Source: Zygnema circumcarinatum SAG 698-1b
Lineage: Eukaryota; Plantae; Zygnematophyceae
DNA length: 64,000 bases
Assembly (NCBI GenBank): GCA_037447605.1
Contig: CM074818.1
Span: 62,001 to 126,000, forward strand
Direction of reading: 5' to 3'
A model generated the notes under the pieces. It made no database searches. It saw only the letters and a program-made list of their open reading frames with translations, and had not been told where the DNA came from. How positions within the stretch are numbered: position 1 is the first letter of the stretch; the number at the start of each line of letters is the position of its first letter. Made by a program: the position numbers and the translations under genes. Shown here piece by piece: positions 1-64,000 of the stretch.

Positions 1-343
1 TGGAGCCGCAGAGCATGGCCATGCTGGCCACAGTGCACCAAAGCAGCAAGAAGAAGGCGGCAGAGCCAACCCTAATCAGGGACTGCAAGCCCCTCTCCAT
101 GCTCCTAGCCGCCATAAGTGCCAACGCCGCCACCAGGGCTGCTCCAAATTGCAACCAGGCCTTGGTGAGGGGCCACGCGGCAGCCACAAGGGGCAGGATG
201 GCGTCCAGCCCCTGCAGAAGACGTGATCGGACGGCTGAAATTGCCTCCTCCACGACCACCTCCGCCCGACGGACGGTCGGACGACCTCCATAGCTCCTGC
301 TGCTGCCTCCGCCGCCGCCACCGCTCTTGCTGGACCTCGCCAT
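1..343 (-). CDS. Putative membrane protein, 5' part only (runs off window start)
   Basis: ATG at 343 opens a stop-free frame to position 1 (MARSSKSGGGGGGSSRSYGG...WLQFGAALVAALALMAARS...IRVGSAAFFLLLWCTVASMAMLCGS) with two hydrophobic segments; telobox-like AAACCCTA at ~350-367. Absent from the ORF track because no stop lies in the window. Confidence 0.35.
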   Translation of the reverse strand, partial: MARSSKSGGGGGGSSRSYGGRPTVRRAEVVVEEAISAVRSRLLQGLDAILPLVAAAWPLTKAWLQFGAALVAALALMAARSMERGLQSLIRVGSAAFFLLLWCTVASMAMLCGS

Positions 344-1350
344 GACTGAAACCCTACAAACCCTAAAATGGCTCCTGCAACCCTGACAAAAGCGCCGACC
401 CTCAAAAGTTCCTGACCTTACAATGACAGGAGCATGAGCCGTGCTTTTGGACAGTCCAAAAAAAGGAAGAAGGAACGGGAAGCGAAGCGTGGCCTACCCG
501 GCAGCCATGAAACTCTAAAAACCCTAAAAACCCGCGAGGGCGCTCCTGCGCTCTTTTGAAAGGAAAGGGGTCGAGGCGGCCATGGACAGGAAGGGAGGGA
601 GGGGGGAAGGGTGCCACGAAGCTTCCTCGAACTTGCGGATAAGGATGCATACAGTTCGTCAGACACGACAAAAAAAGTACCGCTCGTGTGAAATGTTGTC
701 GTCACAAATGAAGTGTTTCGTCATTGCTGATGTCATCGGTGTGACGTGGCTGTTGTGTTAGCGCACGTCATGCGGCGTAAAACGGAGACATGGAACAGCG
801 TCGCTGGAAGGCATACGAAGGGCGATAAGGCGACGACGATATGATGGCAGTGGGGCTTTGGCAGTGGCGATTTCGAGGGAAAAATGCTGAATTTAGGTCA
901 TTGTGTTTGTTGTTAGTCGCAAAAAAGTTTCATAACTAAATCAAGGTTTAAGTTGAGCTTTGAGTGGAGATAAAACACCAATCATAATAAGAAATAAAGT
1001 GACAGATGGCAAAGACCAGCGCTCAGTCAGTCAGTGAAAACCCCATCAACCTGTTTGTTGAGGAGGAGAAGTTGTGTCACGACATGGAAGAAATTATTTG
1101 CTGGAGAAAGGGGTGTCTCCCATATCAAACTCTCTCGGGGCTTCGCCATCTGAGCTACGATAACTCCTACAGGACACTCCCTCTCCCTTTTCCCCTCCCG
1201 CTGCCTCTCCCGCTCCCGCTCCCCTCCCTTATCCGCCCCCACTCACTCTCTCTGCTCAAACGGCCTATCGTACAAGTCCTTCACGACCCATGACTATCTA
1301 CTCAGCGCATCCCAGCAACCAGTGAGGTGACTTCTTATTTCATTCAGTAC

Positions 1351-2670
1351 TTACACATTATTCGAACACAACTCGAGAAGTTGCTGTATGCTCTCTTTTG
1401 AATGGCCGGCTTCTATCGCCGTTCTCACAAAGAGCATGCGCCGCTCCTCCGCCTTCGCCGCCTGCTCCGCCTCCCATCGACGCTTCGCCTCCACTCGATC
1501 AGCCTCCAGCCGCGCCTCTTCTATTTCCTTCCATTTTCTCGCCTCTTCGCGAGCCGCAGCCAGCCGGATCTCTTCTTTCTCCCACTTCTCTTTCTCCCAA
1601 TCGAGGTTCTTTAAAAGAGCTTCCGCTTTTTTGCTCAAAGAATCCTCCAGCATGGCAGCCATCAACGTCTTGTTCTGCACATGTATACAAACTAGACATC
1701 GTAAACCTTGTGAAGGAGGGAGGTGGAGATTAAGTAAAGACGAGACGGACGACAAATACGATTGTCCACAAAGAACGGGATAGGAAGAAGTATTGGCATT
1801 CAAACTGTAAGGCTCTGCAGGTTAGGGTTTCAATTCAGCAACGGTGTACAAATCACAATGTAAGATATAAGGCTTTTGCATTATGTTGTACGGTTTAGGG
1901 GTGCGAGATTCAAGGTTCTTCATGAGCGTCACCTTTGAAGACCATTCCAGAATGCTTGCTTGCTTTGTGCGTCGCGTTTCCCTGTTCTCCGTTCCGCAGT
2001 TCGTATCCTCCTCGTCTTCCGTGTTGTAATCTTTCTCCTCCTCTCTCTCTGGCGGCCTGCGATACTCTTTCCGGCATTCAAGCCTTCCGACCGCCTTCCG
2101 CCTGTTGCGCTGCATCGTCGAATAATCTTCAAGCGCATTGTTGTTCTCGAGTTTGTCGGAAGAATCTAAAGCAGGGTCTTTTTTTCTGAATAAATCGAGC
2201 ATTCTTCCGTAATGTTCACATTTTTTTTCTAATTTCTCCCTCAAAGTAGAATAGCCCGCTTCTTTGTCTTCGTCTGTCGCGCCAGCTCTAGAAGAAATCT
2301 TGAGTTCAGCCCATGCTTTATTGAACTTCATGAAATGATATTCCCAGCGGTTCCTCATTTGCTTGGAATTAAGGTTGATTCTTCCGTTGCTGTATTCAAA
2401 TAGATGCTTCGCCATCATCGCAAAACCATTAAATCTAGTGTTTTTTAAACCGTTCACCTTCGTTTTCCTTCCTCCGAACAATCTACAGAAATTTTTCGGG
2501 TCCTCCAGCCAGCTAAGCATTGCATCAAAGTCGTCCTTTTTCATTTGTTGAATCCTTTCCCCATCGTGATCTTTGGTATTTGCCACCTCATCCCCTCTAT
2601 CTTCAATATTTTTTTCGGTTGTTGCTTTCTCACTTGACCCTTTCCATTGCCTCCATGTGCCAGCAGCCAC
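1351..2670 (-). CDS. Myb/SANT-like (trihelix) DNA-binding protein of the PIF/Harbinger transposon ORF1 type; 5' end uncertain
   Basis: ORF 1822-2670 has W-x-E-x-P-x-NF ... KQMRNRW ... AGATDED ... EKLEKKCEHYGRMLDLF. A phase-0 intron 1675-1932 (AAG|GTGACG ... GTGCAG|AAC) joins it to a charged coiled-coil exon ending ..GHSKESIQQLL. Family assignment is from motif recollection, not a search. Confidence 0.55.
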
Positions 2671-3549
2671 TTGTTCCTTTTTGGACTAGTGGAAGGAAAA
2701 CAGCCAAAACAACAATACATCCGGTTTTCAGTATGCATTGTCATGTTCACTTTTGAAGCTTACTAGTCCAGGTCACGGTTTAACCTTGTGGGTGAAAGGC
2801 AATGGGTGAGCATCTGTGAAAGAACGTACGCCTTCATTCGTTTCATAGCCTTCGCTGGCCTCCTCCGCCGTAGGTGGGCGAGGTAGCATTATCCACATCT
2901 GCAGCCAATGAGGACGGCAATGCGCGCATTAGCAGGGAGAAGGAGCAAAGACCTGGAGTGAGAGATCCACATGGTGAAGGCGAGAGAGAGCGCGTCTGGG
3001 AACAAAGTGGAAGGAAAGAGGACGCGAGAGGGGAGGGTTAGCAGTAGGGCTCGACCTCGTCTGTTGGGCGAGCAACTTGCCTAGCGCCACCCGGAGTCCA
3101 AGGAAGGGTTGCCAGAGGGCAGTCCTGAGACCCAACAGCACCGCTTCAGTTAGTACCCGCAAAACTCACACGTATCGACTGCCATTCGCTGGTTTACAGT
3201 TTCAGCGTTTAGGGTTCCATGCGGTGCCGTACCCCATCTGAGGAGGGGGAGCCTTGGGTAGCGCCACCCCCTGCTGAAAGGCTTTGTTCGTTGTCCAGTG
3301 TGCATGTCGGAGTGGAGGACCTTGGACACGCCGACTGAACAACACCAGCTGCAAGAGGGAGGGGACTGCGCTGAAGAGCAGACAGGGACTTAGGGCGATA
3401 GGGCTGCAGAGGCAGAGAGAGGGAGCAACGGCGAGAGGAGACTGAGCGAGGGACGGTGAAGCTAGTGCAAAAGGAGGGATCGCAAAATTGATGAATGCAG
3501 AGACTGGGATAGGAGGGAGGGCCTCTATTCAGTATGTGCGGCTTCGAGG

Positions 3550-3740
3550 GGTAAGGGTTCAAATTCGGGGTCGGAGAGTACACCATCTCAGAGTTTCAGG
3601 TTTCCAGTTTCTGGGGTCAAGTTTTACGGTTGAAAGAATCAGGGTTCACCATTTAGGGTTGCAGAATTCAGGGTTTTAAATGTAGACCTTGAAGGTTTTA
3701 CGGAGTTGTCGGGTTCAGGATTCTAAATCTTAAGGTTCAG
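3550..3740. repeat. Cluster of degenerate telomere-like AGGGTT motifs
   Basis: About six (A/C)GGGTT words including TTTAGGGTT at ~3652, not in tandem register. Confidence 0.25.
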
Positions 3741-4462
3741 TTCAAACATTAGCAACAGCAATGGGGCAAAGTCGAAGGGAATGAAGCTGCAACAAGGGAG
3801 GTGACGTACTGCGTTCGTGGGAGGGAGGTCTTGCACTCCGTCAGCCACAGGCGAGCGCGCGGCTTGCTCAAACCCGTCCTGAGATAGAGGACCCCCTCCA
3901 CCACATCAGTTAGTACAACTGCTAAAACGACACAAAAACGTGTAAAAAGGCTTGAAGAGGCGGAGGGAGAGGAAGGAAAAAAAGAGAGAACGAGCAGGGT
4001 AGAAGGACGAAGAAAGGGAGGGAGATGGCAAAGACAAGGTTTGCAGACAGGCTAATACAGAGAAAAAGGCAGCACTTGGGAGTTAAGGGAGAAAAGTAAG
4101 CGAGGTGGCGAGAGAGAAGACGGAGAGTGAGGGGGAGATACAGGAACGCACGAACTTATGAGGGACAATGGAAGCGACCTGCACGAATGAGCATGAGAGG
4201 GGCCAGGGAGAGAGAGAGCACCGTGAGCCTCGGCGTTGCCGCCATAGCTACAATGCGGACTTTCTTGCGCTTGCTCGTGTGTTATTGTCGCCCCCTTTGG
4301 ACCCACGACCCCAGGTGAAGCGTCCTTTGGATTTGGAGGAGTTGTCGTGTGAGACTTCAAGTGCAGCCCTACAAAATCACAGATTCAGAATGTTGAGTTC
4401 ATTATTCCCACCAGCAAGCAACAACAGTGTCTTGCAAACTAGGACACCTGCTGCAAATAGGC

Positions 4463-4636
4463 TGCATGACAGCTTTACATGCCGCTGGTGTGTGCTGGTA
4501 TCGCAGCTGCATGCCGCTGCCGCTCCTGCATACTGCTACTGCATGCTCTTATTGCAACTGCATGGTGCTGCTGCCGTTCATGCAAGGAGCTGGTGCATGG
4601 CGCTGCGGTAGCACATGCGGCGACTGCTACTGCATG
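4463..4636. repeat. Degenerate CTGCATG-rich tandem repeat containing 7 RY cores (CATGCA/TGCATG)
   Basis: TGCATG at 4463, 4508, 4540, 4559, 4594, 4631 and CATGCA at 4579. Confidence 0.5.
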
Positions 4637-5306
4637 GTACTGTCACTGCCACTCCAAGAAAAAAAGAAGTCCAACCATATAGCTTGGCTTCTCTCTACAA
4701 TTCTAGATTCCAAAATAAAATCTCAACACCAGCCCAAAAAACTCCGCTCCTTCGAAAAACTCGACGCTCTGAAACTCGCCAACCCTAAAATCCCATTATA
4801 ATCGCAAACAGTCCACATTTACCAAAGCCATCCGAAAGCTGCGAGCAGCGTACCATCGCGCGCCTCCAGCAGCGCCTGCCGTGGTGCCCTCTGCGCCCTC
4901 TCCCGCCGCGCTGCAGCGAGCGCGCGCCTGCCCCCCGCCGGAGCTCGCTGCCGCCATGGCTGCAGACGAAGGCCAAACAAGACCTTTGTCAGAACCTTCC
5001 AAAACCGGCCCGCCTGGTAGGTACTGGAGAACAACCCTCCGTAATGGGACAAAAACGAGTACTCTTAATAGATATAGATATTCCTGTATAAGAGTACTGA
5101 TTTTAAACTAAGGTTCTAGGAAGAGAATAATCTTACGTTCGATTTTTTATTGAATCTGACCTGTCAGACTTGACCTATTTATGCCAGTCAGTAATACTGA
5201 AGGGAAAGTCCCTCAGTTCAATGCCAGAACGAATACTCCGGACAACCTTACGGTAGTCACGATCCAAGTTAACAACAGTACTAAGTTTGAACACATAGCT
5301 AGCTTT

Positions 5307-5754
5307 CACTGAAGAATGACCTTCCGTTTCAATTTCGTTTCAAAAATCTGACATGCTCTTCCGTATGGTAGTGTACGGTCCCATGTCAGACTTAACAATA
5401 TATCGATACTGACCGATACGTTTTTTTTTGTTTTTTCGAAACCAGGCAGCGACTGACGTCCACCGCCGTACGCGTGCCCCCTACCGGTATCGGTTACCGT
5501 ACGGTACGGCAACCGAAATACCGTATTTTTTTGTATAAAATTGTACGGTTGACGGTACGGTTTCGAGTCCGGGCGGCAGTGGTTGTTGGATGGCCGCCCC
5601 CCCCCCCGGTTCCCTGCTCCCGTTCCGTGCAACTGCCGCTCCGCCATGGAGCCACATCCAAAAATTAGGGTTCTCCGCGGGCCACCTCCCTCACCGAATT
5701 TCCGCACGTGCGAAGTGTCACTTTCGAACTGCGTACTGTGCCCTTCTTCCAGTG
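5307..5754. mobile_element. Possible non-autonomous CACTA/CACTG-type element
   Basis: Begins CACTGAAGAA, ends TTCTTCCAGTG (imperfect TIR, one indel), flanked by TTT on both sides (3-bp TSD-like); internal CCGTAC/GTACGG repeats; no coding capacity. Confidence 0.3.
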
Positions 5755-6019
5755 TTTCGGTTCGAAGAAAGGGTCCCACTTCAACCAAAGTACCGATTCG
5801 TATTTCAAACTCTTGAAGGCCTTCAGAGCATTCTCCTCGCCCTGCCAAACATAGAATCACTCTTTTATGGCGAGAACCTTGGAATGAAGGTAGGCTGAAA
5901 TGCGAGATTACGATGTACGCATTGTTTGTTTGGTGGAGACCCTCGGGACCGTTATTGGCAAGTAACGGCATAGCAGGCGGAAACCTAACTGCCAAAACTG
6001 ACTGCCTTGGAGGGCGGCT

Positions 6020-9000
6020 ATGGTTATGGAGGAGGACGCGGCAGCCATGGCGGCGGACGAGAGGGAGGAGCGGCCGGAGGGGGAGTCGGACGCGCTGTCT
6101 GAACCCCGCAGCGACGCCAAGCCCGACCTGGAGCAGGACCGCGTGAAGGGGCCGTGGAGTCCTGACGTAACCGCCTGTCTCACTCTCTATCTCTCTCTGT
6201 CCCTGTCGGTCTCTGTCTCTCTCTCACCCCCGCTCTTCCCCCCTCCCGCTCATCAGGGCCCTTTCTCTTCCGTTCTCGCTTTTCGCTTGCTCTCTCTCTT
6301 CCGCTGCCTCTCTTGCTTGCCATTGCGTTTCGTTTATCTCGACGTCCCATCCTTTTCCCATCCCTGACCTCCCCCCTTTACTCATCACCCATTATTCTTT
6401 GCTGGCTCTCTCCGTTCTCTCCTCTTTCGTTCCCATCTTTTTTGGCTTTCTGAAGAACGCGTGTCCTCCTGAGCGTTCGCTTCATTGTCTGCTGCTTTTA
6501 CGCCTTACCAATAATGTGATGAATCCTGAACGAGAATGAGGGTCGGAGGGTGCGGCCTTAGACTGCTGATGACGAGCATCTTGTTTTGGTGGCGCAACTC
6601 ATTTTGAGAGTTTTACCAACCCAACCCTTCCATCCCCCCGGCCTCCCTCGCTCTCCTAGCTTCTCTCTCTCTTCCTCTGACCCTTCCCCTCTCTCTCTCT
6701 CTCTCTCTTTCTCTCTCTTCCCCCCCCCCCCACCTCGTCTCTCTCTCATTCCCTCCCCTCTCATTTCCACCACGCAGACTTAGTTATACGTGAACTAGTG
6801 TGAGTGACCTTCTTTGTGGGCACGACGTTCTCCCTGCTCAGTTTAGGAAAACTGAAGAGATTGTTCTGAATTGGCTGCCCCTGGTGTAGGAAGATGAGAG
6901 TCTACGTGCTGCAGTCAACCATTACGGTCCACGGAATTGGAGTCTTATTGCAAAGAAGATTCCAGGGCGTTCTGGAAAGAGTTGTCGCCTAAGGTTAGTG
7001 AAAATTTGTCTCTTTTGTCATGCCCCCCCTTCAAGGAAAATGTCAATTCAAGTGGCCTGGAGTACGCGAAGCAGCAGGGGTGTATCATTAAATTAGTGGA
7101 TTTGTATGCATGTTTGTTGTTAAGGTGGTGCAATCAACTGAATCCAGACGTGAAGAGGATGCCCTTTACTGAGGAGGAGGATGAGAAGATCATTGAAGCA
7201 CACGCTCGCCATGGCAATAAATGGGCAGCCATAGCTCGATACCTTCCAGGCCGGTATGGTCTCTTGTCTTTCCGTAGAGGTGAAGCCCACCTTAAGAAGA
7301 GCCTTTGAGTTTGGGACTTGGGTTCTGGACTCCAAAATTGCTTTAAAGTTTGACTGCATTTTCTCATACCGCGCTTCATCCGGTCTCTTTGGTTGGCTTG
7401 AATACCGGAGCTTCAAACGCGCGATAAGTGTGATAGGCAGGAACTGAGTCCTGCATTTCGTCTTTATCCTTTCAGCGCATAGTTGAGACATGTTGCCTTC
7501 AATAGTCCCTGGGAATGATCAGGACGCGAATATCTAGAGAGGAGGCACACAGCCCTTTGAAGCCTTTGGGTTTCCCAGACCTCCACTAACCGACCATAGC
7601 TGGGATGCATGTCTTTGGATGCGATAGAACTGATAACTCCATTAAGAACCATTGGAATTCTACACTCAAGAGGAAGCACGCCCACTTCAAGCAGACTGAG
7701 GTCTCAAAATCGAATAGCAGCGCAGATAGCGCTTCCGAAGCGACTGGAAATGGAGCTTCACGTAGATCCAATTTGAAGCGGCATGGTCCAAGCCCTCCAC
7801 ATGATGGAGGGGGCGGAGAGGGGGAGGAAGAAGCTGCAAGAGAGCCAGATTCAAAGCGCGCATGCTGTAAGTGATGCTGCTGGTAATCAATTTAGGGTTC
7901 TCAGAAATACAGTCTTGGATCCCCCTCTCTCATTTTCTGTAAATGGTGGTACACTTTACTTGCGTCTGTACTGTCTTGATGGAATGAGTAACGTTTAGGG
8001 TTACATATCGTCGATTTTGTCGAGCATGTTATGAGAAGCCCGATTAATTTGTTGTTAGTTCTCTTTTTCATTATGAAGCAAAAGTTTTCATGACGAAAAT
8101 GAGTGTTGCATGCATTTCTGTTCTCTGCCCAGCCGAATCAAATTTTTCAAGAGGAGCTGTGGAGACCTACGAAGGAGGGCGGTTGAACGAGCCACTTGGG
8201 CCGGCATCCATGGCGCATATGGGAGCTGCTGCAAATGGGTTCTTCGGGTCAGTGTCACTTACTGCACCAGATCTCTAAGAAAAGAATCTGTTTCTCTGCG
8301 TCTCCTATCCTCTATCTGTCATTTTCGCGTGTCAGTCTCTGATTCTCTTCCTACGCTCTCTCACTGGCTTGACCCCCCCGTTCTCCTGTCCCCTTGCCAC
8401 GTTCTCCCCTTCCTTGCCTGACCTTCGTCTCTCTGCTATCCGTTTCCCTCGTTTCCTTCTCTCGCTCTTTCTTCCCTCTCGCTTTGTGCCCCTTCACTTC
8501 CCTTTTTCTCTTTTTTTTTCCAAATGAGAAGGGTTTGTGCAGGCAGCTTATCTGCCACAAATGTCCGGGAAGCTCACAAACACGCTTCTTTTCTGGAGAT
8601 GCAGGGATCTCCCAAAGGACACTCCCATGCACCTCGTCATGCAGCTTGCGTCTCTCAAATCTTCCATGGGGGGGATCCCTTTACAATCTCAGCCCACACA
8701 GGAATCGTCACATCAGTCTGTCGCCTCTCCTCTCTCCTCCTTCTCTGCACCTCCTCTTCCTGGAATCTCATCGTCAGCCAATCCCGGTTTGCTCCCAGCC
8801 GGCCCCGGCCAGCTGCCTGCACCGGTGGCAACCACAAGGAATCCCACAGCAGCCCTCCTCTCCCAGCTGCTCGGAAGCTCGTCCATGTCTGGGAACTGCC
8901 CACCGCCACCCATTGCAAGGCCTCTCCCAAAGCACGGGACTCTCAGCCATGGATGCGGGAGTCCAGGATGTGTGTCCGGCTGCATGGTATGTGGCATTCA

Positions 9001-11207
9001 GTCGTTGGCTTCTGGGCTTGGCTTGACGGGAGTAGGATTAGGGACTCCCTCAGGGCTCCCAGGGAATGCCCCGGGTCTTGGAGCATTGGGAGCTGCGTTG
9101 GGAGCGGCTTTAGGAGTGGGAGGAGGGTTCAATGCTGCAGGCCTTGGGGGGGCAGGGCTTATGGGGGGGGGGGCTGTACCGGCATTCTCAGGGGGAGGTA
9201 GCAGCGGCGGAGGAGGGTGGGAAGGACTAGGGCTAGGAGGGCTAGCGAGTGCTTTGGGGTCAAGTGCAGGGGTAGGCACAGGGGCAGTTGAGAGGCTGTT
9301 GAACGACCTGATAACGAAAAAGGCAATGGAGATGCTGGAGGATATGACACGAGAGAGTTTGAAAGCGAAAGCGGATCTGATGAAGAGGACTCCGGGTGTT
9401 CCTGGTGGCGGCCTTTCTATGGCCGGACTTTTGAGAGAGGCGGGCTTGCCCAGTTCAGGAGGTGGGGCTTTTGGGAGTTGGGGCCCTCCTGCTCCGAAGG
9501 GGGCGGCTATGGGAGGGTCGTCAGCCCAACCGTGCAGCAGCCAAGTGAGCCACGCTGGCAGCCAGGTGTCAAGTCAGAGGGCGAGCCAGCACAGCGGAGA
9601 AGCACTGCATGCGATGCCAAGTGGCAGCCAAATGAGTGGGCAGGGACAGGTGGCAGTCCCAGAGGCGCCTCTGAGTGGACCAGGGGACGCTTCCTGTCCC
9701 GATGGTGGCGGGCAGTGCTCAGAGGCAGATTTAGGGGCGGGGAATCAGCAACCGCCGGATGGTTCGATTTTGAGTGAGCATCTGGCGATCACAAGTCATG
9801 GAGAAGCCCGGACTGGGGGGGAAGCTTTAGCAGAAGGGGTAGGAGATCAAGGAAGGAATAGCAGCGCCAACTTGGCGCAGAATAATCCAGTTCTGAATCA
9901 ACTGAGTAGTCAGTTAACCGGCCAGCTCAGCAGTCAGATCGCCTCGCAACTGAGTCAGTTGCAAGGGCAGTTTGGCCCGCCACCTGGCGAGCAGCTATTG
10001 GCTCAATGGCAGGCTTTGTTAAGTGGGAGTGGGGGGCCTGCAAGCCCTACAGTGAGCCAGCTGGGGGGCCCTTCTGCCCCTTCCCTGCAGCCCCATACTG
10101 TAAATGGTCCTGCAAGTGTTGCCGGTCACCCTCCCTCCTCAGCGCAAATGGGAGGTTCAGGGCCCCTCCCTGCCCGGTCCAGTTCCGTAGCAGCCATGCT
10201 CGAGCAGCTGCTGGGAGGGGCTGGGGCGGGCTCCAGCAGCCACGAAGGGCTGGGAAGCTTGGCACTGCTGCAGTCTTTGCAAAGTCAGCAAAGTCAGCAA
10301 AGTCAGCAAAGTCAGCAAATTCTGCAAAGTCAACAAAGTCAACAGCAGCAGCTGGGTTCAAGGCTTGGGTCGGAATTAGAGCAGCAGCTGCTATCTCTGG
10401 TGGGGGGAGCTGTAAGGGGTGGTTGGGGAGGAGGAGCTTCTTGGGGTGCTCCCACTACCGCAATCAGTGGCCAGCAGGGGGGTCCTGGGGGACCCCCTTC
10501 ACAGCCAGGCTCTGGTGAGCTTCCTGTCTGAGTTCTATGGCTGTTGATGCTTTTTCTTACTTTATCGGGGAGGAGCATTAAAGTGAAGGGGGCGGGGGTT
10601 TGCTATTGCTGCCTGGCTGCAGAATGGACTGTTGGCTCTAGTAAATGATCGTTGAGCTTGAACTTGATCTCAATGTGTGTGTAGCTTCAGGTACTTTCCA
10701 GACGATCGCTCAGTCTCAGTCTAATTCGTCGTAGAAATAGCGATGCAGGCATTCATGGCCCAAGCTTGAATGTATAAGGCCTGCAGTTGAAGCTTCATGC
10801 AGTTGGTGATGGGAGGGAAGAGTGGTGAATTGATTATTTCCTTCTCTTTCGTCGGGAGTGCGGCGACAGCTGGCAATCTTCATGGCTTATTAATGGACAT
10901 GGTCGCTCGAGAACTTCAGAAATTTCAAAATGCGGCCGCATTGGCCCAAGCCATGAGCACCATCAAGGTACTGTTGGGCGTGCTTGCTGCTTGACAGCTG
11001 CTCTCAGCAGCAAGAATTCTTACGCTGCACATTGCTTGCCTATGGGCATGCGTGCAGTGCTTGACATGATGTGGTCTTTCACATCGTCATGGATGGGGGC
11101 AGGAGCAAATAGAGTCCTCAGCCGCAGCGAACATGTTCTACGATTTTCTCGGGGTCAACCAGAATCATCCGGGGCCGCCCCATCTCCCCCCACACGCTCC
11201 TCAGTAA
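6020..11207 (+). CDS. R2R3-MYB transcription factor, MYB44/73/77 (subgroup 22)-like, with long Gly/Ser/Gln-rich C-terminal region
   Basis: Spliced DRVKGPWSPD|EDESLRAAVNHYGPRNWSLIAKKIPGRSGKSCRLR|WCNQLNPDV...GNKWAAIARYLPGR|TDNSIKNHWNSTLKRK (exons 6020-6166, 6890-6993, 7125-7253, 7628-~7868). Large exon ~8543-10517; terminal exons ~10869-10968 and 11103-11207 are phase-compatible. Exon structure at 7870-8540 is unresolved. Confidence 0.9.
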
Positions 11208-11578
11208 ATGCTCCTGGCTGCTGTAGCCACTCGCTCTCTCTCTCTGTCTCTCTTTCTCTCTCTCTACTCTCCTCTGTCCCTCGCTAGGTCTACAGCCAAA
11301 CGCATGTATAAAAATACGGCTGGGTAAGGGCTGCCTCAGGAAATGAGTTTCAGCAAGCCCTTGCAGCTCTCCCCTTCCTCCCACCCTCCCGCCCCTCTGA
11401 CTGCAATCCCATCCCTGTACTCTCTCTTGCAGGGTATTAAAAAGTATAAGGATTGTTTCTAAAATAATAACTTGGGACTAAAAGTAGGCCCAGTCTCTAT
11501 GTGCAGGATTCGAAATACAATTTGATATCTTAAAGCAGTTGTAATCAAACTGTTATGTGTGTTTTTAGCTTGCTTTTT

Positions 11579-14134
11579 CTACCTGCCGATTCCTGACTTG
11601 AAACATCGCACCGTGCGAGACAGGCGGCCATCCCAACTGTCATAAAAATCAATGATGTTTAGGTGCTGTTCAAAATTTCTTGCAGTCGTTTGCCTGAGGA
11701 AATCCCCTTTGAGCAAACCTACTTTCCTACGGTCAAAACTATTTTCTTGCGGTTTAATCAAGAAACGCGTGCGTTATGGCTTTTATGTATCATAAATGGA
11801 TCCTATACCACGTGAGAATACTCATAGACCCGTGAGCATGCATGGGGTTAGCGGGCAAGCAACCTTTGCAAAGCACTGTACACCGTCTCAGATTATTAAT
11901 AGAATAGAACCAGATGAACATTTTACTATGTTTACATATTTTATACCCGAATATCCCTGATTAAGGACGTGAACCATAACTACACCGAATCCGGTGTGCA
12001 TGTGAGCGCGATTTCCACGATTCGAATATATCGGCATATCGAAAGCGACGGCGTGCCCGTGACTTAGACGTGCGTCTACCCTCCGCAAGTCTCCTGCGGC
12101 TTATTCCTCAAGAGTGCCGTCCCTCCCTCCCTCCCTCACCCCCCCTCCTCCCGCGTTGCTTCATCTCTGCCTCTCTCTCTCTCACAGACACACGTCATCT
12201 CCGTTCTGTCCCGCCTCTCCCCTCTCTCCTGCCTCCACCCTTTCCATTCCTTTCTCCTTCCCTTCTCGTCCTCCTCCCGCCTCCCGCCTCCTCCCTAACA
12301 CTTTCCCTCCCACCCACCCTCCCGGGACGTGACAAGTACGGCAAAACGCCAACAACTATATTAATACAAAGCGAAGGAGGTACTCCTACCGGAATATTAT
12401 ACACTCTAGACTTAATTCACACATACACAGAGAACCCCTCGTCACTACCAATGCGAGGGGACTTCGAACGGTCTTTCCAAAGGCCGAGGCCCCATTTCTT
12501 CTTGTGAGACGCCCCTTTGCGGGACTTGGCCAAACTCGCGGAGGGGACGGATGGTAGCGCGCTGTAGTGGTCGAAGGACTCTCCCGACTGTCCCTTTGCG
12601 AGGTACTTGAGCGCCACCTGGAGGACTCCGACTGGCTCGTCCTCGTCCACGAGGTTGAGAGTGGCGGAAACTAAGTCGAAAGATCGCCCTATGGCGCGCC
12701 CAATGGGGATGCGGGCCACTGCCAGGTGGCGCTCTCTGAGCGCACCCCTTCGCTTGTACACGTGGAGGTACATCTGCGTTGCATCAAGGCAGGTAGTGAG
12801 AATGCAAAGGAGACGATACTCGACAGAAGGCGTTGACGGGGACGGAGGGCGAGAGGGAGGGGACAGGGACGGAGGGACAGGGGGGAGGGAATGGAAGGGG
12901 GATGGGGAGAGGGGAAGGGGTGGCGGGTGAACACGAGAGTGAGATAGACAGAGAGGGAGAGAGAGGGAGAGAGAGAGAGTGAGAGGAGGGGGGGAGCAGT
13001 ACCTGGAGAGTCTCGGGTTGGTCTTCGAACACGGTTAAGTGCATGACTCTGTCGGAGGGCAACCTCTCTCCTCTCGCGACCACTCTCCCGCCGTTAGCTG
13101 CCGCCGGCAGCGCCTCCACCGCCTCCTCCTGCTCGCCTCCGTCCACCTCCCACACGGGCTCGCTGTCCTCCACTGCCTTACGGTCAACTGAATGCATGGA
13201 GCGGCCGTCTAACTGCAGAATGGAGACGACGGAGGCCTCCAGAGTGCCCATTTCTTCCGCGTCGGATCTGTTCCCACTTCTGCAATACAAGATATTACCC
13301 AGCATGGATAGTGAGGTGGGAGAATGGCTCTCTCTCAACTCTCCCTCTCTCCCTCTCTCTCGCTCCCACTTACTCCCCTGCCGTTCTCTCCCTCCGTCTC
13401 TCACTCTCCCTTCCTCCCACTTCCTTCTCTCTTCCTCACTGAAACATCGGATTCATTCATTCATTTCCTTTTCCTTCCACGATTCAACTCACTCTTTTTA
13501 TTTCTTCTTAACCTCCTCTCTTCCTTCGATTACTTTCAATCTGCTCGTCGGTCAGTTTTGCTTTTGGACGAAGCGGGGCTCACCCAAGCAAGGCGGGCAT
13601 GGAGCCCTTTTTAGCAGTACCGTTTGTTAGAGACGCTCGCCGCCTCAACCTTTGTACTAACTCTGGGTTTCGATGCGCCACGATGACGACTGCTACGAAA
13701 AGCAGCGCCATTCTTGCAATGTGGGGCCTTTAATATATAAACTAAAATAATTATATATTTAATATATTCAATAAGTCCTTCAGTAATCCCCAAGGGAAAG
13801 GAAATAAACGAGCACGTGGGTCAGCCAGCAGTGAGAACTGTGTTCAACAATAATTTAAAGAGGACCTGCACACGCCTTTTATGCTTTCTCTCATTTTTCC
13901 TACCGCTGCCATCTGTTTCCTTCCTTCAGCCTCACACTCTACTCGCTCTCCCTTTCTTCCCCCTCTCCCACTTCCTTCCCCTCTCCCTCCCTCTCCCTCT
14001 CCGTCTTTCCCTCTCTCCCTCTCTCCCTCTCCCTCCTCTCCCTCTCCCTCTCCAGCTTTCTCCCTCTCCCTCTCCTTCTCGCCAGCTCTCCCTCCCCCCG
14101 ACGCGGTGACGGCCACGGCGGCAGCGTCGCACAT
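11579..14134 (-). CDS. Putative C2-domain-like protein; ends of gene model uncertain
   Basis: Phase-compatible exons ~13620-13690, ~13000-13285, ~12450-12773 and ~11985-12095 give MGTLEASVVSI...HLTVFEDQPETLQ|MYLHVYKRRGALRERHLAVARIPIG...VGVLQVALKY, a beta-sandwich C2-like pattern. Confidence 0.45.
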
Positions 14135-14217
14135 GCCAACACTTTGTCGGTAGCGCTCGTCGGCATCCGCGAGCCTTCTCTCCGCCTCCCCCGACGGCCC
14201 TCCCGGCCGGCCCTTGC

Positions 14218-14321
14218 CACGTGTTCCAGCGTCAGCACGCGCCACGTGGCACTCACATGGCGGCGGCAGAAGGTGCGAGGCGGCCGACGGAGCGGGATTT
14301 CCAATCAGAGGGTGCCACGTG
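14218..14321. promoter_or_regulatory. Three G-boxes (CACGTG) and a CCAAT box upstream of the C2-like gene
   Basis: CACGTG at 14218, 14243, 14316; CCAAT at 14301. Confidence 0.4.
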
Positions 14322-15003
14322 GAACTGACGCGATCTATGACGTATTTTCTCTGAGCGTACAGAACACGGGAAAACACGGAACCCCGTAATGGTGGAGAAA
14401 CTGAACGGGTTCACGCGAAACTGCCTCCATGGAGAGCGGTGGCCGGAAGGTCCGTAGCGGGAAACCACGCGGGTCCTCGGAAGGGCTGTGAAGGGGCCGT
14501 GAGGGGCGACAGCATGACACGGTGCACGCACACGCCATATTCGTTCAGAGCATGGGCGAGTTCGGCGTGGCTTTCTTACGAAGTGCTCTATGGGCATAAT
14601 TAAGGAAATAACAAACGAGAAGAGCGGATTGCTGGAGCCTACCTCCATGTCCTACCTGCCCTGCCCTGCCTACACTACCACCGTACCGGGCTGCCCGCAG
14701 GGCCCCTTCGTCCCTTTGCGAGGAGGCCTCTGGCGAGCGTCCATCTTCTGCTGCCGCCTGGCAGCGCCGCCTTTACAGAACCTGCTTGCGAATAGCTGCC
14801 GTGCCAAACCTACCTCCTAATCAAAAGCTATTCGATTGCCAACGCGTGGCTTGCGTTGACGGAACTGAGAGCAGAGACAAGGAAAAGAGGAACAGTGGGG
14901 CGCGTGTGACCTTCGGAGCGACCAGGAGACAGACAATGGAGCGGAGGGGAAAGGTGGGGATTATGTCGAGTGAGCGGGGGGAAGTGCTCTGAGGTTGTGG
15001 GGG

Positions 15004-18000
15004 TTAGGGGCTCAGCAGCTTCTTCTCTGCGGCGAGGCGGAGAATTTCCTGGAGCTTGCTTGTGTTCAGCGGCTTCGGTATGTAGGCGTCCATGCCCGCG
15101 GCGATGCACTTTTGGCCGTCTCCCATCATCGCGTGCGCTGTCATCTGCATGGCATGGACACATGGTATGCTGACGTCACTCTCATTGATTCCTCTAGCTT
15201 ACATGCCTAAGGTTACGCTCGTTTGTTAACCACGCTAGCTTGTTTGACTAAACTGAGAATCTAGTCAGAATGTGCTAGGATTGGAGGTGAAGTTGTATGC
15301 CCACAAAGCACACCAACTGACTGAGTTGTGAACAAAGGGGCCTTACAGCGACAATAGGCGTTCTCCTCCCCTCTGCCGCCTCCCGCTCACGAATTTTCAG
15401 AGTTGCTTCGAGACCGTCCATGACGGGCATTTGCACCTGCACCCCGCAACATTGCATGAGGTCTCCAGCGGCAACGCAAATGCTAGATGGGTTGGCTATC
15501 TACCTGCCACTGCTGGAAAAGAAGGTAAACGAAGTTTTTACAGAGCATGGACTGCAAGCTCACAGGCAAGACATCTGTCTATATATCAGCTTCAAGATAA
15601 ATTTGCGAAGACAAGTGGATCAGACACTAAGATGAAGGCAAAGGTAGAGGGAGGAGCGAGAGGGAAAAGTGATGCGCAAGTGATCAGATGAAATGGAATG
15701 CGACTTCAATCAAACAAAGTGAAGACATATATGTGTAACCGCTATTGGTTAGGGAGAGCTTACATCCATGAGAATGAGGTCGAAGCTCTCCAGTCCATGC
15801 TTCTCTACTGCCTCCGCCCCTGTGGAGGCGAGCACTGTGGAGTGCCCCCACTTGTGCAGCAGCGTTAGGGCCACACGCTGGTTGATCACGTTGTCCTCCG
15901 CCACAAGGATGCGCAGCGTTCGGCACTTCTTCCCGACCTGGGGCAGCGGCGACACGTTCTGCGTCTGCCACACAGGAGGGAGAAAGATATGCAGAGTAGT
16001 AACATGTTCAGAACATGGGGCAAAGCTGACTGATAAAAAGTGGTGCACAAACCTTTTAGCACATTCTGGAGGAATGAAATACCAAGAGAGGCAAGGAAGC
16101 GGGGATGAGGGTACAAGAAGACGATGGAAAGCCCGGCTCACCTCCGTGGCGTCACCCAGCTGCAGCGCTAGGCGCACAGCTCGAAGCAAAAGCAGCCGCT
16201 TGACCGGCTTCTGTACGAACACATCCACTCCCAGCTCCTCTGTTCTGCTTTGCCAACCCATCAACCCACAATAATACCCACCTCCAACATTAGCTTCCCC
16301 CTAACCTGGCCGGATCATCGTCACCAGCTAGCTACGGCAGGAGTAGAGGTTGTGATTTCATTCAAGAGCAGCAGCTACTCGAGCACAGCCACTCGAACAG
16401 TCGATCAGCCATGACAGTTATCCCATACGCAATGGCGAAACTAGACAATGTGTACATTCGCGTGTACTAACTTTCGTTAAGTTAGACAAACATCAGCTGT
16501 ACGGTCATTCGTACAACCGATTGAGGCGGCCGTTGACCACGTAAGACCGTCCAATCCAGCCGTAGGACCGTACGGCTGCCCGGCCATTCTAAAAGCGTTT
16601 TATAAAACGGCTTGACTTGTAGAATTTTACACTGCGTTCTAATTGTCATCCCTAGTTAGGAGTGAAGAATCCTGCCTGTTTAAACAGACGGATTTGCATC
16701 TAAGCGCTACCGCCTGCCACTTCGCTCTATCCAATCCCAAAAATGTGCCTTCCGTCGGAGCGTGTCTTACACCGTGGTGCAAATTAGTTCATTTTACGCA
16801 ACCAGTCCACGTGGCGGTCCAGCAATTCCAGTCGAAACGTGACTGTAACATGTGAACTGATGCACGGAGTTCAAATGTTCGACAGAAACGAGCTCTACAT
16901 CTGTATGGAAAGAGACGTCAGCAACTGGCTGACGGCATGACTTAGACCCTGTCTAATCCCAATCGTATAGGGTAAGCGATATCATGAGCATTGTTTGATT
17001 GGAAAACACCAAGCACTATTTATGTCACTTTCCTGCTCCTTCAAACGAATCACTGATCTAAATCTCTGCCAGAATGAATTTCTTGTCCGAATGTCCACCA
17101 CCTGCCCAGAACTGGAATCCATAACTGTTGCTTGTAGTTTTTTTTTTCTCCGAGCCCAAAGTAGTCAGACATTTGGCCCTCACCTGATGCCATCAGAAGG
17201 AGCAGCTGACGTCAGCAGCAGCACCGGTAACGACCAGCCCGGCTCCAATGGACGGTCTGCAGTCGCAAGCGATTGGTTTCTGCTCCTTAGCCTCATCTCC
17301 TCCTGCTCCTCCTCTCCCTCCCCAATGCTCCCTACTCTCCGCCGAAACTGCGCCTTCTCTGATTCAGGTGAAGGAGGGCAGGGGGGCGGTAAGGGCACAG
17401 CTGAAGTTGACGGATTCCCTGTGCTCCTATGAAACCTGCTGTTGGTAGCGCCACCCGACAGGTGGGTCTGCGCCTGCCCAATGTTGCCCATGTCTCTGAA
17501 CTTGGAAGGGAGCTCAAGTTCTACTTCCGTCACTGGCAATTCTATCATATCTAGCCCTCCTCCGTCCTCCGTAAGCACTTTCTGCTTCCCCGCATTTGGA
17601 TTACTGCGAGTGCGCTTGAGAAGGCGGGGCCGCTGTTGTAATAACTTCAATAATTCAGCACACCCCAGATTATTCGGACCTTCCGTTGGAAGATGCAAGT
17701 CTAGTAGCATCAGCTGGAAAGGCTGCCCTTCATTGGCAGCAAATTCAAGCTTCTTAACTGCTTCACGCCCGCTTTCTGCCTCCTCCGGCTTCAGCCCCCA
17801 TCTCTGCATGCTCCATCCCCACAGAACATCTTATAGTCTGACCTGCAATGCAGTGTTTTTTTGAGTCCATGAAAGGGTACAAGCCAACAACACCAATCCA
17901 TCTCCAGCAAACCCAAACGTAAAGGTCAAACTAGGACGGTTTCCTTACTGCGGCTAACTCGTACACAAACTTCATTTCTGCAGATTAGGCTTTCCCTTTT

Positions 18001-21000
18001 CGACCATCTAAACAATCCCTGGGTTCCGAAAACACAGCTACCGTAACAGCGAGTAGACGATAGACAAAAGCACACCTGCAGAAGGTCCCGAACGGAAGAC
18101 CTGCCAGCTGCACTTGCGTCGACTATAAGCGCTCTCACATCGCGGAGAGAAGCCATGAGAGAAGGGGCCAAGATGCCCTTGGGAGAGGGCTGGATGGGAG
18201 GGAGCATGAGCTCCGCCGTGAAGGAGAAGGTGGACCCCCTCCCCTCGTCAGAGTCCACCCACATGCGGCCCCCCATGGCGTTGGCCAGCTTGGAGGATAT
18301 GACTAAACCCAACCCTGTGAAAACAGACAAACATGACCAAGTTGTCATATGATAGTGGCTAACAATGTGTTTTGTTCAAGTTCAGACAGATCCCATCAGT
18401 CTGCTTTTGGCAATGGATACGATTACTGTCAGAGGAATAGTCGTTCTCGTCCTCTTTTTTTTCCCTGTTAGCTTTCACCTACACTTCGTCGCATCAAACC
18501 TTGCTGCTGAATTTAGGGAGCGGGAAATCAAGCACTAGAAGTCGCGGCATCTTTTCAAAGAGGTTCAATATAGCCCTTGTTAGAGCGTTCCGGGTTGAGT
18601 TCGTACCTGTGCCCCCATAGACCCTGCACCTCCCACCCTGCCCGCTATTACACGGAATACTAGATGGCCAGCATATCCTTCAAACAAGTGCTATCAAAGG
18701 TTTCATGGGTTCTGGAAAACACGTTCACAACTTAATCGTAGAAAGGAAACAGAGGGTGCATAACTAAAACGCAAGAAAACGCAATGATGTACCTTGCCTG
18801 ATGCAACTTCAAGCAGCTAGAGGAATTGCTCAAAAAATGGTCCATGCTACATGGAAACAAGTAGCAGTTTCCGCAAGAGAGAGAAAGAGGGCTCCCAAAG
18901 AAAGGCTTACAGTGACTGTGGCAAGGAGATGTCATCTCCTAGAGGCGCTAAGCTAAAAACACGATGAACCCCACTGCCAAGCATACTGAAACACACTATA
19001 CAAGTTCGAGCACTCAATGAAAGGCAAGCACAGTCTCCATGATGGGAGACAATGTCAGATGTAGTCATACCGCGTGGTTGACAAGTCCACCTGCGAGAAT
19101 GCTTGAAACAGGAGAGACTGCTTGCTCTTCGGAATGCCAATGCCTGCAAGACCTCTCCATTCCCACCTCGTCCCATAAGGAATGAAACTCTTATGAAACC
19201 TTCTGTAATCACAAACGTGTAACTCTGCTAATCTGAGATCCATAAAGCCATCAGTCAACGTCTTGATGCACACAGACAGAGATAAGCGCCCCATGGAAGG
19301 GCAAGCTTGAGCCTTCTCTATTCATGCGGGGCTGTTGGGCTGTACCTGTATCGACCACAGAGAAGAGAAGCTCCAAACTTCCCGGTCGGACCTCTCCATT
19401 CACAGATGCTTCCAGCACCACCTGACCCTTCTCTGTGAATTTGATGCTGTTCCCTGACGAAGAACACGAGGAAAAGAGCGCGCTGTTGGTCTCACACCAC
19501 AAGCCTTCAGCTTGTATACCGTTCAGACCGACCAGGAATATTAAGTTTTTCGAACTCCCGCAATCAGGAAGGAAGATGAGCTACCGGCTGCCCTAAAGTT
19601 TATGTCTCTCGCACATGGTTTGCCCCACCTTAGAGGAGGACACATGTGCAACAGACCTCTTCATGGGTGCGTACCGATGAGGTTGATGAAGATTTGGAAG
19701 AGCCGTCCTGGGTCGCCCACCAACACTTCAGGAATGTCGTCCGATGCGCGGCAGACGAGCTCTAAACCCTTTTTGTGAGCGCGAGCTGCAAGAACAGAGA
19801 TGGCATGCTCCATCTGCACAGCTCCGTGCTCATAATGAGCACGAAAGAGAAGGAAAGGCGACGATGATGGTTTGCTCCACACTTCTGGGTTGGCCTTAGA
19901 CTGCGGCTTTGGTACAGTTGCTTTGATAGCAGAGCAACTGCTGCGATTCGTCTCCTGTCTGATGAGTATGGTATGATTGGAAGAGCACGGAGGCAGAGGC
20001 AGTTACCTGGTCATGCAGCGAGAACTCAATGCTCTCCATGTTCAGCTTGCCCGCCTCAATCTTGCTGAAGTCCAAGATGTCAGTGATGAGTCGCAGCAGA
20101 TGCTTGGCTGAAAACAGAGACTGTCCACCCTCCCTCCCCACCCAGCAGAGCCGCAATTCAAATGAGAGCCAACGAACAGGACCCGATTGGCATCTAATGC
20201 AAACACGAAAACAGACTCCAAGTTCCATGAAAGTGGAAAGTTTCACCTACAAGTTCAAGATATTCCTGCTGTTCGGGAGTGGTGACTGTGTCGAGACAAA
20301 GCTCCGTGCAGTTTATGACTCCGTTCAATGGTGTGCGGATTTCATGGCTCATGTTGGCCAGCCATTCGGACTTCATGCGGTCGGCTGCAACCGCTGCGCT
20401 TCTTGCTACCTCCAGGTCTGCCTCCATCTTCTTCCTCTCCTGCACCTCCGTCGCCAAAACTTCATTTGCGCGGGCAAGCTCGCGGGTGCGTTCAAACACC
20501 TGCTCACATGTGAGAGAGGGGAGGGGAGAAATGTTTTAACGCGGAGGGAGGGGTGACGGTTGGAGAGGGGAGCAAGGAATGGTGTTGACTGCGCTTGTCG
20601 ACAGGTCTCACAAATGGGGTCAAAGCCCCATATCCCGGCATAGCAAGCACATTGAAAGATTCAGATATCTTTTCTAGTCTTGGATCTGAGCTGCCGATAA
20701 CATGTGTTAAGTGAAGCACAGGGCATGAATTATCTACCCTCTGCAACGATTTGATAGGCTGTTTGGGGAAGGAGAGGAGGAGCAGGGGAGTTGAGACCCC
20801 AGAGGGAAAGCCAAGAGCGACAGGAAAAACAACCACGAAATCTTACACAGTAAACAAAACAATCTTTTGATATGATGAACAAGCTTGTGAGCCCAACCTT
20901 AGCCTCCAACGTGATGTATGCCGCGGACAACTGGTCCGCCATGGAATTGAACGTGTGCCGGAGAGAATCGATCTCGTCCTCCCATACACGATGCCGCCGA

Positions 21001-24000
21001 TTTCGAGGAGCCGCCATGTCCCCTCTTGCCAGAGCCGCCGCAATCTTTCCAAGCTCTACAATCGGTGCAGTAAATACCTGCAGTGTTCCTAGCCTTCCAG
21101 ATGAATGGAATTCATACATACATGCTTGCACATGCATACAGACATAGATAGCTACCTTGGTAGCAGAGTGCAAATATACAGATACGCTTGCATACTTTTC
21201 GAGCGTCTGCTCTTTGCCAATGCGTGCCTTTAGGGAGCACCACTGCACTTATTTTCGTAGGTTATCCAGACAATGACTTCAAGTTACACACACGTAAACT
21301 GTCCGCTGTCTCAGGCAGTCACTTTGTGAGGTAGAGCGAGTGGATATGCAGCGGATTCTCACCCGAGCTAACACCCAGGATGCCAAGAGACCCAACAGCA
21401 GGACGCACACGATGGCGATCACAATCACAGTCTGCAGCTGATTCACAGGTCGGTACGCTTCCGCCCTGTCCTCTTGAGCCGATAGACCTGCAAGTACAGA
21501 GCCGCATCAGAACCCGACCAATGCAGTTCGCTAGCATGCCCCTTCACGAACAGACACTTAAAACAAAGTTTTGAGCCTTGCAAGCTGAAATTGCCGCACA
21601 GCGTCTCACCCCAATTGAGGTAGCCCACAGGGGTGTATGCAGCTGCCACCCATACTCCTCGGTAGTCTCTGGCCACAGTGAATCCCGTCTGATTCTGCAC
21701 AGCGAGAGAGACTGCTCCTTCGGGGTCCGGTCTTGCTGTACTTGAACTGAGGCCGGGGGGCAGCAGGAAGCGGTAGCTGTCAGTCTCGTTGGGAAGACTG
21801 TAGCCAATCACCACCTTGCCAGAAGAGTCCAGTCCTGCATAGATCACAGTTGCTAAATCAGAAAGATGCAATCTGTAGAACAACAGAAGCCCTACCTCCA
21901 GCTTCCGGAGGAAAAATTTACAGGGACAAGCATACATCAACCATCCAAAATTGGCTGATGTGATTTATAGCACTCTGTGCCATTCCTCCCACGTGTTTTT
22001 GCTTGCTTGTACAAAGGCAAATCACATCAGCTGATTACTCAAAATGCCTGCCAAATGAATCGCGATTAAGAAGCAGGCTTCCTGCACAATCGTCGGTCGA
22101 AGAGTTACATATGGGCCGGCAGCCTGCAGCTCCTCGCTAGGATGTGTAGTGCATATTGAAACGAGGCACAGTGAATGAAGGGAGAACGGGGCTTGAGAGG
22201 GCACCCACCCAGAGTGGAGTTAAGCAGTTGGGCAAAAAACGTGGCGTTGATGACTGACAGTATAGTGCCCACCCGCGTGCCCTGAAGGAGCAATCCCCCA
22301 GCCAATCAAGAGCAGCCATTATACAACAGTGTTGAACGTGACTAACGCCCCTCCTCACTCCTCTTGATGGAGGAAGGATTACAGCTGGAGGAGTAAGATA
22401 GAGCCAACAGAACAACGATACAAGCAGCGTTACAGCCGTTAAAGCAGGTAAGCGCGAGTCGAAGTGCTCACATTGGATAGGATAGGGCTGATGATGTCAG
22501 CCACTACACCAACTTCAGCGCCATTTAAATGCGGAACACTGAAGACTGTCTTCGTGCGACTATTCAGATCGGTACTGTTCAGGTTCGTGCTTGGAACGAT
22601 ATATGCTGGTCCTGTGCTGAACAGGATAGAGCCCTGCCCCCGTTGGATGCAACGATTAAGGCAAATTATTTCGTGGCCACCACCCACGGTACAGTCAAAA
22701 CTAGCTGCGGCAGCTTTTACCGCCATGCCAAACAAAAAGGGCACACAATCTCTCCGCAGAACACGTGTTCAGGGGAATACCCCTTCATTCCTAAGGCACA
22801 CAGAGGAAAAAGTGATAGAAACGAGTGCTTTGCCTCCCTCACTTTTGTATCCACAGCCGAGGCCTGCAGGAACTCGGGCAAGGAAAACAGGGCAGCTTTC
22901 AGATCATGTTGGCCTGCTTCCAAGTCTGCCGCGGTGAGGCTGCCAGACAGGCTGTGCTGCTGCAGCAGTCTGACCACTATCACTCGCGAAGAAATGAGAT
23001 CTGCTTTATCGCGCTCGCCGTTAATGTAATCTACCACCTGCTCATAGCAAAGGAATCGGAATCATACGAGCGTAGGAACGGTAAGCAAGAGGGAGCTTCT
23101 GAAGGAGCAATACTGAGCATCCTGAATGAGTCAGCAACCCTGACGCAGAGTAAGAAACTTAACGATGAGAAACGACTTCGCAAGCAAACACGTCAGCCCT
23201 ATCCTGAATACATGAAATGCGAATTACATCTGATCGAATTGTATCGTGAAGTTTGCTGTACTTGCAAAGGCATCCGTCAAACAAGCATTCTCCCAAATAG
23301 TTTGAATCAAAGCTTATCAAAGCTTCGTCTCACTGCTGAAGGGTGACCCTGCCAGCTGGCGAGAAGCACCAGCTGTCGGAGCTCTACCTTGACAAACCCT
23401 AATCACCCTTATCTCGGACTTTTCGCCAGCACCAGCAATCTTCTTTCAATCATCCGGGTTTGCACGGAACTGTATTAATATAGGCATTCTGTTACAAAGG
23501 GCCGTGATCACGGAATGAAGACAAGGACAGAGGAGGAGGAGGAGGAGGAGGAAAAGAAAGAGGTGGAGCAGGAGGGTGCGGAACAAGGAGGGGACAAGCG
23601 ACGAAGATGAGAGGGACCATAACAAGAAAAAATAGGCGAAAGGGAGAAGGCAAGAGGCCAAAGCAGCCGAGGAGAAATAGCGGACTCTGAAGAAGAAGAA
23701 GGAGAAGAGAAGGAAAAGAGGAAGGGCGATAGGCCTATGGTGGAGAAGAGTGCCTGCTGGGCGCGCAGGGAGGCGACGGTGGTGAGGCGCAGCTGGATGG
23801 CTCCACGCAGCTCGTTGTTGCAGCGCAGCCAGAGCACGATGGCCAGCACGCCCGAGGCTAGCAGCACCAGCGTGCTCACGAACAGCGTCAGCTTCAGCCA
23901 CAGCGACGCGCCCAGCTGCCGCATCAGCCGCACCCACCGCCGCCTCCGCCGTCCGCCACCTCCTCCTCCCTCCGCCTCCGCCTCTTCGCGCAGCACCGCT

Positions 24001-24122
24001 ACCACCTGCTCGCGCGTCTGCAACGCCTGCAGCTCCGCCTCCTGCGCTCCGTTGGCCGTGCGCCCGTCACGCTCGTCGCCATGGCCGCCGCTTCGCAGCA
24101 AATTATCGAACGCATCTCCCAT
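15004..24122 (-). CDS. Transmembrane hybrid histidine kinase: TM1 - extracellular Cache-like domain - TM2 - HAMP - HisKA - HATPase_c - REC - REC (~18 exons)
   Basis: H-box [31 protein letters not shown]-box [22 protein letters not shown]1 DTGIGIP, F-box [10 protein letters not shown]2 [54 protein letters not shown]2 [33 protein letters not shown]1 [26 protein letters not shown] and TM2 [21 protein letters not shown]. Stop TAA at 15004-15006. Confidence 0.93.
16495..16585. repeat. CCGTACGG/GTACGG-rich short element inside a histidine kinase intron
   Basis: GTACGGT at ~16499 and CCGTACGG at 16568 amid CCGT/ACGG words, resembling 5360-5570 and 46789-46902. Confidence 0.25.
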
Positions 24123-24394
24123 GGCCGCCGTTGGGTCCGCTCTGACATGCGTTTCCTGCACTGCTGCTGCCCTGGGGGAGAGGGCGAGGGAGAGTTCCGA
24201 ATTCGGTTCAGAGTGAGAGAGAGGAAGAGTGGCTGATCAGTACTCAAGGCGAGCCATGGTCTGTCTGCTGCTGCTGCTGCTGGTCCGTCAGCAGACTCTG
24301 CGAGCACCAGCAGCAGCATGCAGCGCGGCCATGGCGGCCATGGCGGGCGGGTGCAGGCAGGCAGCGAGCGGGCAGTGGCGGGCCCAGAGAGCGA

Positions 24395-24799
24395 CACGTG
24401 GCGAGTGCTGCCTCCCGGAGGAGCGAGCATCCGCTACAAGCGTGTCCCGCTGGTGCTCCATCGCGGCCGTACTGGCTGTAGCTCCGCACTTCCTCCTCGC
24501 TACAGCCCCAGCCCGTCGCGCAGCGCCTCTGGCGTGTCGGTGGCGGGCGGCTGTAGCGGAGTCTTGCACGGGCGGCCGCGTCAGGACGAGCACCGACCTG
24601 GCCCCCGCGGCGGAAAAACTGGGGAACGTACAATGTTCGTACGATGCCATCTGCGACCGTACAGCGGCGGCCACAACGGGCGGCAGAGCTGTGCCGACCC
24701 CGCCAAGTGCCACGTGGCGCTCTCTCACTGCGTGCACATGCGCGGGCCGGATGACGTGGCACGAGTGCACTAACGCGCGCAACGAGCACTTGCCACGTG
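24395..24799. promoter_or_regulatory. G-box/ABRE cluster in the divergent intergenic region between the histidine kinase and NAR1
   Basis: CACGTG at 24395, 24711, 24794 and ACGTGGC at 24754 in a ~920 bp head-to-head interval. Confidence 0.4.
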
Positions 24800-25042
24800 T
24801 CACCCGCCACTGCCTCTGTCCGTGGGGGAACTGAGATCGCAACTGAGGGATGGAGCCGGACGAGGGGGACGGACGTGGAGGCCGTACATGCTAGAATGGC
24901 CGTACGGGCTATATGGCGTACGGCTGCAGGGGCAGGGGGAGGGGCAGGGGGCGGGCGTTAGGGCTAAGGGCCGCCGCCGCCGCCGTCTCTTTCCCGCAGG
25001 GAGGGGAGGGGAGGGGAGGGGAGGGGAGGGGAGGGCTTCGCT

Positions 25043-28000
25043 ATGGCGGAGCGGTTCTCGGGGGCAGTGCGGCTGGCGGACCTCAACGACTTCATCGCGC
25101 CGTCGCAGGCGTGCGTCGTCAACCTCCAGGTCAAGCTCGACCTCGCGCAGGGCACGGCGCGCGATGGGGCAGTTCAGGTAACTTGCCTCCTCTCCCTCTG
25201 CCTCGGCCTCGCCGTCGCGATGTTCTTCAGCTCATGATTTGAAGCTGAATCGTGCCAGCAAGTTTTTATAAGGAAAATTACATCGCGCATCCCCCTCCCC
25301 CTCCCCCTCCCCCTATTCGTCCCTCGTCTGTTCGCATCCTTTAATTTTTGGTTTGTATTGGCCTCCTCTTCTCTCCTCGCTGTTTCCTCGTTTCCCCTCT
25401 ATCTCCCACCTCTTTATACCCCTGCCTCTATCTGTTCCTCTCGCTGTTGTATATTGACCTATGCGTTAGTGAATTTGCTCCGTGCCGTTTGTTAGTCGTG
25501 ACCTCCATCAGCTCCCTTTGTGTCCCTGGTGAGAAAAGTTTAAGTCCTACAGTTTCCATGAACTGCGTGAAAGTAACCCTGTTCTGTCAAGGCTGGACGA
25601 ATGATTGGTAGAACCAGAGAGGAACGTCTTATTTATTGGTCGTTTCCTTTGAATTTCGCTGATTTGAGGCTGCGTTCCGGGGGACGCAGGCAGGAGAGGT
25701 CCGAGTGCAGGCTCGGAAGCCGTCCGGGTCGGTAAAGCAGAAGGATGCGCAAGAGCCAGTTAAGGTCACTCTTCACGACTGCCTTGCGTGCAGGTTCGCT
25801 TCCATACGCGCAGCATATTCCCCTTGCATCATTGAAGGGTATTTTCTCTCCCTGTTTGCAAGTACATGTCAAAAATCTACGGCAACAATTTTTCTGTTTG
25901 TGAACTCATGTGCAACTCAAGCGTACAAGCTTCTCAATAGATCTCTGGTTCCATTCAGGACCTCCTTTCTGACCTTTAATAGCAATTATGCATTTGCACT
26001 TCGAGTGGTCTCTCCAATTTTAAAGAAGTTAAATTACTTTCACTGAGCTTTTGGCTACTTGATACGGTTAAGGCAAGGTGCAGTTGAAAGTCAAGTTGAA
26101 AGAAAAGCGCCTTCTTTATACATCTCACGTCATTCTATGTCAGCCTGAAATAGCATTTAGTTTGCCGCTTCTTGTCCGCAACTTTTGGAGTTCATCAAAG
26201 CATGTGGATTGGGGTTTGTTGTACACCATAAAGGGTCAAGTTTTTATTTTCAAGCAGTCGATAAGAGCTTTTACTCCTATATGGGTCCTGGGCTGGAGTA
26301 CTTGAATCTTTTCCTTACTTACTAGCGTTCTGTTTATTGACTAGGAACCCTTTAGGAAGTCTGTGTCAGGGACTGCTGACAGTGATCAACCCTTGAGTGG
26401 CTGCTGGCTATTTTGACGGCTATTGCAGTATGTCGAAGGGGCTCAGAGTGTGTCTGTATAAAGCTGAAGTTTGTACCATGGGGAGGAATTGGTGCAGTGG
26501 CTGCGTCACCTCCGCCGAGACGGTGATGTTGGAGCAGCAAAGCAACGGAGAGTTCTTGGCGCAGCTGCAGGCGTCAGAGCAGGCCGTCATTGTGTCTCTT
26601 TCTCCGCAGTCGCGTGCAGCCTTTGCTTCACATTATGACATCACACCCAAACAAGTGCGAATCAGATTTCCAGTGCCTTCTATTGTTAATGTCTAATTGG
26701 CAATGGTTCAGCAAGTACGCGGCCTGATGAGGACATGTCGTCCTTAACCCTAGCGGAACTGTTGTGAGTGGGGAACTGTTGTGAGTGGGGTGACAGGCAT
26801 TTTGCAAGCTTACAAGCTTCTTCAAGTCATTGGGAGTTAGAGCTGTGTTCGATACAAGCTGCAGTCGCGACCTGGCCCTTCTGGAAGCGTGTGAAGAGTT
26901 CACAGCTCGCTATAGGAAAGCAAAGCAGCAGGAGGGTGATGGCTTCCTGCCTATGTTAGCATCTGCTTGTCCAGGTGGGCACATCCTTGAAGCTTGGAGG
27001 AGCTAGTTAGCACAGTTCGTCACTGCGTCATCTGCTTGCATTTTGGACCGTTTTTCACTTATGGTTTTTCACTTACTGAAATCAAACTATGCCGCGCTTT
27101 GAAGGGACGATGAATGATGGAAAAGGATGAGGCTACATGGCGGAGGTGCGACAAGAGATAACATAGCTGTTTGCGTCATGTCGATGATATGTGGGGGACA
27201 GGATGGGTGTGTTACGCTGAAAAGACCCATGGCGACTATGTGCTGCCGTACATTAGCACCACCAAAAGCCCTCAACAGACAATGGGCGCTATTCTTAAAC
27301 GGTTTGCCTGCAAGGAACTCGGTTTGCGGTGCGCTCGTACACCTTGCCCTCGCATTACTGCGTGCTAAGGAAGGCACGCGACAGAAGGAAAAGAATGGAA
27401 AAATACGTAGAGTTCGTTTTTTTAAAGCGGGGATTGGACAGAAGGAATTAAAGTCTGTTTGATTATGGGTCGCCGGCTGCAGGCCTGAGCAGATCTACCA
27501 TGCGACAGTCATGCCCTGTTATGACAAGAAACTTGAAGCGTCTCGAGATGATTTTATATTTGCGATCGAGCGTGAGGAGAATGGAGCAGTGGCACAAGTG
27601 AAGGAGGTTGACTGCGTTTTGACATCAGGAGAGGTGCTCGAGTTGCTTCAGGTGAGAAAGTGGTTTCTTGGCTAGTGGGCTCTTTCGAAGGTTACAAGAG
27701 CTTACTCTAGCGTGGACACTTCGAATGCGAACATGGACTTTGCTTTACTAGGTCTGGGAGAGCACCTTGCACTCTGTACCTTCTCTGTACGTTAGACTCT
27801 GGCGAGGTAAACAGAGAGAGAGATGGTAGAACAATGGTCTATACTCTTCAGCACTTGTTTGAATAGTCGTGAGGAATGTGGGTGCAGACTCAAGTAAAGG
27901 ACTTTACTGCACTAGAGGAGGGATCTCTCGACTCCATGTGAGTATGATTACCGCTTGACTCAAGTGGGAATAGATGGTCCATTTCCAACACCGGCTAGCT

Positions 28001-29071
28001 GGTATCCTTCCACTAGTCTCCTCGTACAGGCCTAAAACCCCTTGTTCAAGCTTGATTGAGTGGAGAGGAAACAAGACATAGACGAACGTATGCAAGTTAC
28101 AGCCTTAATATTGTCTGGACTTGGGCTCGCTTCATGCAGGCTAAGCAATGTGAGTGAAGAGGGCCATCTCTATGGAGTAAGAGGCGGCTCTGGTGGCTAT
28201 GCAGAGTGCATTTTTCGTCATGCAGCGAGGGTGCTGTTTGGGAGGATTTTGGAGGGGCCATTGGAGTTTAGATCTGGGCGCAACGCAGACTTTAAAGAAC
28301 TTTCGTTAGAGGTGAACCTCTGCTGCCATAAAAGCCTACTAACAACGGATGTTGTTTGATGGAGCCGTTCATTCATTGTGGATCTTAAAATGTCCTATTG
28401 GACATGTATAGGTTGGTTACTCTGCAAGCGCAATCCTTCGGCCTACAGTTTAACTGCTGCTCTCTGTACAGGTGGACGGACAGCGGGTCTTGCACTTTGC
28501 ATGTGCTTACGGATTTCGAAACATCCAAAACTTGATACGCAAAGTGAAGCAAGGGCGGAGTGAGTACGACTTTGTGGAGATTATGGCGTGTCCCGGAGGT
28601 GAGAGGCCGCCTCCGCATGTGGATGGCAGACTGGTAATAATATGGCCTGTGACCTTTCTAGTAATAAGGCGAGGGCTGTATTGGGGGCTGTACAAGGAAA
28701 TTCTATCTGCTAACTGACGCCTCTCCTCTGCAGGCTGCCTCAACGGAGGGGGGCAACTGAAACCGGTGAAGGGTAGATCACAGAAGGAGCTTTTGCAAGA
28801 TCTGGAAAGTCGATATCTACAGGAGGTGAGCTTGGCGTGCACTTTGGCTGCGAGATCGAATGATGACCTGGAGGTGCAATTTCCGGGCTGACCTTATGGT
28901 TTTGTGGCCTGATGGCAGGTGGACGTCGTGGACCCCGGGCAGAACCCGCTGGTGCAAGCCCTGTACAAGAGGTGGCTGGATCGCCCCCTTTCTCCCTTGG
29001 CGAGGGAGGTGCTACACACTCACTACCACCAACGGGAAAAGACAGTGGGCATGCAAATTAGCAACTGGTAA
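25043..29071 (+). CDS. NAR1: Cytosolic Fe-S cluster assembly factor NAR1 (NARFL/GOLLUM, FeFe-hydrogenase-like)
   Basis: [111 protein letters not shown] across multiple exons; stop at 29069-29071. Confidence 0.95.
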
Positions 29072-29617
29072 CGCTGCTGCTGCCAACGCACGCGCTGTAC
29101 ATAGAGAGCTTGAGGGCTAGGAAGTGAATGATGCTCCACGCATTTGTACATTGCCATTTTAAAGAGTCTCCGCGTTGAGTCATTCTCCTGCCCTTCACTT
29201 ACTCTATTCTTCCATTATTTTACGTCAAACAAACGTGATCAGATGCAGTTCCGTCTTGGGTGAGGAGCACACAAAGATGCATTGCATAGCATTACAGCCT
29301 GACGTTCAAAATGGCCGCTTCATAGTGGTCGGGTCTCACGACGGCCGTTCACCGGTCAACAGTTCAGCAGCCATGCATCCTCCAAAACAAAGTAAAGCAA
29401 ACCATCCATTTTGGAAGCAGACCAAACATACTAGCGGGCACCTCCGAGGAAGGTGCGACGAGGCTCATCTCTCTTCAAAAAACAGAACGGTCCAACCCCT
29501 ACACCAACTGCTGCTGCTGCTGCTGCTGCTGCTGCTCGCCCTACTCCCCCTCCTTCCATCGCAACTGGGGCTGCAAAACTATGCCCGTCCCGGCAGGCTG
29601 TGGGTCCCTGCTGCCTC

Positions 29618-31574
29618 TCAGTCGGATTTCTTGGTCTTGCGGCGCTCCATGCGCTCGAAAGTGCTGCCGTCATACACTCCGCGAATGTCGTCCTTGCTCA
29701 CGCGCCAATCCCTGCCCGCCAGCAGCAGCCATGTGGCGAACCACTCAAGCTTGCCGGCCACCCTGCGGGGGAGGGAGGACATGCGGAGGCAGCAAAAGGT
29801 CAGAGACGAGGAAAGTTCAGGTCGCTGAATCAATGCGACAATATGGGGCACGAGTTATGCTCAACTCACCATCCAAAGAAGTCGAACACCTCGCGATTAG
29901 CTTCCGTCATGCGCAGGATCTCCCAAAATGTGAGGGCGCCTTTGTTGCCCTCGTCAAACTTGGAAAACATTTCTTCAAACTTTGCTGGTACAAATCTGTG
30001 AGGTGACAGAGGAAGCAAGTCCACGTAAGAATTCTCCATTCTGACGTTTGAAGCAGGACAGTGCGCAGACCTCACGTGTGCAGGGAGGCGACCTGGAGTG
30101 GTCCTTAAGATTGGGACATTCTAAAAACCCTAAAATCCACAACGAGCGAAGCTTGCAAGCTTCCGTTTCAGGATGCATTGCACCTGCCCTCCTTGTCGTA
30201 TACTCCCGTGTCGCTCCCGTGCTTCCCTTGATGGATGTTTCGGATGACGACGCTCAAAAATAGATCAGGGAGCCACCCCTGCCCGGGCCATTGCTTCCCA
30301 CACCTTTTTCAGGTCGTTTATGCGCACTTCTGATCGAGGTATTCTTGTGGATTGTCAGAGTAAAGCAAGGTTTAAAAAACAACACTGGCAAATTTGGAGA
30401 GAAACAGACGAGGACTAAGAAACGTGATTGCGAACCGACTGTCGTAATGAGGCTGACGGCGTCAGGAAGTACAATATCCGGGCAAGAACTTCAAAACGAT
30501 TATACGTACATCCTGGGTGACCCAGCTGAAGCTGGCATGAATGATGAACATGCCAATCAAAGATATGATGATGTTGAATCCGGCGGCGTGAAATCCTAGT
30601 CCCATGCCCAACCACATCCTCCAAAAGAATGAATGGAAAGTGAAAAGGATCGATGTTTCATATCTACGCGTAAAATTATTAGCCAAGCGAGTACATGCTG
30701 CCCACCCCTAACTAATTGCTTCTCAAAGGCGGGAACAAGACATACTGCCGCGCCCTTCCACCCACACCACCGTGACACGAGTAATGCTTTTGTTTAATAA
30801 ACCACCTGTTGCTTTCCCTTCGAGATGGAACCACGAACCATTGCAACCAAGAACTAAAAACTAGCACCAAAGACTCTGACCGAACAGAATAGAACAAAGA
30901 ACGAACACCGCATGAAGAATGTTCATGTAAGGTTCCAATTTATCATCGAGCCTGATCTATGCGTTCCCATCCACTATCCAGTACTCTCTCCGCACCCTTC
31001 TTAACCCAAACTGCAGTACGAGGCCGACCACAAACCAGCAAGAGTCTCCCAGGGGTAGATTTTGCCATCGCCATTGCGGTCAAAGAAGGCAACATGCTGC
31101 TGAAGCACAGAAAGGCCGAATGCTTCATGATTCTTCGAGCCGTCAGGGTGCTCTCTGTCAACAGCCGCGGTTGCCCGAGGCACGTCTGCCAGAAAACATG
31201 AGAATGGTCAGTCAAACGTGTCCCTCAATATCTGAGTACGACCCAAGCAAGAGAGAATTATGCGTCTTTGTTCACCGAGCAAAACGAAATATCTTCGATG
31301 AATTACGGGACACTGAATTTCTTTGAGATAAACAGTACCGCACGTATCTTGCACAAAAACTTCTCGAACAATAGGAATCAACTCGTCACAAAAGTAGTTA
31401 TTACGTTCTTGTATGTGCGGACCAAAAAAATGATGCCAGCTTACGTGGTTTTTCGATATATTTGTCAAGATCGTCAACCCTGACAGGCCGTTCCACAGTG
31501 ATCGGAGCACCGGGTGCAACCGATAGCGAACTCGGCCTATGCACTTCACCAACCGCCATTTCCTTCGAGCCCAT
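29618..31574 (-). CDS. CLO: Caleosin/peroxygenase (copy 1)
   Basis: [33 protein letters not shown] (EF-hand and heme His), [53 protein letters not shown]; six coding exons; start codon uncertain. Confidence 0.92.
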
Positions 31575-32103
31575 AGCCAGCCGCCACGCTAAGCAATACT
31601 GTAAGACAAGAAAAAAGAAATGTATCCAAAACAGTTGTATTCTCCCAGCAAAAGTTCAGCCCTGCTCTCTGTCACTTAAAAGGCAATCTTTCCCCAACAG
31701 GAAGAGGAAAACATGTCGAACAAGATATCCTTCTGGCGGAGGAGAAGACACCCCATTGGACATTATCGAGGTGCCATGCGTGTTGTAAGGCCCGCGGAGG
31801 CAGGGGGGGCACCTGGGAGCCATGGCGGCCGGCTTGCGCCTCGCTTGCGAGGCGGCGCCGCCGCGTGGCTATGGCGGCCTTGCATGCTCTGCATGGCCGC
31901 CGGGCGCTCCCTTTTATAGCTGATATCGATATACCCATCAGCAGTCGAGTACCGAACTAATTTTGATACCGATTTTTATCACGATATATCGTAAAATTTA
32001 AACATCGATACATTGACTGTACTGATTGTCAATACGATACATCGAGCCCCCTGCACAGGCAGGGAGGGTGGCGGGCGGAGGGACGGAGGGACGGCCAGCA
32101 GCC

Positions 32104-34901
32104 ATGGCTGCCCCGGGGGGGGGCCTGGACCTGACCGCCTTCCGTCTGCTGTACCCGGAGGTCTACTACGCGCAGATCTTCTCGCAGGGCGTGCGTCCCG
32201 ACGGCCGCCCGCTGGGCCGCTGCCGCCCAACCAGCGTGGCGCTCGGTGAGCGTCTGTCGGGCTGGCTTCCTTGGATGGCTGCTTTCTCCTCTGCTCTTAG
32301 CTCGGGAGTCCTGTGCTGGTTATTTTTCCTTTACATTGCTTCATGGCGATTCAGCTTCTGTACAAAAGGTCCTTTTCTCGGAAATTTGCACAATGACAAT
32401 GTCGGGTGTTTTCACAGTGTACCCATCAGCTCAATGTTTTTACTCTTCGATGAATTGCAGGGGCTGTTCCAGTCGCTGACGGTTCTGCTCTTGTGAAAAT
32501 TGGAAACACGGTGAGAAGCCAAGCCTACATTTGTATATAAAGGCATTTCTTGGGCCTTACCTTCTGCTTTGCCTCTTCTGACCTTACACCTGGCTCCTGC
32601 TGCCGAGATGTTTCATTTTTTCTTATCGTCCAAGTTTAGATGGTAAAAAATGCCTTTAAAGATTAAACCTTCTATTTGACTAAGCCTTCTACGAATCTCT
32701 CCTTGAACAGGCCGTTCTGGCGGCTGTGAAGCTGGAGTTCATGAAACCTTCTTCCGACGCTCCGAATAAAGGTCAACTAGGTGAGTTTCTGCTAGTGGAC
32801 ATTGACGACAAATACCTCATGCAACTACACATGCATGGCCCTTGGCCCTGCGCTAGCGAGCTCTGAAATATAAGCATTGAACATGCTACCCCCCGAATCT
32901 CTACGTTTTTTCTTCCTCCATCTGTGCTTCGAGAAAGAGAGAGAGCGCGCATGGAGCTTTTTACTTTTCGTATCACTATTCCCCAGTGTGGTGTATGGTG
33001 TTATTTGTAATCTTATCGTCGGGATATTCTAGATAGGATGAAACAATGATTCTGAACGAAGCGATTGTTTTCCGTACTTCATTCTCCTTAGTTTTATTGT
33101 CATTCAGAGGCAGCTATTCTGAGCTGTGTTGGCGCTTATTCTTTTTACCGCTCCTCTTGCATCCATGCAGTGATTAACTTCCAAATGCCTGCCATATGCT
33201 CCCCGAATGTCCGACCTGGACGGCCTTCAGAAGAGGCATTTTATGTAAATGAGCAGCTGGACAACATTCTTCGGAGGTGCGACAGCAGGCAACCCTATCC
33301 GCACTTTAGTTTGAAACCCAGCAAGTCGAGTATGTTTAGTTAAGAGGTCACGAAGCCACTGTTTAGATGGTCTTCCAAATGCAGTTTTCAAAATGGGCTT
33401 GAGAGTTTCAGGATAAAGAATATGCAAGCCGTAAACAGGGTGATATGCAGGTGATCTGTTGGTGATTCGATGCATGGGGGAAATGGAGCAGTTCTGCGCT
33501 AGTTAACGAAGAGGAGTTTTGCATTGAACCGAGACGCTTTGCTTGGAAAGCCTATTTGGTAAGTCTATCGTGCGAGTTTGTGTCCTCTTGTAACAGTCAT
33601 CTGTAGGGATGTTCGTTTGGGACGACTAAAAAACTAATGTCTGCCGTAAATTGAACTCGACGACACATATGACAAGTATGAGTATGATCTTCTTCTTCTT
33701 TCGAGTGTCGTTTTCTTTGTCTACTTCTTCTTATGGTAACTGAGTGATTAAGATACAGTTGTCAACATATGTTTCAGGATATCTACTGCCTTGATGCCGA
33801 CGGTTCCCTTCTTGATGCCGCCCTGCTGGCATCGGTGGCCAGTCTTACAGACTGTACGTTGCCCTTGTTCTTCCCTCTGCCTATCAAGTAGCACTTCATG
33901 GAGACACGATTTGGTAGAACCTCCAGAGCAGCTGAAAGCAAGCCGGCTATTTATCTCCCCCATGGAACCGCATCCTAGTACTTTGACGAGCCTTTAGACT
34001 TAAAAGAATGGGGCGATTGTCACTGTGCTTGCAGCAATGCGATATGCTAGAAACTTAGTGTCAAGAAGTCAAAGGGAGTTCAGCAGAGGAGCTCAAGCAT
34101 TGAGTTAATGGGAAGAGGCGGGGACTTAATGCATCGGGGCAGTGCAGCTTCCAGCTATTTCTATAACACGTCAAGGTCAAGTTTTGAGGCAAAACGGCGA
34201 CATGGTTCTCGACGAAAAGAGCCACGGCGACGTAGCGGAGGGAAACGGAGAGGAAATGGCATGTGACGACGATCGAAAGGAGCGTACAGAATGTTCCAAG
34301 AGGCTGCGCATGGGGTCGTTTCCAGTTGGCCTCACCTGCGCGCTTTACAAGGACTACCTGCTCACAGATCCGTCAGCAGATGAAGAGGCGCTTGCAAACA
34401 GTAGCGTAAACGTCGCCTTTGCGGGCGATGGACGGTTGGTCAGTCTTCAGAAAGCGGGAGGCAGCCTGAATGCGACCATAGCCACTCTGCAGGTATTTTC
34501 TTGATGCCTTCCTTCACGAAACGTACAGAGAAATTTAGGTGCATCAGGATGGCTGGAAGAAAGTGAGCTTCGCATGTTCCTTCAGTCTAAGAAACCATAC
34601 ATTGTCTACGTTTGGCCGTGATTCTAGTCACTGATGAATACGATTGGAAATTATGTTCGGTTATGAAAGACTTTGTCGGTAAATTGCTTACCATGATGTC
34701 CTTGCTCTTTCCCTTGGCCTCCTCAGGACAGTGTACTGTGAGGCGTCCTTGCTGCCTAAAAGGGACGTTATGATTTGTTGATTTGGTGGTTCCATGTCAA
34801 TGCAGGACTGCATGGCAGCAGCTCAACTGCGACTGAAGGAGGTGCAGCAGCTGTTGAAGGATGTGTGCGATGAGGCCGGCATTTCCTTAGAGGCGCAGTG
34901 A
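32104..34901 (+). CDS. RRP43: Exosome complex RNase PH-like subunit RRP43 (EXOSC8)
   Basis: AFRLLYPEVYY..GVRPDGRPLGRCR, DGSALVKIGNT, NFQMPAICSPNVRPGRP, WKAYLDIYCLDADGSLLDAALLA, YLLTDPSADEE, LQKAGG. Confidence 0.9.
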
Positions 34902-35700
34902 ATGGAGGAATGCTCGAGTCTAGCCTGGATACCGCGTCCATAAGGATGTTATTTTTGTTCAGTAGAGCCCCCCTCAATGTTCGCCCCTGCCGCCACCCTT
35001 GGAGGTTCCGGCTCTTGCTACCCCGGGTGCGATGAGTTGGTGGTCGGTATTCAAGTTTAGCAATAATCATGTCCTTTTTGCCGGGTACAGGACACGGGAT
35101 AGAGGGGTGGGGTAGTGGGACAGATGAGCCGCCTTAGAATTGTTGTGTCCGTGTGTGTACAGTGAACTGGCCGATGCTCGCTCTGTAGTGAAATGAGACG
35201 GTGACTGATCCATAGCGAACTCTTTGTTCCGGGGCCCTCTCTCGTGCTTCTCGTGGAAAAAAAAATCTATAGCTTTCAATCGTGGTTTCACATTCTCCCC
35301 ATCACCTCCCCCCTCTGCAGTGAGTGTTTTTGAAAGAAAAAAGAATCCCATATGATAGTATCATAGGCGATGATATCCACTGTACAGTACCGAATTGAAT
35401 CGAGCAGCGTGCTTCCGAGAAATACTGCAAGCAAACTGCACAATATTTCAAGATCCATATTCAGTTCCGCTGTCGGTATGCTGCCTCTGCTTCTGCTTCT
35501 TTGGTCAGCTCGTAAAAATGAAGCTCGTTCTGTGGCCTCAAGCCAAAGCATGCCCCTGCAGTCCATCCGGAGGCCCTGGAGATACCAAAAAGTAAATAAT
35601 TTCTCTTTTAAAAAAAAAGGCAAAAAGTTGTGTTCGAATTTCCCGCGCTCGCTCTCTCGCTCCCCCTCCGTGGAGGCGGCGGCGGAGGCGGAGGCGGGCG

Positions 35701-39649
<3,949 letters not shown>

Positions 39650-40266
39650 ACACAGAGACAGGCGGCGCTGTCTGCTGCAGCTTCTGCGCGCGCCGTGCGG
39701 GGCAGGGCATCAATTTATAGGAGCTTCTTGTCCAGTAGTGAAGTGACTGTCAGGGCGATGGAACAAGGTTGGCTGCTTGTGCAACCTGAAAGTGCCAGGC
39801 AGGACCGTTGCTTGAGTAGGCTACCAAGGCCAGCCGTGGTCTTTCAGCCTTTTGTATAGCGTATTCTGCGCCTGTGTAAAATTTTCAAAAAGAAGAAAAT
39901 AATCGACTGAAGATAATGATTTTTTGCACAGGACCTGAAAGTGCAGTCTATCATCTCCCGACATGGTTCGGCGAATTTCCAGAATGTCCGCCTCGTCCTG
40001 ACGGTGAAATCCGTCCACAGGGCCGTCTCTCAAATAGTGTCAAGAAAGGGAACGCAAGGGGGAGGGTGGGGGCGCTGCGCCCTTTAAATAATGGATGGGA
40101 ATGTGATAAGCAGGCGAGGCACTCGGAGCCTCCGCCGCGCAGTCCCCCGCTGCCCACGGACCCAGCGGCTGCTGCCGGCCGGCAGTACTTTCCGCCGACC
40201 GGCAGTACTCTCCGCCGGCCGCAGCCGATATGCCGGCGATCCGCCGATGGTGCCCCCGAGTGCTGC

Positions 40267-40452
40267 CATGCACCACGTGGCGCCACGTGGAGCGCGACAT
40301 TGCGTCCACGAGAGCTTGTCACCAGCCCCCCTGCCACGTGACATCTTGGGGAAGGAATCGCACCCTTGTGGGGTCGACACGTGACAGATCCGTCAGTGGA
40401 CGTCCACGTGGCACATCCACAGCACCTTAGCGGGGGGTCTCTGCGCCACGTG
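40267..40452. promoter_or_regulatory. RY element plus six G-boxes upstream of caleosin copy 2
   Basis: CATGCA at 40267 abutting CACGTG at 40274; further CACGTG at 40284, 40335, 40378, 40405, 40447; ATG at 40626. Confidence 0.55.
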
Positions 40453-40625
40453 GCGGCATTTGCGCGCGGGGGCGTGCATGGGGGCGCGCGCGCTTTCGTA
40501 TTTGAGGCAGCCGTCGGTGCGTGTTCTACTGCGCGGGAGATTCTGAAAAACTGGGTTTGTGGGCGCAAACCGCGGCCGCTCAGCAGGGAGAGAGGGCTGC
40601 AGTGAGGGAGGGAGGGAGGGAGGCC

Positions 40626-42208
40626 ATGGCGAGTCTCTCTGTGGCGGGGGGCGCCCCCATCACTTTCCACCGGCCGGTGAAGACAGACGACCTCGAGACG
40701 TACATCGACAAGCCAAGTGCGGAGTTTTCTGCACTCGTTTCCATGGCTGAGCGAGCTGCTGCCTGAATGACGGCGACTGACGCACCGGTCGCTGGTGGCT
40801 GGTTTTTTTCTTGGACAGATGTTCCTCGAGCGTACTTGGCAGTAGACAAGGAGCATCCTCAGGGATCAGCAGGCCACGAGCACAACAATCTCTCTGTCCT
40901 GCAGCAACATTGCGCTTTCTTCGATCGGAATGGAGACGGCATCATATATCCGTGGGAAACATATGTCGGTAAGTCTCACTGAAAGATAAAATGTTCAAAC
41001 TTTGAACTTTTTATTTGATTCAGCATCTCTGCGCCATTTAAAAAAAAGGGGGGGGAGTAGGTAGCGAATGAATGAATTTAGTTAGTCTTTCTCTCTCGTA
41101 CTGCTTGCATTTGGATGTTACTGTGTCAGCGTTATGAAAATGTACCACTTGCTTTTAGAGAAAAATACAATTCAATATATCCTGTGCCCCTGCGTCTGCA
41201 GTAGATTCGATGAAAGGCAAAGGGGTCCACTTTTTGTTTTAGGTTTTCGACAAATCGGATTCAACTTCTTGTGGTCATTTGGAGCTATGTTCATCATCAA
41301 TGGCTCGTTCAGCTGGGCTACACAGAATGTGAGCTTTCACTCCTCTTCGTACCGACTCCCTCGTTTGTGAGGTAATCCACGAAGTTGTCGTTGCAAGTTT
41401 GAATCGATTACGATCCTGGAAATATCTGTCCGTTGCGCGATGAACCGATGATAAGCGCTAGCCCCACAGAGTGCAGTGACGGCGTGGGAGGGAGTTGGGG
41501 GATGTGTTCGTGCGCAGTCGTGGTTTCCCTCGCCTCTGTTTTCCATCATTATAGCAAACATTCACCGAGCCAAGCATGGCAGCGACTCCGAAGTCTACGA
41601 CACCGAAGGCAGGTGAGGAGACACCGCTGACATGAAGTGAAGTCTCTGAAAAGGCTTTCAGCCCAATGAGCACCCTCTCGCCTTGCTTTTGGCTCTGCTG
41701 GCACGATCATTTCGTTTGCAGTGTTCCATTCACCCACTAGACTTCAAGATTTCCCTTGACCAGGTTTGTGCCAGAGAAGTTTGAAGAGCTCTTCTCAAAG
41801 TTTGACCACGGCCAAAAGAAAGCTCTCACTTTTTTGGAGCTGCTCGAGTTGACGGAGGCGAACCGTAACACCATGGATCCGTTCGGCTGGTCAGTGGGCT
41901 CGTTTCCATGGCGCTGCTGCAATCTCTGCTGCTAGATGTCGCCTCGTGAAGTCGTGACTGAAGTAAAGATGGAAAGAGCTATCTTGCAAAAGCTGTGCAA
42001 CAACTGACGTTGCCTCTCTTCCTCTCTCTCCTCCGCTCGCTTTGGCAGGACGGCGGAGAAGTTAGAATGGGGCTTGACGTATCTCCTACTCAAGGATGAG
42101 AAGGGTTTGGTTGCCAAGGACGGTATTCGCGGCATATTTGACGGTAGCGTGTTTGAGCATATTGAGCAGAAGTTGAACTCGGAGAAGAAGAAGAAAAAGC
42201 TGCACTGA
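40626..42208 (+). CDS. CLO: Caleosin/peroxygenase (copy 2)
   Basis: [108 protein letters not shown]; six exons; stop at 42206-42208. Confidence 0.93.
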
Positions 42209-42749
42209 GATATGATGTGCAGCAACGCTGATCAAGACGCTTCCAAGGATTGCAACGCCAAAAGTGGTTCCTTTGGGCCGGACATCCGGAAAATTCTTCT
42301 TGTGGGAGGCAGGGTAGGCGGTGAGAGTTTGCGAGCTGCATCGAGATGGCCGTGTGCTGTGTGCAGGGAGTGTGCAATAGTGTAAATATATTCCCTGCCT
42401 GTATGCTCCGTAGTGCAGTGCCGAGACTTCACCAGGATGTGACGCGTTGTTGAATGTTCTCTTGCGCTAATGAAAGCCTGCATTGCGTTGCATTGGATAG
42501 CACCAGCGCGTGTGTGCCAGTTTTGAATTGGCGAAACCATTTTTTACTGAATTAAGAAATAGAATTGTGAAAGGAAGTCCCCACGTCCACAGTCGCCCTC
42601 TCCTCTTCAAAGGCGCACGCCGTTGCATTCCATCCCATCCCTCCCAAGCCGCGCTGCTTTAATAAAGACTGAAAGGGCTCTCTTCCTCCCTTGACGTTCG
42701 TCCGAACGGCTATGGCACTCACTGCCAGGCAGTGGCGAGGACACGGTGG

Positions 42750-42774
42750 CCATGCCCATGCCCATGCTCATGCT

Positions 42775-42808
<34 letters not shown>

Positions 42809-42921
42809 CTGTCCATGCCCATGCTCATGCTCATGCCCATGGCTATGCCCATGCTGTCCATGCCCATGCTCATGCTCATGCCCATGGCTATGCCCATGCT
42901 GTCCATGCCCCTGCTCATGTT

Positions 42922-42955
<34 letters not shown>

Positions 42956-43113
42956 CTGTCCATGCCCATGCCCATGCTGTCCATGCCCATGCCCATGCTG
43001 TCCATGCCCATGCCCATGCCCATGCTGTCCATGCCCATGCCCATGCCCATGCTGTCCATGCCCATGCCCATGCCCATGCTGTCCATGCCCCTGCTCATGC
43101 TCATGCCCATGCC

Positions 43114-43186
<73 letters not shown>
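42750..43186. repeat. Compound (ATGCCC)n hexanucleotide repeat with ATGCTC, ATGGCT and ATGCTGTCC variants
   Basis: ~440 bp of CCATGC-based units, producing His-Ala, Met-Pro and Cys-Pro runs in the ORF track. Confidence 0.9.
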
Positions 43187-43188
<2 letters not shown>

Positions 43189-43410
43189 CCCCGCGGGCGG
43201 TGACTAGCGCCAAGCCCGCGTGCGCTGGCCGGCCGGCGGGCCATGCGGCCAGCCACGTGCCGGCGCCCAACGCTCGCTCTGCACTGAGAGGGGCGGGCTC
43301 GTGTACAGCCGGGCCGGGAGAGGGAGAAGGAGAGGGCTCGTGGCGCCTGCCTGCTCGCGCGCTCGCTCGGGGAGGAGGAGGAGGAGACGCGCTTAGGAGG
43401 CAGGGCTGCG

Positions 43411-46108
43411 ATGGACGGCCGCGCAGCGATGCAGCAGAAGTTGAGTCAGTGGCTGTGGTCGCTGCCAGGTCGGGATGTAAATGGGCCAGGTGGAGGGCAC
43501 AGCTCTCCTGACATCGACAAGCTGCAGGCGTCACTTCTCACCAAGGCCGGAGTCTCAGAGATAGACCTAAATCGTTCACCTCTTCACATAACAGAAGGGA
43601 GTGTCATAAAGCCCAGAGCTGTGCATAGCGCTTTCTCGACGGAGAAGAAGGAAGCGTTGAATGATGAAAAGCAGCAGCCAGCATGCATCCGACAAGGAGG
43701 AGGCGGGTCCATGCCAGAGGTTTCCGCTGCGTTCCGGGTACCGCCACATGTTAACTTCGAGCTCTTATGTCCATTCAACGAATTGCCAGCTTCTCCTAAA
43801 CGACGGTCTCACGACCTTCATCGCGTGCGGTAAGTGAGCGAGCAGGAGCCCTTGCAAAAGTGGTGATTTACATCTAGACGGGTGCATAACAGGATAGTGT
43901 CGACGCTCATGTCGAGCATCGTAAGACTTCTAAAGTGGCAACTTTCTCTATTGGTGGTAAACCAGAGATGCAGGCGACGACCGCCTGCGCATAATTTTCG
44001 GAGGTACTAAGGAGAAGGGTGTTAGAGCATCTCCATGGAAGCCATATTATCCTCAGACACGACGGTTTGTCAACACCAGTGTATCAGCTGCTCAAGGTTT
44101 GAGACCCATAGACTGACTCTTTCATTATTTTTCTTTTGGTGTTGAAATAACTTAGGTTTGTGTCAGCGTCTATTGTATCATATTACCTTCGAAGTTCATG
44201 CTTTTTTCTTCCACAAAATTTTCTAACCTTATACTGCTTGTTCTGTAAAACTCATCGACTTCATTTTTCATTTCCGCCGGAGACGCTGCAGACAAGCTGG
44301 GGGGCTCAATGAATCGATTCTTTTCGCACCGCAACTTCGACTCGACTGCTTGCCAATTCGGATTCAGTGGTGCATCATCACTTTTTAACAGCAGCATAGG
44401 TTCCAGCGACAGATTTACAGACGATCGATTTGGTGGACCTCCCTCCAGCAGCAATCCTGCATCCGAATTGCAACACGCACTCATGACTGGGGACTTTGAA
44501 GGCAACGAAATGGCAATGGATCTGCCGCCTTTAATGTTTGAAGTCGATAGGTCTTTATCAATCGTAGAGCCGTTACCGTTGTCCTCTCCTGATTGGACGC
44601 ACATGTGCTTGCCTGGATCAAGCGTGGGGAGCCTAGAGCAGGAGAGCCTGGACCTCTGTCAATCTGGAGTAAGTGCAGAAAGTATGAATCTGGAGCGTTC
44701 GACGGAAACACCAGGTCCTTTGGGCTCGGAAAGAAGCCTCTCTAAAGGCGCGGTTAAATTTGAACCTCAAGAGGAAATTCATCATGACGCTGCCGAAAGG
44801 AGTGATGTGCTCGACACCAGGCGCCGCAAGTTCGAAGAAGTATCATTGGAAGTTCCAGTAAACGCATCTGCTGCAGATACTCACCAAACGTTGGCGTGTT
44901 CGATTTGTATAGACTGCGGAAAGCAGTTTCAAACTCCACAGGCAAACACTCTCTCTCCCTCGTCCTCCCCCACCCGCTCCCCCTATTTGTCCCTCTTCTG
45001 TTCGCATCCTTCAATTTTTTGTTTGTGTTGGTCGTCCTCACCGCTTTGAACACTTCCTAACAGGTTTCATTGCTGGGCGTTTTCCTCTTTGCCTCTTTCT
45101 CTCACTTCTTTATTCCTAACTCCATCTGTTCCACTTGGTGTCTGTTTATTGAATCCGCTCCCCTTGCAGGCTCTGGGAGGGCATATGAGTTCGCATAGAC
45201 GGAGCAGTAAGAAGCACTTAAACTTTCTTTATAGCACTTTGGGAATATTTCTTCCTTTCTTTTTCCAATTAGAAGTTGTGAATTGTCTGAATGGCTGCCA
45301 ACGCTAGTGGTCCTACGTCCCCTGCGCCGACAAAAAGAAAGGGGGTGCAGAATTGGCAAGATCGCGGCAGTTGTCACCCTCATCGGGCATCAATCAGCTT
45401 CCGCCCCAGTTTGGCAGCGCGGCTATCGACGGCGGGTGAGTATGATCAAGCTTATGAATGGTGTCTCAATATTGCAAGTCCTGGTCAATATCATTAGACC
45501 GTAAGTTTAGCCTGGTCACCCTGACTTACGATTCTTCAACAAATTGCTTACCAAACGTGAATGTGAATTGTTTCTGCAGGAATCCTCTGATGGATCGAGT
45601 GCAGTCCGCCAGTCACCCCCCGGTCCCCCCCCCTCTGCTCAGCGGCCCGTCGCGGAGCAGCGGCGCGGTGCCTCCACCCGCAGCCGCCTTCCTGCTCTCT
45701 CTAGGCGCACAGCTCAGGGACGCCGCAGGCAGTGGTGCCCGCAGTCCCTTGGTGGTGCCCCCAAGCGTCGCAGCGCCCACACACGCAGGGCCACGCGTCG
45801 CTGAACTCGCGCAGCTCGCAGCCGACTCTTCCTTCGCGCCCGGAGTGCAGCTTCCAGGGGGGAGAGCGGTTGACGGGGTGGTGCCTGCCATGTGGCAGTC
45901 TCTGCAAGGGGCGAAAGGAGCAGATGGGCGCGGACTTCTGAGTGGCGCCTTGGATGGAATGCCCTCTGACCTACATGTCCCTGCGCCTCCCATCCCGCCG
46001 CCTAACTCCACGTATTTGGCAGGGAGGATCGTTCAGATTGGAGGCAGGCTCTATCGCTTGCGTCCCATAGAGCAGGGCAGTCCAGGGCCTGCAACTCGCC
46101 TCTCTTAG
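43411..46108 (+). CDS. Single C2H2 zinc-finger protein with plant QALGGH motif and an N-terminal DLNxxP (EAR-like) motif
   Basis: CIDCGKQFQTPQ|ALGGHMSSH fits C-x2-C-x12-H-x3-H. Phase-compatible exons 43411-43829, 43966-44003, 44292-44941, 45170-45206, 45351-45435, 45580-46108; IDLNRSP in exon 1. Confidence 0.8.
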
Positions 46109-46788
46109 GGGGAGGCTGCAGACGGAGGGACTGGAGGGAAGAAATCAGCGCAGCGAAGATTGGTTGCAGAGCTGTGCTTGTGCTTCGCCAGAGGATATCA
46201 GTAGCAGTAGGCGCTAGCGGTAGTTGTAAGGATGGCGATGGTGGTAGTAGAGAGGAGGGCTCTGTGGCAGTCAAGGTCGATCTGCATCAGTGAAGCAGAC
46301 GTGCTCCATGATGTGCTCCGTGTCACTGGAGTCTGATTTCTTTTGCCATGAAATAATGACACGTATGATATGAGACGTATGAGCTAGACCGACCGTCGCG
46401 CTCTGAGAATTTACAATAAAATCAACACGTGCGGATACCTTTGTTACTCGTCTTGCTCAATTTTCTGAGTGAACATTGAACCAACCTTTGAACTTGCGGC
46501 TGCGAATTTTCCAATGGCTCATTCGCTCACTCAAACTTTACGGCTTGAAAGTTCGATGTTAGCTTTTGAGGCGCTTGTCGGCGACTCTACAAATCCGTGC
46601 GGGCCATGTCCTCTGCCTTTATCCAAGGGCTGAACGCGCTCGGAGCGAGGGCCGCCTTCAGCAGAGCCCCACGACCAGCCGCTCTCCTTCAAGAAGCCAA
46701 AATGCCAGTGAAGTGATCCAATTTGATGCGGCATATGAGGGGCTTTTCTCTTCTTGCTTGGCCCGCCCTCCATGGCACGCAGGGCCTG

Positions 46789-46902
46789 CCGTACCGTACG
46801 GCACCATACGGATTCCGGGCTTATTATCAGATTTGATCCCGGACCCTCAGTGTGGCCCGCCGTATGGTACGGTGAAGTACGGTCAATACGGAATCCGTAC
46901 GG
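46789..46902. mobile_element. Short MITE-like element with interleaved inverted repeats
   Basis: CCGTACCGTACGGC (46789) pairs with GCCGTATGGTACGG (46859), and CCATACGGATTCCG (46804) pairs with CGGAATCCGTACGG (46889), 13/14 each. No TSD identified. Confidence 0.35.
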
Positions 46903-47283
46903 ATCGAGCAGTGTGAGGCCGCCGGCCTCATCGACGGAGGGGCCGCGGCCGTCGAATGGATGGACGCAGCGGACGGCCGAGGACGCAGCGAGGCGGGGCG
47001 GGGCGGGGAGCCTGCATGGCTCGGCGGCGCGGTGGGCGAGGGAGGGAGGGCCGCCTGCATGGCACGGGCTGCTGCTGCTGCTGCTCGGGGAGGGGGAAGG
47101 CTGCAGCCGGCGGCCACAGCAGGGGCTATTGTACTTCCTGCAAGGCAGGTGAACGAGGGCGCATCGAGTGCATGAGAGTGGCTCCTCAGGTTCTGGCTTT
47201 AATAGCAACATGGCCTGCTCAAGGATGGAATTGGGGAACGAGAAGCGAGGGGGGCAGGGAGATTGGTAGATATGCTCTGTTGA

Positions 47284-50200
47284 ATGGTGAACATGAATTT
47301 TGGGAGAATTCGGTGTGGTAGAAATGGATTGGAAACTGGAGCTGAGCTGGATATGCTTTATGAAATACTCAGCTGCAGTAGCTTTTGTTTAGCGATGGAA
47401 AGAGCTGGATTCATAACACAAAGCTGGAATAGAGGTCTTTATAATAGGCCATGTCGAGAAGAAGGTTAAAACGATGATGATATCCGGTTCCACTGGAGCG
47501 AGAGCCTAGATATTATACTATCGATGTTGCATGGCTGTTTTAAATACTGGCACTACTTATTTTCATGATGTTCGGATCCTTGGATCTTTCCATTCTGCGT
47601 CAAGAAATTATTAAAGAGATTCGAACATGTATCGTGTGTTGACGCTTGTCTGCATCAGATTGGAACAATCATTCCATCATTGAAAAGTTTCTTGAGACTC
47701 GTCGTGGGACAAGACGCCTCGGACTGTTCTGCGTACATGCGTATATGCAGCAGCAGTTTTTGTCGAAACCTCACTTTCCATGTTGAATGCGCTGGCCGGG
47801 GACTGGTTGAAAATTTCACAGACTGACAATCTGATAAACATAAGATATTGTTCTGCCATCTGCCGTGGTGTTGCAGAGCTCGAATTAATGTCCATTGGAA
47901 TTGGTGGCGAAGCTCGTGTCATGGAGGGCATGACGAAGTCCTTTGTCGAGAATATGAACACGGCTGATGAAGTCCGAAGTTTAGGAAAACACGACCCCCT
48001 TCTTCAAGATGCATCTTCCCTTCATGCTCTGGATACAAGGGTGGATGCGACGCAGAGCGGTTCGTCAAAGCTGAAAACCGTCGAATGCGTGACCCTATTG
48101 ATGGGAGCCATCGATGGCACAGAGGAGAAAGGTTCCAACCAGCAGTGGCTGGTTGATGATGAAAAGGTGGGACAGGCAGCCGATATTGCCAAAACATTTG
48201 TTTCCACAATAGTAAGCTTTTATGGGCATATCCTTTCCATTCAATATTGACAATGGTTACGAATCTACGGTATCAAACATCCAAAGTCGATCAGACAATA
48301 CTCCTTTAGAACATGTTACCTTTGCCCTCCCCCCTGGCGTTTCATGTAGCCCATCATTTCAGTTTCTCACACTTCGCAACTTTTAGGAGATCGAGTTCTG
48401 TCCAGGTTATGGACGATGATGATTTTCCCAAGACTGCAATATGTCATTAGCCTTTTTTTAGCACAGACCGCAGGTGTTGCAACCGTTATGGCGAATGATT
48501 GTAACCTGTAAAGGCATGCTATAGGCGGCATACTTTTCTCCTTCCACGCGTTACAGTCATTCTCTTTGATTTAGCCAAACTGCAGTGCTGCTGTACCTGA
48601 ATTCGTTTTTGTTTATGCCATGATCTTGAAATCATCTTTTCGTATCGCAGCAGGGAAACAGCCGTGTACATTCAGGACAGTCGGAGCAAGAGCTGGCAGA
48701 CCTCCAAAGGGGTGCGCCCTCTGAAGGCGTAGAGGGCATGGAGCCCCTCCAAGAGGTCTTCAGGGCAGCATCGACCGATACAGCGCAGGACCTTTTCCGA
48801 CCGACTTTAGTGCAGAAGCGGAGGAGACTGGACAGGCACGCTACGCTGGATGAAGGCAACCCTCCATCGCTTACGCCGTGCAATTCCTCGACTGCTTGCT
48901 TTAGGAATAACGAATATCGAGGACATGCAGGAGGCAGATGCTCCTCCGAGGACGAAGAGACAGATGCAAATGGCAAGATGGGCACAGATGTGCTTCCATT
49001 ACACACGGAGAAACAGAGTGGATTGGATCCACGTGACGAATTGAAGAATGACAATAAACCCATCTTTGACAGCGAGAGCAACAACAAGAACGATGGTGTA
49101 CAGAAACGTATGAGCCTCTCTAAGATGGCTGAAGAAATCTGCGAGGCCGATGGATGGCCGCATGAGGCCACTGCCGAAGAGGCCGGAGCACTTCCTGCAC
49201 AAGCTTCTGAAAAACCGATCGAGACTGCTTTTGATGATCTCTGTCCGGCTTTGGACAATGGCGATGAAAAGCACTTGCTGCATGCTTCCATGCAAGAACT
49301 GGAGCCGCGGCTGAAGCAGCTTCAAGAGAATTTGGCGATGACCATTGGGGCTACTGAAGGTGGAAGTGACAGAAAGGCTTGCCTCCTCGAAGAGATACAA
49401 GCTGAAAGGGGTGATAAGGATGATGTAAATGCACAAAACTGCACTCAAAATGTCCCCTCTGTCAGCCACGCAGAAGCTTGGGCTGTTGAAAGCGGGGGTG
49501 GGAAAGGGAGCAAGCCACAAGCTGGTGTTACCACTGCACTATCAGAGCATCCTTCTCTGAATCCGGAGAGCTTACCTTTGTCTTGCGGGATCTCCTTTAC
49601 TCCTCTCCCATCACATGGGCTGGTCCATCAAGACCCTTCTGTAGGATGCTCCTTTGAATCCGGACCACTCTTGTCTTTTCCATTCTCGACGCCCCCGCAG
49701 AGATCCCAAGGAGGAAGTCAGCTCGGTAATTCGACAAGTACGAAGGAGACTACTTCAACTAAGGTCTCGAAGCCATTGTGCGGAGTTTTAGGCCAAAGGC
49801 GGAAAGTTCGTTTAATCAGTCACAGGGGAAGCTTAGGGGACGACCGCAAGGAGGGGCCACTGCCCCGCCAGGAAAGTCTTAAACGCACAAAGATCCCTTA
49901 TGAGCATGCGGTGGGTGACATCCTCTCATCACACATGCATACATACGAGCCGACTTAAAGCACATGCGCTTCTAACTTTTTTCGCATATGAATTCTTATT
50001 ACTGTTTGAACTTTTCAATCATCTTTTTTGTGTGCAGCAAATACTGCGGCGTTTCGCAGAAAATGCAAAGTGGGATTCCCACAGAATCGACACAAAGCAG
50101 GCAGCGGAGATATGTGTCGCAACTAAACTCAACATGCAGCAGCTCAAGAAATGGATGTCAAACCACCGGCCTAAGGTGAAATTCATGCCATTCTTCGCTT

Positions 50201-51911
50201 AATCTTTGAGAAGCAGCAGATAGATTGGTTTAGTTTCTTTATTTAAAAAAGGCAGGAACAACTGCGTACTTACTTCTAGCTGCTGGGACTTATCATCCTA
50301 TTATAGCTTACGTGTTCGAAACCATTCATACGCAGGATTCGATAGCCATGGATCACGCATTTCAGTCTTCATGGACTCCCAATACCTACTCCCTGCAGAA
50401 TGCGAGTTGGCCGATGATGGGTCCGCCATGCTCGCATGGAGAGGCCGACCTCCCAGCGACCAGCAGCCCAAGTCCCGATTCTCCTGAAAGGGTCGACGTT
50501 CAACCCCAATGGGTGAAGGGGCTCGCGGGCAGTTCTGGGCTGCCCTTTCAAGGAGAGGGAGGAGAAGGAGAGTGCGGACCGCAGTTCGCGAAAAAGGGAG
50601 GACCTCAAGATGGGCTGTTCGGGCAGGACGGGTCTGCCTTTGACGCATTCAGACAGGAGCAGACTGCGAGCCCTTGCCATGGCCTGCATCAGTCCGGGCA
50701 GTCAGTGGTGGACTGCGAGCTGATGAGCAGGGAAGGGTTGGACGGAAGTGTGGCTCGTTGTGGAGCAACAGCAATGTTTGAAAGTTCGGGGAAAGAGGGA
50801 GATGGTCGCTGTCTGCAATCAGCAGCTGCACCGGAGCCCTCCTTGGCGAGAGAAAAAGGGGGAGGTGGTGTCGAATATATCGACTCTCCCAACACTTCCG
50901 CTGTGGGACAAGAGCTCTCTGCTCCATCACTTAGGCGGCTTGACTGCCTCACCGTTAGCTGCGATTTCAGTCATTTTCCTCTTATTGGAAAGCACAAATG
51001 TAGCAGCAGATACATAGAAGTGCCTCCAGATAGGCCTGATGCAGTAAGTCTCCGCCTGAGACCTGGTCTGCCTGCCCCCTCGGGTCATGGAAGCTATGAA
51101 GTCGGCGGTGGGCTGTTCTGTGCGGATAGTGCGAGGCCGCCCTTTCAGCCGCCACACTTTCATGCCGGCCCCCACTACCATGTGATGGGCGAGCTGGGAG
51201 CACAGCCGAGCTTGCACTTGGGCATGGCCCCCTGCGAGTTCGGTCCCATGGCCATGGGGAGAGCAGACAATGGCCCCCCCTGCGCATGCGAAGATTTTTT
51301 GGCAGAGTCGGCAGGACTGCGGCTTGGCATTGGCAACTACTCGCAGTTTTTTGCTTCTTCTTGCGATGACGCTGAGTGGAACTTTGCTAACCACATGCAT
51401 TTCGTTCGACCGACGATTGGTGTGTACTCACAAGAGCAGGTCGGTCAGAAGGCGCTGCATTCTCAGTGCTCATCTGATGACCACCGTCAGCTGCAGCACG
51501 AGTGCAGGGAGGAAATGGGCTCCTTTCAGTCAGCAAGGGGAGGGTACTACTGCTGCGCCCCCCCCATGTACTCTCCGCAGGACTCCTGCATGGCCCCGTC
51601 CCGCACTTCTGACTTTACACAGCTGGTCGAAGAGTCGGAGAGTCCACAGCTCATGGTTCCCATGAACGACATTGTAAGCAGAAATTTTCCAAGCATGGCT
51701 GGAATAATGAACTCTACTTCAACGATAGGATTCCCCGGCCCAGATCATCCAGTGAATCCAAGCAGCTATGGCAACTTGATAAATAGAAAAACAGGAGAAC
51801 AAATTCTGGACTTCACGGACTACGGCCGAGATCCAAAAAGCACCTCGAAGAATGGAAGAGGACATGGCGCGCATACCACTTCGTGCCTGAACGTGGACGA
51901 TCGCTGCAGAG
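47284..51911 (+). CDS. Exons encoding an atypical homeodomain of the ZF-HD class within long low-complexity regions; probably the 5' part of a gene continuing into the B3 exons
   Basis: Spliced KRTKIPYEHA|QILRRFAENAKWDSHRIDTKQAAEICVATKLNMQQLKKWMSNHRPK aligns without gaps to the ZF-HD homeodomain pattern RTKF..EQ...M..FAE..GW.....D......FC...G.....LK.WMHNNK. Phase-compatible exons ~47284-47464, 47751-48211, ~48654-49910, 50038-50175, 50336-51911. Confidence 0.75.
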
Positions 51912-52131
51912 GTATGTCATCATGTGGGCCGGTCAACAGGCCCTCCACGGAGTGTAACCTTCTGAGGCGCATCCGACCACCCAGACATGCTGCTTCTCCT
52001 TGCTCTGTCTGTCTAGTTATGATTACTCAGCCTCGTTCCGTTTCTCTATTCTCTGTCCTATCTCAAAGCGAAGCAGAGGAGTAGGTAGTTGCAGTGCAGG
52101 CTGAGGCTGAGGCAGAGGCTGTCTCCCGCAG

Positions 52132-54804
52132 GGGGCGAAGCGCCCTCCCGTCGGCGCGCGCGCAGAGCGGCGCTGCTCGCGGCGCGCAGTGGGAGTGGGA
52201 GTGGGAGTGGAGGGGGAGGGCGGGCAGGGGGAGGAGGAGGAGAGGGAGGGCCGGCGGGGCGGCGGGCGCAGGCCGCGGCGCGGCCGTGGGCCAAACGGGA
52301 CGCGGGCTTCCTCCGCCGCGGGGCGCCCGTGAGCTCCGCCGCATTCACCCTCCTGTTGGGAGACAGGGACTGATCTTTCAGTCGTAGGTAGATATGGCAG
52401 GTTGAGGAGGAGGATAAAGCAAGGCAAGGGTGAAGGACCGGGGTAGGGGAGGGAGGGGAGGGGGAGGTTATGATCCATTTGAAGGCATTAAGCAACAGTT
52501 AATGGAATTAATGGCTTCTTGTAATGCCATGCTGTTGTGCCAAATCTGAGGCACTGATAAGCATTATTCCGTGACGAATGTGATGCTTTAACATGTTAGT
52601 AATGGACTGGATACACATTGGATGCGCTTTTCTTATGAGTGCAGAGCCCTATCGAGGGCGTCCTTTTCGAAAAGGCTTTGTCGAACACTGACACGAGCCA
52701 TCTCGGGCGCATCATCCTCCCTAAGGTGAGGGGCAATCCGGAGCACGTGGCTTATTTGGACGACGGGCAATTCCTTTTCTCGAAGACGAATGGTGGCAAG
52801 TTGGCCTCCCATTTTCCCCATTTGGGTGCATTGTCGAGAGCAGGGCCACAAAAGCATTACTCGCAGAGTGAAGAAACGTGACGAGCTCCAGTGTGAGAGA
52901 GAAGAGTAGGGCACTTCGTTTCCTCCTTTTTATCTCTGGCGGCGCTCATTCTGCTGCGCGGGGGGGCGCAGGCTCCGGCGGAGAAGTACCTCCCCCGGGT
53001 GGAGCGCGGCGAGGGCATTCCTCTCGTGGTGGAGGACGGCGGCGGCGGACAGTGGCGCTTCCGCTACAGGCACGCGCCTCGCGTGGGGGAGCGGGCGACG
53101 GGAGTGAGGGGAGAGACGAGCGACGAGAGGAAAGGAAGAGGAGAGAGGAGAGACGAGAGGAGGGTGGAGAGGAGGGAGAAGAGGAGAGCAAAAATGTGAG
53201 GAAGGAAAGAAAAGGTGAGACGAGAGCGGAGGATGACGGGGCACGGTGAGGTCGCTTTCAGCTGACGGGAACTGTCGCGGGCGGCGCAGGTATTGGCCGA
53301 ACAATCGGAGCCGCATGTACGTCCTCGAGCACGCCGGTGCGCCGCCCACGCCCCCCCTCCCCCTCCTCTCGTCCTCTCCTCCTCTCTTCTTTCTGTCGCA
53401 TGTTGATTGTCGCGTCGCGTCGCCGCCACCGCGCGGTCGCCCGGAGAGAGGAGAGGTCGCGCCGCGCCGGCCCGCCGTAGGCGTTGAATGGTCTGCCAGG
53501 GCGGGCACGTGCGGTTGTCGGCCGCGTCACTTGCTTTCATTGCTTTTTACTCGTTTCATTTTAAATTTGAACTTGCAAACGTGTAGTTCGAGCAGATCTA
53601 GCTGTAGGCACAGTCTCAGAGGGCATAATAATGTCGGAAGGAGTGGACACTAGTTGATGCATAGTGGTCGTTGCGGCGATTGCAGGTGATTTTATCAAGC
53701 ACCACAATCTGAAGGCAGGCGACTCGGTTGAGTTTTGCCGATCCGAGCTTGGCCATCTCGTGAGCCACTTGGCCCTCTTCATCTCTCCTTCCCTTGAATG
53801 GAAAAAACGATGCAGGAGGTACTGAGAATTCTTAGATTAAACATGCTTGTCTTCGTCGAATTTGAGCCACTTTTGCATACCATGTTTGTCATGCGGACAG
53901 GTCCTAAGAGGAAGGAAAGCGCATCATTCACCATTCACTCATGGAACAGCGCTTTCTACTGCCACTACTTCACTTTCTCTGGGAGAAGAAAGCTCGCTTC
54001 TGACATCCGCAGAAGCCTGCGGTACAAGCAAGTGCTTGTCCCCACCAGAAAGCCCACTACTGGGTGGGTCCATAAAGGAAGAACATAATATTTTTCCAAG
54101 TCAGTCGGTAGCTCCTATCGAGGAGCCAGCGGTAGGTGGCAGAGGTCGGCTAGAAGGCGACAGAGAGGACGATTCGCGAATGGGTTCCCAAGGCGCGTTG
54201 GAGGAGCTGGCCGTCATGCCATGTCGGCGGGAGGAGGGCCTCAGACGGGACAACGAGCTTTCCTTGAACGGTACATCTTTTCCGTTTCTGCGATTACTCC
54301 TGTTCCGCTTGTGAATCAGGTGCACTCTGTGACATGTGCCGGTCGCAGGAGTGCACTCGTACTGGTGGCAACTTGTCCCCAGAATGAACTTTGTCTTGTC
54401 GTCAAATCACTGCGGTAGTTCGGCTTGTTTCTAGTGGAAGACATGCTCAAAGTTCTGACATCGTCTCATCTTTTGGAGGGTCCATATTTAGCTTCGGTCA
54501 TGCTCCACTCTGTCTGAGCTACTTGTTTAACTGAAACCGTTGTGCTTTTGGCGTTAATCCAGCAGTTGCCGAACTTCCAGCGTATTCTCCGACGGTACTA
54601 GGTCCTTCCAGCGGCTACGACGACCGCGGCGAGGTGCGCACCTTTACTCAGTCTACTCAGTCTACTTAGGTTACTCTACCTGTGATTGGTCGTTTTTCTC
54701 GCCAGGCACCAAAACCCTCACATTGGCGTGGTCTGCAAAGCACTGCCCGCCGTCCTCACCGATGGACGACTTCCCGTTGTGGCAGGCGGAAAAGGCCTAA
54801 GTAG
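52132..54804 (+). CDS. LAV-family (FUS3/ABI3/LEC2-like) B3 DNA-binding domain exons; probably the 3' part of the homeodomain gene
   Basis: LFEKALSNTDTSHLGRIILPK|APAEKYLPRVERGEGIPLVVED...WRFRYR|YWPNNRSRMYVLEHAG|DFIKHHNLKAGD...HL|VLRGRK (exons 52645-52725, 52972-53069, 53290-53336, 53686-53759, 53901-). Terminal exons are less certain. Confidence 0.85.
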
Positions 54805-55059
54805 GCGAGCGGCGACCAAAGCTCGTTCGAATTTGCTACACCTTCCCTAAAGGCGAAGGAAAAGGCGACACTCCATGAGGACCTTAGGCTCTCGTGTCCA
54901 GAAGTAGCATGGAAGAGCGCGAGTTGCTCTTTTTGTTGCAGTTTTGTACAGGTTCAGGACCTCGAGCGTCTTGAGGGGGAGTGCGCTCTCGGCGTGGATG
55001 CTGAAGTAAAGCGGAGGGGGGCTAACAGATGCAATCAAAGTACACATACCGTCTGCAAT

Positions 55060-56001
<942 letters not shown>

Positions 56002-56182
56002 TGCGCGGGCACGCTGGAGCCGCCCTTTTTTGGCAACACACACTGGCAACAAATTTTGGCTGAGAACTCCAAACAGGCACGTTTGGTTATGGGCATGGGC
56101 TTGTAGAGAAAAGTAAGAAAGCACAGGGAATAGGCGGACATGCCGCGGTTGCTCAGCACAACCAGACTCCTGTGCACTGTCG

Positions 56183-59100
56183 TCACCGGCTGTCCGCTGC
56201 GGCCCCACCCTCGAAGTCGACTGCCAGCACGGTGGTGTTGTCTTGCGTGCGCGCCGCACGGGCCCTCCTCAGCAGGGCCCCCGCTACCGCGTGCGCGGTG
56301 CTCTGGCCCTGCTCCCGCTGCGCCTTCACCTACACCGCCGCCATTTGGGGGTCAGTTCAGATCGCAGCAGCAGATTGCCCTCGATTGCCATGCTTAGTCT
56401 TAGTAGCTGATATGGCCTCTGCGCCAAACACGCTCCGCACACGGAAGGCTGCTGTTGCGAAGTGAGCTGATGTGTGCACGCAGCTCACCTCTGCAACGAG
56501 CTGAAGTACGCGTTTGGGGCTCAAAACGTCCCAGAGACCATCACTGCAACCATCCTCCCAAACCAGTCATTTTCGAATGCTCACCCAGCTGCCGCTTACT
56601 TTCGATGTTCAAGACAATGCCGTGCCACTGCAGCATCCAGCCGCTATCGTATAAGAAATCCGTTTTAAGCATGTTGCGATCAAACAAGTCCAAATTCCAC
56701 CGAGCTTCCCGCCACAATCGCTATTTTCAGGAACGGCTTTACATGAGGAATTGCGATCCCACCTCGCAATCACCGCAAAGGTGTCGAGGCCGGTGCCCAG
56801 CTGGAGAGCTTGACTGATGTGCGGCTCGGCAGAAAGACCCACTCCTTGCGCCTTCAAAAACTTGTCGCCCAGGACACGTGCAATGTTCATCCCTGCAACG
56901 GCATTGAACTCTACAATCCCATCAGCTTATTGACTGGAAAAACGGCAGAAGAGCGGGAACTTTCGTTACAAACGTAGATGAAAGAACTGAAAAGGAGACT
57001 GCTTGGGACGTTAGGACGCCCTGGCGAAGCACGTGCCGATAGTCAAACAGAGCCCCGCCTCCCATTTGCTTCCTGAAACTCACCCCAAAGTCGTGTATCG
57101 CCTTCTCGCAATCCCACACCACAGCCCTCCAGCCGAGCTCGTTCCGCGGGGCTTGTCAAGCGGTGGTCCTCCGTCAGCACAAAATGCTCGCCGCAAATGC
57201 TGCTCCACCCACCAACGGCTCAAACGAGCAAGTCACACAGTGCAAACCGTCCAGTCCGTCAATAAACACATGCTTGAGCAGCCGATTTAAATTTTAAAGA
57301 CTTGTAATGCCCACTTCCAAAGCAGCGAAAATCGATCACTTCTCCAGATATCTGCACTCTGCACTCCTTGCTAAAACCAACACCTATCCCCTTTTAACCT
57401 GCGTACAGGCATAGGGACAGATGGATCTAAGCTTCTTTGCCTCTCACCTGAAGACACAGTGAGAGTCGCCGACATTAGCTGCCTGCGCAACAAGCAAGTT
57501 GGAAGTGTCCTGCCAGACGAGCAGCACAGTTGCGGTGCAGCCCTGCCCAAAAGAATTTGCAAATCAGTAGCAGAATAGCTGTGAAAGAAGTGAGCAACAC
57601 GTTTTCCTCATTACCACAGCCTGCCTCCAGTGTTTCATCGCAGTCATACTCTGCAGCAGTCAAATCACCTCATCCTCATTTGGTAGCTCCGCCTCAGTCT
57701 GATGGAAAGCCTCTCTCAGCACACTTGTTGCATTGCCCTCCAACAGGACAGTTTCACGAGTATCCTTGTCCAGAAGCAGGGCAGATAATTTTTCCGGCAT
57801 GATCCTGCATGCAATCCCACTAATCACATCCATAAGGGCCTTGATGAAGCACTAATAGGCAATGAAAGTCTAACAGCTGCAACTACGAGGGTGCCAAACA
57901 CATGACAGTCAATGTAGGTGCCACGTCGGATCAACTTACCGACTAGCATTTTCAGCGGCTGCCCTGCCTGCGTGGCCATCAAATATCGCAAACACTCCAA
58001 ACTGCATTAAAAAAAGTTCCGCCTAAGTCAGACTACGCTTCCTCCAAAGCACTCCTGAAAAAAATTAGAGCACGCAGAATCAACGGCCACCTCCACTCAA
58101 CTGCTAACAAACAAACTGCCATCAGGATTCTTGCGCCTTCATATCCTTAAATTCCAGTTCCCAACGCCAATCGATTTAAGAGCGCTAGAATGGACGCAAC
58201 GTGGATGAAAATGGGGCCATTGATGTTTTATTTCAGATGAGTGTACCTCCGTCAAACCTCGAAGCGGCCACTCGCATAGGGACACGTCTTCCATGGGAAG
58301 GGGCTTCGCATTTTTCCGTGCAGTCATCGCATCTGCCGCCACAGCCGCTATGAGCGGTGCAGAAGGGGCTGATGGAGGAACAAGAGATGTGCCTGAGATT
58401 CGCACCTTCCCATCCACACGGACGAAAGGAGATCTAAATTCGTAAGCCTTAATACTTTCCAGCTTCCGGTACAAAGAATGAGCATGTGATGGACATTGAC
58501 AGTAATACATGACACACACAATAGACCATGGCAGCATTGAGACAAGAGGAATAATCAGTTAGTTTATGACCTTCGAATGTCAAACTTCACATTGAATAAT
58601 TGGTGAACGCGAGTAAAGTCCCCTCTTCCTTCGAATACATTCACTCCTTACCCGCAATCGAGAAGACGATCCAACTGTAAATGAATCTCCATCATGCAGA
58701 TCCGCAGGTCTGCCCAGTGTTCGAACGGTTCCCCCCGGATTTGCGTTAACGGGGATCCCATTCAAAAATGTCCCATTCAAACTTCCTTTATCCACCAGCT
58801 GCCACCTTTCTACCTGTAAAGAGCACACACCATCCACGCCTGCCGTGCTTCAAGTACTAGAAAAGCTGCAGGTATTTGAAAGCAGAAACGGACAATCAAG
58901 GATGTTCGCCAGCAATTCAACCTGTATGCCACTTTTGCAAGCACGGCACATGCAGCACTTCCAACAAGGTTCGGTTCAAGTTCGATCAGTAGCAAACAAG
59001 CAGAAGTACAACATCCTGAGCGGTAGGCCAAGGGTTTCGTATGGGCACGGTGTCAAAGAGGAAGCGCATGCCCGCATGATTTGCCTACCTGCGGATTCCA

Positions 59101-60135
59101 GGAGATAGCCGCATGCCTGCTAGAGACTTCAAGGTCGTCTAGTGTCAACTGGTTGTGTGGTGCTCTTCCAATGGTCACCTCTGGCCATGGTGCCTCGACT
59201 GCGGTGGTGGAGATGCTGAGGCCTGCTGATGGTCCAAAGATGACCTCCAATACCAGCTTGCTTCCTGCAAGGGGATTGCACTTTTGGGATTAGGGAATGA
59301 GTTTCCCGAAATGAGATTGCAACGACGCAAAGCGCAAGGACATAACCCCGCAACAGCAAGAGAATTGCTTTCACTCTCAAGAGGAAAAAGGAAAAGTACA
59401 CTCCAAAACGATCATAGTGCAAGATAAAAAAACAGTCGTCGCGCCGAGAAAGGATAGAAATGAAATCGCCTACATTATACCCCTCATTCATCTGAATACC
59501 CTCTAGCTTTCTCTCCTCACTGCACATTGAGGCCTGAAGGTAGACTGATGCTAACCAGAAACTTTCGGTTGTCCATCTGTCACATTTAGCAGACTCCCAT
59601 CTGCCGCCTCGTCTGCATCTTGCAAATTCAAACTTTGCGACTGTGCCACTTCTTTCCGATCAAGCTCTTCCAACAACGGCTGCTCACTCTGTCGTGAAGA
59701 TTGATCAACCTGCATTCATGAACAATACTGGAATGGTCAGAGCGTTTTTCCATGCTTATGCTGCTTGTGATATGCGTCCGTAGGTGCATTTTAAACAAAG
59801 GTTGGTGAAATTAAAAAAGTACAGGTGCGGTGAATAATTAAGTTAATTAAGTTTGAGTGTGTCGTTCTTCCTGTCGCTTTCTTTCCTTATCCTTCTGTCC
59901 TACAATACCAATTTCGCAAGGCGCAGAATTCAAAACATTGGTAATTACATTGCAAGACTGATGAGTCGTGATGCATGAAATGACACTGCAACTCTCCATT
60001 CTGCTGGGACCATACCTGGCTGATGCATCCTGTGTCTGTCAGCTGGCGATGGCGGAGTGTGCGAAAGCACACATAAATTCCAGTTGCAATAATAGCAATC
60101 GCGCCTATCCCAATGGCCATCAACCGAGCACTCAT
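56183..60135 (-). CDS. KAPP: Kinase-associated protein phosphatase: N-terminal membrane anchor, FHA domain, PP2C domain
   Basis: Anchor LMAIGIGAIAIIATGIYVCF; FHA VTIGRAPHN..VSSRHA..GSLNGTF; DAMTARKNAKPLPMEDVSLCEWPL; FGVFAIFDGHAG; GCTATVLLVW..ANVGDS; TEDHR; NIARVLGDKFLK; SDGLWDV; QDNTT; stop TGA at 56183-56185. Confidence 0.92.
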
Positions 60136-61097
60136 GGCGTCCAAAGATTGTCACCACAAATGAGAGCTCATGCTGTCGTTTGCAAGTCTTTGAAAGTGCT
60201 CCTCAAAAGCGAACTACCGCTTCAGCAGTGGCAAGTTTTGAGTAGCAGACTTTGCAGCCGCAGTTGCAAAGGGAAGCAGTCATGGCGTGCAAGCAGCTGC
60301 CAGTCAGAAGCAAAAAGTGGCAACCGACAAACCTTGTTCAGCACTCATCGCAGGAGCCACATTATTCGAAGTAGGCTATTGAACAAAAGCGATTGCAGCT
60401 GCAGTGCTATTACGCGGGCTTCTCCCACGCGCGACGTCTCAAAAGGAAAATGAACTAAAACAAAAACTTCTAGAGGCGACTGTGGTGCAAGTTGGCCCGA
60501 GGCTGCGAGGTTCCTCCCTAAAAAGATAGCTCTTTGCAAGGGCACACTAGCAGGTACACGTGCTTCCAAACACGCAGCCTTCTCTGAAAGTAGTCATTTG
60601 AAAGCGTGCGGTAGGAACTACTCAAAAGCCTCGCGGCAGCCTAAAGGCGAAGCTTCTCCGCGACAGCAGCTGCCTGCCAACGCTGCATTCGGCTGCACCG
60701 TCCTTCGCTGAGGCCTGGTTCTGCTGCGCGCTTCAATGAACCTGGTCCGCGGCCATGGCTGGCAAATGCGGGCAGCATAAAAAAGCAGAGACTCCCCTCA
60801 CGACAGAGCTCCTGCCCCCGAAGAAGACAACGAGCGTTGCGCTATCAGCGAGGAACGAGGGCTACCCTGCGGTAGCGTGGAGCCGAGCCGAGCCGAGGCG
60901 AGGCTGTGGCTATGGCTGTGGCCGCGGCCAAAGCCGGAGCAGGAGCAGGAGCAGGAGCAGGGGCAGGGGCGGATATTAGGGTTCGAGTCAGTCCGGGCTG
61001 CGCGCGGCTCCTTCAAACTTCGAACCCGGTTGCCGCCTCCGCCCGCCCCCTCCCCGCCCCGCCCCGCCCCGCCCCGCCCCGCCGGGAGCAAACCGGC

Positions 61098-61243
61098 TGA
61101 CGTCATATCCTCGCAGCAGTTTCCACTTTTCAAGCAAGGAAAAACGTACTGACGTCACGCACGAGTCACAGCGCACGCACGGCGTCCTTGGTTTGCGGCC
61201 GGAGCCCTTCTAACTGCAGGCGCAGTTTGTACAGTGTCACGTG
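61098..61243. promoter_or_regulatory. Two TGACGTCA palindromes and one G-box upstream of KAPP
   Basis: TGACGTCA at 61098 and 61150; CACGTGGC at 61238; GC-box run at ~61060-61085. Confidence 0.4.
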
Positions 61244-61640
61244 GCGCGTCGCGAGTGGACACCGCACTGCCTGTACGAGTGATGAGCACTGCCTGATGAG
61301 TGGCAGGGGCCGGGGCAGCCCCCCGGCGCGATGAAGGGGGGAAGGATGGTGCGGGCTGCTACACGCGCTGGAGGGGAGGGCAGGGCAGGGCAGGGCGGCA
61401 GGCAGCTCGAGAGGACAGGACAGGACAGTGGCAAGCAGACAGGCAGGCAGGCAGGCAATCCACTATCCAGCGGCCATGGCCGTGCTCGTCGAACCTTTTC
61501 CAACTCCCGGAGGAGGATCCTTCAAATTGGAGGCAGGCGGCGACTGCCCCTCCTTGGGTGGTCTCAAATCAATTATTGCGCAATCAATTGGCCTTACTCT
61601 ACAGCCTCTAACCACTAAGCAAAAAAATTGTACAAGTTAT

Positions 61641-64000
<2,360 letters not shown>

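Follow-up and report, generated by a model that had tools for sequence, protein, structure and literature searches.

A dCache_1-HAMP hybrid histidine kinase gene of Zygnema circumcarinatum and its relatives in streptophytes and bacteria

Cache-bearing histidine kinases of plants have been noted since 2016, AHK1 has been published as one of them, and Cache domains in plants have been stated to be confined to histidine kinases. AHK1, poplar HK1a/b and yeast Sln1 are two-TM hybrid kinases that feed an HPt relay; an extracellular dCache_1 domain was already assigned to them and linked to osmosensing in yeast assays (PMC10093795, PMC4822843). HAMP is not annotated in these proteins, as the InterProScan scheme of AHK1, HK1 and Sln1 in the poplar paper shows none and the word does not occur there. 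Kabbara et al. reported AHK1-related kinases in a streptophyte alga, in a text that does not mention Cache and mentions HAMP for fungi only (PMC6324907). The gene described here is not a new kind of receptor, since Cache-bearing plant histidine kinases are already published; it is one more member of that kind, with uncharacterised orthologues in mosses, lycophytes and ferns.

We analysed a 64,000-nt stretch of the Z. circumcarinatum genome (the window). The product of the gene on its minus strand is very probably a hybrid histidine kinase receptor of the plasma membrane or an endomembrane, from an old family of streptophytes that goes back to a dCache_1-HAMP kinase of bacterial type with two receivers and a C-terminal Hpt, and we hold the relay mechanism proposed below with the same confidence.

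The full gene model (Table 1) has the same ATG and stop coordinates as the span given in the preliminary description, and all peptides quoted there were found in stop-free minus-strand pieces. The intron count of about 17 had to be raised to 18. No second copy of the gene was found within the window by tblastn with the 1140-aa model. In the 5′ part of the gene, 13 junctions were confirmed by spliced contigs from four runs of two studies, which were taken as RNA because they are spliced. In these contigs, minus-strand exons from 23754 to 18314 are joined at GT-AG sites, and therefore the algal gene is real, intron-rich, and transcribed and spliced as read. Intron 1 is of the GC-AG type, and the junction of exon 1 (23036/23753) was seen in runs X2 and X5. 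We infer the start codon, as no RNA contig covers 24000-24190; the N-terminus resembles that of P0001, a transcript-derived orthologue with 71 % identity to the model over 1110 aa and a co-linear 3′ part. Junctions 3′ of 18076 were placed by splice-site logic and co-linearity with P0001, not by reads, and the acceptor of exon 17 (15964) was chosen as the AG site fitting P0001 best. Micro-exon 13 accounts for eleven letters between the sides of the RNA joint 18319/19070 and is matched by loose ends. The insert sequence of exon 15 is also present in RNA contigs, with a loose end at 20786. A rearrangement at this position was considered and rejected, since the sense transcript of exon 15 overlaps there by chance in a purine-rich stretch.

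Table 1. Exons of the kinase gene, with window coordinates, encoded parts and supporting evidence.
Feature	Coordinates	Strand	Encoded part	Evidence
Whole coding span	15004..24122	minus	19 exons, 18 introns, 1140 aa; ATG at 24122, stop ending at 15004	
Exon 1	23754..24122	minus	Cytosolic N-terminus, Arg-rich stretch, TM1 (23903-23826), start of sensor stalk helix; donor GC	
Exon 2	22843..23037	minus	Stalk helix and helical part of membrane-distal Cache module	RNA junctions
Exon 3	22472..22633	minus	Strands of distal Cache module	RNA junctions, 4/4 runs
Exon 4	22209..22281	minus	End of distal module; INAT sequon conserved in streptophytes	RNA junctions
Exon 5	21610..21834	minus	Membrane-proximal Cache module, conserved motif DYRGVxVxAAYxPVGYxxWG	RNA junctions
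Exon 6	21363..21487	minus	C-terminal sensor helix and TM2 (21437-21366)	RNA junctions
Exon 7	20898..21077	minus	HAMP domain, residues 383-444	Pfam HAMP
Exon 8	20251..20499	minus	Signalling helix, HisKA with H-box; putative phospho-acceptor His495 at 20346-20344	Pfam, RNA
Exon 9	20007..20120	minus	Second helix of HisKA	Pfam, RNA
Exon 10	19675..19813	minus	Start of HATPase_c, first part of N box	RNA
Exon 11	19346..19453	minus	End of N box (NSIKFT) and G1 box	RNA
Exon 12	19071..19143	minus	F box	RNA
Exon 13	18607..18623	minus	17-nt micro-exon, VYGGT of G2 box	AG/GT flanks checked
Exon 14	18076..18314	minus	Remaining G2 box, end of HATPase_c, start of first receiver (VDAS)	Pfam HATPase_c, RNA
Exon 15	17184..17803	minus	First receiver with Asp791 (17701-17699), 125-aa low-complexity insert (~17632-17243)	216-codon open frame
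Exon 16	16142..16244	minus	End of first receiver (QKP lysine)	P0001 co-linearity
Exon 17	15764..15964	minus	Linker, first half of C-terminal receiver, ending with putative phospho-acceptor Asp1064 (15766-15764)	Pfam Response_reg
Exon 18	15347..15436	minus	Middle of C-terminal receiver	Pfam, P0001 co-linearity
Exon 19	15004..15144	minus	End of C-terminal receiver (Lys1118) and stop codon; no Hpt	

The layout announced in the preliminary description was recovered from Pfam and the full gene model. The protein has two hydrophobic segments (residues 74-99 and 359-382), and the order is TM1, a 259-aa ectodomain, in which we counted the six N-x-S/T sequons reported before, TM2, HAMP, HisKA, HATPase, a receiver with the insert and a canonical receiver. 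Searches of the exon pieces gave HAMP (E 9e-5), HisKA (4e-13), HATPase_c (1e-6) and pieces of Response_reg. The HAMP domain directly follows TM2, as in other HAMP-linked transmembrane receptors; with exon 7 alone, which lacks the first profile positions, it scored 23.1 bits (cut-off 25), and the relatives lie above the cut-off (25.8 to 55 bits). The catalytic boxes H, N, G1, F and G2 are complete (HEIRTP at residue 495, NLIGNSIKFT, DTGIGI, FQAFSQ and GGTGLGL) and the C-terminal receiver retains its D, T and K (EDN, D1064, T of MTAH, K1118), residues by which the protein is predicted to be a hybrid histidine kinase. A C-terminal Hpt domain is absent, the protein stopping a few residues past the last receiver.

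Of the two receivers described before, only the C-terminal one is canonical. The first lacks its second acidic residue (VDAS), which is lost in the algal members of the family (DA, DS or DG in place of DD), and the length of its insert varies among streptophyte members, from 37 to 160 aa, compared with 3 aa in the compact first receiver of bacteria. The loss of the acidic-pocket residue and the long low-complexity insert would also suit a relic, either decaying or no longer signalling, in which a pseudo-kinase has been retained as a scaffold only. We regard such a relic as very improbable: the frame of 1140 codons is unbroken through its 19 exons and encodes every catalytic box and both phospho-acceptor residues, spliced RNA was seen in four runs, and the kinase core is 83 % identical to that of P0001.

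The ectodomain had been claimed to be a Cache fold. The AlphaFold2 model of the orthologous ectodomain P0001:91-401 (pLDDT 90.6, pTM 0.84), predicted from this sensor with 61 % identity to the window sensor over 310 aa and not from the window's own spliced protein, agrees with that claim and predicts a double-Cache fold, with a long N-terminal helix and two PAS-like alpha/beta modules between the TMs. All top Foldseek matches in PDB were dCache ligand-binding domains (E 7e-12 to 4e-8). The ligand-binding domains of the bacterial chemoreceptors and kinases PctA, Tlp3, TlpC, Mlp24/37, HK1S-Z and DvhD (9rc2) have the same fold with a Foldseek probability of 1.00, at TM-scores, normalised by target length, of 0.35-0.75 and identities of 11-18 %. 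The expected Pfam domain dCache_1 (PF02743) was matched by 38 of the 40 aligned family sensors at E ≤ 0.01, and many plant members carry a precomputed PF02743 match; neither the window exon pieces nor P0001 gave one. Relative to the gathering score of 45 bits, Selaginella P0013 reached 37.6 and the bacterial relative P0010 reached 60 bits. No CHASE domain was matched as sensor, the fold and Pfam results being those of dCache.

The AA_motif of the dCache_1AA sensors (Y..R.W...Y...D) consists of Y121, R126, W128, Y144 and D173 in PctA numbering (PMC8915833). Unlike the bacterial dCache comparison set, the window sensor does not have it: ectodomain residues 96-355 contain no Y....R.W and not even R.W, and the aligned region reads [12 protein letters not shown]. 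As judged from these residues, the predicted ligand is not an amino acid bound via the known AA_motif. The strongest conservation of the sensor lies in its membrane-proximal module.

The family was entered through exon 5 (74 aa), which returned 20 matches in a phmmer search of the whole library; a word-indexed search with the P0001 sensor returned seven proteins. Orthologues with the same layout occur in Selaginella, Physcomitrium, Sphagnum, Ceratodon, Adiantum and Ceratopteris, as well as in Zygnematophyceae, including proteins of Closterium, Mesotaenium and Spirogloea. For example, the domain order of Selaginella XP_002967448.2 ('hybrid signal transduction protein dokA') and Physcomitrium A0A7I4AXH9 is identical to that of the window protein. 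Ectodomain identity between these proteins and the window protein is 33-41 %, and that of the kinase core is higher. In the separate phylogenies of sensor and kinase core, which the preliminary description had called for, the streptophyte family is monophyletic with support of 100 (quick method, SH-aLRT only) and has an embryophyte subclade within it. Moreover, 10 of 13 Selaginella introns coincide with those of the alga in position and phase by exact exon mapping. Comparison of these genes thus points to a gene of bacterial type, old in streptophytes and passed on vertically, whose family forms one clade in both trees and which shares introns with Selaginella. The preliminary description was right about a naturalised, intron-rich nuclear gene, as seen from RNA splicing and the Selaginella introns, but its wording 'unlike land-plant kinases' and its suggestion of a loss from land plants do not hold, since orthologues in mosses, lycophytes and ferns show that land plants kept the family. 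Database searches with a word prefilter, by which absence is unproven for seed plants, liverworts, hornworts and earlier-branching algae, gave no seed-plant member. In the literature we found no functional study of any streptophyte member, and the Zygnema genome paper and reviews contained nothing specific on the dCache_1-HAMP kinase family of streptophytes.

An alternative identity is that of an AHK1/Sln1-type osmosensor, within or sister to the AHK1 clade, in which case the window protein would respond to turgor or to contact with the cell wall and not to a diffusible ligand. The window protein and these kinases have their topology in common (TM, extracellular domain of ~260-330 aa, TM, kinase, receiver), and both the published dCache_1 of AHK1, HK1a/b and Sln1 with its link to osmosensing (PMC10093795, PMC4822843) and the AHK1-related kinases of a streptophyte alga (PMC6324907) are in favour. 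We nevertheless find this identity unlikely, because the scheme of AHK1, HK1 and Sln1 in the poplar paper has no HAMP and no AHK1, CKI1, CHASE or seed-plant protein appeared among the best 120 whole-protein matches or the 59 sensor-only matches. With the word prefilter, this absence from the best relatives argues only indirectly against nesting of the protein in the AHK1, CKI1 or CHASE clades. The C-terminal receiver scored 134 bits against PDB 8phn, compared with 78 against the Sln1 receiver and 63 against that of CKI1, so the likeness to fungal Sln1-type sensors noted before is only architectural. The kinase core is fairly similar to that of the CHASE receptors AHK2/3/4 (191 bits against PDB 7p8e, which we take from the alignment to be the cytosolic part of a cytokinin receptor), but they have a CHASE sensor instead of dCache_1 and no HAMP, and the receiver similarity is only 77 bits. 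In CHASE receptors, a receiver-like domain precedes the true receiver. With dCache_1 already published for AHK1 and the others, what sets the present family apart is therefore its HAMP linker, together with co-linearity of the bacterial type.

In the window protein, TM1 is an N-in signal anchor, the double-Cache ectodomain is glycosylatable, and the DHp/CA kinase core is complete. As a mechanism we propose that a small extracellular ligand, or a cue from the cell wall or apoplast, alters the Cache domain; TM2 and HAMP would relay the change to the DHp helices, altering the autophosphorylation of His495. From His495 the phosphoryl group would be passed to Asp1064 in the C-terminal receiver and then to HPt proteins and response regulators; separate HPt proteins are proposed since the protein lacks the C-terminal Hpt of its bacterial relatives. 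With one Mg-binding acidic residue lost and a 125-aa disordered insert, the first receiver is probably a pseudo-receiver with a regulatory or docking role. Two-component receptors missing from flowering plants persist in non-seed plants and their algal sisters, and almost none of them has a known signal. With a clear ligand-binding fold, a complete phosphorelay transmitter and orthologues in the tractable Physcomitrium, Ceratopteris and Selaginella, the family is therefore a practical candidate for a new extracellular cue feeding the relay of cytokinin.

After the streptophyte family, the next-best relatives are bacterial, many labelled Planctomycetota. More than 80 of the best 120 whole-protein matches, all scoring at least 494 bits, are bacterial kinases. 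The resemblance to bacterial dCache-HAMP sensors noted before extends over the whole sensor, which aligns end-to-end with those of bacterial dCache_1-HAMP kinases (E 1e-35 to 1e-31, 27-33 % identity over 310 aa). The bacterial dCache_1-HAMP-HisKA-HATPase-REC-REC-Hpt kinases (P0064, P0071, P0072, P0082), mostly metagenomic, are co-linear homologues from TM1 to the last receiver and have in common the proximal-module motif DYRGxxVxAAYxPVGYxxWGL; some bacterial relatives have PAS inserts. Unlike the window protein, the bacterial relatives carry a C-terminal Hpt (PF01627), whereas 18 introns and conserved sequons for N-glycosylation distinguish the window gene from them. Bacterial proteins as best relatives beyond streptophytes would be expected from a recent bacterial transfer or an assembly contaminant, an explanation of negligible probability. 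The 18 introns are spliceosomal and removed in RNA, and by this intron and RNA evidence it is refuted; moreover, ten intron positions are common to the Selaginella gene, the family tree mirrors the species tree, and the INAT sequon is conserved in streptophytes. The horizontal acquisition suggested before is plausible only as an ancient event. The gene appears as a clean example of a domesticated whole bacterial receptor, with the changes visible: loss of Hpt, gain of the first-receiver insert, and acquisition of introns and glycosylation sites.

As a more tentative and rather doubtful extension, an orphan lineage of small-molecule receptors may have arisen by uptake of an entire bacterial kinase, possibly a Planctomycetota-like one, before the split of Zygnematophyceae and land plants; it would have persisted as far as ferns and disappeared from seed plants. 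Its output would enter the HPt/response-regulator relay of cytokinin, and the unusually conserved membrane-proximal module may be the ligand site. The dCache_1 of the window family is uninterrupted and of bacterial type, which for such a lineage does not agree with the VWA insertion that has been stated in print for all eukaryotic dCache_1 proteins.

The hybrid histidine kinase gene of the window adds a new member, from an alga, to a conserved and so far uncharacterised family of streptophyte receptors of bacterial type. Three-frame translation gave a chain of stop-free pieces on the minus strand (window 14800-24400) containing all the peptides quoted in the preliminary description, and Pfam recognised HAMP, HisKA (two pieces), HATPase_c and Response_reg (four pieces) in them. 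Together with spliced contigs of the gene in four public runs from two studies, this confirmed the gene and the domain layout originally observed. We placed 13 joints from run contigs on window 18200-24190 (5991 letters), with CT..AC on the plus strand corresponding to GT-AG on the minus strand. According to the read contigs, the donor of intron 1 is GC (23753), and a 17-nt micro-exon at 18623-18607, encoding VYGGT of the G2 box, accounts for 11 additional letters found between 18319 and 19070. The micro-exon lies inside the ATP-lid G2 box between introns of 447 and 292 nt; Selaginella lacks the intron 3′ of its equivalent, which is fused to the next exon. In run X2, exon 2 was also spliced to a GT donor at 23388 within intron 1 (23038-23753); this joint could come from a minor isoform or mark an alternative 5′ exon. 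Several RNA contigs pass unspliced through introns 1 and 13 (window 23013-23782 and 18290-18624), which suggests that these introns are retained in some transcripts or that the libraries contain pre-mRNA.

In the 3′ third of the gene, frame-keeping GT-AG sites, including an acceptor at 15964, were chosen and compared with the orthologue P0001 (1165 aa, from transcript contigs of another alga) rather than with reads. The window model and P0001 are co-linear and 71% identical over 1110 residues. Across 19 exons, the final model encodes 1140 aa, starting with the ATG at 24122 and ending with the stop at 15004 (minus strand), and no second copy of the gene was found in the window.

Features of the predicted hybrid histidine kinase
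Feature	Residues of the window protein
Cytosolic part, Arg run at its end	1-73
TM1	74-99
Ectodomain, six N-x-S/T sequons	100-358
TM2	359-382
HAMP	383-444
Signalling helix	445-483
HisKA with H495	484-564
HATPase_c with N, G1, F and G2 boxes	596-711
First receiver	736-990
Canonical receiver with D1064 and K1118	1014-1133

Over its whole length, the segment from TM1 to TM2 can be aligned both with streptophyte members (33-41% identity) and with bacterial proteins (27-33% identity, E 1e-35 to 1e-31). The Cache-HAMP reading proposed earlier proved right. Pfam dCache_1 was matched independently by 38 of the 40 aligned sensors, and AlphaFold2, run on P0001 residues 91-401 with the sensor alignment, returned a long helix and, after it, two alpha/beta modules (pLDDT 90.6, pTM 0.84). 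The top Foldseek matches of this model in PDB were all double-Cache ligand-binding domains (PctA, Tlp3, TlpC, Mlp24/37, HK1S-Z and DvhD; E down to 7e-12), and the embedding search agreed. We therefore assign the window ectodomain to the dCache fold. Near-invariant sensor positions are concentrated in two places, the helix into TM2 and the membrane-proximal module. In the alignment of family sensors and bacterial relatives, this module (window 21610-21834; TGLxxxGE, LLPP, DYRGVxVxAAYxPVGYxxWGL) is kept from bacteria to ferns and is more conserved than the distal one, which is the ligand site in most dCache domains. The amino-acid-binding AA_motif (PMC8915833) was not present in the window ectodomain. 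Gumerov et al. 2022 described a VWA insertion in all eukaryotic dCache_1 proteins (PMC8915833), whereas the streptophyte family is without it.

With exon 5 as the query, phmmer recovered 20 proteins from the whole library; exact look-ups and two word-indexed searches assigned the taxa of the relatives and added many more. Members with identical domain order occur in Zygnematophyceae (Mesotaenium, Spirogloea, Closterium), mosses (Physcomitrium, Sphagnum, Ceratodon), a lycophyte (Selaginella) and ferns (Adiantum, Ceratopteris). The earlier proposal that the layout is foreign to land plants does not hold for mosses, lycophytes and ferns, but apparently does for seed plants. No seed-plant protein, AHK1, CKI1 or CHASE receptor was among the best 120 whole-protein matches (all at least 494 bits) or the 59 sensor-only matches, in searches that prefilter by shared words. 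Because of this prefilter, the evidence is strong rather than conclusive. Next after the streptophytes came bacterial hybrid kinases that combine dCache_1 or CHASE8 with HAMP and end in an Hpt domain; many of them are labelled Planctomycetota. P0060, a 765-aa protein from a JGI metagenome contig, is 62% identical to the Selaginella member and is probably plant DNA in an environmental sample.

Two unrooted trees, one built from kinase core and receivers (61 rows) and the other from sensor and HAMP (59 rows), both united the streptophyte proteins in one clade with support of 100, two Closterium rows falling inside it in the sensor tree. In both, the embryophytes formed a subclade (support 95 and 100), and the window protein grouped with P0001 and zygnematophycean sequences. 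The family may stand apart from the AHK1 group or be its ancestral stock. When the Selaginella gene was mapped on its genomic locus, 10 of its 13 introns matched window-gene introns in alignment column and phase, and an eleventh was one column off. Sensor and transmitter have thus stayed together in a single nuclear gene from a time before the split between Zygnematophyceae and land plants. In the streptophyte proteins, the Hpt domain of the bacterial relatives has been lost, the first receiver has grown by an insert of 37-160 aa, and a conserved INAT sequon has appeared. The family is likely of bacterial origin, but the unrooted trees point to no particular donor.

The first receiver of the window protein retains D791, Thr and Lys, carries VDAS in place of the relatives' VDDN and holds a low-complexity insert of 125 aa; an Hpt domain is absent from the protein. 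With the domain content observed, signalling probably proceeds as a ligand-modulated phosphorelay from His495 to Asp1064 and on to free HPt proteins, and the first receiver would be a regulatory pseudo-receiver. By PDB sequence search, the kinase core was closest to 7z8n (218 bits), which we take from the alignment to be a BarA/GacS-type bacterial kinase, followed by 7p8e (191 bits), presumably, on the same grounds, the cytosolic part of a plant cytokinin receptor. The C-terminal receiver was closest to 8phn (134 bits), by appearance a fungal Nik1-type receiver, with AHK5 (81), Sln1 (78), AHK4 (77) and CKI1 (63 bits) far below. A dCache_1 domain has been found in Sln1 (Upadhyay et al., PMC4822843), and a conserved one in AHK1 and poplar HK1a/b by Héricourt and colleagues 2023, whose domain scheme is without HAMP (PMC10093795). 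Published work also confines the Cache domains of plants to histidine kinases. Cache is unmentioned in the survey of eukaryotic kinases by Kabbara et al. (PMC6324907), and Ryo et al. noted that moss kinases missing in seed plants are still unstudied (PMC6137987).

Elsewhere in the window, a (TCTC)n microsatellite at 55060-55998 (~940 bp, 236 copies, 96% matches) is responsible for the extreme GC and AT skew of the 54-56 kb composition bin. At 42750-43187, ~69 copies form an imperfect (CCATGC)n array, and a CT-rich imperfect tandem repeat lies at 13942-14094, ~900 bp downstream of the kinase stop codon.

Follow-up and report, generated by a model that had tools for sequence, protein, structure and literature searches.

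The window, a 64,000-nucleotide stretch of the Zygnema circumcarinatum SAG 698-1b genome, carries a LAV-class B3 gene that adjoins, directly downstream, a large divergent-homeodomain gene on the same plus strand. We consider that the region probably (at about 0.6) represents two adjacent plus-strand transcription units and not one obligate fusion gene. According to this scenario, the upstream unit would be a large orphan gene with a helix 1-2 loop of ZF-HD-type length and without the zinc finger, and the downstream unit would give rise to a LAV-class B3 mRNA whose start, within 51877-52299, falls inside a GC-rich, G-quadruplex-prone island or a short way 5' of it. The leader exon of such an mRNA would contain no AUG and would be joined from either of two donors, 52328 or 52442, to the acceptor at 52645; a spliced antisense RNA, setting out leftwards from this island, would cover the 3' half of the homeodomain gene. 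The initial annotation had envisaged one mRNA coding for one homeodomain-B3 protein. This proposal turned out to be unsupported: the B3 messages in the RNA examined lack the homeodomain exons. Coordinates of all features are collected in Table 1.

Table 1. Features of the homeodomain-B3 region, in window coordinates (a slash within a motif marks the splice boundary)
Feature	Position	Strand	Description
Putative early coding exon (exon A)	47888..48168	+	93 aa from ATG 47888; donor AAG/GTGGGA; recognised by open frame and splice motif
Exon B	48654..49910	+	419 aa, within a 442-codon open frame; phase-0 donor GCG/GTGGGT
Exon C	50038..50175	+	46 aa, homeodomain helices 2-3; W48, N51 and R53 retained (KKWMSNHR)
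Exon D	50336..51911	+	525 aa, orphan, within a 616-codon open frame; phase-1 end at GAG/GTATGT
Proposed fusion intron	51912..52131	+	Retained in RNA contigs; contains TAG 52082-84, the colinear stop of the homeodomain frame
Spliced antisense RNA	49411..52328	-	Introns 51586-51876 and 49439-49575; over the 3' half of the homeodomain gene
Leader 3' part / proposed linker exon	52132..52328	+	~83% GC, low-complexity, G-quadruplex-prone; first exon of the B3 mRNA
Leader extension	52329..52442	+	Alternative donor GGG/GTAGGG at 52442; in X1 record 4 the exon continues past 52328 to 52441/2, where it is joined to 52645
B3 exon 1	52645..52725	+	27 aa, ...VLFEKALSNTDTSHLGRIILPK; RNA joints 52328/52442>52645 and 52725>52972
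B3 exon 2	52972..53069	+	APAEKYLPRVERGEGIPLVVEDGGGGQWRFRY; followed by a GC-AG intron; joint 53069>53290 in X1
B3 exon 3	53290..53336	+	YWPNNRSRMYVLEHAG, LAV signature; AUG 53315 inside; RNA joint 53336>53686
B3 exon 4	53686..53759	+	DFIKHHNLKAGDSVEFCRSELGHL, end of the B3 domain; joint 53759>53901 in X1 and X2
C-terminal exons and 3' end	53901..54904	+	Exons 53901-54270 and 54566-54904; stop TAG 54667-69; X1 record 5

Judging from its sequence, the upstream gene appears to be a large orphan of more than 1,000 aa, whose sole recognisable module is a homeodomain that we regard as genuine but divergent. The last residues of exon B (KRTKIPYEHA) correspond to the N-terminal arm and helix 1, and the rest lies in exon C; relative to the initial annotation, the homeodomain exon has been corrected to 50038-50175 and the end of exon B to 49910. 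Exon C by itself matched Pfam Homeobox_KN (E=8.8e-4) and Homeodomain (E=0.038), both under the gathering scores, and its best PDB match was the ZF-HD structure 1WH7. For the homeodomain, Homeobox_KN gave 20.8 bits where 24 are required, and Homeodomain gave 14.6 where 22.9 are required. When exons B and C were joined, the 1WH7 match rose from 16.6 to 21.5 bits, being ungapped over 53 residues (E=0.0017), with 1WH5 following at E=0.042; all 13 PDB matches listed for this query were homeodomains. The 1WH7 alignment also revealed the extended helix 1-2 loop of the ZF-HD type. Thus, the label "ZF-HD-class" chosen in the initial annotation suits the homeodomain, with 1WH7 and 1WH5 as best PDB matches, and does not extend to the whole protein: exons A and B and the other plus-strand open frames in 47001-49910 were scanned with Pfam for the ZF-HD dimerisation zinc finger (PF04770), and nothing matched at E<=1. 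No Pfam match was obtained for exon A either. Exon D had 0 matches among 1.84 billion representative proteins and none in Pfam or NCBIfam.

The LAV-class (VAL1/LEC2/FUS3-like) B3 domain is spread over four short exons (52645-53759). Exon 2 matched residues 30-60 of the VAL1 B3 (6FAS, 5YZY, 6J9A) at E=2.9e-4 and FUS3 at E=0.06; exon 1 matched residues 11-32 of the LEC2 B3 (6J9C) at E=0.02 and residues 8-28 of the VAL1 B3 at E about 0.04. Both exons align colinearly to the solved LAV B3 domains. Exon 4, scored as a single exon and too short to reach the Pfam threshold, covered positions 68-84 of the Pfam B3 profile (PF02362) at E=0.17. The N-arm GRIILPK is present, and the DNA-contact loop reads RYWPNNRSRMYVLE in the spliced exons 2-3, corresponding to W-P-N-N-x-S-R-M-Y, which we take to be the LAV signature. 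Introns interrupt the domain after LPK and after ...LEHAG, presumably the same positions as in land-plant LAV genes. The matches of exons 1 and 2 make us consider the B3 genuine, and it is LAV-class; by analogy with its land-plant relatives, it may bind RY/Sph-type (CATGCA) elements. The initial annotation was right in recognising a B3 of this class, and its narrower "AFL-type" label has to be dropped: the best PDB matches are divided between VAL1 (exon 2) and LEC2 (exon 1), and a published phylogeny places the AFL origin in land plants (PMC5379062). An AFL (ABI3/FUS3/LEC2) assignment is therefore unjustified in an alga, and LAV-class is correct.

RNA contigs from four runs (X1, X2, X7 and X8) were mapped on 49400-55300; the contigs carry no strand, and X7 and X8 contributed low-complexity cross-matches only. 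X1 is a clean RNA run with zero depth inside the B3 introns, every one of which was confirmed by RNA contigs. The 52328>52645 joint (GT..AG, in X1) is among them, so that B3 exon 1 is indeed spliced to an upstream exon ending at 52328, as had been predicted. The sequence landmarks named in the initial annotation hold as well. An in-frame TGA (52636-38) lies just 5' of the B3 exon beginning at 52645, the donor CCC/GTGAGC is present at 52328/9, the open GC-rich frame is limited on its 5' side by TAG 52086-88, position 52131 is the last letter of the acceptor TCTCCCGCAG, and the phase-1 donor at 51911/2 closes exon D. An ATG scan found none in 52085-52328, B3 exon 1 or B3 exon 2.

The sequence 52132-52328, cast by the initial annotation as a coding linker, is open in all three frames, and at its GC content such openness carries no weight. 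Its codon score in the proposed frame was -1.5 as against +15 +/- 4 for coding pieces, although its composition is an outlier, which makes this test uninformative; codon usage gave no coding signal in any frame, and Pfam returned no match. G4 motifs are located at 52191-52216 and 52244-52266. Moreover, the 52442>52645 joint had a depth of 4.4 in X1 versus 2.8 for 52328>52645, and this more abundant leader form puts stops of the B3 frame (52371, 52389, 52431) directly before B3, along with a 3-codon uORF at 52394. The lack of ATG in the leader and B3 exons 1-2, together with the stops before B3 in the 52442 isoform, fits a 5' leader. At the other end of the message, an alternative intron in X2 (54634-54785) leads to a different stop, TAA 54798-800.

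The other joint proposed, 51911>52132, was absent in X1, X2, X7 and X8. Sense homeodomain mRNA was undetectable in these runs, and none of the three predicted sense junctions (49910>50038, 50175>50336, 51911>52132) was seen in 49400-55300. The RNA ran colinearly over 51877-52328, through the proposed intron (X1 contig 2 and X2 contig 8, from 51876/7 on). In X1, the depth of exon D (51586-51876) was patchy and did not exceed 2.9 versus 10.9 for the B3 body (record 5, 1,009 nt), and most B3 mRNA thus begins downstream of 51877. The same run contained 0.22 of the sampled words of the homeodomain-gene 5' half, compared with the whole B3 mRNA. Overall, the evidence says that B3 is mostly expressed on its own.

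These data bear directly on a competing interpretation, which we find doubtful, namely that transcripts from the homeodomain promoter splice 51911>52132 and 52328>52645 into a ~1,400-1,500-aa protein in which a LAV B3 at the C-terminus follows a ZF-HD-like homeodomain placed N-terminally or centrally, the B3-only RNAs coming from an internal promoter and being non-productive or regulatory. Such a fusion would supply the B3 frame with the AUG start that it cannot have unless joined upstream. It would also employ a donor (51911) and an acceptor (52131) that are good sites of compatible phase, and a second donor (52328) that is demonstrably used and in frame with B3; with both joints made, the computed frame stays open for 1,314 aa from exon B to the stop. 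However, beyond the missing joint and the depth of B3 where sense homeodomain junctions are unseen, the stops in the commoner leader isoform and the low-complexity linker without coding signal speak against it, and so does the 52131 acceptor, which has only an 11-nt pyrimidine tract. Better tracts precede the alternative acceptors at 52017 and 52069, both yielding short homeodomain-gene tails.

A rare or condition-specific fusion isoform would be invisible in the four runs, given that sense homeodomain mRNA is undetectable there and that Logan contigs lose rare variants. Five RNA-like runs (X5, X16-X19) contained 0.67-0.74 of the sampled words of 47880-49400 versus an exon-only expectation of 0.68, and the homeodomain gene may be expressed there. 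Less likely than not, a condition-specific long isoform might give a single ~1,400-aa protein with the ZF-HD-like homeodomain and the LAV-class B3, in which case the internal promoter and the antisense RNA from the island would control the fused share.

The boundary itself has two properties that go against separate units. The 51911 donor is strong, phase-compatible with 52132 and coincides with the end of the exon D codon-usage signal, which falls after this position. In addition, just 50 nt separate the homeodomain stop at 52082 and the acceptor at 52131, so that the two genes have hardly any intergenic space between them.

The antisense RNA is represented by X1 contig 2 (2,462 nt, depth 16.6), with CT..AC joints at 51584/5>51876/7 and 49438>49576, both also found in X2. 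On the minus strand these correspond to the splice sites GTG/GTATGC...TGCAG/G and AAG/GTAAGC...TGCAG/T. The contig is colinear over both predicted sense introns of the homeodomain gene. A minus-strand coding gene behind it was considered and rejected, as the minus strand offers no ORF that is long or clean; the plus-strand 616- and 442-codon frames and the homeodomain match improving on splicing also oppose such a reading.

Keeping to two adjacent units, we face, as a further point against them, a B3 message whose first AUG in both observed isoforms, according to an ATG scan, is at 53315, inside B3. Starting there gives a 189-aa product minus two thirds of the domain. A complete B3 requires a rare fusion isoform or, failing that, initiation at a codon other than AUG; from the short mRNA it would need a near-cognate start, and in-frame CUGs exist at 52101, 52107, 52119 and 52173, all of them having a purine at position -3. 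The same AUG position might suggest that the B3 unit is left over from a LAV B3 gene, or from the 3' part of a longer gene, and is decaying or no longer coding; having lost its start codon, it would make either the truncated product of 189 aa or a regulatory RNA. It would agree with the detection of 3'-exon B3 junctions alone in X2 and with the C-terminal 157 aa, for which there was no Pfam match and 0 matches in a 5.8-billion-cluster protein database. We nevertheless judge it very unlikely, since splice sites still work at all six introns of the unit, the four B3 exons are free of frameshifts and stops and keep the LAV signature residues, and without selection an intact 258-codon frame divided among six exons would probably not last long. 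That B3 exons 1-2 are intact, in frame and correctly spliced, with conserved LAV residues kept, argues for their translation.

What our results leave is a smaller but real puzzle, that of a B3 reading frame which is intact, spliced and expressed even though no AUG precedes it. The locus may be a case of non-AUG initiation, or of a switch, set by promoter choice, between a fused and a truncated product. A further lesson of the locus is that ab initio gene prediction in this genome may run adjacent genes together where GC-rich sequence is open in every frame. In land plants, LAV B3 factors (ABI3, VAL) govern dormancy and phase transitions, and the state of the LAV B3 in streptophyte algae bears on the origin of these programmes. 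The homeodomain-B3 fusion, if true, would bring together two DNA-binding domains in a combination that is new. No described architecture of this kind was found in the literature searched, the coverage of which is incomplete, making this weak evidence of novelty.

Finally, we would like to compare the two genes with known systems. Proteins that combine a B3 with a second DNA-binding domain or with another module are already known in RAV/TEM (AP2 plus B3) and ARFs, and in RAV1 the B3 and a second DNA-binding domain together read bipartite sites; the fusion, should it exist, would add a further case. The case considered here differs in that the partner would be a homeodomain ~700 residues away from B3, the joint mRNA not being observed. 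For the upstream gene, the closest solved structures are those of the Arabidopsis ZF-HD (PLINC) proteins (1WH7/1WH5), which have in common with it the long helix 1-2 loop and the WM.N motif of the recognition helix; unlike them, the algal protein has no dimerisation zinc finger, is very large and otherwise orphan, and scores below gathering with the Pfam homeobox models. The B3 gene, in turn, differs from VAL proteins by the missing PHD-like, zf-CW and EAR modules (no Pfam matches; for PHD-like and zf-CW, in the C-terminal exon or the leader/linker stretch) and from ABI3 by a B1/B2 region that is not recognisable (no Pfam matches). It also departs from LAV genes in having no AUG upstream of B3 in its mRNA and an extra intron 5 codons before the domain. 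Still, among the LAV B3 factors (VAL1/HSI2, ABI3, FUS3, LEC2), the solved domains of VAL1, LEC2 and FUS3 are colinear with the algal B3 exons.

The RNA contigs aligned over 49400-55300 suggest two transcription units, in which the B3 mRNA is transcribed independently of the homeodomain gene upstream; we would give this reading a probability of about 0.6. The initial annotation had instead proposed a single homeodomain-B3 mRNA and protein, with the large exon D of the homeodomain gene spliced to a linker exon (52132-52328) through 51911>52132 and the linker to the first B3 exon through 52328>52645. By direct sequence reading, we confirmed every sequence feature named in support of this model (see table), and with both splices made conceptually, exon B through to the stop reads as 1,314 aa without a break. 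The open frame of 52132-52328 is uninformative, since at ~83% GC this stretch is open in all three frames. A sequence scan found no ATG in 52085-52328 and none in B3 exons 1 and 2.

Features of the homeodomain-B3 region and splice joints found in RNA contigs
Feature	Position	Strand	Evidence
Spliced natural antisense RNA, 3' half of homeodomain gene	49411-52328	-	X1, also X2
Exon D, large upstream exon, phase-1 end at GAG/GTATGT	50336-51911	+	sequence
TAG, upstream limit of open frame ending at 52328	52086-88	+	sequence
Acceptor TCTCCCGCAG	ends 52131	+	sequence
Donor CCC/GTGAGC	after 52328	+	sequence
B3 leader joint	52328>52645	+	X1, GT..AG, depth 2.8
Alternative-donor leader joint	52442>52645	+	X1, GT..AG, depth 4.4; contig runs through 52328 donor
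In-frame TGA directly upstream of B3 exon 1	52636-38	+	sequence
B3 exon 1 start	52645	+	preceded by acceptor GTGCAG
B3 joint	52725>52972	+	X1, GT..AG
B3 joint, intron 2 (53070-53289), GC-AG	53069>53290	+	X1 contig
B3 joint	53336>53686	+	X1, GT..AG
B3 joint	53759>53901	+	X1, GT..AG
B3 joint	54270>54566	+	X1, GT..AG
Alternative joint	54633>54786	+	X2
B3 mRNA 3' end	near 54904	+	X1

Of the two joints that the single-mRNA model needs, RNA shows one, and the fusion reading is thus supported only in part. Sequencing run X1, which has zero depth in the B3 introns and acts as clean RNA, contains 52328>52645. The other joint, 51911>52132, was seen in none of the contigs of runs X1, X2, X7 and X8, which do not retain rare variants, and X1 contig 2 is colinear over 51877-52328. 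The stretch 51586-51876 belongs to exon D, and any fusion mRNA must therefore contain it; in X1 its depth is patchy and does not exceed 2.9, versus 10.9 in the B3 body. Such a difference indicates that most of the B3 mRNA in X1 starts within 51877-52299, independently of the homeodomain exons.

Since the contigs are strandless and drop rare variants, a rare or condition-specific fusion isoform might exist as well, which we consider rather unlikely. It would fit two observations: the codon-usage signal of exon D gives out at the 51911 donor, with a score of +0.8 for the tail 51911-52081 vs +15 +/- 4 for coding pieces, and the distance between the colinear homeodomain stop and the 52131 acceptor is only 50 nt. 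However, the linker exon carries no codon-usage signal of coding in the proposed frame, the pyrimidine tract of the 52131 acceptor is short, and two other acceptors with better tracts, 52017 and 52069, yield short homeodomain-gene tails. The homeodomain gene itself may be expressed in the RNA-like runs X5 and X16-X19: they hold 0.67-0.74 of the words sampled from 47880-49400, near the 0.68 that exons alone would give, while X1 holds only 0.22.

In the homeodomain gene's 3' half, X1 contig 2 (2,462 nt, depth 16.6) is colinear across 49576-51584, retaining both predicted sense introns, and then skips 291 nt (51586-51876) with CT..AC ends, that is, a minus-strand intron whose splice sites are good (donor GTG/GTATGC, acceptor TGCAG/G). 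A second CT..AC joint, 49438>49576 (minus-strand intron 49439-49575), occurs in X1 and X2. The retained sense introns together with these joints identify the abundant RNA here as a spliced antisense transcript, which outweighs every sense RNA in X1. Its intron 51586-51876 is mostly removed, and 49439-49575 is removed in part of the molecules; an ORF scan of the minus strand gave no convincing ORF. The antisense RNA appears to start in the GC-rich island to which the B3 leader belongs.

It is also worth describing the B3 unit outside its main joints. Junctions of B3 exons 4-7 are strong in X2 (depth 32-55), but the four B3 junctions upstream of them were not seen in this run (53337-53760 region); this pattern suggests either an internal start within or close to the GC/CT-rich intron 3 or a long colinear (antisense or nascent) RNA over the B3 unit. 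The sense strand of the leader exon bears canonical G-quadruplex motifs at 52191-52266 and 52440-52464, one of them exactly at the alternative donor 52442, and these could affect the choice of start codon or donor. Just past the mRNA end lies a ~1 kb microsatellite of (CT)n/(GA)n repeats, CCCT-type variants included (55050-56090), where reads are cut.

According to an ATG scan, neither B3 isoform seen in RNA has a usable AUG ahead of B3. The 52442 isoform has B3-frame stops at 52371, 52389 and 52431, just before the junction, and the frame of the 52328 isoform is open back to 52089 and ATG-free. The first AUG is Met 53315, within B3; a start there would give a 189-aa product devoid of two thirds of the domain. 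Nonetheless, the sequence of B3 exons 1-2 is conserved and intact, and both exons are spliced. Among three options, a complete B3 could be produced by initiation at a near-cognate codon of the leader, which is GC-rich and prone to G-quadruplexes and has in-frame CUGs at 52101, 52107, 52119 and 52173, each having a purine at -3, or it could come from the rare or condition-specific fusion isoform; that B3 is a decaying remnant seems to us improbable.

In a solved-structure search, B3 exon 2 matched VAL1 B3 structures (E ~3e-4) and FUS3 (0.06), exon 1 matched LEC2 (E=0.02) and VAL1 (0.04), and the two exons align to consecutive parts of the domain; GRIILPK and RYWPNNRSRMYVLE are present in the conceptual spliced product. 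Judged by its sequence, the B3 domain is LAV-class. The narrower "AFL-type" label is unsuitable, because the matches are divided between VAL1 and LEC2 and the origin of the AFL family is dated to the land-plant ancestor (PMC5379062). A Pfam search found no PHD-like, CW or further module with B3.

As for the homeodomain, exon 50038-50175 matched Pfam Homeobox_KN (E=8.8e-4) and Homeodomain (E=0.038), both below gathering scores. With the end of exon B (48654-49910), its top solved-structure matches are two Arabidopsis ZF-HD homeodomains, 1WH7 (E=0.0017, ungapped over 53 residues) and 1WH5 (E=0.042), and all 13 structure matches listed for the joined query are homeodomains. The match to 1WH7 gains from splicing (21.5 bits, compared with 16.6 before), which supports the intron between these exons. 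The ZF-HD assignment thus holds as a resemblance of the homeodomain and fails for the zinc finger, which Pfam detected in no upstream open frame. Exon D had no match in 1.84 billion representative proteins, and outside the homeodomain the predicted protein is an orphan. The only other Pfam match obtained in a scan of ten long ORFs of the window, DHFR_1 (E=1e-25) in 35701-36282 (+), probably marks part of a DHFR-TS gene.

Finally, a literature search of incomplete coverage returned no paper describing a homeobox-B3 architecture. The pairing of B3 with a second DNA-binding domain has a known precedent in RAV (AP2+B3).
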